Positions 1 to 64,000 of a stretch of 64,000 nucleotides of DNA are shown here, one piece after another. The stretch's first letter is position 1; every line of letters starts with the position of its first letter. The notes under the pieces were generated by a model. The model had not been told where the DNA came from. It was given only the letters and a program-made list of their open reading frames with translations, and did no database searches. The stretch covers positions 106,640,001-106,704,000 of the forward strand of contig NC_135882.1 of assembly GCF_964194155.1 (NCBI RefSeq), in the 5' to 3' direction. Source of the DNA: Cetorhinus maximus (lineage: Eukaryota). The position numbers and the translations under genes were made by a program.

Positions 1-430
1 ACAGTATCACTGTCATCAGTTTTTAAGGAGCTCATGTGGCTCCTGATCGTCCTCTTTTTTTCCTAATCTAATTGTAATTGTTTTTGTGTTGATTTTGATA
101 TCTTTGCAAGCTTCTTTTCACACTTGCTTTTTGTAGCTCTTACCATCTGTGTTGTCACCCTCTGCTGTTTTTGTATCCTCATCTGCCAGGATCTGTGCTA
201 TTTTGTTCACATTTTTTGTGCTTTTCCAAGTTTTATGTTGTTTCTTTTTTAGTTGTAAATTTCTTTGCAAGTTGAGCTCTTGCCTCTTAGAGGGGTGTAT
301 ATGGGTTCTGTCACAAATGCTCTTTTGAACACCTGATTTTCTGTAGTTTTATCCATTAATGGATTTGCACAGTTTTCTGTGGATAGTTTCTCATGTCCCA
401 TTGAAGTCAGCCTTACCTAAGTCTAGAACT

Positions 431-530
431 TAAATAAAAACTGAAACTGCTGAAAAAACTTAGGTTTAGCAGCATCTGTGGAGAAAGAAACAGAGCTAAC
501 GTTGAGTCCAGTATGACTCTTGTTCGGAAC
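431..530 (-). mobile_element. Penelope-like element terminal repeat fragment
   Basis: aaataaaaactgaaactgctgaaaaaact...agcagcatctgtggagaaagaaacagag, same family as the repeat attached to the GIY-YIG relic at 5170-5825. Confidence 0.65.
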
Positions 531-800
531 TTTAGCTGTTCTGTGTTTTTCCAAGTTGAATTTACAACTGTAATTCATTCAATTTGTTCTCTATATTCTG
601 TATTTTTTTTATAAAGAAATGCCTAACATCCTGACCGGCATTCTGGTTTAATGTTTTACTCTCTCATTTCTTATTTCCCTCTCCAGGTTTTCTCTTTGCC
701 TGTAATGCTTAAAATAGTTTCTGACTGTTGCTCTACTTTTTGTTTGATGTTTGACCCAATACTTAACTGTTTTTTCCATCATTGTCTGCCACTGCCAAAC

Positions 801-802
<2 letters not shown>

Positions 803-831
<29 letters not shown>
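803..831. repeat. Poly-C tract (C29)
   Basis: Directly visible homopolymer. Confidence 0.95.
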
Positions 832-2364
832 ACCCAGTTATCCAGTTACTGCTTTAAAGCTCTTGTGAGCATTCTGTCAATCTTTTCTGCTGGGACCCTA
901 GTACCAGCCCTTCAGGGGATTGGAGACTGTCCTAAACAATATAGTTCCTTCATGTCCCATAAAACGAGTCCCCTCTTCCCCCCTCCCCAATCTGTTTATC
1001 CCTACGCTAGTTTTCACATGGCTTGGGTAATAGATTATGACTCCTCAGTTCAGCTCATAATTCCTGGTACTCTCCAAACAGGACTTTTTGCCCTCTCTAT
1101 GCTGTTGGTCCCATCATGGGTCAAAACAACTGGCTTTCCCCCTCCCTTTCCAGTTGGTTCATACGAGTTAGGATCAGGAATAGGCCACTCGGCCCCTCAA
1201 GCCTGCTCCGCCTTTCAGTAAGATCGTGGCTGATATGATTTTAACCACATATTCCTGCCTACCCCTGATAACCTTTCACCCCCTTGCTTATCAAGAATCT
1301 TGTGATGTCTCTCACCCAGGCATCAGGAAGGCAGCATACCATATAGGACCTTTGATTCTGCATAGAAAGGATGCTACCTATTCCTCTTATTATTGGATCC
1401 GATTCAGTAAAAAGAGAGTAAATAATAAAATTTAAGAAATTAAATGTGCATCTTCCATTATAAATGTGACCAGGGGAACTTATAATGGAAAAAGTTGACA
1501 GGAATGCAAGAAAACATGAGACTTTTAATGTTACTTACTAATTGATCATTACAAACTGGGTATGAAGTCGTAAATTTAGCTGTCAAGTTTTGGGAGTTTT
1601 TGATCTTTTTCCACAATTGTCAAGAGATGCATTCCTTTGGCAGTGTTAAAGGATCAGATGAAACTTGTATATCAAACAATTACTTAAAGTACAGACAAAA
1701 TGATTTTGCTATTAATGAAAGATGCACTTTATGAACCAAGATTTAAAATTGTCTAGTATTTATAATTTTGAAGAGTTTTCTACTTGTGTGGATACTTAAT
1801 ATCAAAACGGTTCACTGTATTCCTATAGAACCTTAAATTTGAACATGTGGGGAAAGCACAGTAACAAGGACCACTAAAGCTCATGGGTCAAAATTTTGTG
1901 AAAATTTACTCCATTCTTGCCAATTACTAAGTACAGTTTTGGGTTCCCTACTTCAAAAGGTCATTGCATTGTAGAGACGCAAAGGTGATTCAAGGAACTG
2001 AAGCTCTTTTAAGTTATGAAGGGAACATCTCAGATCTGAATTTTTTTTGCCATTAAAATGCTGAGGAATAGATAATGTAGATGAGTATCCAAGCTTTTTT
2101 TGCAACATTTCTTCAATACTGCACACATTTAGAGGTAAGTAGATTCTTGATTTTGAAACTAAGGATATAGTGAGGAGAGAAAGTATGTGGGATCATATCT
2201 TTGCAGTTTGAGGAACAAGAAGTTCAAAAGAACGCTGACAATAGTACTGAAATGGACAAGAAACATTGTTATAGAGAGGTTGAACACTGCAGGCCAGTGA
2301 GATTGCATAAACAGTGATCAGCTGTGTTTCCTTCCTAGGAAGGGTTAGAGTTTCAATAACAATG

Positions 2365-2560
2365 GTTTGCATTTATACATAACCTTTAATGTAGTAAACT
2401 GTTCTAAGGTGCTTTCATTAGACATGGGGCTGGATTTGGGTGTTGGATGGTCTTCATTTGTTGAGGGAGAATGTACGACACAACCTGAGCTTCTTGGAGG
2501 CAGCTTTAGCAGTCTCTCAAAAAGTGAGAGAGGAGCAAAGCTGCAGGGAAATCACAGAGA
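2365..2560 (-). mobile_element. L2 LINE 3' tail remnant
   Basis: ttgcatttatacataacctttaatgtagtaaac...aaggtgctt is a reverse-complement match to the L2 3' end at ~50580-50650. Confidence 0.5.
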
Positions 2561-2682
2561 TATGCAAGAACTGTAAAGTGGCGATCTTGTTGAACCACTA
2601 GTCTGCTTTCAATGTTCTTAGTCTTTGTAATGATTTTGATTCAACTGAGTGTCTTGAGTGGGAAGATGAGTCAACCACATTG

Positions 2683-2822
2683 GAATCTCAGAAGAGTCAT
2701 AAGGACTCAAAACGTTAACTCTGTTTTTGTTCACTCCACAGATGCCGTAAGACCTGCTGAGTTTTTCCAGCATTTTCTGTTTCTGTTTCAGATTTCCAGC
2801 ATCCACAGTATTTTGCTTTTGC
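2683..2822 (+). mobile_element. Penelope-like terminal repeat with decayed hammerhead motif
   Basis: gaagagtcataaggactcaaaacgttaactct...cacagatgccgtaagacctgctgagtttttccagc. Confidence 0.65.
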
Positions 2823-3819
2823 ATTGGAATCAGATTGGTAAAACACAGGTTTCCTTCCCTAAAGGATATTCATGAAACTGCTGAATTTTTACAATAAATC
2901 ATCTTTGTTAACAACATCTTTGTATTTCACATTTTTAAAATGTGAATTAATAGTCTTAAACTGCCATGGTGAGATCTCTGGATTATTAGTCCGGACGGTT
3001 GATTGCTAGTCCTGTAATATTACTTCTGTACTCCTATATCCTGAATATGAGGTGTCAAATAGGTGTCCTATTTCACAAGAGATCCTATATTTTTATTTTT
3101 AGTTTGAGGGTTTTCATAGCCTGTTAGGATTGTGCCCACTTTAAATGAATCACCGCATGGTTTGGAGCAGCCATTCTGGAGGGAATGTGCATCTGGGCCA
3201 GTACTCCGCATCTGACTCATGTCTCTAAATAGTTTTCCCTGTCCATCTCCAATTACATTTGAGGAAAATAGCATGGCGATACAAGCTATGAAAGTGGATA
3301 TTATCTTACTGTGTTGAATAAGTGGGAGGTTAGAGACGATTGGGATTGATCACTGAGCTATACATTTACATAGTGGCCCATTGCTCTTACAGTTGCCCTA
3401 TCAGGGAATCTGAAAGTCTGGCTTATGTCCTGAACAGGTGACCAAGGGTTTGGCTGGCATGTTGTCAGGCTGTCTCTGTCTTTGAAACCTATATGTTAAT
3501 AGCAAGCATCACGGTTACGTTTTTAATTGCGAAGGACACCTTATTGATTTTACTTTTGCTAAGAGGACTTAAAGAGAGAGGTGTAGCTAAAAGAAAGAAA
3601 GGATTGCATTTATATGCCTGGCAGTAATAGTTCTTTAGCGTGTATTTCTATTTTATCAGGCAGCTGATGGGGCAGGGTTATTGGAGGGCTCTTGCATCAA
3701 ATGTTCATAGCCTGGTACAAACTAGTTGTATTGATCCCAATATCTCTTTGAATTTTGACACACTTATTGTTTGGAATGGGGAATGTAAGTTTAATACTGT
3801 CGTCATAAACAATTTGTGC

Positions 3820-4210
3820 TGGGCATGAAGCACTCTTCCATCTACAAGAAGTGATGGACACGCAGCTAACAATCCATTTAAGTGGGGTGTTTTCATGTGG
3901 TGGAGTTTTGTCAATGGCTGTGAAGGCCTGTCATGCTTGCAAGAGTCCTTGAGCGCTGCATTGGTCGTTGGGCTCCGGCTACCACCTCCTACACAAGGCC
4001 CTTGAGTATGTGACCGTCTGCCATCCTGTGGCTGTGCCCGATCCACCAAAGCCGCCTCTGATTAGTCCCAGCACACTTAGGAACTCTGCCTTTAAGAGGA
4101 CTGCCACGTTTTTGATTTTGTCCTGCCAGGATATACCCATAATGTGCCACAGGCAGCGAAGATAGAAATGATTGAACTTCTTTTCCTGGCAGCTGTAAAA
4201 ATCACCCATG
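3820..4210 (-). mobile_element. RTE-clade LINE 3' fragment
   Basis: Translation FYLRCLWHIMGISWQDKIKNVAVLLKA matches the RTE C-terminal motif (LRCLRRILGIxWQDxV). Confidence 0.7.
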
Positions 4211-4704
4211 TTTCACAGTCATATCCATCATTTCTCATAGATGGAAGGATGCCAAGGATGCTGGACATGAGGAAAAATATCTGGTTTCAATTCAGGCATA
4301 CTCCAGTCATGAGTGGGCAGAGATAAAGGTGTGATTTATTATCATTTGTTCATTATCACATTTTTATAGAAGAAAATCTTGTTTGTTGAAAGCTATTTGG
4401 AATTTTGAGAAGATGATTGCAAAAGATTTATTTATTTTCTCATTGTAAAAATATACTCTACAAGATAATGCATGTATGATACGTTTCAGAGGAAGTTTCT
4501 GTCTTGGTGAGACAGACAGTGATTTGGTTACCTGTGCTTTTCTTCATCTCTAGAAGTCCAGAACAGCGTTATATAATTATTTTTGCATCTTTAGTGGATA
4601 TAATTTTAGGGTGAAATAATCAGTTGTCATCTGGATGTCAGGAGTTGCCCATCGAAGGAAACCCCTTCACTCATTTTATCCCTTTCTTTCGACCAAATTT
4701 GCTT

Positions 4705-4945
4705 TGAGATGAGGAGAAATTACTTCACCCAGAGTTGTGAATGATTGGAATTCTCTTGGTGGTTGTGAATGCTTCATCATGGAATACATTTAAGGCTGGG
4801 ATAGACAGATTTTTGGTCTCTCGGGGATTGAGCGGTATGACGAGCAGGCAGGAAAGTGGACTTGAAGCCCTAGATCAGCCATGATTGTATTGAATGGCAG
4901 AGCAGACTCAACAGACCATATGACCTACTCCTATTTCTTGTGCTC
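4705..4945 (+). mobile_element. CR1 3' end fragment
   Basis: gagatgaggagaaattacttcacccag...gacctactcctatttcttgtg CR1 tail. Confidence 0.75.
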
Positions 4946-5169
4946 TTCTCCAGTGAACCCAAACCCCAGGAGCCCTCTGTAGTGCTGCTGTGCACTACCT
5001 CAAACTGCTACAACTTGCCTACCATTGTACCATGTATCCTATGCTTCAAGAAAGGTAAAATTTGAATACTTCGTTCAAGTGACATATAATAATCAAAACC
5101 ATCAGTTTACAATTTTCAGGAAAAATTGACAATTGCAACTCAGATCCTCAAATTCTAGAATACAAGAAA

Positions 5170-5825
5170 TTTCAAAAGCAAAATGCTGTGAATGATGCAA
5201 ATCTGAAATAAAAACAGAAAATTCTGGAAATATTCAAGCCAAGCAGCATCCATGGAGAGAGAAACCAAGATTGCGTTTCAGGCTGATAAGTTTTTGTTAG
5301 AACCGGAGAAAGTTATAGGTTTTAAGTAAGTTTGGGGACATGGAAAGAGGTGGGGAGAAAGAAAAGTAAGGCCTATGATTGGTTGGAAAGCAGGAGGGAT
5401 TAAATTTCAGTATGATGGTGTGTGCAAGGCAAAAGGAGAGGATAATGGGATAAGTTTTTTAAAAAACTAGACCGGTCTAGAGAAGTGTAAATGGGAAAGA
5501 CTGAATCATTACCATCAGTTGCTGGTTTTTCAATTTTTACCTTTCTTGAAGTGTAAAATACGTGTAACAATGGTTGGCAAAATGTAGCAGTTTGGACGTA
5601 GTACATGGCTGGCCAAAAAAAATGGTGGGCTGAAGTTATGATCTCAAATTGTTAAACTCAGCATTGTGTCCCAAAGCTGTCGAGGGTTTAAACAAAAGAT
5701 GTAGCGCTGTCCCTTGAGCATTGGGATTGCAGTGGAGAATTGAAATGAATGGAGCTGTTGCACGAAGCGGTGGCCTAACCTGCATTTGATCTCCCCAATA
5801 TTGAGGAAACGACATTGTGAGCTGC
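5170..5825 (-). mobile_element. Penelope-like element 3' part (GIY-YIG endonuclease relic plus terminal repeat)
   Basis: SQCRFLNIGEIKCRLGHRFVQQLHS resembles the PLE CxxCxxxYIGETKRxLxxRFxEH motif; LKGQRYIFCL...NAEFNNL resembles the C-terminus; followed by the terminal repeat. Confidence 0.7.
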
Positions 5826-7849
5826 TTCTCTTCCCTCTTTGCTCCCAGCTCCCCACCTCTGCTGAATATTGTTTTCCCTCAAGCTACTCTTGCCCGGCTT
5901 AAATTCTGTTTGGTAATCTTCCCTCCCATCACCAACTGCTACTGGCTGCATTTCTTCTTCCTTGATAGTTGGCTATTCCATTGTTCAATATCTTTACCAC
6001 TGTGATCTGAATGCCTCTTCCTCAACACCTTCCTTCCCCTCCCTCCTCTATCAGCCCTGTTTTCATATTGGTTACAGAATTGAAAGTGGTTCTGAATGCC
6101 CATGTGTAACATCACAGGAAGTTGACCATTTATAAAGTAAAAGTGCTGGTTATATCTTAGTGGTGTTGTCATAGTGTTAACTGCCTGTCTTGATAACATT
6201 TGGAGCAAAGCTGTTGACAAGTATTGTGTTTTACTTTAAGTTGGCATGCAGCTCCACTGTAAAGACACTGGGTGGCAGTGCTCCAATGTGTAAGCAATTT
6301 CTACTGGATTACAATATGTGGCTGAGCAACATTGTGACCCCCTCCTGGATTTTAGATCATCCTGTGAAAGTGAAGTAGTTTTAGAATATCTTTAATCTTG
6401 TAAGTAAAATAATTCAGGGTAATTCATTATTCCAAGTAAAAATTGAACTGTAGGCAGCAATTCTCAAAATTGCACTTTTTGCCTGGAATCAATTCCTTGC
6501 TTATCACCATTGTCACTTGCTAATTTTTCATTGCTTTGTCCCTTTTAGCTAGAAAGTGATCTCCTTATACAAAACCCCTCGCATATTTCATTGAACAAGC
6601 AAAAAGCACTTGTTCTGCAGAGTAACACCAGATATTCATGTCTTAGTGCACCAATAGTTTGTCAATGCATGTTGATATTATGATATTAAACATGGGTGAC
6701 ATTGAAGTCCTTCCCTCCTCCCTACAAGTCCCCGTATATGGTGAGGTGGACTTTGCAGGGTCGACTGAGCTAGATCTGGCTTTGTCATGTCTAATTCCCA
6801 AAGCATCTATGCTTTTCAATTCTTTGACCAAGCTGTCAGTCCTCTCTTCTAACTGGCCTGTCTTGCCTTGGTTTCTGTTCCTGTGTTTCCTGGCACATTC
6901 AAAATTGTAATTAAAAGACAAATAAAAGAAATGAATTGAACCTTCCCAGTAACGCAAAGGCTATACAACATAGTATTATCTTCCTTACCTTGAGCTTCAG
7001 ATGAAAACTAGCTCAAATAATTATCAGAAACTAGTTACTGAGGAATTCAACGTGAAGCTACATTACATATTACATTGCTTTTCACTATTAATACACTCCC
7101 TAATTGTTCTAAAAAATGCAGCAGCATAACCTCTTTTTAGTGAAGGTTTTATATCATTAGATATACTAAAATGCTTGTTGACTAAGATTACTAATTGAAT
7201 CATGTAACTCATATTGTTTGGAATCAAGTTTGTAACACTGGACAAACATCCATTTGTCTCCTTTGGTGGGTGTATCCATTCACATACCATCAACTCCTTC
7301 CAAACTTGAGAAACACACATTTTCCCAGTCTTTCACATCATAGGACTGAGTTATGAGGAAAAAAAAAACAATGAAATGGCTTTTCCCTTCTTGCAGAATA
7401 ATTAATACAACTCTGAGCCCTCCAGCCTTCATTGAGTTTTTGTTTTAATATAGTTAAAGAATGCATGACTTGAGTAGAACAGACTTATTTAAGTTCTCCT
7501 CTTGTCCCCCTCCTTCATTCTCCCCACTCCCATTCTTCTAGTGTACTTACAATTTCCTCCATTCTGCTGTATGAATACTTGCAGCTAAAGTCAGGCATCA
7601 TCTGATACACAGAACAGGAAAAGTTATTGTCAAGTGTATTTCCAGGATGTAATGCACCTGAGAACTCTGTTGACATAACTGCAAGGTGTTCCCTCTTGTG
7701 CTTTGACATCTTTCCAGGCCAACCTTTAAAACATGAGCCAGAAGAAAAAATATAAATACATTAAGTATCTGGTTTATTTAGAGGTTACTGTATGAGACAT
7801 TTTGAAACCTAGAGTCAGGTGCTAACTTGAAGTCCTTATTTTTTACAGC

Positions 7850-8330
7850 TGCAGACATTTATATAGCACATTTAACATAAAATGTTCCAAGGTAGTTCGC
7901 AGTTAAACAAAATTTGACACTGAGCTACATAAGGAGGTATTAGGACAGTTGACCAAAACCATGGTCAAAGTGGTAGGTTTTAAGAAGCATCTTAGAGTAG
8001 AGAGAAGGAAAGGGGTTTAAGGAGAGAATTCCAGGGTTTTATTATTGGTAGCCATGGTTTCAGCTGCCTATGGTGGGGTGATTTTAAAATCAGTGCTCAA
8101 AAGGCCAAGATTGGAGGAGCACAGATCTCGGAAGGCTGTAGAGCTGGAGGAGATTACAGACATAGTGAGGGGTGAGTCCATGGAGGGATATGAAAACAAG
8201 TGAGAATCTTAATATCAGACTGCCCAGAATTTAGTTGGAGGAAATTCCTGCTCATTCGGTACTGGATGTCAGACAAGGAACAAATCTGAGTGTGGAGGTC
8301 TCAAAAAAGTTAGTGGTGAGGTACAATTTT
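7850..8330 (-). mobile_element. L2 LINE 3' fragment
   Basis: aaatttgacactgagctacataagg...gaccaaaaccatggtcaaag..taggtttt; reverse complement of the L2 at 49845-50650. Confidence 0.7.
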
Positions 8331-8370
8331 TTACTCGGCGTTGAATTTGTCATCTTAATGAAACAGCACT

Positions 8371-8733
8371 GGAAATAGTGGCATAGTGGTTATGTCCACC
8401 AGAGGCCCAGGCTAATGGCCTGAGATACGAGTTAAAATCCCACCACAGCAAGTAATAAACCCGGAATATAAAAGGTAGCCTCAGTAATGGTGACCATGAC
8501 AACTATCATTGATTGTTGTAAAAACCCATCTGGTTCACTAATCTCCTTTTGGAGAAAGAACTCTACCATCCTTAACTGTCTGGCCTACGTGTGATTACAG
8601 ACCCACAGCAGTATGGTTGACTCTTAGCTGACCTCTGCAATGGCCTAGCAAGTCACTCAGTTCAAGGACAATTAAGGATGGGCAACAAATGCTGGCTTTC
8701 CCAGCAATGCCCACATGCCACAAGAATTTTAAA
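8371..8733 (+). mobile_element. tRNA-derived SINE sharing its 3' tail with LINE-A
   Basis: Box A tggcatagtgg, box B-like gagttaaaatcc, body aaacccatctggttcactaat, tail caaggacaattaaggatgggcaacaaatgctggc. Confidence 0.8.
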
Positions 8734-9325
8734 GCACAACAAACACTGTAGGATGCCATGTAGCATCATGAAAGCTACTTGCAAGTGAAACTAGAGCATA
8801 GTGCAATGTCAGTCATTTTGCTTCATTAAGATATCTGGCTTGGTTGTGGCCGCTTTCTTGTCAGTTACAAAATGGTTGCCTTGGCAGTGTTGGGACTGAT
8901 TCCTCTCAATTCATCTACTTGATGAATCCACTTACTTGGTCCTCTTCCTTATTTCTATCAATAATTCCTGATGCTTTTCCAGTCAGCAGCAGGAGTTTAG
9001 AATATGCACAGTGGGCATCAATTTCTCGATTTTACTGTGGATTAAAGAAAAACATAATTTGCCAGCAATAAGTTTATCTCTTCCCAATCTATGATGGGAT
9101 CACAATCTCAGTGGGATTTTTTGTGAGTGCTGCCTCCTTAAGTCAAACCCAGTGTGTTGAGCCTTTGAGCAGGGAGTTCCTACACAACCTGGGTAATTCA
9201 CCTGGTAGATAATGGACACATAATCCCATTGTCATTGTTTCAAGTCCCACATTGACTAATGAAGTTTTACTTAAATATTTTATTCAAAATTCAGGCTATA
9301 TGTAGTCTGTACTTATACTACATGC

Positions 9326-9580
9326 AGGGGAGGTGGTGGTGGTGTAGTGGTATTGTCACTGGACTGGTAATCCAGGGTAATGCTCTGGGGACCCAGGTTC
9401 AAATCCTACCACGGCAGATGATAGAATTTGACTTCAATAAAAGTTTGGAATTAAAAGTCTAATGATGAACATGAAACCACTGTCAACTGTTATAAAAACC
9501 CATCTGGTTCACCTGGTGGTTGACTCTTAACTGCCCTCTTAACAAGGCCAATTAGGGTTACCTAGCCAGCAACACCCACT
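9326..9580 (+). mobile_element. tRNA-derived SINE, same family, internally deleted
   Basis: Box A tggtgtagtgg, box B ggttcaaatcc, aaaacccatctggttcac, partial tail. Confidence 0.8.
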
Positions 9581-10214
9581 GTTTTACCCAAATAGTATCC
9601 TTAAACAGGGTATTGCAATCAGTTCTCCAAATTAGGAATTGGGAAACTCGTTTACTGAAATGTCCTGATTATATAACTTCACCTTTTGCTGAATCATCAT
9701 GTTTTATAAAGGGAACAGTTGATAAATGACAAGTTGTACACTTAGTACAAGAACTTGCAATTGGTTAAGGACTGCATAGGGCTAAAAAAGAGTAACTTGA
9801 ACTTTATTGTTAGTCTGTGTCAAGCCAACTTGTTCATCTTAATGGATGCAACCGACACTGCATATGTGCAGGAAGTGTTGTGGCTCAAATAAACAGCCTA
9901 TTCCCATTTGCAGCAGCATTCTTCTTCACAGAAGCAATAATTTGCCTGTTGGTCAGCAATCTAGAAGTCAGGACTTCAGAGCATAAGTGAGAATGGATTC
10001 ACACCTCATATTTGTTGGTAGTTGTGATTTAAAAAAAACATTTACTCAGATTCACTGCTTCAGATTTGGTTGTCAGTTCCTTATGTGATCCTTGACTCTG
10101 TCAGTTGCTCCATCTGGTGGGATGAATTTAGTGCCAAAAGCAATTGCCGGTGGATTCTGGTTTTACACATGAGCTTCAACTGAGCTCCACGATTGTTTAC
10201 TTACAAGGGGATGA

Positions 10215-10490
10215 TTCAGTCAAAGTGCAGCCATTCCTCCAAGAAGCTCCAGTCCATGCATTTCCTATTGCTTTAGGTAAAGTAACCCACAAAAACATCA
10301 GGTTTTTGCAATTTAGCAATTTTTTTCTTCCTCCCTGTCATACTAGTGTAACCCATGATGGTAATATGTTGCTTGACCTCTTTTTCTCCTGAGCATTTTT
10401 CATTGAAAGCCAGCATCTTACTTGAGTGCTTCTATAAACAGTTTCATCTGCATTAAAAAAGTATCTTCAAGCTTGCAATGAAATCAAATT
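10215..10490 (-). mobile_element. pogo/Tigger DDE transposase relic
   Basis: FNADET (10440-10457), then after a frameshift LAFNEKCSGEKEVKQHITIMGYTSMTG and FLEEWLHFD, typical of TIGD/pogo DDE domains. Confidence 0.7.
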
Positions 10491-10534
10491 TCAGCTGTCC
10501 ATATTCATAGAAATATTGCTACCATGGACCTACA

Positions 10535-12025
10535 AATGAATTAGGAGGATTCGGCCATTTGGCCCCTCAAGCCTGCTCCAGTATTTGATAAGATCATAGC
10601 TGATCTGATTGTAACCTCAACTCTACTTTCTTGTGTACCCCCTATATCCTTTGACTTCCTTGTCAATCAAAAATCTGTCTAAGTCAGACTTAAAAATATT
10701 CATGACCCTGTCTCCACTGTCCTCTGGGAAAGAGAATTACACAGAGCAATGACCCTCTCTTTACCTCCATCTTAAATGGGAGACCCCTTTTTAAATTTTG
10801 TCCCTTACTTCGTCTCTCCAAGAAGGAGATCGATCCTCTCACTGAAGAAGCATGACACCATTCAGGACAAAGCAGCCTGCTTGATTGGCACCCCATCAAC
10901 AAACATTCACACTGTCCACCACTGACGCACAGCAGCAGTGTGTACCATCTACAAGATGCACTGCAGGAATTCACCAAGGCTCCTTGGACAACACCTTCCG
11001 AACCCATGACCACTACCATCTAGAAGAACAAGGGCAGCAGACACATGGGAACGCCACCACCTGGAAGTTCCCCTCCAAGCCACTCACCATCCTGACTTGG
11101 AAATATATTGCAATTCCTTCACTGTCGCTGGGTCAGAATCCTGGAACTACCTCCCTAACAGCACAGTGGGTGTACCCACATCACATGGACTGCAGTGGCA
11201 GCTCACCACCACCTTCTCGAGGGCAGTTAGGGATGGGTATTAAATGCTAGCGTAGCCAGCGATGCCCCCACATCCCATAAATGAATTTTAAAAAAGCATC
11301 CACTCAAGCCTCCTTTGGACCTTATATGTTGCAATAACTTGACCTCTCATTCTTCTAGACTGCAATAGATGCAGTTCTGTCCAACATTTCCTCATAAGAT
11401 AACCCCTTCATCCCAGGAATCAGTTGTGTGAACCTTCTGAATTGCTTCTAATGCTATTATATTGTTTCTCAAGTAAGACCAAAACTGTACATGGTACTTC
11501 AGTTGTGGTCTCACCAATGCCCTATACAACTGTAATTAAAGATCCCTACTTTTATATTCCATTTCCCTTGCAATTAACGACACCACTCCATTTGTCTTCC
11601 TAATCACTTGCTGGACCTGCATACTAACTTTTTGTGATTCATTTACCAGGCAGCTAGATCCCTCTGTACCGCCAAGCTTTGCGTTCTTCCTGCCAAAATT
11701 GACCAGTTCACGTTTTTCTACATTATACTCAAACTGCCAATTTTTTGCCCACTCACTTAATCTGTCTAAATCCCCTTGTCATTCACAAATTTAGCAACCA
11801 TACATTTGGTCCCATCATCCAAGTCATTTATATAGATTGTAAATATTTGAAGTCCCAACACTGATTCTAGTGGCACTCCACTAGTTACAGCTTGCCAACC
11901 TGAAAATGACCTGCTTATCCCTACTCTCTGTTTCCTGTTAGCTGACCAATCCCCTATCTATGCTACTGCATTACCCCCCCTACACCATGTGCTCTTGTGT
12001 AGTAACTGTTGATGTGGCACCTTTA
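10535..12025 (-). mobile_element. CR1 RT/3' fragment inserted in the pogo relic
   Basis: CR1 tail at ~10540-10700 and RT-region similarity to 29190-30880. Confidence 0.75.
10843..11295 (+). mobile_element. LINE-A 3' fragment
   Basis: gacaccattcaggacaaagcagcc...gggatgggtattaaatgctag...aatgaattttaaaaaa. Confidence 0.85.
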
Positions 12026-12029
12026 GGGC

Positions 12030-12170
12030 TTGATTGCAAGGCCATTCGTCTGTTTCCAGGCAACATAGTTGACTGCAAATTCTTTGCTGATTTCATTCAT
12101 CTTTTCTAGCAAACACAATTGTGAGACCCAGGAAGATTAGGTGCTCTGACCTGTTTGAATACAAATTAGT
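12030..12170 (-). mobile_element. pogo/Tigger CENP-B-type HTH relic
   Basis: FKQVRAPNLPGS...LLEKMNEISKEFA resembles WFxQxRxxNLPVSGxxLLEKAxEFA. Confidence 0.55.
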
Positions 12171-12765
12171 CATCAGATTTTCTTGGTCAGGATCAATTTG
12201 GTTGAGAATTCAAATTATCCAATAATTGAATGTAATAAAAGGCCTGGAGTTACCTTGATTGCAGCTTAATCTGGGTGGAATTAAGTGAGTAACACAAAAA
12301 CTGGCATAATTTTAAGCACAAGTGAGTTGTGCCTGCCACCAATTCACACCAGAGTATCAGTGAACTTTTATGCTGGCTCAAAAATCCCTTCATCCAAAGC
12401 AGTTTCCCACTGTCAAAATTGGCTGTGCCCCCAGCTGGGAATGGTGAGTTTCCGCCAATTGTGCCTGTTCTGGGGAGTGATTGGGTCATCAACTTATACA
12501 CAGATTCTTGGATGTGCAGGCATCCATGTTCATGCGAATCCACAGTATATCACTTTCCCAGCAGTCAATTGAAGCCAATTTAAAAAGCAAGATCAAGAAC
12601 ATCAAATCACTAACTGATCTGCCCTGCTCTCCTACAAATTCATTAGTTTAAAAAGGTTTTGAGTTAATTTACTGCCATTCCGCTCCCTTTTGCTAGAGGA
12701 TGCTCTGTTATAGTCACATTTATTACATTGCTTGATTGTGCTGATTCATGAAAAATTAAAGCCTA

Positions 12766-15030
12766 AGCACTGAGGGTGGCAAGGGTGGAGCATGCACTCT
12801 GGGTGGGGGACTTCAATGTCCATCACCAAGAGTGACTCGGTAGCACCACTACAGACTGAGCTGGCCGAGTCCTAAAGGATAAAGCTGCTAGACTTGGTTT
12901 GCGGCAAGTGGTGAGGGAACCAACAAGAGGGAAAAACATACTTGACCTCATCCTCACCAATCTGCCTGCCACAGATGCATCTTCCCGTGACAGTATGAGG
13001 TGCTGTGGACCATCAGCAGCAGCAGAACCATACTCGAACACAATCTGTAACCTCATGGCCTGGCAAATCCCCCACTCTACCAATACCATCAAGCCTGGTT
13101 CAATGAAGAGTGCAGGAGCGCATGTCAGGAGCAGCACCAGGCATACCTAAAAATGAAGTGTCAACCTGGTGAAGCTACAACACAGGATTACTTGCATGCT
13201 AAACAGCATAAGCTCTGCAGTGTGAATGGTGATGGACAATTAAACAATTTACCGCAGGAGGAGGCTCCACAAATATCTCCATCCTCAATGATGGGGGAGC
13301 CCAGCACATCAGTGTAAAAGATAAGGCTGAAGCATTTGCTACAATCTTTAGCCAGAAGTGCCAAGTGGATGATCCAACTCTGCCTCCTCCGGAGGTCCCC
13401 AATGTCACAGATGCCAGTCTTCAGCCAATTCAATTCACTCCACGTGATATCAAGAAACAGCTGAAAGCACTGGATAGTGCAAAGGCTATGGGCCCATAGA
13501 ATATTCCGGCAATAGTAACTGAAGGATTGTGCTCCAGAACTTGTCGTGTCCCTAGCCAAACTGTTCCAGTACAGCTACAACACTGGCATCTACCCGGCTT
13601 TGTGAAAATTGCCCAGGTATGTCCTGTACACAAAAAGCAGGACAAACCCAGCATGGCCAATTATAGGCCCATCGGTCTACTCTTGGTCGTTAGTAAAGTA
13701 TTGGAAGGGGTCATCAACAGTACGGTCAAGTGGCACTTGCTTAGCAATGACCTGCTCGCTGATGCCCAGTTTGGGTTCTGCCAGGGCCACTCAGCTCCTG
13801 ACCTCATTACAGCCTTGGTTCAAGCATAGACAAAAGAGCTGAACTCCAGAGGTGAAGTGAGAGTGACTTGCCCTTGACACCAAGGCCGCATTTGTCCGAG
13901 TGTGGCATCAAGGAGCCCTAACAAAACTGGAGTCAATGGGAATTGGGGAAAACTCCACTGGTTGGAGTAATACCTATCACAAAGGAAGATGGTTGTGGTT
14001 GTTGGAGGTCAGTCATCTTGGCTCCAGGACATCACTGCAGGAGTTCGTCAGGTTAGTGTCCTCGGCCCAACCATCTTCAGCTGCTTCATCAGTGACCTTC
14101 CATCATAAGGTCAGAAGTGGGGATGTTCGCTGATGATTGTGCAATGTTCAGCACCATTCACGACTCTTCAGATGCTGAAGCAGTCCATGTCCAGATGCAG
14201 CAAGACCTGGACAATATCCATGCTTGGGCTGATAAGTGGCAAATAACATTTGTGTGACACAAGTGCCAAGCAATGACTATCTCCAACAAGAGAGAACCTA
14301 ACCATCACCCCTTGATGTTCAATGGCATTACCACCACTGGATCCCCCCCAGGATCAACATCCTGGGAGTTACCATTGTCCAGAAACTGAACTGGACTAGC
14401 CATATAAATACTGTGGCAACAAGAGCAGGTCAGAGACTAGAAATCCTGCTACGAGTAACTTACCTCCTGACTCCCCAAAGCCTGTCCACCATCTACAAGG
14501 CACAAGTCAGGAGTGTGATGGAATACTCCCCACTTGCCTGGATGAGTGCAGCTCCCACAATACTCAAGAAGCTTGACACCATCCAGGACAAAGCAACCCG
14601 CTTGATTGGCACCACATCCACAAACATTCACTCCCTGCACCACTGACGCACAGGAGCAGCAGTGTGTACCATCTACAAATGCACTTCAGGAATTCACCAA
14701 GGCTCCTTAGACAGCACCTTCCAAACCTATGACCACTACTATCTAGAAGGACAAGGGCAGCAGACAGGTGGGAACACCACCACCTGGAAGTTCCCCTCCA
14801 AGTCACTCACCACTCTGACTTGGAAATATATCATCGTTCCTTCACTGTTGCTGGGTCAAAATCCTGGAACTCCCTCCCTATAACAGAACTGTGGGTGTAC
14901 TTACACCACATGGACTGCAGTGGTTCAAGAAGGCAGCTTACCACCACCTTCTCAAGGGCAACTAGGGATGGGCAATAAATGCTGGCCCAGCCAGAGAAGC
15001 CCACATCCCGTGAATGAATTAAGAAAAAAA
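12766..15030 (+). mobile_element. LINE-A (CR1-group) copy, 5'-truncated with internal deletions
   Basis: GDFNVHH, PTRGKNILDLILTN, NYRPIGLL, QFGFCQGHSAPDL, FADDC, 3' tail with A-rich end. Confidence 0.9.
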
Positions 15031-16171
15031 TAGTTTCCTGAACTTGTTCCTTCTCCCTCTTAATATAGGAATTACGGCAGGCCCCAGCCCTCTGGCACTT
15101 TTTTCTAATGAATTTTTATGAAAATATAATAGTGCCCCTGCTATCTCTTTAATTTTTTTAATAAGCATTCTCTCTGTTTATCAATTTTCTCCCATTTTCT
15201 ATCTCAAGTGTCTTTATCTTTATTGATCTATTTTAATGTCATGTCCATCAGGTTAGTCTTGCTGGTAAATATTGAAGCAAAGTAATTAATATTTCTGTGA
15301 TTTTTGCTGTGGGTTTACCTTGTGTATCCCTTGGCCAAATCCCTATCCTGATTTTTATTTAATTGTGCCTGTAGAATACTTTATTTCTTTTTATATTCCT
15401 TGATACCTTAATTTTGTAGTTTTGTTGTCTCCCTAGTTTATTTTTTACTTAATCTTTTCTCATTCCCTTTTGCCATCCTTCTCTTTGTCAATGTGTGTGC
15501 CGTTTTCATTAGTTTCAGTTTTGTCTTTGTCCATGCTGTGTCATTACTGGCTAGTTTGTTCTTGCTTTCTAGTGGGATAAAATTCTTCAAGACAACTTAC
15601 CACTGTTTTAGTAGGAAGCAGTACATCTGTTACATACCTTATTGGAAAAAGGACTTATCATAAACTTAAGACCGAAGGCGGTCAGTCATCCAGCTGTTGT
15701 GCCTGTGCTGGTTCTTTGAAAGAGCAGCTGTGCTCGGTCTCACACCTCCGCATTTTTTCCATAACCACCTAAGTTGCCTTTCATAATTTAGAAATATTTC
15801 CGTGTGCAAGGCCAGAACTAGGGGTCATAAATATGAGTCACCAATAAATCCAATGAAGAATTCAGAAAAAACTTCTTTACCCAGTGTGTGATTAGAATGT
15901 GGAACTCATTACTACAAGTAGTTAAAATGAATTGTATGGATGCATTAAAGGGAAATCTAAATAAGCATATGAGGGAGTGTGGAATAGAAGGAACAGTTGA
16001 TAGGGGTTAGATGAATTGTAGAAGCATGAACACCAGCATAAACCTGTTGGGTTGAATGGCCAGCTTCTGTACTGTTAATTCTTGTAAGAATAATTTCAAG
16101 TGTAAAGGTTTGTAGAATTGTAAGTAATATATTTTGAAATTAAATTTAATATTTTTTCCAATCTTTTTCAG

Positions 16172-18006
16172 GTCTGTTATTGTCATGTGTCATCCTTGTC
16201 TTATCCCAAAGGGCACTCTTCAGACTGTACGTGTTTGGCTGTGTTATTCTACTTGCTGCAACTTCTGTCCTAGTAAACTACTACACCACACTCCACATAG
16301 ATTTCTACAATGCATACTACTCTGCTGTGTTTGGGATGCAGCTTTTACCACGCAATGGCCCAACATTGTGGTTGGCCCTTATTGCAGTTCAGCTCACAAT
16401 TGGCATTGGATATGCAACATTACTGAGCATTCCATCAGTTTTTTCTGCATTGACCATGGTAAACTTCTTACTGCCTATACTAGGCCTGGCCTTGGAGTTA
16501 CCAGAAGATATTCAGAATCTGTTAGTTGCCTTTTCAGGTGTGTATATAACAGCACAGACTGTATTTTATGTAACTCTGAATTTAAAATGGTTTTATTATA
16601 CAATAAGATATGTTTATTTGCTGGTACGGCATATGTATCGTATATATGGATTACAAGTTATTGTGGAGGACACATGGAAGAGGATTCGTTTTCCTGATGT
16701 ATTAAGGGTTTTTTGGTTGACTCGGCTAATGGCACAAGCCATTATTTTAGTTTATGTTGTTAAAGTAACACAAAGTGATTCAGAGAACAAAAGCTACTTT
16801 ATTTCTTGGAGTGACAGCTGGGAAGTGCTCTGCAGTCTCATTATAAGTGGGTGTGACTCAACATTGACTGTCCTGGGCATGAGTGCAGTCATCTCATCAT
16901 TAGCACACTACTTGGGACTTGGAATCTTAGCCTTCATTGGGTCTACTGAAGAGGAAGATAAACGCTTGGGGTTTGTGGCCCCAGTTTTATTTTTCATTTT
17001 GGCGCTGCAGACAGGTTTGAGTGGACTGGAACCTGAAGAAAGACTAGTTCGCCTCAGTCGCAACATGTGCCTTCTGTTGACTGCAATCCTGCATTTCATT
17101 CATGGAATGACGGACCCTGTGCTGATGTCACTTAGTGCCTCCCATGTTTCTTCGCTCAGAAGACACTTGCCTGTTCTCATGGTTTCCATTAGCCTTTTCA
17201 TTCTTCCAATTATACTCAGCTGCACCTTGTGGCAGGTCCACACGCTGAACACTTGGCTGTTTGCTGTGACAGCATTCTGTGTTGAATTGTGCTTAAAAGT
17301 AATTGTTTCCCTTACTGTGTACACTCTGTTTATAATTGATGGATACTACAATGTGTTATGGGAAAAACTAGATGATTACATTTACTATGTTCGCTCAACT
17401 GGCAATGTTATTGAGTTCATTTTTGGAGTGATAATGTTCGGAAATGGAGCTTATACAATGATGTTTGAATCGGGTAGTAAAATTCGTGCCTGTATGATGT
17501 GCTTACATGCTTACTTTAACATTTATTTGCAAGCTAAAAATGGATGGAAAACATTTATAAACCGGAGGACTGCAGTTAAGAAAATTAACTCTCTGCCAGA
17601 AGTAAGAGGCAACAGGTTGCATGATATTGGTGATGTATGTGCAATTTGTTACCAGGAGTTCACCACTTCAGCACGCATTACACCTTGTAATCATTATTTC
17701 CATGCCCTTTGCCTGCGCAAGTGGCTGTACATTCAGGATACATGTCCTATGTGCCATCAGGGAGTGTACATTGAGGATAACCAGAATGAAAGTTCAGTAT
17801 TTGTCAATAACAATGGAAATGTTCCACAGCATCAACCAGTAGTGGAAAATTTGGTGGTGGCAGCTGCTGCTGTTGATGCTGACAGTGATCTCAATGAAGA
17901 CAATGACAGCATTGAGTATGATGAAGAAGAGTGGACAACTCAAAACGGCAATGCAGGAGTGGAGGATGAGTACCTCGATGATGATACAGATGCAAGTGAT
18001 GAGTGA
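16172..18006 (+). CDS. RNF139: E3 ubiquitin ligase RNF139/TRC8, large last coding exon (multi-pass membrane region, RING-H2, acidic tail)
   Basis: Acceptor ...ccaatctttttcag at 16171, phase 1; open frame to TGA 18006; strongly matches TRC8 (KWFYYTIRYVYLLVRHMYRIYGLQ; CAICYQEF...PCNHYFHALCLRKWLYIQDTCPMC). Confidence 0.97.
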
Positions 18007-18340
18007 GGCTCATCGAGTGACTGTAGAGATAAGTTGCAACTTTTAAAACAAAGACTGCCAATCAAACATCAGGGAAGGAAGTGATTTTTTTTCTTTGCTT
18101 AGGTGATTGTTCAGAAGTTATGTCAGACCAGTGATAAGAAGGGGTTAGGAAATAAACTACATTCCACTTATCACTGGAGTGCAGAATAGACAAAGCACAA
18201 CAGCTGTGAAAAGACACTGGTTATGGACAAGCAATGGTTTTCAGCCAACTTATTTATTATGACCTGCTGTTGTACTGTTTACCTCTTTAAAAAATGCTGG
18301 CCTCTTGTTCAACCCTAAAATTTGTGTATACTGTACATGA

Positions 18341-18376
18341 AATAAAAGTTTGACTTATATAAAATTCTTTAATAAA
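18341..18376 (+). terminator. Candidate RNF139 poly(A) signals (AATAAA at 18341 and 18371)
   Basis: Upstream TGTA motifs and downstream GT-rich ctgggtgtgttt. Confidence 0.6.
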
Positions 18377-19019
18377 GTTGCTGGGTGTGTTTAACATAAT
18401 TGAAGTTACATGTGATGTAATTAATACCAGCCTCTTCAGGAACCTACTTAAAGAAAGGATCTTGCCATGAGTACTGGTTTTATTTTTTCCTACTTTTTCC
18501 AAAGTGAGTGATCCATCATGAGTTACAGCTCCACAAATAGCTGGTACCTCATGCAGGTGGACTTACTTCTGCGTGGACTTAGAGGGCAAGTATTAGTGAG
18601 CTATTGAAGAAACTTTATACCAAAAGACATTGGATAAAGCTCAAGAGCAGGAACCCTTGGATTCTGTTTTTAACCTAGTGATGCTGAGATCAATTATAGC
18701 AAGCATTACTATCCCAACTGGAATCAACCGAACAGTACAGGCTAGGATTAAATTTATGATTTTATTGCTCCAAAAGGTAGTATGAGACTATCTGTACAGA
18801 TTATTGGAAATTTCCTCCCCCTTTACTATCTATCTGATCTAAGCCTTTCAGCATACCTTTTATTTCATTTTCTAGCATGTACTCATTGATTTTTCCTTTG
18901 AAAGCATCAAAGCTGTTTGCCTCAACTATTTCCTGTGGTGAGTTCCACATTTTAATCTCTCTTCATTATTTGCCTCAAAAACTACAACTCTGCAGCCTCA
19001 ATTCTTCTCTACATTGCTT

Positions 19020-19340
19020 CAGTGATCGTCCAGCATTCACTTCCGTATATCAAAATTGGTGTGATGTAGCATTTCAGGATTCTCAGCTTTGTTTTAATGG
19101 CTAATTTTGAGTTAATCATCTTTTTCAGTTTTTGAAATGCACCTTTTGGCCATTCCAATCCTTCGCCTTATTTTTTAGTCGCACTTTCTGTCTGATGTTA
19201 ACAATACTTCCTAGGTAACAAAATTTGTCTACTTGTGTGACCTATTCATTCTTCACTGTGATCTTATATTCTGATATGACTTTACCTTTGGACAATGCCA
19301 GACATTTTGTTTTCTTAGTTTAGGCTTAGCCCTTCTCACT
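19020..19340 (-). mobile_element. RTE-clade LINE RT C-terminal fragment
   Basis: VDKFCYLGSI...IRRRIGMAK.AFQKLKKM...KTKLRILKCYITPILIYGSECWT. Confidence 0.8.
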
Positions 19341-19589
19341 TTCACTCACTATCCAAAATCTTTTTTAGTCTCTCTTCAGAGTCTTATTTCCTTATAGGAT
19401 TTATGAATGGTCCCTAGTTTTGGATTCTCCCACAAATGGAAATATCCTATATCTACCTTGTCCAACCCCTTCATAACTTTAAAGACCTTTATTGGGTTTC
19501 AGTAACAGTCCCAACCAGTTCAATCTTTCTGAAGGTGTAATCTCTCAGTGCCAGTTCCATCCTTGTGAATCTTTTCCTGTATCTCTATT

Positions 19590-19860
19590 TATGGTGATGG
19601 GCTTTCCACTATCATCCATTATCAGCCCACTGACTCCCATCTAAATTCCTGTAGACTTCACTACTGTGTCGCCATTGCAGCTGCTCTTATGTCTCTACTT
19701 ACCACACCAGGGTTTCTGAAATGTCCTCCTTTATCCTCAGCTGAGTCCCTGTCACATGGTCACCAGGATCCTTGACCAGCTCCATGCTATTTCCCATGTT
19801 CCAGCTCTTTCTCCTCTCCACTGTGACACGATTCCCTGTTGTTCACATCTTCCACTTCAG
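19590..19860 (+). mobile_element. Penelope-like RT fragment
   Basis: GDGLSTIIHYQPTDSH matches the PLE RT motif (TxIHYKPTDSH). Confidence 0.6.
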
Positions 19861-20299
19861 AGACCATCAGAATAATTGTGGAAAATGTAAAAACTCTCAC
19901 TAGTGTTGAATCACATTGCCAGAACACAGATTTTAACTCTGCACATTATCCTTCGTTTGGCCTGGCTTACTTTAGCCTACATTGTTTATTCATGTCTTTG
20001 GTGAGTTTTTAATATTATATCCATGTTGTCCTGACTTCAGCTTTTGGACATATCTCACCCATTATCCATCTATAAGCCTTAATAGTGAATGTCAGCAAGC
20101 TATTGAATTGCAGAGACATCAGAGTTGAACCAATTTTGTCCTTACCCAACATCCACTTGTACAATTTCTAGCAATTTGCTGCATGGCAAAAAGGAACAAG
20201 AACCCTCTTTTTTCTCTTCCCAATCCAATAAATAATATTGGAATCTATTGTTGCATCTCTAACACCATCGTGGTTTTGATCAGTGAACCAGTCAGAGAC

Positions 20300-20400
20300 T
20301 GAGTTCTAAAGAAGAGTAGTATGGACTCAAAGTTAACCCTTTTCTCTCTCCACAGATGCTGCCAGACCTGCTGAGTTTTTCCAGCACTTTTGTTTTTAAT
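20300..20400 (+). mobile_element. Penelope-like terminal repeat fragment
   Basis: gagttctaaagaagagtagtatggactcaaagttaac...cacagatgctgccagacctgctgag. Confidence 0.65.
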
Positions 20401-20919
20401 CAGAGATTGGGTCATCTTTGGCTTATATTGCTCTGCTAATCACGGGATTAATTTGGAAAAACCATCATGGGAAACTATCCTAATATTTTTATTCCAGGAC
20501 CACATTTTTGAAGCTGTTTATTGAAAAGTTGAAGTTGCCCCATAGTTATTTAATTACCTAGACTGCCATTTAAAGAAATACATAATATTAATTAAGGTAC
20601 CTGAAAAATGTAGTACAATATTTGTGCAGAAAACACAACCTGCAAATTTGTGAGTGTCTGGTTCAATTGGCATCACACTTGCTTGAGTTGAAAGGCTGTT
20701 TTAAAGTCCCATACCAGGACATGGGTTTGTACTTCAATGTGGCACTGAGGTGGTGGTGCTCCATTGTCAGATGTAATTCTTCAAATAAGACAAATCAAGG
20801 CATTCTGTTCCTGTGGTTCAAATGGATGTTGAGGAATCCATAATTCAATAAGAGCAGCAGGGAATTATTCTGGTGTTTTTATCACCAAAACCTGGTCATT
20901 CAGCTAACTAGGATTAGGA

Positions 20920-21730
20920 CTAAACTATTTGTTTAGCCCCTTGAACCTGTTCCACCATTCCGTGAGACCATGGCTGATCTGTGACCTAACTCAATATACC
21001 TTAGTTTCTTTCCATATCCCTTAATACTTTAGGTGGGCAAAAATCTTAGCAATCTCAGATTTAGAAGAAACAATTGTTGACATTTGCTGAAGAGTTCCAA
21101 ACTTCTTCTACGTTTGTGTGAAAGATCTAGCTCTATTTTTTAGGCTATGTCTCCTAGTCCTGAACTCCCCAACCAGCATAAATAATTTCTCTCTAACTGC
21201 CTCATCAGTTCTTCTTAATATCTTGTAAACTTGGTTCAAATCACCCTTAACTTCTGAATTCCAGAGAATACAACCCTAGTTTGTGTAATCTTTCCTTGTA
21301 ATTTAACCCTTTGAGCTAATGGATAACTCTACTCAATTTATGCTACACTCCCTTCCAAGCCAATATATGCTTCTTAAGGCCTAGTGCCCAGAATGACTCC
21401 CACTAGTCCAGGTGTAATCTAATTAGTGTTATGTATAGTTATCATAACTTCTACCCTGTGTGTCCTAGATATAAAGTCCAGCATTCCATTAAGCCAAAGA
21501 TTAAAGCAAAATACTGTGGATGCTGGAAATCTGAAATAAAAACAGAAAATGCTGGAAAAACTCAGCAGGTCTGACAGCATCTATGGAGAGAGAAACAGCT
21601 TTTTTCAGAGCTAAAGAAAAGCCATTAAGCCATCTTGATTATGTTTTGTACCTATCCATGGCATTTAAATGATCTTTGTGCATGGACCCAGCAGTCTGTT
21701 TGGGCCTCCACTGTTTGTAGCATTTCACCA
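20920..21730 (-). mobile_element. CR1 3' fragment containing a Penelope repeat at ~21500-21615
   Basis: CR1 tail and RT-region similarity; inserted aaagcaaaatactgtggatgctggaaatctg... Confidence 0.7.
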
Positions 21731-24422
21731 TGAATTAAGTAGCATGGAGGGCAGCTGGAGCAAGTAGAGCTTCAACAGCTGAACCCAAGTGAGTGAGGGA
21801 ATTCTAACCGTTTTAAGGCTTGATCTCTTCCTAACATCTAGTCAGGTTTTGCATTTAGCATTTAATGTTAACTAGTTTCTTTTGACCTGAGTCAGTGATA
21901 AGCAAGCTGCCTGATAGTGGCAGCTGTACAATGAGTTAATTAGGTGGCTAGTCAGAACTAGTTCCCTAGTCAGTATAGCCTGGATCAGGTCTTTGAAATT
22001 CTAGCTAGTATAAAGGAGGTTTCTCCTAACACACAGAATACAGCTCTGATAGAGTACAGATTTGACAGCTTTGACTGAACTTGGGAATTTGGTGAGTGAG
22101 GGAAGAGATGTTCTGGTCTTCTACAGAACAAGGATTGGTCTGAAAGGGGGAGCAGGACACAGTGTGACCTGAGAGCTGAAGTCGAGAGGCATTAATTAGG
22201 TTAGCAGCTAAGTGATTGGTGAGATTTAAGGTTTATTTTTCTCTCGACTGGGGCAGTATTTCAAAACTGAAGAGATATAAATACTGTATTAGATTCATAG
22301 ATTAACTAGTTATACTACTTAACATACCTACAAATAATCATTGAATGGTATTTCTAAACTCTAAACCCTAATTTGTTTTAACAAAATACAATAAAAATGG
22401 CAGGGTGATGTTTTGCAGCTACAGCATGTGGGAGCTGGTGGACACCACTGTGATCTGCAGTAAGTTCTGCAGAAGTTCAAGGAACTTTGTCTGAGTTGAT
22501 GAGCTGGAGTCTGAGCTTTGGAAACTGATGCATCAGGGAGGGAGAAAGTTACCTGGATACTTTGTTCCAGGAGGCAGTCATGCCTCTTAGGTTAAGTACT
22601 TCAGATTTGGTCTGTGGCCAGGGACAAGAGGATGTAAATACGAGTGAGGCAGGTATGGAGATCCAGGAAGTAACACTGGAGTAGCTTCATCCCTTGCATT
22701 TGTCCATACAGACTGCAAGATTCTTGTACCTGTTGGACAAGAGCAGGGACTCCAGGAGCATGAGCAAACTAACTACAGAACTGTGGTACAGGTGGCATTC
22801 AAGTTGGAGTAGAAAGGAATGTAGTAGGGGACAGTATAGTTAGGGGATAAATATTGTTTTCTGCAGCTGTGTTAGAGCCCTGAAGGCTGCATTGCCCGCC
22901 CCGTACCAGAGTTAAGGACATCTCGGAGCTGGAGAAGAACATTGAGTGGGAAAGGAAGGATCCAGTTGTGGTCTACATGAGTACCAATGGCATAGGTAAG
23001 ACTAAGGAAGAGGTTTTGCTAAGGGAGTATGAGCAGCTAAGGGCTCAATTTAAAGCAGAACTATAAAGATAATCTCTGGATATTACCTGAGTCATGAGCA
23101 AACTGGCATAGGGAAATAAGATCAGAGAGTTAAATGTGTCGCTCAAAGGTTAGTGTGGAAGAATTGGGTATGAATTCATGGGGCACTAGCAGCAGTACTG
23201 GGAAAAGAGGGAACTACTGTTGGGACAGGCTTCATCTGAACCACGTTCAAATCTATCCTGGAAAATTGTCTAACTAGGGTTGTAGAGAAGCTTTAAATGA
23301 AATAGAGGAGAGGGGAGGGTTCTCATGAGGGGCGATTTAGAAAGTTAATGAGAAAAGACAAAGTAACAGTGTGGAGTAATGATAACCAGAGTGTGACAGG
23401 AAGGGGCAGTATGTTCAAACATTAGAATTCACCAGAAAATAGGGTCAGAGTAGGAGAAAAATGATGAAAAGGCAAAATAAAGGGTTCTTTATCTGAATGC
23501 ATGCAGCATTCATAACAAGATAGATGAATTGATGGATTTGATATGATAGCCACTACTGAGACATGGTTGCAAAGAGACCAAGGCTGGGGACTGAATATTC
23601 AAGGATATTTGACATTTCATAAGGAAAGGAAAAGGAGGTGAGGTAGCTCTGTTAATAAAGGATGAGATCAGTGTGTGAAATTATCTTGGCTCAGAAAATC
23701 AACATGCAGAATCAGGTTGGATGGAGAAATAGCAAGGGAAAGAAATCACTGGTGGGAGTAGTTTATAAGCCCTATAACAGTAGCCATACAGTAGGACAGA
23801 GTATAGATCAAGGAGTATGGGGGATTGTGAGACATATACTTCAAAATACTCACTCTTATGTCCCTCACTTATGATTTTAATCTTCATACAGATTGGACAG
23901 ATCAAATATCAAAAGTAGCCTTGAGGATGAGTTCATAGTGGGTATGTGAAGCAGTTTCTTAGAAAAATACATTCTAGAACCAACCAGAGAGTTATTTTAG
24001 ACCTGGCAAAGCACAGTGGGACAGAATTAATGATCTCACAGTAAGGAATCCTCTTGGGAAGAAAGATTATAACATGATTGAATTTCACATACAGTTTGAG
24101 GGTGATAAACATGGTGCTAAAACAGGGAACAGAACAGGGATCTTAAACTTAAATAAAGGCAATTACAAAGGTATGAAGTCAGAGTTAACCAAAATGGACT
24201 GGGAAAATAAGTTAAAATATAAGATGGTAAATAAGCATTGCAGGCATGTAAGGAGATATTTCATAACTCAACAAAGATATATTCCATTGAGAAAGAAAGA
24301 CTTGAGAAGGATGCACAATGATGCATAAGGAACTTAAGGATGGAATTGAAGGAAAAGGCATACAATTCTACCAATGATGGCTAAAAATAATAGAGCGAGA
24401 AATTAGAATGAGAGTAAACTTG

Positions 24423-25677
24423 TGTTCGGAACTGCAGGTAATTTAAGTAAGTTATATTTGTATTTATGGATGTTAGGAATGAGTTTTAGCTATAAGTTTA
24501 AGTTTAATATGTGTTTCTGTATCGGTATGTTAAGAAAGGAGGAACTTGAGTTTCATTTTCATTTTAAAAGCTGCCTGTAAGTCTGAGGGCTTTGTCGTGT
24601 ACCTGCATTGTTAATGAGGTTTTATGACTCTTGAAGTAGAAAATTGGGTTGTTGCATAGCAACTGGGGCCCACAGAGACAGGGAGAAACAGAACAGAAGT
24701 TTTTTTTTTTAACTCAGTTGAAACCAGGAGAAGTGCAGGAACTGCAGAGAGCTGATTTCCCAAAAGAGCTGAAAGGTCCCAAAGCCAAGGAGTAGGAGAG
24801 GGCCCCAAGAAGACCTTCTAGTGAAAGGAACAGAACAGGGATTTGGAAAAAGTCTTGCTAAGTAAAGTTAAGAGTGAGGAGCAGAAGAAGGCTCCAAGTT
24901 TAAAGGGAGAAAGCTGCGGGATGCAGACTTAAAGCAAAATAGGCTTGTGAGAAGCCAGAAGATCCGAGGAGACAGCCAAAGGTTGGTGAGTCCTTACTAT
25001 GAGAATGTGAAGCAGTGGTGTTCTATTGGCATGGCTGAGTATCTGAGAGAGAGCGCATGGAAGGCAAAGCTTCAATGCACATGGTGATCCAAGGGAGAGG
25101 AACATCAGGTGGAGAGTTTGAAACCCTGGAGGTGGGCCCTTGTGGAAGGCATCTGAGAGAAAGTGTCATTTGGGAGAAGATTCCAAAACGGGTTCTTCGA
25201 GAATGGAGATTGGAAACCCTCATGTGAAAGACAGATTTCAGTGAGACCGGTTGGCTCACGGTATAACAAGTGCCTGGGGGGGAGTTGATGAAGGATCCAT
25301 AGCATCTGTTTGGGTGGTATCTGTCACTTGGCTTCAAAGTGTGATGTGCCTGACCACAGGTTGTCTATTGGTTTACATGGACTGTGTATCTACTGTGAAC
25401 ATGAGAGTGTGAGATAGCTTTTGTAACTTGTGTCATCCTTGTGAATCTGTGTATATCTGTAAAGGTATAGTTTGTGAAGAAGTGATGTAATATAGTTCTC
25501 TTCTTGTTAAATAAATGTTTTATTCTTTTGTTAAAAGTTCATCAGCTGACTCCTGTGACTCTGTTCTGTGGCCACCCTCCACGTTTCTAAACAATAAATA
25601 AAAGCTAGGATCTATAAAGCCAGGTTCCACTCTGGGATCTGGCTTGTCCAGTAATAGCATCAGCTGGCATCATAACA
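24423..25677 (+). mobile_element. Solo LTR (1255 bp)
   Basis: Termini TGTT...AACA; flanks cttg/atag fit a decayed 4-bp CTAG TSD in host CR1 (aaactagcaag); AATAAA near the 3' end; no coding capacity. Confidence 0.65.
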
Positions 25678-26024
25678 ATAGCAAGAAATATTTTAAAAAG
25701 TAAGCGCTTCTACAAGTATATACAAGGAAGAGAGTAGCTAATGTAAACATTGGGCTCTTAGAGGATGAGATTGGGGAATTAATAATGAGAAATAAGAAAA
25801 TGACAGAGGCTTTAAACAAGTATTTTGTATCTGTCTTCATGATAGAAGACACAAAAAGCATCCCAAGAATAGAAAATCAAGGAGCAAAAGGGAGGGAGGA
25901 ACTTAAATCCCTATCACTAGAGAAAAAATACAAGGAAAACTAATGGAACTAAAGGCTGACAAGCCTCCTCGACCTGATGGCCTGCATTCTAGGGTCTTAA
26001 AAGATGTGGCTGAATCTTCCAAAA

Positions 26025-26763
26025 CCTGGTAGAAAGAACAAGGAAAGACAATGCAAAATAAATTCTAAAGGGAGATCAGAGCAGAGGCACCTGGGTGTAT
26101 ATGTGCATAAGTCATTGAAGGTGAATAGGTTGAGAGAGCAGTTAATAAAGCATGCAATATCCTGGGCTTTATTAATAGTGGCATGGAGTACAAGAGCAAG
26201 GAGGTTATGTTGAACTTGTATAAGACACTTGTTCAGCCTCAGCTGGCGTGTTACATCCAGCTCTGGGCACTGTAATGCATTGGAGAGAGACAGAAAAGAT
26301 TCACAGGAATGGTTCCAAGGATGAGGAAGTAATTATGAATATAGATTGGAGAAGTTAGGACTGTTTTCCTTGGAGAAAAGAAGACTGAGAGGAGATTTGA
26401 TAGAGGCATTCAAAATCGTGAGGGGTCTGGATGGAGTAGATAGGGAGAAATTGTTTCCACTCACGAAAGGATTGAGAATGAGAGGGCACAGATTTAAAGT
26501 AATTGATAAAAGAAGCAAAAGTGACATGAGAAGAAACTTTTTCCTGCAGTGAGTGGTCAAGGTCTGGAATGCACTGCCTGGGAGTATGGTGGAGGCAGTT
26601 TCAATTAAGCATTCAAATGAGAATTAGACTGTTATCTGAAAAGTAAGAATGTGCAGGGTTACGAGCAGAAGGCGGGGAAATGGCACAAAGTGAATTGCTC
26701 ATTTAAAGAGCCAGTGCAGACATGATAGGCCGAATGGCCTTCTGCACTGCAACAATTCTGTGA
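26025..26763 (+). mobile_element. CR1 3' fragment (attctgtg-tail subfamily) nested in CR1
   Basis: LEKLGLFSLEKRRLRGDLIEAFKI; host resumes aaattccctag after aatcttccaaaa. Confidence 0.8.
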
Positions 26764-27536
26764 AAATTCCCTAGGTTCTGAAAAGGTCCCAGCAGATTGG
26801 AAAACCACAAATGTAATACCTCTATTTAATAAAGGAGGGAGACAGAAAGCAGGAAATTATAGACCACTTAGCCTAACATCTGTCATTGGGAAAATGCTAG
26901 AATCCATTATTAAGTAGTAATAGGGCATTTAGTAAATCATTTCTTCAATCAAGCAGAGTCAACGTGGTTTTATGAAAGGAAAACCGTGTTTGAAGAAATT
27001 CGCTACTTGAAGGTGTAACAAGCAGAGTGGATAAAGGAGAAACAATAAGTGTGTATTTGGATTTCCAAAAGGCCACAAAAAAGTAACAACATAAGAAGAG
27101 CTCATGGCGTTGGGGTATTAGCATAGATAGAGGATTGGCTAACCAACAGGAAAGAGTAGGGATATATGGATCATTTTCGGGTTGGCAAAGTATAACTAGT
27201 GGAATGCCACAAGGATCAGTCCTTAACTATTTACCATCTATATTAATGACTTGTATGAAGGGACTAAGTGTATTATAGTCAAATTTGCTGAGGACAAAGA
27301 TAGGTAGGAAAGCATGTCGTGAGGAGGACAGAGTCTGCAAAGGGATATGCATAGATTAAGTGAGTGGGAAAACATTTGGCACACGGAGTATGGTGTGGGA
27401 AAATGTGAGGTTGTCCACCTTGGCAGGAAGAATAGAAAAGCAGAATCTGATTTAAATGGAGATACTACAGAATGCTGCAGTACAGAGGGATCTGAATCTC
27501 CTTGTACATGAATCACAATAAGTTAGCAGGCAGGCT

Positions 27537-28332
27537 CTTTTTAATTCATTCACGGAATGTGGGCTTCGCTGGCTGGGCCAGCATTTATTGCCCATACCTA
27601 GTTGCCCTTGAGAAGGCGGTGGTGAGCTGCCTTCTTGAACTGCTGCAATGTGGTGTAGGTACACCCACAGTGCTGTTAGGAAGCGAGTTCCAGGATTTTG
27701 ACCCAGCGACAGTGAAGGAACGACGATATATTTCCAAGTCAGGATGGTGAGGGATTTGGAGGGGAACTTCCAGGTGGTGGTGTTCTCATCTATCTGCTGC
27801 CCTTGTCCTTCTAGGTGGTAGTGGTCATGAGTTTGGAAGGCGCTGTCGAAGAAGCCTTGGTGAATTCCTTCAGTGCATCTTGTAGATGGTACACACTGCT
27901 GCTACTGTGCATTGGTGGTGGAGGGAGTGAATGCTTGTGGATGTGGTACCAATCAAACGGACTGCTTTGTCCTGGACGGTGTCCAGCTTCTTGAGTGTTG
28001 TGGGAGCTGCACTCATCCAGGCAAGTGGGGAGTATTCCATCACACTCCTGACTTGTGCCTTGTAGATGGTGGACAAGGTTTGGGGAATCAGGAGGTGAGT
28101 CACACGACCCCTAGCCTCAGACCTGTTCTTGTAGCCACAGGATTTTTCTATTGCTAGTCCAGTTCAGCTTCTGGTCAGTGGTAACCCCTGGGATGTTGAT
28201 AGTGAGGGATTCAGTGATGGTAATGCCATTGAATATCAAGGGGCAATGGTTGGGTTCTCTCTTGTCGGAGATGGTCATTGCCTGACACTTGTGTGGCGTG
28301 AATGTTACTTGCCACTTGTTATGGATATTGTT
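27537..28332 (-). mobile_element. LINE-A 3' fragment nested in CR1
   Basis: LSTIYKAQVRSVMEYSPLAWMSAAPTTLKKLD; tail at 27537. Confidence 0.9.
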
Positions 28333-29180
28333 CAGCAAGTAATTAGGAAGGCAACTGGAAAGTTGGGCTTTATTGCAAAGTGGGGTGGAGTATAAAAGTA
28401 GGGAAGTCTTGCATCAACTGTACAGTTTGGTGCAACCAAACCAAGAGTACTGCATACAGTTTTCAACTCCTTATTTAAGGAAGGAATTACTTGCATTGGA
28501 GAAAATTCAGAGAAGTTTCACTAGGTTGATTCCAGGGATGAACAGGTTGTGTTATGAGGAAAGATTAATCAATTCGGGACTATACTCATTGGAGTTTAGA
28601 AGAATGAGAAGCCACCTTATTGAAAATAAGATTCTGAGGGGGCTTGACAGGGTAGATGCTGAAGGGATGTTTCCCTACTGGGGGAATCTAGAACGAGGGG
28701 GCGCAGTTTCAAAATAAGAGGTCTCCCATTTAAGCCAAGCGATGAGGAGGAATTTCTTCTCTCAGGGGGTGGTTAATCTTTGGAATTTTCTACCCCAGAG
28801 ATCTGTAGAGGCTGGATCATTGAATATATTCAAGGCTGAGTTAGATGGATTTTTGATCTACAAGGGAGTCATAGGTTTTCGGGGTCAGGCAGGAAAGTGG
28901 AGTTGAAGCCACAATCTGATTACACATTATCTTATTGCATGATGAGCAGGTTTGAGGGGCCAAATCGCCTACTCCTGTTCCTATTTCTTGCGCTCTTATG
29001 TAGAAAGTCCTCTGATCTATCATTTTTTGGTCCAAGGTGAATGACCTCAAACTTGCCTTCAACATTTTGCTTTTCATGTAGTGAAATGTCCCAAGGAGCT
29101 TCACAGGAGTTATAAAAGAAAATTTGACACTGAGCCACATAGAATTAGGGAAGCTTAATCAAAGAGGTTGGCTTTAAGGA

Positions 29181-30886
29181 ACACAAAAAATCACAGCAGT
29201 AGACCATACAACCCAGCGGTCCTACTCCACCATTCAATATGACCATGCCTGATCTTGGGCTTCAACTCCACTTTCCTGTCCACTCCACATATCGCTTGAT
29301 TCTCTGAGACCAAAAATCTGTCTATCCCAGCCTTAAATGTATTCAACAAATTAGCATTCACAATCTTCTGGGGTAGAGAATTCCAAAGATTCACAACCCT
29401 TTGAGTGAAGTAATTTCTCCTCATTTCAGTCCTAAATGATCAGCCCCTTATCCTGTGACTGTGCCCCCATGTTTTAGATTCCATGGCCATCACAAACAAT
29501 CTCTCGGTGTCTACCCTATCAAGCCCTTTCAGAATCTTGTATATTTCAATGAGATCACCTCTTATTCTTCTAAGCTCCAGAGAATATAGACCCAATTTAC
29601 TCAGCCTCTCATCATAGGACAATCCCATCATCCCAGGAACCAATTTAGTGAACCTTTGCTGTACCACCTCCAATACATTATATCTTGCCTTAAATATGGA
29701 GACCGAAACTGCATACACATTTATATGCAATACAGTATTCCATATGTGGTCTCACCAAAGTCCTGTACAGCTTTAGCAAGACTTCTTTATTCCTGTACTC
29801 TAATCCCCTTGCAATAAATGCCAACATGCCATTTGCTTTCTTAATTGCTTGCTGTACCTGCATGCCAAATTTCTGTATTCCTTGTATGAGTACACCCAAG
29901 TCTCTTCGAACATCAACATTTACAAGTTTCACACCATTTAAAAAATGCTCTGCTTTTCTATTCTTACAACCAAGTTCAATAACGTCACACTTCCCCACAT
30001 TATACTCCTTTTGCCTTCTTGTTGCCTGCTCACTTGTCTATATCTCTTTGCAGCCTCTCTGTGTCCTCCCCACAGCTTACCATTCCACCTAGCTTTGTAT
30101 CATCAGCAATCTACATACATTACTCTTTGTCTTATCTAAATCAATAATTGGATTGTAAATAGCTGAGGCCCCAGCACTGATCATTGTGGTACTCCATTAG
30201 TCACGGCCTGCCAGCTTAAAAATGATGTTTAAACCCACCCTCTACTTCCTGTCCGTTAACCAATCCTCTACCCATGCCAATATATTACCTCAACTCCATG
30301 AGCCCTTATCTTGCCATTTAACCTTTTGTGTGGCACCTTATTGAATGCCTTTTGGAAATCCAGGTATACTACATGTACCGGTTTTCCTTTATCTAACTTT
30401 CTAGTTACGTCCTCAAAAAACAGATTTCCCTTCTGTGAAACCATGGTGGCTTGTTCTATTCATTGTATAATTTTCTAACTGCATTGTTAAGGCTTCCTTA
30501 ATAATAAATTCCAGCATTTTCCCAATGACTGATGTTAAGCTAACTGGCCTGTAGTTCCCTGCTTCCTCTCCCTCTCCTTTCTTGAAAAGCGGTGTTACAT
30601 TTGCCAACTTCCAATTTGATGGGACTGTTCCCGAATCTAAGGAATTTTGGAAAATCATAGTGCAGCCACTATTTCTGTAGCTTTCTCCTTTGGAACCCAT
30701 GTGTACACCATCAGCTCTGGGGATTTGTCGGATTTTAGTCCTTTAAGTTTCTCCAATACTTTTTCTCTGCTGATATTAATTAATTACCTTATTTTTCTCA
30801 CTTTTTAGTTCCTAGGTTACCCTCTATTTCTGGTATGTAACTTGTGTCTTCTATTGTGAAATTAAACATGAAATATTTGTTCATAC
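29181..30886 (-). mobile_element. CR1 RT/3' fragment with candidate aagga TSD
   Basis: NYRPVSLTSVIGKMLE, LYSLELRRIRGDLIE; aagga at 29176-29180 and 30887-30891. Confidence 0.85.
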
Positions 30887-31218
30887 AAGGAGCATCCTAA
30901 AGGAAAAAAAAAGAGGCAGAGAGCCTTAGGGTGAGAATTCCAAATCTTAGTGTCTTGACAGCAAAGGCACAACCAACAATGACGCAGCAATTAAAATTAA
31001 AAATGTTCAAGAGGATTGCAGACATTTTGGAAGGTAGTGGGGTAGAGATTAGAGAGATATAGAGGGGCAAGTTATAGGAGGGATTTGAAAATAAGTATTT
31101 TAAAATCGAAGCATGACTTAACTAGGAGCCAGCTTAGGTCAGTGATCACAGAGGTGATGGGTGAACGGAACTTGGTACAAGTCAGGAGGCAGGCAGCAGA
31201 GTTTTGGATAACCAAGTT

Positions 31219-31352
31219 GAAGGGTCATTGGACTCGAAACGTCAACTCTTTTCTTCTCCACTGATGCTGCCAGACCTGCTGAGTTTTTCCAGGTAATTCT
31301 GTTTTTGTTTTTGTTTTGGATTTCCAGCATCCGCAGTAGTTTTTTGTTTTTA
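31219..31352 (+). mobile_element. Penelope-like terminal repeat with hammerhead-like 3' half
   Basis: gaagggtcattggactcgaaacgtcaactct...gatgctgccagacctgctgag. Confidence 0.7.
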
Positions 31353-31482
31353 TCTAGAGAGGGGAGAATGTAGGAGGCCAGCATTGGAATAGTCAAGTCT
31401 AGAGGTAACAAAGGCATGAATGAGGGTTTCAGCAGCAGATGAGCTGAGGCAGGGATGAAGTCATGCATTCTTCCAGATGTGG

Positions 31483-31730
31483 AATCACAGAATCACAGAA
31501 TCGTTACAGTGCAGAAGGAGGCTATTCGGCCCAGCGGGTCTGCACCGGCTCTCCAAATGAGCATTATGACTTAGTGCCATTCTCCTGTCTTTTCTGTGAA
31601 CCCTTGCACATTGTTTCTATTCAAATAATCATCCAGTGCCCTCTTGAATGCCTCAATTGAACCTGCCTCCACCACACTTCCAGGCAGTGCATCCCAAACT
31701 CGAACCACCCGCTGCGTCAAAAAAATTTTC
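31483..31730 (-). mobile_element. CR1 3' tail
   Basis: aatcacagaatcacagaatcgttacagtgcagaagg, reverse of the attctgtg-repeat tail. Confidence 0.75.
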
Positions 31731-32888
31731 CCATAGGTATCTGAGTGATGAGATGGATATGTGTTTGGAAGCTCATTTTGGAATCAAATATGACATCATG
31801 GTTGTGAATAAACTAGTTTAGCCTCAGACAGTTGCCAGGGAGGGGGTAGTAGCAGTTGCTAAGCAGCGAAGTTTGTGGCAGGGACCAAAGTCAATGGCTT
31901 TGGTCTTCCCGATATTTAGTTGAAAGAAATTTTTGTTCATCCGGTACGGGATGTTGGACAAGCAGTCTTGACAATTTAGAGACAGCAAGAGTCAAGAGAG
32001 GGAGTGATGAGTTAGAGCTGGGTGTTGTCAACGTACATGAGGAAACTGACAGTATTTTTGGATGATGTCATCCAGAGTAACATGTAGATGAGAAATAGGA
32101 GGGGGCCAAGGATAGATCCTTGAGGGACACCAGAGGTAATGGCGCAGGAGTAGGAAGAGCATTGCAGGTGATTCTTTGGCTATTTTTAGAGAGAGAAAAA
32201 TGGAATCTCCAATGCCTTTATTGAATCAAATAGCCACAGTTTTGCCCATTCATTTCATTTATTAATAACTAATTTTATGATTCCGTCTACACTGCTTATA
32301 ATACCACCTATCTTTGTGTCAACAGCAAATAGACATATTGCTCTCTATTTCATCATCTAAATCATAATAAATACGACAAATAGTTGAAGCCCCAACTCAT
32401 CCTTGTGGGATACCACTAGACACATGCTGTCAATTGAAGTAACTGCCCATTACATTTACCTCTATCTCCTGTCACTCAGCCAGTCACTCAGCCAATCTCC
32501 TAATCTGCTCAATAATTAGTCTACAATTCCATGAGCTTCAAATTTTGCTAACAAAATCTCATAATAAACTATCAAATCCCTTCTGGAAGTCCATATGAAT
32601 AACATCCGTTCATACACTCTATCCACTACTATAGTAATTTCATGTACACTTTACAAATCCATGCTGGCTTTCTTTGATCAGCTGAAAAATTTCAAGTTCA
32701 CTCTGTCCCTAATTATAGAGTTTAGTAATTTCTTGACTACGTGGGCTAACTGGTCTATAATTCCACAGTTTCGCTCTCACCTTTCTTAAATACCAGAGTG
32801 ACATGCATAATTTTCCAATCTGATGCAACAGCTCCTGAGCCAGAGAACTTTCAAAGTTTATAGTTAGGGTATCTACAATATTTTCATC

Positions 32889-35800
32889 TTTTTTATTCAT
32901 TCTACAGGATGTGGGCATCGCTGGCCAGGCTAGCATTTATTGCCCATCCCTAACTGCCCTGGAAAAGATGGTAGTGAGCTACCTTCTTGAACAACTGCAG
33001 TCCCTGTGGTGTAGGTACACCCATGGTGCTTTTAGGGAGGGAGTTCTAGGACTTTGACCTAGTGACAGAGAAGGAATGGCGATATATTTCCAAGTTAGGA
33101 TGGTGAGTGGCTTGGATGCGAACTTCCAGGTGGTGGTGTTCCCATGTGTCTGCTGCCCTTGTCCTTCGAGATAGTAGTGGTTGTGGGTTTGGAAGGTACT
33201 GCTTCGGGAGCCTTGGTGAGTTCCTGCAGTGCATCTTATAGATGCTACACACTGCTGCCACTGTGTGTCGGTGGCGGGGGGAGTGAATGTTTATGGATGG
33301 GGTGCCAATCAAGCAGGCTGCTTTGTCCTGGATGGTGTCAAGTTGGAACTGCACTTATCCAGGCAAGCGGAGGGTATTCCATCACGCTCCCGACTTGTGC
33401 CTTGTAGATGGCGGACAGGCTTTGGGGAGTCAGAAGGTGAGTTATTTGCTGCAGGATTCCTAGCCTCTGACCTGCTTTTGCAGCCACAGTATTTATATGG
33501 CTAGTCCAGTTCAGTTTCTGGTCAATGGTAACCTCCAGGATGTTGATAGTGGGGGGATTCAGCAATGGCAATACCACTGAATATCAGGAGGCGATGGGAA
33601 GATTCTCTCTTGTTGGCGATGCTCATTGACTGACACTTGTGTGGCATGAATGTTACTTGCCACTTGTCAGCCCAACCCTGGATATTGTCCAGGTCTTGCT
33701 GCATTTGGACATGGACTGTTTCAGTACCTGAGGAGTTGTAAATGGTGCTGAACATTGTCCAACCATCAGCAAACATCCCCAGCTCTAACTTTATGATGGA
33801 AGGTCATTGATGAAGCAGCTGAAGCTGGTTGAGTCAAGGACATAACCCTGGGGATCTCCTGCGGTGGTGTCCTGGGACTGAGATGATTGACCTCCAACAT
33901 CCGCAACCATCTTCCTTTGCGCTAGGTATGACTCCAACCAGCAGAGAATTTTTCCCCTGTTTCCCATTGATTCCAGTTTTGCTAGGGCTCCTTGATGCCA
34001 CACTCTGTCAAATACTGCCTTGAAGTCAAGGGCAAGTCACTCTCACCTCACCTCTGCAGTTCAGCTCTTTTGTCCATGCTTGAACCAGGGTTGTAATGAG
34101 GCCAGGAGCTGAGTGGCCCTGGCGGAACCCAGACTGGGCGTCAGCGAGCAGGTTATTGCTAAGCAAGTGCCGCTTAATAACACTGTTGATGACCCCTTCC
34201 ATCACTTTACTGATGATGGAGAGTGGACTGATGGGGTGGTAATTGGCTGGGTTGGATTAGTCCTGCTTTTTGTGTACAGGACTTACCTGGGCAATTTTCC
34301 ACATAGCTGGGTAGATGCTTGTGTTGTGGCTGTACTGGAACAGCTTGGCTCGGGGCACGGCAAGTTCTGGAGCACAAGTCTTCAGTACCATTGCCAGAAT
34401 ACTGGCAGGGCCCACAGCCTTTGCAGTATCCAGTGCCTTCAGCTGTTTCTTGATATCACGTGAATGAATCGCATTGCCTGAAGACATCTGTGATGCTGGG
34501 GACCTCTGGAGGAGGCCGAGATGGGTCATTCACTCGACACTCCTGGCTGAAGATTGTTGTGAATGCTTCAGCCTTATCTTTTACACTGATCTGCTGGGCT
34601 CCCCCATCATTGAGGATGGGGATATTTGTGAGTTGTTAAATTGTCCACCGCCATTCACGACTGGATGTGGCAGGACTGCAGAGCTTAGATCTGATTATTG
34701 GTTGTGGAATCGCTTAGCTCTGTCTATCACTTGCTGCTTATACTGTTCGGCACACAAGTAGTTCTGTGTTGTATTTCACCAGGTTGACACCTCATTTTTA
34801 GGTGCCTGGTGCTGCTCCTGGCGTGCCCTCCTGCACTCTTGGCGGTAATGGTAGAGTGGGGGATATGCCGGGCCATGAGGTTACAGATTGTGATTGAGTA
34901 CAATTCTACTGATGGTCCACAGCGCCTCGTGGTTGCCCAATCTAGAGTTGCTAGATCTGTTCGAAATCTACCCCGCTTAGCAGGGTGATAGTACTACATA
35001 ACACGATGGAGGGTATCCTCAGTGTGAAGGTGGGACTTCGTCTCCACGACAACTGTGCGGTGGTCTCTCCTAACGATACTGTCATGGACAGATGCATCTT
35101 TTTTTTAATTTGTTTATTGGGATGTGGACATCACTGGCTAGGCCAACATTTATTGCCCATCCCTAATTGCCCTTGTTCAGAGGTCAGTTAAGAGTCAACC
35201 ACATTGCTGTGGGTCTGGAGTCACATGTAGGCCAGATAAGGACAGCAGATTTCCTTCCCTAAAGAACATTAATGAACCAGATGGGTTTTTACAACAATCG
35301 ACAATGGTTTCATGGTCATCATCAGACTTTTAATTCCAGATTTTTATTGAATTCAAATTTCACCATCTGCCATGGTGGGATTTGAACCCAGGTCCCCAGA
35401 GCATTACTGTGGGTCTCTGGAATACCAGTCCAGTGACTATGCCACTGCCTTCCCCCATCTGTAGCAGGCACGTTGGTGAGGATGAGGTCAAGTATGTTTT
35501 TCCCTCTTGTTAGTTCACTCACCACCTTCTGCAGGCCTGTCTAGCAGCTATATCCTTTAGGACCCAGCCAGCTTGGTCTATGGTGGGGCTACTGAGCCAC
35601 TCTTCATGTTGGACCCCAGCCAGCGTACATTCTGCACCTTTGCCACCCTCAGAGCTTCCTCCAAGTGTTGTTCAACCTGGAGGAGCATTGATTCATCAGC
35701 TGAGTGAGGTGGGGGATGGGGGGGGAGGAGAGGCAGTGAGTGGTAATCAGCGAGAGGTTTCCTTGCCCATGTTTGGATGGAGTCAATGTTGAGGACTCCC

Positions 35801-36304
35801 AGGGCAACTCCCTCCTGACTGTATACCACTGTGCTGCCTCTACTAGGTCTGTCCTGCCTGTGGGAGAGGACATAAGGATGGTGATGTTGGTGTCTGGGAC
35901 ATTATCTGTAAGGTATGATTTTGTGAGTATGACTATGTCAGGTTGTTGCTTGACTAGCCTGTGGGACAGTTCTCCCAATTTTGGCACAAGCCCCCAGATG
36001 TTAGTAAGGAGGACTTTGCAGAGTTTGGCATTGTCATTTCAGGTGCCTAGGTCAATGCTGGGTAGTCCATCCAGTTTCATTCCTTTGTAGCCGTTTGATA
36101 CAACTGAGTGGCTTGCTAGGGCATTTAATAGTCAACCACATGTCGAGTCACATGTAGGCCAGACCAGGTGAGGATGGCATATTTCCTCCATTAGACTTTT
36201 AATTCCAGATTTTTTTTTTTTTTATTATTGAATTCAAATTCCACCATCTGCTGTGGTCTCCAGGGCATTACCAGTCCAGTGACAATACCACGACACCACT
36301 GCCT
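32889..36304 (-). mobile_element. Near full-length LINE-A with a tRNA-SINE-like 5' end and no ORF1
   Basis: SINE head and body at 36102-36304, endonuclease start KVLLTNIWGLVPKLGELSHRLVKQQPDIVILT, RT, tail at 32889. Confidence 0.9.
35100..35455 (-). mobile_element. tRNA-SINE inserted in LINE-A, TSD catct
   Basis: catct at 35095-35099 and 35456-35460; box B ggttcaaatcc; LINE-A-type tail. Confidence 0.9.
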
Positions 36305-37500
36305 ACTTCTTTTAAAATCTTGGATTAAAAACCATGTGGACTTGATAATTTGTCACTGGTGCCATTATTTTCTAAATTACTGTTGTTTTGCTTATGGTAA
36401 TTTTGGTTCCAGATTCACTATTAGTTTCCTTGGGATGTTCATCATGCTATCCTTTTCATCCACTATAAATATGACACAAAGCATGTCCACTATTTCCTTA
36501 CTTTTATTGACAATATCATGATCAGTTTTCAAGAGACCCACATAGATTTTTTCCCCTAATATAATTGTAAAAATTTGAGTTCATAGGATAAATTAGTTGC
36601 TGTTATTTGTCTAATAAATGACTTCATTGGACTTATTAATGGCTGGATTTTGTTGCAGCTAGCATTGCTCACCATGATTAAAGTTTTAAAATCGCTCAGC
36701 AATTGCTGGTGACTGCATGTAGGCACAGAAATCCAGAAGTTGCTGTCCAAATTGCCCTGCTCCTCCAGAAACAGGTATCACACCAGTGAAATACATGGAG
36801 TGATATGAAGTTGCTGTATGTGTGAGATATATACCTACTAAACTCATTAAAAGTTAGGTCTTGTTTATCTGATTGTAAGTACCCTTTTAATAGTGTGATA
36901 AATCTTAAATACTGTTAAACTTTCTAGCACTGAAAATTAACTTTAACAAATGTGGCATCTTATTCCTTCAGATTTTTATTTAAACTTTTTTAAATCTCCA
37001 AAAATTATTTTTCACTTTTGTCTATTTTATCTTTCACTCCTAAAACAATCTGTCCTTCCCTCTTGATTTTGCTTTCTGTACCTGATTGACATTGAATTAG
37101 ATATTCCAATTGTTACTTCCTGGATTAGACTGCATTGCTCATTAACATCTTCAATCTGATTAGGTAAGGAATTTCTTACTCTGTTCACACAGATCCCAGA
37201 TCACCAGTAGAGGGTGCTGCATCTTTTCACACTGATTTTATAGTAAGTTCCAGTGCAAAATCTTTTGGCAATTGTAATAAATGGCTGACACTGTTTGTTC
37301 ACTGCTGAAAATAATATCCAGTCCACTGTATATGTAGCCCATTGGGACATTTGTGAGAAATGTAACAGAACTTTAAACTACATAGTGCTTTTTTATAATG
37401 TCAAAAAATATTTTTTTCAAAATATGATTGTAGTTTTCATTGTACATGCAATTTGAGATTTTGAACTCAAAATACTTTTGTTAGGCATGTAAGTGTATAT

Positions 37501-37967
37501 TTTATTTTCAAACAAATATTCTGAACACAAAAGAATGCATCAGTGTGAGGCACAAGAGTTTTATTTTCAAATATATGATTATCATATCAATCTAGTAATA
37601 ATTTCCCGTACATCAAGATTCCAGAAGTAATTTTGTCCCAATTTTGGGTCATTAACATGGATTTTGTACATGATAACTACATTGCTCCACATCTTGTTCA
37701 ACCATTTATATTTTTGTCTCAGTGGGCACTAGAACAAAACTGTAAAATAGTATCTTCATCTATATATTCACAATCTTAAATCACAATGGTCTACTCATCA
37801 TGAGGTTTCACAATACATCTTAAGATCATAATACATATATGTATGTGCTAAAAGTGATCAGATAAAATTGCATAATGCTGTGCAATTTCTTGTTTGTTCT
37901 GGACTATACCACCCATCCTGCTCCAAACCAAACAAGCCGACCATAATTTGTCTTTGACCGTTTTATT
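37501..37967 (-). terminator. Candidate TATDN1 poly(A) signals
   Basis: AATAAA on the minus strand at 37501-37506, 37560-37565 and 37962-37967, in an AT-rich stretch with no recognisable repeats. Confidence 0.4.
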
Positions 37968-38484
37968 AATTGCATAAAAAGAGCTAAATATCTAATTAAT
38001 ACTGATCTCTGTGGCAGAGATGTATTATAACAAAGTTGTAAGCAATCAGCAAACATAACAATAATATGCCGATTTGTATCCCAAGGTACTATATAGTTTT
38101 AAAAATCCCACTTATGGTATTTTAGTGAATATTATGTCAGTTTAATTATACTTTTGGACATGTTCAGGTAGGTACAGAAGGGAAGCTGCCATCCATGCAT
38201 CAAAAGGGACAGTCAATTTTTCCCTCATCTAAATTTCTACTTTGGAAAAGGATCCCCCCATGTTACCAAAGTGAGAAAATTTCACTCACTTTGAAGAGAA
38301 AATGTATGGCAATGGTGGGGGTAAACTCATATTGACTCTATAGTAGCTCATGCATTGAGTTCAACATCCAATATGAACAACAGAATAAACTAAGTAGTAC
38401 CACCGCTGGAAATGGGTGTCACTGCCAGCTGCCTGTTAAGTTGTTTAGATTTAAAACAAATTATCAGAATGATATCCTTGTTGA

Positions 38485-38587
38485 TCAACTATTAGGAAAG
38501 AACATCTTCACAGTATTATTGTACATGGTGTTGCTCAGTTCACGTGTGTCCTCTTCTCGCACTGCTGCCATTATCTCCAATACTTGA
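38485..38587 (-). CDS. TATDN1: TATDN1 last coding exon
   Basis: Acceptor ttttctttaatag; [33 protein letters not shown]; phase fits the upstream exon. Confidence 0.93.
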
Positions 38588-38924
38588 CTATTAAAGAAAA
38601 ATTAATTAGAAGGGGCTAATGTGATTGGTAATCAGAGACTGTTAACATTGGAAAACTAGATATTCTAACCCTACTCAGATTTTATGTTCTTCTATTAGTT
38701 TTCCTAACATAATAACGGCATTCTATATGAAACATTGCCAAGTTCTTGCAGCAGTAAGTTTCAGAAAAGCCAATTATGGTGACAGCTGATAGCTATCATA
38801 AATCTGAATATTCATGTATATTGAAATTAAGAAATTCAATTCCTGGCTTTAACTAACACAAGCTTCCTCTGCATTATTTTTGTCTCTGTTACTGCAGGCA
38901 TCTGTTTCTAGTTTTGTTCCCCCA

Positions 38925-41900
38925 TAGGGGGAGCCAGCATGGATTTCTTATGGGAATATCATGTTTAACTAACTTGCTGGAGTTTTTGGAAGAGGTAGCA
39001 GAGAGGGTTGTTGAGGGTAATGCTTTTGATGCGATGTACATGGAGTTCCAAAAGGTATTCAATACAGTGCCACACAAAAGACTTGTGAGAAAAGTTATAG
39101 CTCATGGAATAAAAGGGGACAGCAGCATTGTGGATACAAAATTGGCTGAGTAATAGGAAACAGCGAGTAATGGTTAATAGGTATTTTTCGGGCTGGAGAT
39201 AGGTTTGCAGTAGCATTCTCTAGGGATCGGTATTGGGGCTCTTGCTTTTCCTGTTGTATTTTAATGGTCTTGGTGCGCAGGGGATAATTTCAAAGTTTGC
39301 AGATGATACAAAACCTGGAAACATTGTAAACTGTGAGGAGGACACTACAGAACTTCAAAAGGACATAGACAAGTTGGTGGGGTACGCAGACAGGTGGCAG
39401 ATGAAGTTCAATGTGGAGAAACGTGAGGTCATTCACTTTGGTGGGAAGAACATGGAGACATAATATAAAATAAGCAGGACAACTCTGAAGGGTGTGCAGG
39501 AGCAGAGGGACCTGGGTGTATATGTGCATAAGTCATTAAAGGTGGCAGGACAGATGGAGAGAGCAGTTTATAAAGTATACAGTGCCCTAGGCATTCTTAC
39601 AGATAATGTCCCAGACACCACCATCACCATTCCTGGGTATGTTCTGTCCCACCAGCAGCACAGACCCAACAGAGGTGGCGGCACAGTGGTATACAGTCGG
39701 GAGGGAGTTGCACTGGGAGTCCTCAACATCGACTCCAGACCCCATGAAGTCTCAAAGCATCAGGTCAAACATGAGCAAGGAAACCTCCTGCTGATTACCA
39801 CGTACCGCCCTCCCTCAGCTGATAAATCAGTATTCCTCCATGTTGAACACCACTTGGAGGAAGCACTGAGGGTGGCAAGGGTGCAGAATGTACCCTGGGT
39901 GGAGGACTTCAATGTCCACCACCAAGAGTGGCTCGGTAGCACCACTGCTGACCGAGCTGGCCGAGTCCTAAAGGACATAGCTGCTAGACTGGGTCTGCGG
40001 CAAGTGGTGAGGGAACCAACAAGAGGGAAAAACATACTTGACCTCATCCTCACCAACCTGTCTGCCGCAGATGCATCTGTCCATGACAGGATCGGTAGGA
40101 GTGACAACCGCACAGTTGTTGTGGAGATGAGGTCCCGGCTTCACATTGAGGATACCCTCCATCGTGTTGTGTGGCACTGCCACCATGCTAAATGGGATAG
40201 ATTTTGAACAGATCTAGCAACTCAAGACTAGGCATCCATGAGGCGCTGTGGGCCACCAGCAGAAGCAGAACTGCACTCAAACATAATCTGTAACCCCATG
40301 GTCCGGCATATCCCCCACTCTACCATTACCATCAAGCCAGGGGATCAACCCTGGTTCAATGAAGAGTGCAGGAGGGCATGTCAGGAGCAGCACCAGGCAT
40401 ACCTAAAAATGAGGCGTCAACCTGCTGAAACTATAACACAGGACTACTTGCATGCCAAACAGCACAAGCAGCAAGTGATAGACAGGACCATGAGATCCCA
40501 CAACCAACAGATCAGATCTAAGCTCTGCAGTATTGCCACATCCTGTCGTGAATGGTGGTGGACAATTAAACAACTCACTGGAGGGGGAGGCTCCACAAAT
40601 ATCATCATCCTCAATGATGGAGGAGCCCAGCACATCATTGCAAAAGATACAGCTGAAGAATTTGCAACAATCTTCAGCCAGAAGTGCCGAGTGGATGATC
40701 CAACTCGGCCTCCTTCCGAGGACCCCAGATTCACAGATGCCAGTCTTCAGCCAATTCGATTCACTCCATGTGATATCAAGAAACGGCCGAAGGCACTTAG
40801 TACTGCGAAGGCTATGGGCCATGACAATATTCCGTCAATAGTACTGAAGACTTGTGCTCCAGAACTTGCTGCACCCCTAGTCAAGCTGTTCCAGTACAGC
40901 TACAACACTGGCATCTACCCGGCTATGTGGAAAATTGCCCAGCTATGTCCGGTACACAAAAAGCAGGACAAATCTAACCCGGCCAATTACCGCCCCATCA
41001 GTCTACTCTCCATCATGAGTAAAGTAATGGAAGGAGTCATCAACAGTGCTATCGAGTGGCACTTGCTTAGCAATAACCTGCTCACTGACACCCAGTCTGG
41101 GAACCGCCAGGGCCACTCAGCTCCTGATCTCATTACAGCCTTGATTCAAACATGGACAAAAGAGCTGAACTCCCGAGGTGAGGTGAGAGTGACTGCCCTT
41201 GACATCAAGGCACCATTTCACCGAGTGTGGCATCAAGGAGCCCTAACAAAACTGGAGTCAATGGGAATCAGGGGGAAAACTCTCCGCTGGTTGGAGTCAT
41301 ACCGAGCACAAAGGAAGATGGTAGTGCTTGCTGGAGGTCAGTCTTCTCAGCTCCAGGACATCACTGCTGGAGTTCCTCAGGGTAGTGTCCTAGGCCCAAC
41401 CATCTTCAGCTGCTTCATCAATGACCTTCCTTCCATCATAAGGTCAGAAGTGGGGATGTTCGCTGATGATTGCACACTGTTCAGCACCATTTGCGACTCC
41501 TCAGATACTGAGCAGTCTATGTCCAAATGCACCAAGACCTGAACAATATCCAGGCTTGGGCTGACAAGTGGCAAGTAACATTCGAACCACACGTGTCAGG
41601 TAATGACCATCTTCAACAAGAGCGAATCCAACCATCGTCCTTTGATGTTCAATTGCATTGCCATCACTGAGTTCCCCACTATCAACATCCTAGGGGTTGC
41701 CATTGACCAGAAACTGAACTGGACTAGCCATATAAATACTGTGGCTACAAGAACAGGTCAGAAGCTAGGAATAGTGCGACGAGTAACCCACCATCTGACT
41801 CCCCAAAGCCTGTCCACCATCTACAAGGCACATATCAGGAGTGTGATGGAATACTTCCCACTTGCCTGGATGAGTGCAGCTCCCACAACACTCAAGAAGC

Positions 41901-42915
41901 TTGACACCATCCAGGACAAAGCAGCCCGCTTGATTGGCACCACAGCCACAAACATTCACTCCCTCCACCACCGATGCACAGTAGCAGCAGTGTGTACCAT
42001 CTACAAGATGCACTTCAGGAATTCACCAAGGCTCCTATGACAACACCTTCCAAACCCATGACCACTACCATCTAGAAGGACAAGGGCAGCACTGACCATC
42101 CTGACTTGGAAATATATTGCCACCCCTTCATTGTTGCTGGGTCAAAATCCTGGAACTCCTTTCCTAACTGCACTGTGGGTGTACTCACACCACATGGACT
42201 GAGCGATTCAGGAAGACAATTCACCGTCTTCTCAAGGGCAGCTAGGGATGCGCAACAGATGCTGGCCCAGCCAGTGAAGCCTATGTCTCATGAATGAATA
42301 AAAAAAAGAGCACAAGAGCAAGGAGGTTATGCTGAACTTGTATAAGACACTAGTTAGACCTCAGCTGGAGTATTGTGTACAGTTCTGGGCACCACACTTT
42401 CAGAAGGATGTGAACGCATTGCAGAGAGTGCAGAAGAAATCCAAAAATGGTTCCAGGGATGAGAAACTTCAGTTGTGAAGATAGATTGGAGATGTTGAGA
42501 CTGTTCTCCTTGGAGAGGAGAAGGGTAAGAGGAGATTTGATAGAGGTGTTCAAAAATCATGAGGGGACTGGACAGAGTAGATAGGGAGAAGCTGTTCCTG
42601 ATCATAAAAGGATCAAGAATGAGAGGGCATTGATTTAAAGTGATTTGCAAAAGAAACAAATGTGACGTGAGAAAGATCTTTTTCACACAGCGAGTGGCTC
42701 TGCTCTGGAATGCACTGCCTGGAAGTGCGGTGGAGGCAGATTCAATCAAGGCATTCAAGAGGGCATTTGATGATTATTTAAATAGACACAATGTGCGGGG
42801 TTACGGGGAAAAGGCAGGAAAATGGCAATGAGTCATAATGCTTATTCTGAAAGCCGGTGCAGACACGATGGGTCAAATGGCCTCTTTCTGTACTGTAACA
42901 ATTCTGTGATTCTGA
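38925..42915 (+). mobile_element. CR1 RT/3' fragment split by LINE-A
   Basis: SQHGFLMGISCLTNLLEF, SKFADDTK, resumes at 42308, tail aattctgtgattct. Confidence 0.85.
39595..42307 (+). mobile_element. LINE-A, slightly 5'-truncated, few disabling mutations
   Basis: ORFs 39494-40207, 40238-41542 and 41603-42040 give EN (YRPP, DFN, LDLILT) and RT (GVPQGSVLGP, FADD); poly-A at ~42300. Confidence 0.93.
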
Positions 42916-42971
42916 GAGTATCTACTCTAGCCTTCAAACTGCACTTGGTTAGATGTCCAGAGACAGAAGAA

Positions 42972-43145
42972 TAATGTCCCCTCTAAGCTGTGCGTGGCTG
43001 CGCAGCAACCCAGAACACACTATTAATGGAACAGGCATACAATCAATGTCTCCTTTAAGATGTGCACAAGTACTGCCATGTGGCAAGCTTAAAGGGATCA
43101 TGCAACGAAGTCATGCACAGCAAAGACAAATTAGAGGAAACACTA
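42972..43145. mobile_element. Small hAT-like MITE
   Basis: TIRs taatgtcccctctaa / ttagaggaaacacta (12/15 match). Confidence 0.5.
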
Positions 43146-43584
43146 CGTAAGATGCAAGTCCTGAAAACACTGGTACTCACAGTTATATTCATAATAATCA
43201 AACTGCTTGAGGTTTTAAAATGATTGAATTTATCTAAATGAATATTGCTCAATATTCCTTTTTCGACCTTAGCACAGAGTTAATTGAGCCTGGATAAAAT
43301 GCTTTTCTGCATTTTGTAATGTTGTTGTTCAGTTCACTATTGTGGCTGTCATTTTTAAAGATATGTTTAACAAGAGTAAGCAGTAGGACTAAGCCCACAG
43401 TGTTAGTGTCACAATGTGTTCAGTGTTGATTGAAGTTTTAAATATAGAAGAGCATCATGGTTATGATCGTGTTGTCAAAATACCAAGAGTATAATGATAT
43501 AATCAATGACACAAAGACACTCCACTGACATCCATCTAAACTGTTTCAATATGGTGTCTTAATCTCCAAAAAAGCACAACTTTA

Positions 43585-43870
43585 TTTTTTTAATTAATTT
43601 TTGGAATGTGGGCATTTCTGGTTGGGCTGGCATTCATTATCCATCCCTAAATACCCTTGAGAAGATGGTGCTGAGTCACCTTCTTGAACAGCTGCAGTTC
43701 CGCTGGTAAAGGTGCTCCCACAATGCTGTTAGGTAGGGAGTTTAAGGATTTTGACCTAGCAACAATGAAAGGACAATAATATATGTTCAAGTCAGGATGG
43801 TACAGATGATGTGAAAATGTTTCCATGCATCTGTTGCCCTCGTCCTTCTAGATAGTGGAGGTCATGGGTT
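43585..43870 (-). mobile_element. LINE-A 3' tail fragment
   Basis: ggaatgtgggcatt...ccatccctaaatacccttgagaagatggtg. Confidence 0.8.
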
Positions 43871-45702
43871 ACTATAGTACACTGATGGAGGGATTGGATA
43901 TTTAAGCTGGTGGGCTGTCTTGGTGTGGGAGACCTTGAATGACAGAGCATAGAACATTGGATAAGATAGAAAACTGGGTTCAGAGTATTGTGAGGTGGAA
44001 TCCCTGAGATTGGGAACAGCGAAAAGCTGTTTGAGGGCTGTGGCCGAGAAGCACATTGACAGGGATTTAGGGGCTGATTAGTAATAATAAGTATGGGGAA
44101 AGGCTCAGGTAGGAGTGGCAAGATATATCACGATGGAGAGGGGAGAGCTATCTATAGTCCTCATTTTTTATAGCAGGTGTGCTCACAAAAACACGATTTG
44201 CTTATTATTTGCGATGGCCAGCGTATTGGCTTAGATCTTTATAATCAACAAGTCAAATTTGAATTTCAGAAATTAATTACCATCAGCTCTGGGATTTGAG
44301 TTCAGATCTTCACCTCTTCTCTTTCTTACTGAGGTGACTCTCTGAAGTAACAGTCAGGAAATGACCACTTGCAGCCAGTCTCTCCACTTCTCTCCTGCTC
44401 CCAGTCAGAATTTGCAATTGGTGATCAGAAGAGGATTTGTGAGCTTCTTTATTGTGAATTGTGGAACATATTCCTGGCTATATACAGGCTATGTGAGGTG
44501 AAAGCTTGTAGCTTTATTCACCTATGGAGAGTGGTCAGTTTGGCCACTTCAGCAGGTACTGTAAATACAGCTTGAGTTTAAGCAGACTATCACTTGTTTA
44601 ATGCTTGGGGCTGCCTGAAAGGACTTAATGACAGATAATCTCATTCAAACAGCTGCTTAAACTGCCTGAAATAGCTGAACCAGTAAACACAGTTTAAGTG
44701 ATGCTTTTGTATTTGACATCTGGTCTAAGGACAAATGGTTAAGCCCCATTTGCCTGATAGAGACGCCGATCCAGGATAAATGGGGACAGTGTAGGTGGTG
44801 GGTACATGGTAAGAAGCGAGATGAATAAGGAGAGAAAAATAAGGCCCTTGGGACAGGAGAGTGGGAGCAGCAAGAGATGATAGCCAGGGAAACGTGAAAA
44901 AAATAGGTGCCCAGGATAGATGGATAGGGCACTATACAACCAGGAGGAGAAAGACAAGGAAATACCTGGTTAAGTGCTGGGACCACTTGGTGGGGGCTGG
45001 AGCTGAGCCAGGTGAGGCAAGAGGCCAAGTACATATCAGGCAGTGTCACCTTCACTGGAAGTGAGAAGGAGCTGAGAAGACTCAAAGGTAGGTTTATATT
45101 GGTATAGTTTAGATGAAAGGGGCAATTATGGTAAAAAGGACATAAAAAGAAGTAATAAGGGTGTCTAAAGATCTGTGCATGTTCTTTATAGATAGACAGA
45201 TTCCCTACATAAATCATGAAAAGCGGCATGCACAGTGCACAGCCAAAAAGTATTTATTTTGATCATTTGTCCAATGTGAAGCTGTGCACCTGATTCCCTG
45301 GATCAGAGAATGATACCTTAAGTATTAGAAATCATCATTTTAAGCTACAGAGGCTATAAAGTAAACTTCAGAAACAGCCTTGTTATTTGTAGATTTAGTA
45401 ACTTATGCCAGTGCATTGCATTCTACCTTGGATGAAGCACAGAGAAGGAAGCTAGATATATCCCCTATCTATATCCCCTATCTAAGTAACAAAGTGATGC
45501 TACTGAATGCCAAAATACGGTCTGGCTAATGGAGCATGATGAATAACTTTCTTGTTCGAGTGTATGTGGTGCCTTGGAAATATGTCCCTATTTGTACCTC
45601 ATTTACAATAATCATTTTCAGAGATAGTCTGGACAAAATACATAGGCACAAAACACGTTGAACATTTGAATCAGCTATGTGGGAACTTTCCTTGGTACTC
45701 AC

Positions 45703-45829
45703 ATAATATGGCACGGCTCATTCCTATCCTTGAGGCAGTATCCTTCTTCCCACTTCTTCTTTGTTGGAAAGGTTGTTGTCACAAATTTAGCACCTGCATG
45801 TGTGTTCTTTACTCCACACCATGGTGCAT
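45703..45829 (-). CDS. TATDN1: TATDN1 penultimate coding exon (127 nt)
   Basis: aag|...|gtgagt; (D)[41 protein letters not shown](I). Confidence 0.95.
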
Positions 45830-46179
45830 CTTTTCAAATATAAATAAATAATTGCATGAAAGGTTTTGAAGAGCTACAACAAAACAGACATCTGCTCTGA
45901 AGAAGATCCTCTCAGTAAATTTCTAAACCAGACACTTAATTAAAAGAAAAGTTTTAGTGGAAAAATCTTTTTATTTATTGGGTCTGGTTTAAAACCTACT
46001 GTAAGCTTTCTCTGCTAGCAATAAAGATAATATATGAAGTGAGTTTGCCTTTAATTCAGCCAGAAGGATGCAGCAGCAGGTGCCTTTTCACGGTTGGAGT
46101 TCAGGCTGTTTGTTGGGGCTGTTCTGAAAGAGCTCTGCACTCCATCCAATCCTTAATATACATGACCTAAGAATACTCA

Positions 46180-46920
46180 TAAGAAATAAGAGGAGTAAGC
46201 CATACAGCCCATTGACCATGCTCTGCAACTCAAAAAGATCATGGCTAATCTTCTACCTCCACTTTCCCACCTCATCCCCATAACTCTTAATTCCTCTAGT
46301 GTCCAAAAATTTATTGATCCCAGTCTCGAATATATTCAAGAGCTGAACATCCATAGCTATTTGGGGTAAAGAATTCCAACCCTCTGAGTGAAGAAATTTC
46401 CCCTCTCAGTCCTAAATGGCTTCTCCTTTATCCTGAGATTGTAGCTGTACAACATGGACAGCAGCGGTTTAAGAAGACCGCTCACCACCACCACCTCAAA
46501 AGCAGTTAGGGACCGGCAATAAATGCTAGCCTAACCAGTGACGCCCACATCCGGTGAACAGAATAAAAACTATGATCCTCCAATTCTAGACTCCCAGCCT
46601 GGGGAAGCAGTCTCTCAGAACCTACCCTGTCAAGCCCTTTTAAGATTTTTACAGATTTCATTGAGATCACCTCTCATTCCTCTAGACTTCAGAGAGTATA
46701 GGTTCATTCTACTCAAGCTCTCCTCATAGGCAATTCTCTCATCCCAGGAATCATCCTACTGAACTTTTGTTAAACCCCCTCTTAGGCAAATATATCCTTC
46801 CTTAAGTAAGCAGACCAAAACTGTAAAAATACGCCAGGTGTACCCTCACTAAAGCCCAATATAATAGCAACAAGACTTGCTTTTAAGTTCCAACCACCTT
46901 GCAATAAAGATCAACATACT
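46180..46920 (-). mobile_element. CR1 3' fragment with a nested LINE-A tail (+, ~46447-46570)
   Basis: CR1 tail at 46180; inserted ggacagcagcggtttaagaag...aataaatgctagcc. Confidence 0.75.
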
Positions 46921-47189
46921 GATATCCCGTCTTAATAAGCCCAAAACATTCACCAAACATTTAAAACCCAATCTTTGCCAATAGTTCAGACAATGAGGGA
47001 ACATGAGCTGTACAATTTAGAAAGCACCCCGAGTCTCTCGCTAATCTGCTTAGTTATCCAATTTCACTCAAGAAACAACAACTGAGCACAAGTGGACTCT
47101 GTAATTCTCAATGAGAGAAGAAAAATATAGTCATGGTCTTCAACACTGATCATTTCTAATGATCCTTGCTATAAAGTGCAAGGTAGATA

Positions 47190-47560
47190 AGAGCAGAGTG
47201 TGGTTCAGATGTTGTGACCACCTTATCCCTGTGCCTTCTTTGGAAGGTTCCAGGTTTGATCCCCAACCTTTACTGAGTTATTTCAGCGGTGACAATTCTA
47301 GGAAGCTGCAAATAACCTCAATAAGCCAGACAACAAAGAAGTGTCCTAGAGGGGTGGGGAGTGTGGGTGGAAGACTGTAGAAATCACTGGGCTTCTGTTC
47401 ACACATGTTATCCAACAGTCCCCGTTGGAAGTACAGGTATCTTGGAAGAGGACAGGATTGTAATGCTCCTGTGGTTGAACTGTATGCTGATGCTTATTTT
47501 CTCAGCTAACACTTGGGTGAAGTGAAGTTCTAAAGGCTTTATGGCATAGAGCTTCACCCC
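47190..47560 (+). mobile_element. Old tRNA-SINE-like repeat (possible related copies ~18500-18790 and ~20080-20300, minus)
   Basis: Box B-like ggtttgatccc; gaggacaggattg resembles the reverse of caattttgtcctt at ~20131. Confidence 0.4.
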
Positions 47561-48295
47561 ATTCAAGAATCAAAACATGAGAAGACCGAGAGAAAACAGG
47601 CAAGAAAAATGCAAGTGTTATGGTATCGTCCAAGTGACCAAACTGTATGAACACAGGAAATGTACTTTGCAACTATCACCACAGTAAGGATACAGTAACT
47701 TTAGTTTAAAACAAAGTAAGCAGCACATGTCAGTCTTCTGCATATCCAGCAGTTAAATGCCATAAAGTAAATGAATATTAGCCACTGTGTTGTGTGACAA
47801 CTCTGCTGTAGCTATGACTGTAAATAAAAACCATTTATGAACATGATCAGCTTGCCATCAAAATTTTACCTATTTCATTATAAAGTATCAAATACTTTTT
47901 ACTCAGTTTTATAGACAGACTGCATGCAGTCAAAGCCTGAAGCAAATTACAGGATTATAATATATAAAGTCTAATTTAAAAAGAATGCATGGTCCAGAAG
48001 GACCTAGCCTGTTCGCCACTGCAGTCATATAAAATAGCAGACTAGACACTGTCTCACAGAAGAGTGTGTCACCGCAGTGTATCTACATAATCCGCTACAT
48101 AGTGCTGCTCTGAGCATCTGGAGCCATTTTTATTCATTCAGTCTAGTGGAAGCAGTCAACTTGGATCACGGCAGGTAAACAAATATGTCAGCTAATTTTT
48201 GCACTCAGCTCTCTAAATAGAAATTCAGCATTCTACTGCTGGTCTATCCTTTATCCAAACTTTACATCTTGGGTAACTCTAGAAATATAACTTAC

Positions 48296-48366
48296 CAGTC
48301 TCTATCATCAGCCTTTCACTCGGGATAGATTTCATGGCTTCAAGATTGGATTCCGTTTTTAAGGAG
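48296..48366 (-). CDS. TATDN1: TATDN1 internal coding exon (71 nt)
   Basis: ttctttcag|...|gtaagt; SLKTESNLEAMKSIPSERLMIET(D); the TatD ETD motif is completed by the next exon. Confidence 0.95.
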
Positions 48367-49844
48367 CTGAAAGAATCAAATTTGCACTTAATACATGTAG
48401 TATTAAGAACTGCAAGTCTATTATTCATTTAAGAATATGATAGATTTTAATTTTAACTGGGATAATGTTTCAAATTATTTAATGAATGCTATACATCAAT
48501 ACAATTAACAGTGATGGTCCTTAAACTCCTCCCCTAGCCTTCCTCTATTTTTAGAAATAGCGCATGCTCTCTATCAAATCAACTCAATCAATATTCTGCT
48601 TGAATTTTCCCAGTCACTCATTCAGTCAATTATTCACAATAAATATACCTACCAACTTGAGCTACAAAAGGAATTGTCATTTAAGGAACAGAAGCAGTCA
48701 TGACAATGTATATCTTAGTATTTCAATTGCTTCTCCCATTAAAGAAGTTTTTTTAATTAAAAAGTAAAACTGGAAGAAAATTTGAGCTCCACACAAAGTA
48801 AAAGGTTTGTCTTTGTTAATCTGTGATCGACTCAATTTATTCATTAAGTGAAAGATCCTGATTATCTTTGTATTTAAAATTTCTGATCTTTTCACAAGAG
48901 AATAAGTTCTGATTATAACAGTCTATTCAGCTGTAAATTACTGTTCCCATCTACATTTATTATACTCGCTGCTGCCAGCAAAATTTAGAATCACCAACTC
49001 AGACTTTATTTATTAAATTATATATCTTTTAATGCTTTGCATTTACTGTAATGAAAACTGTATCCAAGTATTAAAGCTGCAAATATTGAACATCTTAAAT
49101 CTTAAAGGTGTTAACTTAGGACTTTCAGAAATACTGACATCATCATTCTGTCTTAAATCTACCAGTCTGGAGGATGATGAGTTGAAAAATTCACTTTAAT
49201 TTTGAAACATCAGCTAAGATGGATTAGGTAGGGGGTGAGAAAGTTTTTTCTTTAATCTTCAGAGCCAGAGGAGAAATGGATATAGGTCTGGGATGGCTGC
49301 GATGAGAAAAATTGTTGAAAAATGATTCCATTAAACCCTTCAGAACTTGTGATGAACCATTTGAAACAATATAATAAGGCTACTGGCATAATAGCAGATT
49401 TTGCAAGACAAAGAGATAATTTCTCTCAGCACAATTCTCATCCTGCCACAAGTAAACAACTTGGTGAAAAAATAGCCAATCAAATGCCTATTACCATTGA
49501 AATTTTGTTTGATTTTTCTGCAGAAATGCTGCTACTCCAATCCTCAAACTTTAATCATGCAACAATATTTCCTGTTAAGGATCTACTTGCTTGAAATATT
49601 AGTAATTATAAACTGACAAGAGTATTTAGTCATCCTGTAGTTTCTCAGTATTGGTCCCATGACAATGGCAGTTAGTCCAGTTTCTAATTACTGACCTGTT
49701 CCAATGTTAATTACCCTCATTCAGAACAATCAGTTAAAAAAAAACCCAAGGGACAAAAGACAGCAAACACACAATAAGGGGTACTTCTAGTAGTTTAATA
49801 AAAAATTTAAAACGTAGCAGATCACTTTGATATTACTCATGTAA

Positions 49845-50650
49845 CTCAGTGGATATATTGCTTCAGTCCAATTAAACTGAAAAAAACTAAAGCCATTGTC
49901 TTTGGTCCTCGCCATAAACTCCATTCCCTAGCAACCAACACCATCCCTCTCCCTTGTTACAGTCCGAGGCAGAACCAGATCATTCACAACATTGTGTCCT
50001 ATTGATCCTAGGGTAAGCTTCCAACCACACATTTGTTCCAACACCATGACCGCCTATTTCCGCCCCCATAACATCGCCTGATTCCAACCCTGCTCATCTG
50101 CTGCTAAAACGTTCATCCATGCCTTTGTTAACTCCAGACTTGACTATTCCAATGCTCCCACCTTGCAGCCTATCTAAAATTAAGTTAATCCAAAGCTCAG
50201 ATGTCTGTAGCCTAACTCACACCAAAGCCTGTTTACCCATCAGCCCTGCACTCGCTGACATATACTGGCTTCTGATCTCATCTTCAATTCCTCCATCGTG
50301 CTCTAATACCCCTAGTCATCACTGTAACTTCCTCCAGCCCTACAAGCTCTGTGCTCCTCCAATTCTGACCTCTTGTACATCTCAGATTTTAATCGCTCCA
50401 CTATTGGTAGTCACGTCTTCAGCTGCCTAGGTCCAAAGCTTTGGAATTCCCTCCCTAAATCTCTCAGGCTCTTTTTCCTCCTTTAAGATGCTCCTTAAAA
50501 CCTACCTCTTTAACCAAGCTTTTGGTCACCTGTCCTAATATCCCCTTACATGGTTTGGTGTCGAATTTTGTTAGGCAACACTCCCGTGAAAAGCCTTGAG
50601 ACAGGTAACTATGTTAAAGGTGCTATATAAATGTAAGTTGCTGTTATTGA
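49845..50650 (+). mobile_element. L2 LINE 3' fragment
   Basis: IHAFVNSRLDYSNA motif; end aaggtgctatataaatgtaagttgctgtt. Confidence 0.8.
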
Positions 50651-50899
50651 TAGCACTCATTATTATAAAGCAGCCTATGAGGAAAATGTGATAAAGTGTT
50701 ATAGGATGTAAATGCAACATAGGAAACATTAAAAATGTGTAAAACATTAAAAATCTTGCATATAATGCAATCAGATCTCCTGTGATGTTGCTTATGGCAT
50801 GTCAAAGGATGCAATGTTATAGGACATGGTGGAGCAATAATTTTGTCTGGTGGACACAGCCTGCAACTACAGTGCCACCAGAATCTATTTATAAAGGAT

Positions 50900-52130
50900 T
50901 TTTATTTACCCTATGCCAATTTGCTTGTGTGTCAGGTAATAATTCAGAGATTATTACCTTTGAGGTTCTGCTTTTTAGTTTAGTTCCTAGTTACTCATGC
51001 TCCCTATGCAGAACCTCTTTCTTAATCCTACCTATGTCATTGGTAACCACCTGGTCCACAACTGGATCCTCCCCCTCCCACTGCAAGTTCCTCTCCAGCC
51101 CCGAGCAAATATTCTGAACCCTGGCACTGGGCAGTCAACAGAGCCTTCTGGACTCTCACGCTTGGCTGCAGAGAACTGTCTATCGCCCTGGCTATACTGT
51201 CGCCTACTACCACAACATTCAGTAGTAGGGAAAATACTGGAGTCTATTATAAAGGATGGATAACTGGAAAATAAATGATAAGATCGGGCAGAGTCAACAT
51301 GGATTCATGAAAAGGAAATCATGTTTGACAAATCTGTTACAGGTTTTTGAGGAGGCAACTAGAAGAATAGATAAAGAGAGAATCAGTGGATGTGGTTTAT
51401 TTGGATTTCAATAAGGCTCCACACAAGACATTAGTAAGCAAAGTGGGATTGGAGGTAATATACTGACGTGGATTGAAGATTGGTTATCAGACACAAAACA
51501 GAGTAGGAGTAAACAGGTCATTCTCAGGATGGCAGGCTGTTACTAGTTGTGTACAACAAGGATCAGTGCTTGGGCCCCAGATATTCGCAATCTATATCTA
51601 TGATTAGGATATGGGGACCAAATGTAATATTTCCAAGTTTGTTGGTGACACAAACCTTAGTAGGAGTGTGGGTTGTGAGGAGGATGCAAAGAGGCTTTAA
51701 GGGGATTTAGACAGGCTAAGTGAGAGGGCAAGAACATTGCAAATGGAAATACAATGTAGAAAAATGTGAAGTTATCCACTTTGGTAGGAAAAACAGAAAT
51801 GTAGAGTATTTCTTAAATGGTGAGAGATTGGGAAGAGTTGTTGTCCAAAGGGACCTGGGATGTCCTTGTTCACAAGTCATTGAAAACGAACATGCAGGTG
51901 CAGCAAGCAATTAGAAAGGCAAATGGTATGTTGGTCTTTATTGTAAGAGGATTTGAGTACAGGAGTAAAGAAGTGTTGCTGCAGTTGTACAGAGCCTTGG
52001 TGAGACTGCATCTGGAGAAGTGTGTGTAATTTTGGTCTCCTCACCCTAGGAAGGATATATTTGCCTGATAGGGAGTGCACCGAAGGTTCACCAGACTGAT
52101 TTCTGGGATGGCTGGATTGTCCAGGATTGT
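50900..52130. mobile_element. CR1 pieces: inverted ORF1 segment (50900-51218, -) joined to an RT segment (51220-52130, +)
   Basis: Minus part matches 52230-52550; plus part has SVVGKILESIIKD and QSQHGF. Confidence 0.75.
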
Positions 52131-55100
52131 GTGAGAACAAAAGCGAGGTCAGTAAGGTGGATGAGCAGGCTAGCCATGGCACCATGGTACAGGAAGCTGT
52201 TCAAGCAAGCGGAGCAAACAGGAATGTACTGGTAGTAGGGGACAGTATTGTGAGGGGGATTGACACTGTTCTCTGCAGCAAAGAGCAAGAGTCCAGAAGG
52301 CTGTGTTGCCTGCCCGGTGCTAGGGTTCAGGACATCTGCCCAGGGCCGGATAGGAGCTTGCAGTGGGAGGGGGAGGATCCAGTCATCACAGTTCAGGTAG
52401 GTACCAATGACATAGGCAGGACAAGGAAGATTGTTCTGCATAGTCAGTAGGAGTCAGTGGAGCTTGGTCCAAATTAAGGAGCAGAACCTCAAAGGTAATA
52501 ACCTCTGGATTATTACCTGAGCCACATGCAAGTTGGCATAAGGCAAATAAGATTAGAGAGATGAATGCGTTGCTCAAAGACGGGTGTGGGAGAAGTGGGT
52601 TCCAATTCATGGGGCACTGGCATCAGTGCTGGGGAAAGTGGGGACTGTACTGTTGGAACAATCTACACCTGTACCTCATTGGGATGAGTGTTCTTATGAA
52701 TCGCATAACTAGGGAAGTAGAAAGGGCTTCAAACTAAACAAGGGGTTGGGGGGTGAGGGATTAAGCTCGGGTAGATGTGGCAAATCAAAGGGTAGATTCG
52801 AGGCAGGAGACCACAACAGTAATATGGGAAATGAGAGTCAGAATAACAGGAAGGGACAGAGAGATAAAACCTAATAATACACCAATAGTCAAGACTACAT
52901 GTTACAAAGATAACAAAAAGACAAAACTAAAGGCTCTGTATCCCAACGTGTGTAGCATTCATAACAAAGTAAATGAATCGAAAGCGCACATTGAAGTAAA
53001 TAAATATGATCTGATAGCCATTATGGAGACGTGACTGCAGGATGACAAGGATTGCGTCCTAAATATTGAGGGGTATATTCAAGAAGAATATGAAGCTAGG
53101 TAAAGGTGGAGGGGTAGCACTGTTGACCAAGGATGGCGCTGGTGCAATAGTTACATATGACCTTGGTTCAGGGGATAGAATCGATCTGGGTGGAGGTGAG
53201 GAATAGTAGGGAAAATATGTCACTAGTGGGAGTGGTCTACAGGCCCCCTAACAGTAAGCACAATGTAGAATAAAGAATACAAGAAGAAATATTGGGTGCT
53301 TGTGATAAAGGGATGGCAATAATCATGAGTAATTTTAATCTACATACAAACTGGAAAAAGCAGTAAAAGCCTGGATGAGGAGTTCATGGAATGTTTGAGA
53401 GTTTTTTTTAGAGCAGCATGTTCTGGAACCAACCAGAGCAGGTTATATTAGACTTGGTTTTGTGAATTGTGACAGGATTAATTAATGACCTCAGGGTAAA
53501 GGCACCCCTCGGTAGTAGTGGGCACAATATGATTGAATTTTACATCCAGTTTGAAAGGGAGAAGAGTACGTCTAGGACTAGTATTTTAAACTCAAATAAA
53601 GGCAACTACATGGGCCTGAAAGCTGAGCTAGCTGAAGTGAACTGGGATACTAGGCTAGGTGATAGATCAATAGAGAAGCAGTGAAAGAGATTTAAGGAGA
53701 TAGTTCAGAATACTCAGAATAAATATATTCCTACTATAAAGAAAAATTCTAAGGGGAGGACCCACCATCCGTGGCTAACTAAAGAAGTTAAGGAAAGCAT
53801 CAAACTTAAGGAACAAGCATACAACTGCACAAAGATGAGTGGTGGGTCAGATGTTTGATCAGAATATAAAGAACGCAGAGAATGACAAAAAGGTTAATCA
53901 GGAGAAAGAAATTAACGTATGAGAGGAAGCTAGCTAGAAAGGTAAAACGAATAGCAAGACTTTCCACAGGTATTTAAAAAGGATAAGAGTAAGTAAAGCG
54001 AGTGTTGGTCCTCTAGATCTAGTGTGACAATGGGGAGTTAATAGTAGATAATAAGGAAATGGTGGATGAAATGAACAAATATTTTGTTTGTCTTCACTAT
54101 TGAGGATACAAAAAACATTCCAGTAATAGCTGTAAATCAGGAGGTGGAAGGGAGAGGGGAACTTGGTGAAATTACAATCACTAGGAAAGTGGTACTGAGC
54201 AAACTGATGGAGCCGGGACTGACAAGTCTCCAGTTCCTGACAAACTTCATCCTAGGGTCTTAAAAGAGGTGGCTAATGAGGTAGTAGATGCATTAGTGTT
54301 CATTTTCCAAAATTCACTAGATTCTGGAAAGGTTCCATCAGACTGGAAAGTAGCAAATACAACCCCTCTATTCAAGAAGGGAGGGAGGCAGAAAACAGGA
54401 AATGATAGGCCAGTTAGCTTGATATCTGTCATGGGGAACGTGTTAGAATAGATCATTAAGCAGATTATAGCTGGGCACTTAGAGAAACTCAACATAATTA
54501 GGAAGAATCAGCATGGTTTCGTGAAAGGGAAATTATGTTTAACCAATTTATTGGAACTCTTTGAAGGAGTAATATGTACAGTGGATAAAGGGGAGCCTGT
54601 ATACGTGCTGTACTTGGATTTCCAGAAGGCATTTGATAAGGTGCCACATCAAAGGCTATTGTGGGAAATAAAATAAAATGTAGGGGGTAATGTATTAGCA
54701 TGGATAGAAGATTGGCTGGCTGACAGAAAACAGAGTATGCATAAATGGTTCTTTTTCTGATTGGCAGGATGTGATGAGTGCAGTCCTGCAGGAATCTGTT
54801 CTGGGACATCAAATTTTACAATTTATATCAATGATTTAGATGAGGGGTGTGAAGGCAGGGTAGCTAAATCTGCAGATGACACAAAGATAAGTAGGAAAGT
54901 ATGTTGTGAAGAGGACATGAGGTAGCACACGGATGTAGATAGGTTGAGTGGGTGGACAAAAATCTGGCAGAGTATAATGTGGGAAAACGTGAAGTTGTGA
55001 CATGACAGGAATGGAGTAAGACATAGCCGAAGACAGCTCCAATGATTTCTGTAATTTATCCCTCTAAAAATTACTGACATTGAGTTAAATGGTTCAGCTT

Positions 55101-58100
55101 TTCTGACGCTCAACATACATTCGAAATGTCTCAACAGAGGTAAACACAATCAGAATGAAACCGGGCCTGGTGCTTTATCGACTGTGGTGTCCGTCACTAC
55201 AGTTGGTAACAACATGGCGGTTTCCTGTGTTGAATTTAATTCTGCCAGCACACTTGCTGACTTAGAGCATTATTTTCGCTGAATTTGCTGGACCCTGTTC
55301 GGAACGGAGTTCCTCTGTTGCTACTCTAAAAGCCTCCATCACCTCCTTCAATCAAAGGCTGCAGGATATTGAACAATCAGCTACTGACTCGAGTGACAGA
55401 ACTGCGGCTCTGGAGGCCTGCTGCACCCAGCTGGAAGCCCAAAATACTAAATTGCAGACAAAGGTGGATGACTTGGAGAACTGTAGCCAAAAACAAAATT
55501 TAAGGATTCTCTTGGTGCCCGAGGGTGCGGAACAGGGAAACCATGCAACTTTTACTGAGGCAATTCTTTTGGAGGTTTTCGGCAAGGAGAGTTTCGATTC
55601 ACTGCCGGTAGTGGATCGAGCCAATTGCTCTCCAGCGTTGCGGCCGCAGAATGGCGAACCCCCAAGGCTGTTAATACTAAGACTTCATCGCTATGGAGTG
55701 AAGGAGCAAATTATGCGTCTGTCTAGAGAAAAGGATCAACTATACTTTTGTGGAAGCAAGATATTCACCTGCCCTGACCTCAGCGTGGATCTAGCCCGGC
55801 ATCGTGGAGAATACAAATCTGTTAAAGTCCAACTTTGTGAAACTGGACTTAAATATGGCGTTCTCCACCCTGCTCGCCTGTGTGACTTTCAACTGAATGA
55901 ATAAGATTTTCAACACGCTGCAAGAAGCTTCAGCCTTTTTCAAGGACACAACTATACCTTCTCTTAATAAGTCATATCGTGACTTCATCCAAGACAAAAC
56001 AGTTCTCAATGCTTAATTAGGTAACTATGCATGATGGTTCTGTTACATGATAAGTTTGTTGGTTATACCAATCTCTTTGTATCTAATGTCCAAACTGCAT
56101 TAATCGTGGGAAATTTTACATAAACCCTATGGGTGTTTATTTTTTACCTTTTTCCATATGTGTAACTGAATTCTTTGAGAGTTGAACCTCTCTTTATATT
56201 CTCCCTTTTGTTGAGTACTGTATTACAAAACTGTTACTTCTGGACAGATTCTGTACCTCGTTTAGCATATGCTGAGGTTTACAATACTTTTGTTAGGGAT
56301 ATTTGATTGTATATTGCTTTAGTGTGGGCTGTCTTTTCAAGACACACTAGTAAGATAGGTATGAATAGTGCACTAGCTGTGAGGGGTAGCATTCACCTCA
56401 TTTGGGGAGGTGATGCAAGCTTTTCTTCATTTGTTCTCCCCTCTCTTTCCTTTTCTTGTCTTTTCCAAATATACATACATGCTTTCCTCGTGGTCAGTTT
56501 TTAGCATTCTTCAGGTGGATGAGCTCTGGTTCAAAAATATTTAATCCTTTATTTGTAATGGTTACCATAAGGGGACCATATACTTTATTACGCTTTTATT
56601 ATCATAATATCCACTAATATTAAGGCCTCACAGGGTGGTTGTCTGATCCATTTTATCACCTGGAATGTGAAAGGTCCAAATCGCCCAGTTAAAAAAAGTA
56701 AAGTTCTCTCATTTGAAGGTGGGCATTGCCTTCCTGCAGGAAGCTCAATCACATACATCTGACCATTTCAAATGTGGAAGAATTGGGTTGGGCAGATGTT
56801 TCATCCTAATTTTCATAGTAAAGCAATAGGTGCAGCAATTCTAATCCATAAAGGCATTCCCTTTGTTCAATCACTGGTTATAGCTGACCCTAATGGCCGC
56901 TATGTTATAGTACAAGGCAGGCTTTTTAACTGTCCTCTGATCTTAGCGAATGTGTATGCACCCAACTGCATAATCATTTAATTTCAAACTTATTTTCCAT
57001 ACCTAATTCAGACTAATATCACTTATATCACTTATTTCTTCGAAGAGACAAACTGTGTTCTTAACCCAAATTTAGAATGCTCGTCCACAAAATATGTTCC
57101 AACATCAAAATCAGCCTAAACCATCAGGTCTTTTCTGGATACACACGGATTGGTAGATTCATGGTGTTTTCTATACCCATCAGAAAAACAATACTCCTTT
57201 TTCTCTCCTGTTCACCACACCTACTCTCGTATTGACTATTTTCTTTGACAAGAGCCTGCTCCTGTTTATTCAATCTTGCGTACACAATCGTTTTGTGATC
57301 TCTGATCATGTCCTCTTAGTTTTATCAATACAATTCCATGGCCAACCTGTTCCTTTTCTTGATTCTCTTCTTCTAGCGGACCCTGATTTTTACTATATTC
57401 ATTTCCTTGCAAATAGATACCTTTAAAGAACTTAATACTACTCCAGATATTTCCTTTGTTACTGTCTGGGAGAGTATGAAGGCTTACCTACATAGACAAA
57501 CGATTTCATATACTGTTCAACTTAACAAACACAATACCTCAAAATTGTCCCAATTGATTGACCAAATTCTCTTAGTGGACCAGCAGTATGCTATTGCACC
57601 TATTCCAGTATTGTAGAAACAGCATCTGGCTCTACAGACTGAATTTGATTTTCTTTCTACGAAACACTGTCTTGAACCTGTCCTTCCATCTGTTATCTCT
57701 CCTGACCAGACAGGTTTTATATAGGCCAGGCAATCCCTTCTCTAATTTAAGGTATCTTCTCAATATTATTTATACGTATTCAACTACTCTCCCTGAGATT
57801 CTTATAACTATGGATGCAGAAAAGGCTTTTGATAGAGTGGAATGGGACTACCTCTTCCTCACTCTTCAAAAATTTGGATTTGGACCCATTTTTATAAAAT
57901 GGATAAAACAATTGTATTTCTCACTGGTTACTTCAGTACATGCAAATAATATCCACTCTAAACTCTTTGACCTCCATCGAGGTACCAGGCAGGGCTGTCC
58001 CCTTTCCCCCCTACCTTTTGCTATTCCTATTGAGCCCCTGCAATTTCACTGCAGACCTGTGGAGATGTACAGCATGTTATATGGGGTGGAGTTGAGCAGA

Positions 58101-60825
58101 AACTCTCCCTATATGCTGATGACCTGCTTCTTTACGTCTCTGATCCGGTCTCATCTCTCCCACATATTTTCTCTACTCGAGTGATTTAGTCATACTTCAG
58201 GTTTTAAAATTAATTTACAAAAGAGAGAAATTTTTCCTATTAACTCAATTGCAAAGAGTTACCTTCTTTCTCTCTCCTCTCTCCACCCCCCCCCCCCACC
58301 TCCCCCACCTCTCAAGGTCTCAGTAAACGGTTTTAAATATTTAGGAATTTTAGTTACTTGATCTTTTTAAGCTCAACTTTGACTCTTTGTTGGAAAGTTT
58401 GAGAACTTAGCACATTGGTCTAGCTTACCCCCTTCTTTAATTGTTTGTACAAATTCAGTAAAGATTAATATTTTGCCAAAATTTCTATACTTATTTCAGT
58501 GCATTCTATTGTTTATCCCCAAGCATTTTTTTGTTGCAACAGACCAATTAATTTCTTCCTTTATTTGGAACAAGAAAACACCTAGAATTCATAAAGCTTT
58601 TTCACAAAGACCCAAGCATTTAGGTGTTTCAACTCGGCCAAATTGTCAGTTTTATTATTGGTCTACTAATATCCGTAATATTTCTTCTTGGCTTCATTCA
58701 GACTCAGCTAGTTTAGTGTGGGTACAATTGGAGGCAGCCTTCTGTCATTCCACATCTCTGCCTGCTGTGTTGTGCTCCTCCATTCCTTTCTCAACCAGTC
58801 GCTTTTCTTCAAACCCTATCGTTAGACAGTCACAAGATTTGAACCCAGTTCAGAACACACTTTGGGCTACAATCTCTCTCTTTATGCAGCTCTATTGATG
58901 CAAATCATTTATTTCAGCCTTCATGAGGAGATTCTGCCTTTCAAGTCTGGCACGTGAGAGGTGTCAAAACCCTTGCCAACTTATACATTGATATTTTCGC
59001 CTCTTTTGACTGTCTCTCTCAGAAATATGATCTGCCGCGCACACACTTTCGCTACTTATAAATCGGAGGTTTTCGTGCAAAAAGAAATTGCTGAGTTTCC
59101 TTTATTGCCCCCAGATCACCGATGGATATTATGTTAGAACCAAATCCTTTAGTTAGGGGGTTCATTTCCAAATTGTATTCTCTAATTTTTTTCACTACAC
59201 TGCCCTTCTTTCTATCTTAAAAACTCTTTGGCAGCGAGGTTTTGACTCAGATTTATCAGAAGATAACTGGAAGTCTATTCTCTCTTGTGTACATTCCTCA
59301 TCTGTATGTGCAAGACATGGGTTGCTACAATTTAAAATATTCCATCTATCCAAAGTGAAATTATCTAAGATTTATTCAAATTTTGATCCAACCTATGATA
59401 AATGTCATATTGCCCCAGCTCCTCTAATTCATATGTACTGGCCGTGTCTTAAATTAGCTTTGTTTTGGACAAAATTTTTTTTTTTTTTTTTTACATCACT
59501 CATATTTTTAGTAGCAACATTGAACCTTCTCCTATTACAGCCAAATGGCATCCTTCTTACAAAAATTCAGACTGATGCACTTGCCTTTTCATCATTATTG
59601 GCTAGACGTATTATTCTATTAAATTGTAAACAGTCTGCCCCACCTTCTTTTACTAATTGGATACGTGATCTTATGCAGAATCTTAAACTTGAGAAAATAA
59701 AGTACACTATAAGAGGCTCCACTGATGGATTTTATGTTGCTTGGCGACCTTTCTTAGATTATTTTGAGGAACTAAGCTCTCTACTTTCATATAACTAACC
59801 CTAATTAGACTGTATGTATTATATCATGTGAAGCTATATCTGACCTATTATTGTAGCTGACTTTCTTATTTATTTTTTCGGGGTCTGGGGAAGGTTTTTT
59901 TTTTCTCCTTCCTCCTGCTTCTCTTTCTCCTTCCCTATTCTTTCTCTTCCAAATGTAAGTGTGTTAAATTATTGCTGTACTGTTAGCTTTTTTTTGATTA
60001 TGATTGTTAAAACTTAATAACCAGAAATTTGAAAAAATATGAAGTTATTCACTTTGGCAGGAAGGATAAAAAAAAGCAAAGTATTACTTGAACAGAGAAT
60101 GGCTGCAGAATTCCAAGGTGCAGAGGGATCTAGGTGCTCTTGTGCATGAGTTACAAAAAGTTAGTATGCAGGTACAGTAAGTAATTAAGGCGGCAAATGG
60201 AATGCTATCCTTTATTACGAGAAGAATTGAACATTAGAGTAAGGATGTTATGCATCTCGGATAGTGTGCGCAGCTTTGGTCTCCTTATTTAAGGAAGGTT
60301 GTAAATGCATTGGAGGCGTTTCAGAGGAGGATTACTAGATTTTTATCTGGAATGAGCAGGATGTCTTATGAGGAAAGTTTAGACAAACTGGGCTTGTTTC
60401 CACTGGAGTTTAGAAGAGGGATGAGTTCAGTGAAGTATATAAATAAAATCCTGAATGGTATTGACAAGGTGGACATGGAAAGGATGTTTCCTCTTGTGGG
60501 TGCGTCCAGAACAAGGGCGGGGAGGTGCATTGTTTTAAAATTAGGGCTTGCCCTTTTAGGACAGAGATGAGGAGAAATCTTTTTCTCTCAGAGGATTGTG
60601 TGACTTTGGAACTCTCTGCCTCAGAAGTCGGTGGAGGTGGGGTCATTGAATATTTTTAAGGTGGAAGTAGATTGATTCCCTTGCCTAACAAGTATCTAAG
60701 ATTATCAGGGGTAGATGGGAATTTCAAAATTTGAAACACAAACAGATGAACCATGATCTTATTGAATGGTGGAGCAGGCTCGAGGGGCAGAATGGTCTAC
60801 TTCTGCTCCTATTTCATATGCTCAC
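52130..60825 (+). mobile_element. CR1 LINE (ORF1 SGNH esterase, EN, RT, tail) split by an L1
   Basis: VLVVGDSIVRGID...LPGARVQD...VGTNDIG; RT breaks at 54998 and resumes at 60034. Confidence 0.88.
54999..60033 (+). mobile_element. L1-clade LINE, end-to-end copy with a ~15-bp TSD, decayed
   Basis: ORF1 DDLENCSQKQNLRI...PRLLILRLHRY...PDLS; ORF2 ITWNVKG, DAEKAFDRVEW, RGTRQGCPLSP, YADD; TSD aaaacgtgaagttgt / aaaatatgaagttat. Confidence 0.9.
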
Positions 60826-60829
60826 ATAT

Positions 60830-61255
60830 CCCATGAGGAGTGATTGAGGAGTTTGAGGAGACTGTGTCTATATTCTCTAGAGTTTAGAAGAATGAGAGGC
60901 GTACAAAACTCTTACAGGGCTCAACAGGGTAGATGTAGGAAGGATGTTTCCCCTTGCTGGTGGGTCTAGAACCAGGGGACAGTGTCTCAGAATAAGAGGT
61001 AGGCCGTTTAGGATCGAGAAGGAATTTCTTCATTCAGACCGTGGTGAATCTTTGGAATTCTCTACCCCAGAGGGCTGTAGAAACTTGGTCATTGAGTATG
61101 TTCAAGACAGAGATGGATAGATTCCTGGTTAATAAAGATATCAAGGGATATGGGGATAGTGCGGGGAAATGGCGTTGAGGTAGATCAGACATAATCTAAT
61201 TGAATGGCAGAACAGACTTAAGAGGCTGAATGGCCTACTCCTATTTCTTATGTTC
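60830..61255 (+). mobile_element. CR1 3' fragment
   Basis: tattctctagagtttagaagaatgag...tggcctactcctatttcttatg. Confidence 0.8.
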
Positions 61256-61888
61256 CACTGATTACATCGGCAGTATTAATGTTAAATGTGGACATAAACA
61301 GTATCAAAAATTATAAGAGGATGTGAAGTTTGTAAACAACAAATGCATGCATAAATTAAATTTTAATGCCAAAGATGTATATGTATTAAAAATATACATT
61401 AGCAGATGAATTACATTTAAAAGTAAAATAACCCATTTTTATCAGAGACCAGGATTTATTTCCTATTTCTTGCTATGAGTTTAAATATATATACTTTAAT
61501 GTGTTACATTATAATTAGATCCTGGATTTGAAGGATACACAGGCAGCCCTCACAGTGAGGAGCTTGGCACAGCAGCAGATTGCAGAAGAGGCTGAGCACG
61601 AACTTGGGAAAGCAAATGAGGAGGCAGCAGCTGTTTGGAGACACGAGGAGCAAGTATAGGCTGACTAGGAAGTGGGGATAGAGGAGAAGAGATGGCAGTT
61701 TGTCAGAGAACGGGGAGAAAACGAATTTTGAACCTGGGTCGGGGGAGCTCTTCTGTTGCACGCCTCGAAATTCTGAACCACAACAAGCAATTGTGTTACA
61801 TGCCCCAGGATTAATCTGCATTATAATTTTGCTATTGCTGAAATAATGAGTCAAGTGCTTTTCACTCCTCAGTGCAGTCCCAATAGAC

Positions 61889-61960
61889 CAGGCTTGTCTA
61901 ACCTTTTCACGTGGGTAGGCAATATTTCAAATTTTTCTCACTCAAAGGGCTGATGATCAA
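61889..61960 (+). mobile_element. Possible hAT (Charlie-like) terminus
   Basis: caggcttgtctaaccttttc resembles CAGGGGTGTCCAACCTTTT ends; partner TIR not seen. Confidence 0.35.
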
Positions 61961-62392
61961 ATTTTGGAAATATAAACTTTGGCAGAGCTATAAACATTAG
62001 TTTCAAAATAAAACTGAGCTATGAAAAGAAACAACTTGCTGAGCGAAAAAAAGAGAATATTAGGCTGAGAACATGCGTGTCCGACTTACTCTCAGTCTCA
62101 GAGGTGCTCACTCACTCATCCTCACCCACTGTGAGAGTGGATGATGGTGTGTGGGGGTGGGGGTGAATGAGAACCCTGATACTGAGAGTGAACCAGGCTT
62201 ATGGACACCCTCGCGCTCTCCCTCTCACACACCTCACCCGCGCTCTCGCTCTCACCCTCCCCCACCCCTCACACATTCCCTCTCTCTCACCCTCCCTGAC
62301 TCCCGCCCTCCTCCTCCCCTCCCGCCCGCACCCGCGCCCTCCCCCTCCCCTCCCCTCCCCGAGCACCCTGGCTCTCACTCTCCCCTTCTCTC

Positions 62393-63900
62393 GGCCCCCT
62401 CTCCCCCACCGCCCCCTCCCCGAGCCCCCTCTCCCCCACCCGCCCCCTCCCCGGGCCCCCTCTCCCCCACCCGCCCCCTCCCCGGGCCCCCTCTCCCCCA
62501 CCCGCCCCCTCCCCGGGCCCCCTCTCCCCCACCCGCCCCCTCCCCGGGCCCCCTCTCCCCCACCCGCCCCCTCCCCGGGCCCCCTCTCCCCCACCCGCCC
62601 CCTCCCCGGGCCCCCTCTCCCCCACCCGCCCCCTCCCCGGGCCCCCTCTCCCCCACCCGCCCCCTCCCCGGGCCCCCTCTCCCCCACCCGCCCCCTCCCC
62701 GGGCCCCCTCTCCCCCACCCGCCCCCTCCCCGGGCCCCCTCTCCCCCACCCGCCCCCTCCCCGGGCCCCCTCTCCCCACCCGCCCCCTCCCCGGGCCCCC
62801 TCTCCCCCACCCGCCCCCTCCCCGGGCCCCCTCTCCCCCACCCGCCCCCTCCCCGGGCCCCCTCTCCCCCACCCGCCCCCTCCCCGGGCCCCCTCTCCCC
62901 CACCCGCCCCCTCCCCGGGCCCCCTCTCCCCCACCCGCCCCCTCCCCGGGCCCCCTCTCCCCCACCCGCCCCCTCCCCGGGCCCCCTCTCCCCCACCCGC
63001 CCCCTCCCCGGGCCCCCTCTCCCCCACCCGCCCCCTCCCCGGGCCCCCTCTCCCCCACCCGCCCCCTCCCCGGGCCCCCTCTCCCCCACCCGCCCCCTCC
63101 CCGGGCCCCCTCTCCCCCACCCGCCCCCTCCCCGGGCCCCCCTCTCCCCCACCCGCCCCCTCCCCGGGCCCCCTCTCCCCCACCCGCCCCCTCCCCGGGC
63201 CCCCTCTCCCCCACCCGCCCCCTCCCCGGGCCCCCTCTCCCCCACCCGCCCCCTCCCCGGGCCCCCTCTCCCCCACCCGCCCCCTCCCCGGGCCCCCTCT
63301 CCCCCACCCGCCCCCTCCCCGGGCCCCCTCTCCCCCACCCGCCCCCTCCCCGGGCCCCCTCTCCCCCACCCGCCCCCTCCCCGGGCCCCCTCTCCCCCAC
63401 CCGCCCCCTCCCCGGGCCCCCTCTCCCCCACCCGCCCCCTCCCCGGGCCCCCTCTCCCCCACCCGCCCCCTCCCCGGGCCCCCTCTCCCCCACCCGCCCC
63501 CTCCCCGGGCCCCCTCTCCCCCACCCGCCCCCTCCCCGGGCCCCCTCTCCCCCACCCGCCCCCTCCCCGGGCCCCCTCTCCCCCACCCGCCCCCTCCCCG
63601 GGCCCCCTCTCCCCCACCCGCCCCCTCCCCGGGCCCCCTCTCCCCCACCCGCCCCCTCCCCGGGCCCCCTCTCCCCCACCCGCCCCCTCCCCGAGCCCCC
63701 TCTCCCCCACCCCGAGCCCCCTCTCCCCCACCCGCCCCCTCCCCGAGCCCCCTCTCCCCCACCCGCCCCCTCCCCGAGCCCCCTCTCCCCCACCCGCCCC
63801 GAGCCCCCTCTCCCTCACCCGCCCCCGCCCCGAGCCCCCTCTACCTCACCCGCCCCCTCCCCGAGCCCCCTCTCCCTCACCCGCCCCCTCCCCGAGCCCC
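62393..63900. repeat. 31-bp GC-rich minisatellite (gccccctctcccccacccgccccctccccgg)n
   Basis: About 42 near-perfect units to ~63690 with degenerate edges; the 31-aa periodicity of the spurious ORFs fits the unit length. Confidence 0.95.
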
Positions 63901-64000
63901 CTCTCTCTCACCCTCACCCTCCCCTCACACACACTTTTTCTCACTCTCTCCGTGCCCCCCTCACGCACCCACTCTCTCTCCGTGCCCCCCTCACGCACCC

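Follow-up and report, generated by a model that had tools for sequence, protein, structure and literature searches.

Elasmobranch Zenon LINEs open with a tRNA-type head and are likely transcribed by Pol III and translated without an AUG

Full-length copies of an ORF1-less LINE of the CR1 group in Cetorhinus maximus begin with a tRNA-type head, and the family matches the published elasmobranch Zenon LINE. The head, the lack of ORF1, the lack of an AUG, the scarcity of T-runs and the deletion origin of one of the two accompanying SINE classes (SINE-B) are established by the analysis reported here. From the sequence it would follow, with a probability somewhat above even, that such a LINE is made by Pol III, that its protein is translated without an AUG, and that internal deletions of the LINE produce the SINEs found beside it. 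The common view assigns LINEs to Pol II and SINEs to Pol III, and has SINE heads added to LINE tails. If the proposal is true, Pol III can serve a protein-coding retrotransposon, in a family kept across sharks and rays, a LINE can become a SINE in one step, and SINE bodies have an origin outside the RTE and Vingi clades; the missing AUG also makes the initiation of LINE reverse transcriptase (RT) frames directly testable.

The tRNA-type head as family architecture

The Zenon copy under study occupies positions 36303 to 32889 (minus strand) of the window, the 64,000-nt stretch of contig NC_135882.1 that was analysed, and is nested in an older CR1. RT sequence of this host, also on the minus strand, forms the upstream flank (36304 to 36404) and, by an in-frame join, the downstream flank (32301 to 32888). 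The joined flanks aligned over the insertion point in five alignments with other CR1 copies, in a single frame, and head and LINE are therefore one insertion, as the first-pass annotation of this DNA had argued from the collinearity of the host. The copy has a target duplication of 0-2 nt, and no obvious target-site duplications were seen by eye in 13 full-length copies. The decayed tRNA-derived head (36257 to 36303) retains box A at 36288-36298, where it had been placed at first reading, and has lost box B and the 3' half (18 nt) of the anticodon arm; the loss of box B, likewise already noticed, proved to be a 17-nt deletion between 36258 and 36257. The body, a 5' untranslated region common to both SINE classes, follows at 36102 to 36256, its end at 36102 being as first annotated. 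It has lost pieces of 63, 8 and 12 nt and contains an expanded poly-A. The 5' region as a whole carries seven deletions, box B among them.

Downstream of these elements lies a broken ORF for an APE endonuclease and a reverse transcriptase (32950 to 36087, minus strand), with many stops and frameshifts, whose stop sits within the 3' tail (32889 to 32962). This tail, which is common to the SINEs, contains a predicted stem-loop (family z -2.35) and ends in poly-A. A SINE-B consisting of the head, body and tail of the Zenon family is nested at 35101 to 35455 in the same orientation as the LINE; a duplicated sequence of some 5 nt (AGATG) stands on either side of it, and it is not found in the other LINE copies mapped. 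The copy is 78-88% identical to the family majority and is dead.

The architecture of its 5' end is shared with the family. In the 3.99-Gb genome, a junction query gave 5116 candidates, with body and endonuclease both spanned in 39 of the 39 other matches scored, and a 32-nt junction pattern had 2263 exact matches (control, 0). In the alignment of the junction matches the 5' boundary is sharp, and boxes A and B come after it. Two further samples were blind to the 5' end. With an endonuclease-only query, 16 of 29 other loci were classified as reaching the head, 7 as ending in the body and 6 as starting downstream of the junction. Among 40 RT-picked copies, taken by rank from a search with 123,472 candidates, 17 extended upstream of the endonuclease and all 17 led into linker, body or head; automatic chaining carried nine of them to within 40 nt of the start, and a tenth such copy was recognised separately. 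No alternative 5' end was common to 33 flanks of 5'-truncated copies, and there was no room for an ORF1 in any full-length copy. The first-pass annotation had described an ORF1-less CR1-group LINE opening with a tRNA-type head and had proposed that copies extending 5' of the endonuclease be assembled into a consensus. Once such copies were collected and a family majority was built, the head recurred, and neither a junction confined to this locus nor full-length copies with a normal 5' untranslated region and ORF1 were found among the copies sampled. The tRNA head is a family-wide architecture, and the idea that two elements landed side by side here, or that a single template switch joined them, can be dismissed almost entirely, the junction being common to thousands of copies and to five species consensuses.

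These consensuses come from the published Zenon catalogue, with which the family was identified. In the supplement rows of PMC13343379, compared over their first 400 nt, the Zenon consensuses of great white, whale shark, catshark, stingray and dogfish (the CarCar, RhiTyp, ScyCan, HypSab and SquAca Zenon rows) open with the same head, body and junction, and those of hagfish and coelacanth are without the head over the same 400 nt. The 5' motifs occurred in three to six Zenon rows and in no other row of that supplement within the first 400 nt, and by eye the 5' end equalled CarCar_Zenon-1 at 188 of the 190 nt of the stretch compared. Like the elasmobranch Zenon-1 rows, the element is without ORF1, encodes APE and RT, and has a poly-A tail and a corresponding length (3290 versus 3244-3314 nt); relative to those consensus rows, nothing in the element differs. 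Its RT is 35% identical to a CR1 of the same genome and 46-49% identical to four relatives, and a word-based protein search gave one distant match. According to section 15 of PMC13343379, Zenons of every phylum are without ORF1 and have a poly-A end; ORF1 had therefore gone before the head arrived, and the earlier suggestion that the head was taken in place of ORF1 is not supported. The words 'tRNA' and 'promoter' do not occur in the main text of that paper, and its relevant passages present no head, no SINE partner and no missing AUG. The family is catalogued already; a description of its tRNA head, of Pol III or of AUG loss was not found in the open-access literature.

Probable Pol III transcription and a reading frame without AUG

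Transcription of the LINE by Pol III from its tRNA-type head is likely, judging from the head itself and from the base runs downstream of it. ARAGORN called a tRNA-Thr on 2 of 21 sister heads and in a SINE of the window (9333-9416); Rfam did not find a tRNA in the head and returned nothing relevant. On the sense strand of the family majority, runs of at least four T (T4) number 0 in 3.27 kb, compared with 15 runs of A, 12 of C and 9 of G, and 3 of 13 full-length copies are free of them. The probability of such an absence was 0.01 under base shuffles, 0.087 under synonymous shuffles and 0.20 under a first-order Markov model; taken alone the absence is weak evidence, its significance hinging on the null. 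The triplet TTT occurs 4 times in the ORF versus 12.8 times in synonymous shuffles, none of 2000 being as low. Decayed Zenon segments carry 0.40 T4 per kb (499 segments of one family) and RT segments of other LINEs in the same genome 3.38 per kb (45 segments). Depletion of non-canonical terminators was not significant. Both SINE junctions are present in contigs from RNA runs of other organisms; these contigs reveal neither start nor strand. It is proposed that TFIIIC and Pol III would start at the tRNA-type head of the 3.3-kb Zenon LINE and that terminator avoidance would let Pol III read through the whole 3.3 kb.

The family majority, built from 40 of 60 RT-picked copies after 20 were dropped as short or interrupted, is 3290 nt long and contains a single endonuclease-reverse transcriptase (EN-RT) frame of 975 codons with an Arg-rich N-terminus; in sister copies, Pfam identified Exo_endo_phos_2 and RVT_1. 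No in-frame AUG occurs upstream of or inside the endonuclease domain in the 975-codon frame, in which the first Met is codon 291, beyond the endonuclease. A non-shark relative of 983 residues, 41% identical, aligned from codon 17 and has a likewise Arg-rich start.

Just before the junction there is an upstream AUG, in frame and in strong context, which is kept in 62 of 71 copies. It is followed by one codon and then a UAG (AUG-GCC-UAG) in 88 of the first 100 of the 2263 junction matches. A second in-frame stop, UAA, was counted by hand in 35 of the same first 100, and the copies bearing it are the least diverged (0.955-0.96 versus about 0.93). Read-through of the stop from the upstream AUG was rejected, as 35 of the 100 copies would have two stops to read through. 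Indels present in at least four copies all lie within 20 nt after a conserved GCU and are all multiples of 3, although they are mostly a single 3-nt deletion and hence not independent. Given the second in-frame stop and the frame-keeping indels after the GCU, translation therefore most likely starts in frame within a few codons past the second stop, a stretch that contains no AUG. Two candidate open starts were tried and rejected. An in-frame AUG variant of the linker is sporadic, with 3 genome matches versus 2242 for the common form, and an open AUG-GCC-GAG subfamily (540 matches) is not an open-start lineage; it is a recurrent change, because the 30 fetched included SINEs as well as LINEs, the latter both with the second stop and lacking it.

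The uncapped RNA would thus be translated from a non-AUG codon just past the last in-frame stop, and for the combination of Pol III transcription with non-AUG initiation the balance tips modestly in favour. L1 ORF2 can start by reinitiation at a non-AUG codon, and a rather unlikely alternative, the best of those considered, is that the Zenon head is a passenger or a Pol II element, with a capped Pol II RNA (from its own promoter or from host read-through) translated by reinitiation at a non-AUG codon after the AUG-GCC-UAG uORF. The conservation, frame and context of the upstream AUG, with its stop two codons on, are what such a mechanism would call for, and the absence of T4 is not significant against codon-preserving shuffles; termination-reinitiation has been discussed for LINE ORF2 (PMC3894237, in part). 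However, sharks and rays alike have kept boxes A and B and a 5' boundary of exactly the tRNA type, TTT is strongly depleted, SINE-B has amplified to thousands of copies that have this head but not the AUG, and the eight AUGs upstream of the uORF AUG make a poor scanning leader.

Two SINE classes and their likely origin by deletion

Two SINE classes made solely of the two ends of the LINE accompany it, as short non-coding elements of high copy number with a tRNA-like head, in which boxes A and B are seen in alignment, and a tail common to the LINE. Both are represented on the plus strand of the window: a SINE-A copy with a long-form head at 8371 to 8735, and a SINE-B-type copy with an internal deletion at 9328 to 9580, which carries the tRNA-Thr called by ARAGORN. 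The SINE-A copy has the same body as the LINE up to 8662 and then jumps to the LINE tail, just as the first-pass annotation had it. Among the first 30 of 6865 body-end matches, 18 were SINE-A, 8 LINE and 4 other. In SINE-B the join lies 16 nt earlier, directly before the upstream AUG, and this junction had 5478 exact matches.

The relationships of the two classes were examined in a tree of the 5' part, for which 75 of 103 heads were kept, those with fewer than 220 aligned nt or of unclear class being left out. The duplicate rows L001, L031, L038, L075, L077 and L100 were dropped. All 18 SINE-B rows fell with 31 LINE-class rows in one branch (support 97/99; midpoint root, bootstrap not settled), and all 14 SINE-A rows lay outside it, with the long-form LINE heads. 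SINE-B tails agree with the tails of young LINEs (16/25 and 33/38), and SINE-B is without 16 nt that the LINEs carry; SINE-B is therefore, as these comparisons clearly indicate, a deletion product of the LINE. SINE-A is likely a deletion product as well, its shared 5' part running into its shared tail with no extra base in between, although the direction is less sure than for SINE-B. Its tail states were found in 0 of 38 RT-picked LINE tails and in 1 of 8 tails of the long-form type, and its parent LINE was not found because its tail differs from nearly all LINE tails seen. The earlier view of the SINE as a deletion derivative of the LINE thus stands clearly for SINE-B and probably for SINE-A, with the correction that the SINE-A copy at 8371 comes from the long-form head lineage and not from that of the LINE in the window.

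The opposite direction for SINE-A appears unlikely, namely that SINE-A is the older element and gave its head and body by template switching to an AUG-bearing Zenon, leaving SINE-B alone as a deletion product. This order would account for the tail states of SINE-A, absent from all 38 RT-picked LINE tails, and in bivalves the tail is all that Zenons share with their partners, ordinary tRNA SINEs, as described in part of PMC11481361. Against it, the want of any base between the shared parts comes free with deletion and would be a coincidence under capture, the long-form LINE heads group with SINE-A, and single copies with other breakpoints (L092, L136, L188 and L240) indicate that such deletions recur. 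For the deletion origin, it is envisaged that the RT would jump on its template from one to the other of two complementary stretches, in the body and in the tail, excising the coding middle and leaving a SINE already equipped for Pol III. The last part of the body can pair with the first part of the tail (-15.6 kcal/mol), with 2.5% of 283 control windows as good; this predicted duplex, only modestly unusual, may guide the deletion jumps.

Related derivatives are known. In the relevant passages of PMC6740152, the Persaeus SIDE of lepidopteran Zenon is presented as short, internally deleted elements formed repeatedly from Zenon's two ends. The shark SINEs are likewise short deleted elements built from both Zenon ends; homology to tRNA and a Pol III promoter are both lacking in Persaeus, whereas here the LINE brings the head with it, so that its deletion product is a complete tRNA SINE. 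The bipartite SINEs derived from RTE and Vingi elements also have bodies taken from the 5' region of a LINE, and a tRNA-like sequence is noted for RTE-1_DAn and related elements (PMC5786205, in part), which gives a tRNA-like piece inside a LINE one precedent, mentioned in passing. Unlike the Zenon case, the model given there has the tRNA head added later to a deleted Pol II LINE, and the CR1 group is not among the donors it names. HE1 V-SINE with HER1, and SacSINE1, are, like those described here, elasmobranch tRNA SINEs sharing a tail with a CR1-group LINE (PMC3747384, PMC5499810), but the partners listed in those sources are HER1, CR1-like and L2 elements. In a comparison directed at the conserved central domains of the V-, Deu-, CORE- and Meta-SINE superfamilies, four body motifs were absent from two of the three supplement files of PMC4824008. 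Identity with HE1/V-SINE, the first lead, was set aside on the Zenon match. The Zenon SINE body is presumably neither a V nor a Deu domain.

A predicted anticodon-like hairpin and the candidate sites of initiation

It is possible, though doubtful on its own, that the start is set by an anticodon-like hairpin together with the in-frame GCU, in the manner of the pseudoknot PKI of dicistrovirus intergenic-region (IGR) IRESs; among devices that could place a non-AUG start this seems the most plausible. The predicted family hairpin has a UGGC stem, a CUAGCAA loop and a GCCA strand, extended by CUGA/UCAG, and the UAG stop falls in its loop. In shape the predicted loop is like the anticodon loop of a tRNA, and it shares six of seven bases with the loop of the head's own anticodon arm, from which the stem differs by one changed pair (A-U to C-G). 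The GCUA partner, complementary to the loop, lies 12 nt past the extended stem, and its GCU is in the EN-RT frame, downstream of both stops. In the window copy, a remnant of the predicted hairpin is found at 36109 to 36123 on the minus strand, with the loop at 36119-36113 and the 5' arm hit by the 12-nt deletion, and the GCUA, which holds the predicted pseudoknot codon, lies at 36088 to 36091 on the same strand.

Four hairpins of this pattern occur in the element, all in its first 300 nt, one of them with a partner, and hairpin and partner together were found in 0 of 2000 dinucleotide shuffles of the region, the pattern having been set post hoc. Read by eye, the five published species consensuses all have GCUA unchanged while the linker varies on either side, and four of the five keep the reading frame from GCU, the dogfish consensus being 1 nt off; in the whale shark consensus, an upstream 1-nt deletion breaks the AUG frame and the GCU frame is intact. 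Among 109 copies, no compensatory change was seen in six predicted helices, dead copies being a poor test of covariation. The body folds no better than its shuffles (z +0.5 to -0.8), and the hairpin motif was found in no viral contig.

The PKI domain of the dicistrovirus IGR IRES has a tRNA-mimicking geometry, as described in part of PMC4132737. The predicted Zenon structure resembles it in that an anticodon-like loop is predicted to pair, after a short AU-rich linker, with the codon that precedes a non-AUG start; unlike the IGR IRES, it has only 4-5 predicted pairs, no covariation and no identified PKII/PKIII. Three local hairpins are predicted upstream of the PKI-like hairpin, and no IGR-IRES ribosome-binding domain (PKII/PKIII) was recognised. 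A 2013 review, in the part concerned (PMC3894237), treats an IGR-type IRES in non-LTR elements as an unproven possibility and one that would force a rethink of ORF2. That the loop pairs with the in-frame GCU and so sets the frame for a non-AUG start is offered tentatively. A stricter version of the proposal must be considered improbable as a whole: here Zenon would be wholly Pol III-dependent, with a tRNA promoter, a 3.3-kb uncapped RNA free of terminators and a duplicated anticodon arm setting the frame without an AUG or initiator tRNA, a single deletion yielding a SINE, more than once.

The remaining candidate start is a conserved ATG (36078 to 36080, minus strand), which in the family is out of the EN-RT frame and opens a short overlapping ORF. 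The first-pass annotation had noted that an ATG at 36080 reads into the endonuclease apart from one TGA. This is correct for the window copy, where a 14-nt deletion between 36022 and 36021 brings it into frame, but does not extend to a role as start codon: the equivalent ATG is in frame in 8 of 73 copies and out of frame in 65. From this ATG to the NIW codon of the endonuclease there are 78 nt here and 92 nt in 46 of 73 copies. Initiation at the out-of-frame ATG, followed by a programmed -1 frameshift into EN-RT, is quite improbable. In its favour, 64 of 73 copies and all five published species retain the ATG, and it lies near the Met position of the non-shark relatives, 31 codons upstream of the NxxG motif compared with 21-50 in the latter. 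Nevertheless, a canonical slippery site was not recognised, the 3-nt indel that preserves the frame sits upstream of the ATG, and of three shared non-CpG variants lying from the ATG to the endonuclease two are silent in the endonuclease frame and none in the ATG frame; the stop in the ATG frame is polymorphic (32/81).

A recurrent change in the predicted hairpin loop and variant short elements

The predicted anticodon-like hairpin in the 5' body of Zenon carries a recurrent T-to-G change in its loop, converting UAG to GAG, which is found in both SINEs and LINEs (540 exact matches, among them loci L219-L248) at a frequency far above the neutral transversion rate. Further short elements (L092, in its flank, L136, L188, L240, L236, and L247) join the 5' and 3' ends of the LINE at different deletion breakpoints, and some of these may represent additional SINE subfamilies.

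Zenon copies and other repeats in the window

A SINE-B element, which lacks the coding middle of the LINE, is nested within its own parent Zenon LINE in the same orientation (35101-35455, minus strand), with a flanking duplication of about 5 nt. The window holds five more Zenon copies, all 5'-truncated, at 39596-42307 (plus; like the parent LINE, inserted into a CR1), 12765-15028 (plus), 27535-28335 (minus), 10840-11298 (plus), and 43578-43870 (minus). Other repeats include a C-rich minisatellite of 31-bp units at 62339-63924 (51.7 copies, 95% matches) and six copies of a 70-140 bp repeat with T-rich stretches (429-531, 2690-2820, 5173-5265, 20302-20398, 21498-21598, and 31219-31355), which may resemble Penelope-type ends.

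Gene models and duplicated loci

The whale shark gene models P0003 and P0004, assembled from pieces of the Zenon 5' region and making use of upstream AUGs, are likely annotation artefacts. The locus pairs L061/L077 and L086/L087 are almost identical, with members on separate contigs, reflecting either segmental duplication or haplotigs.
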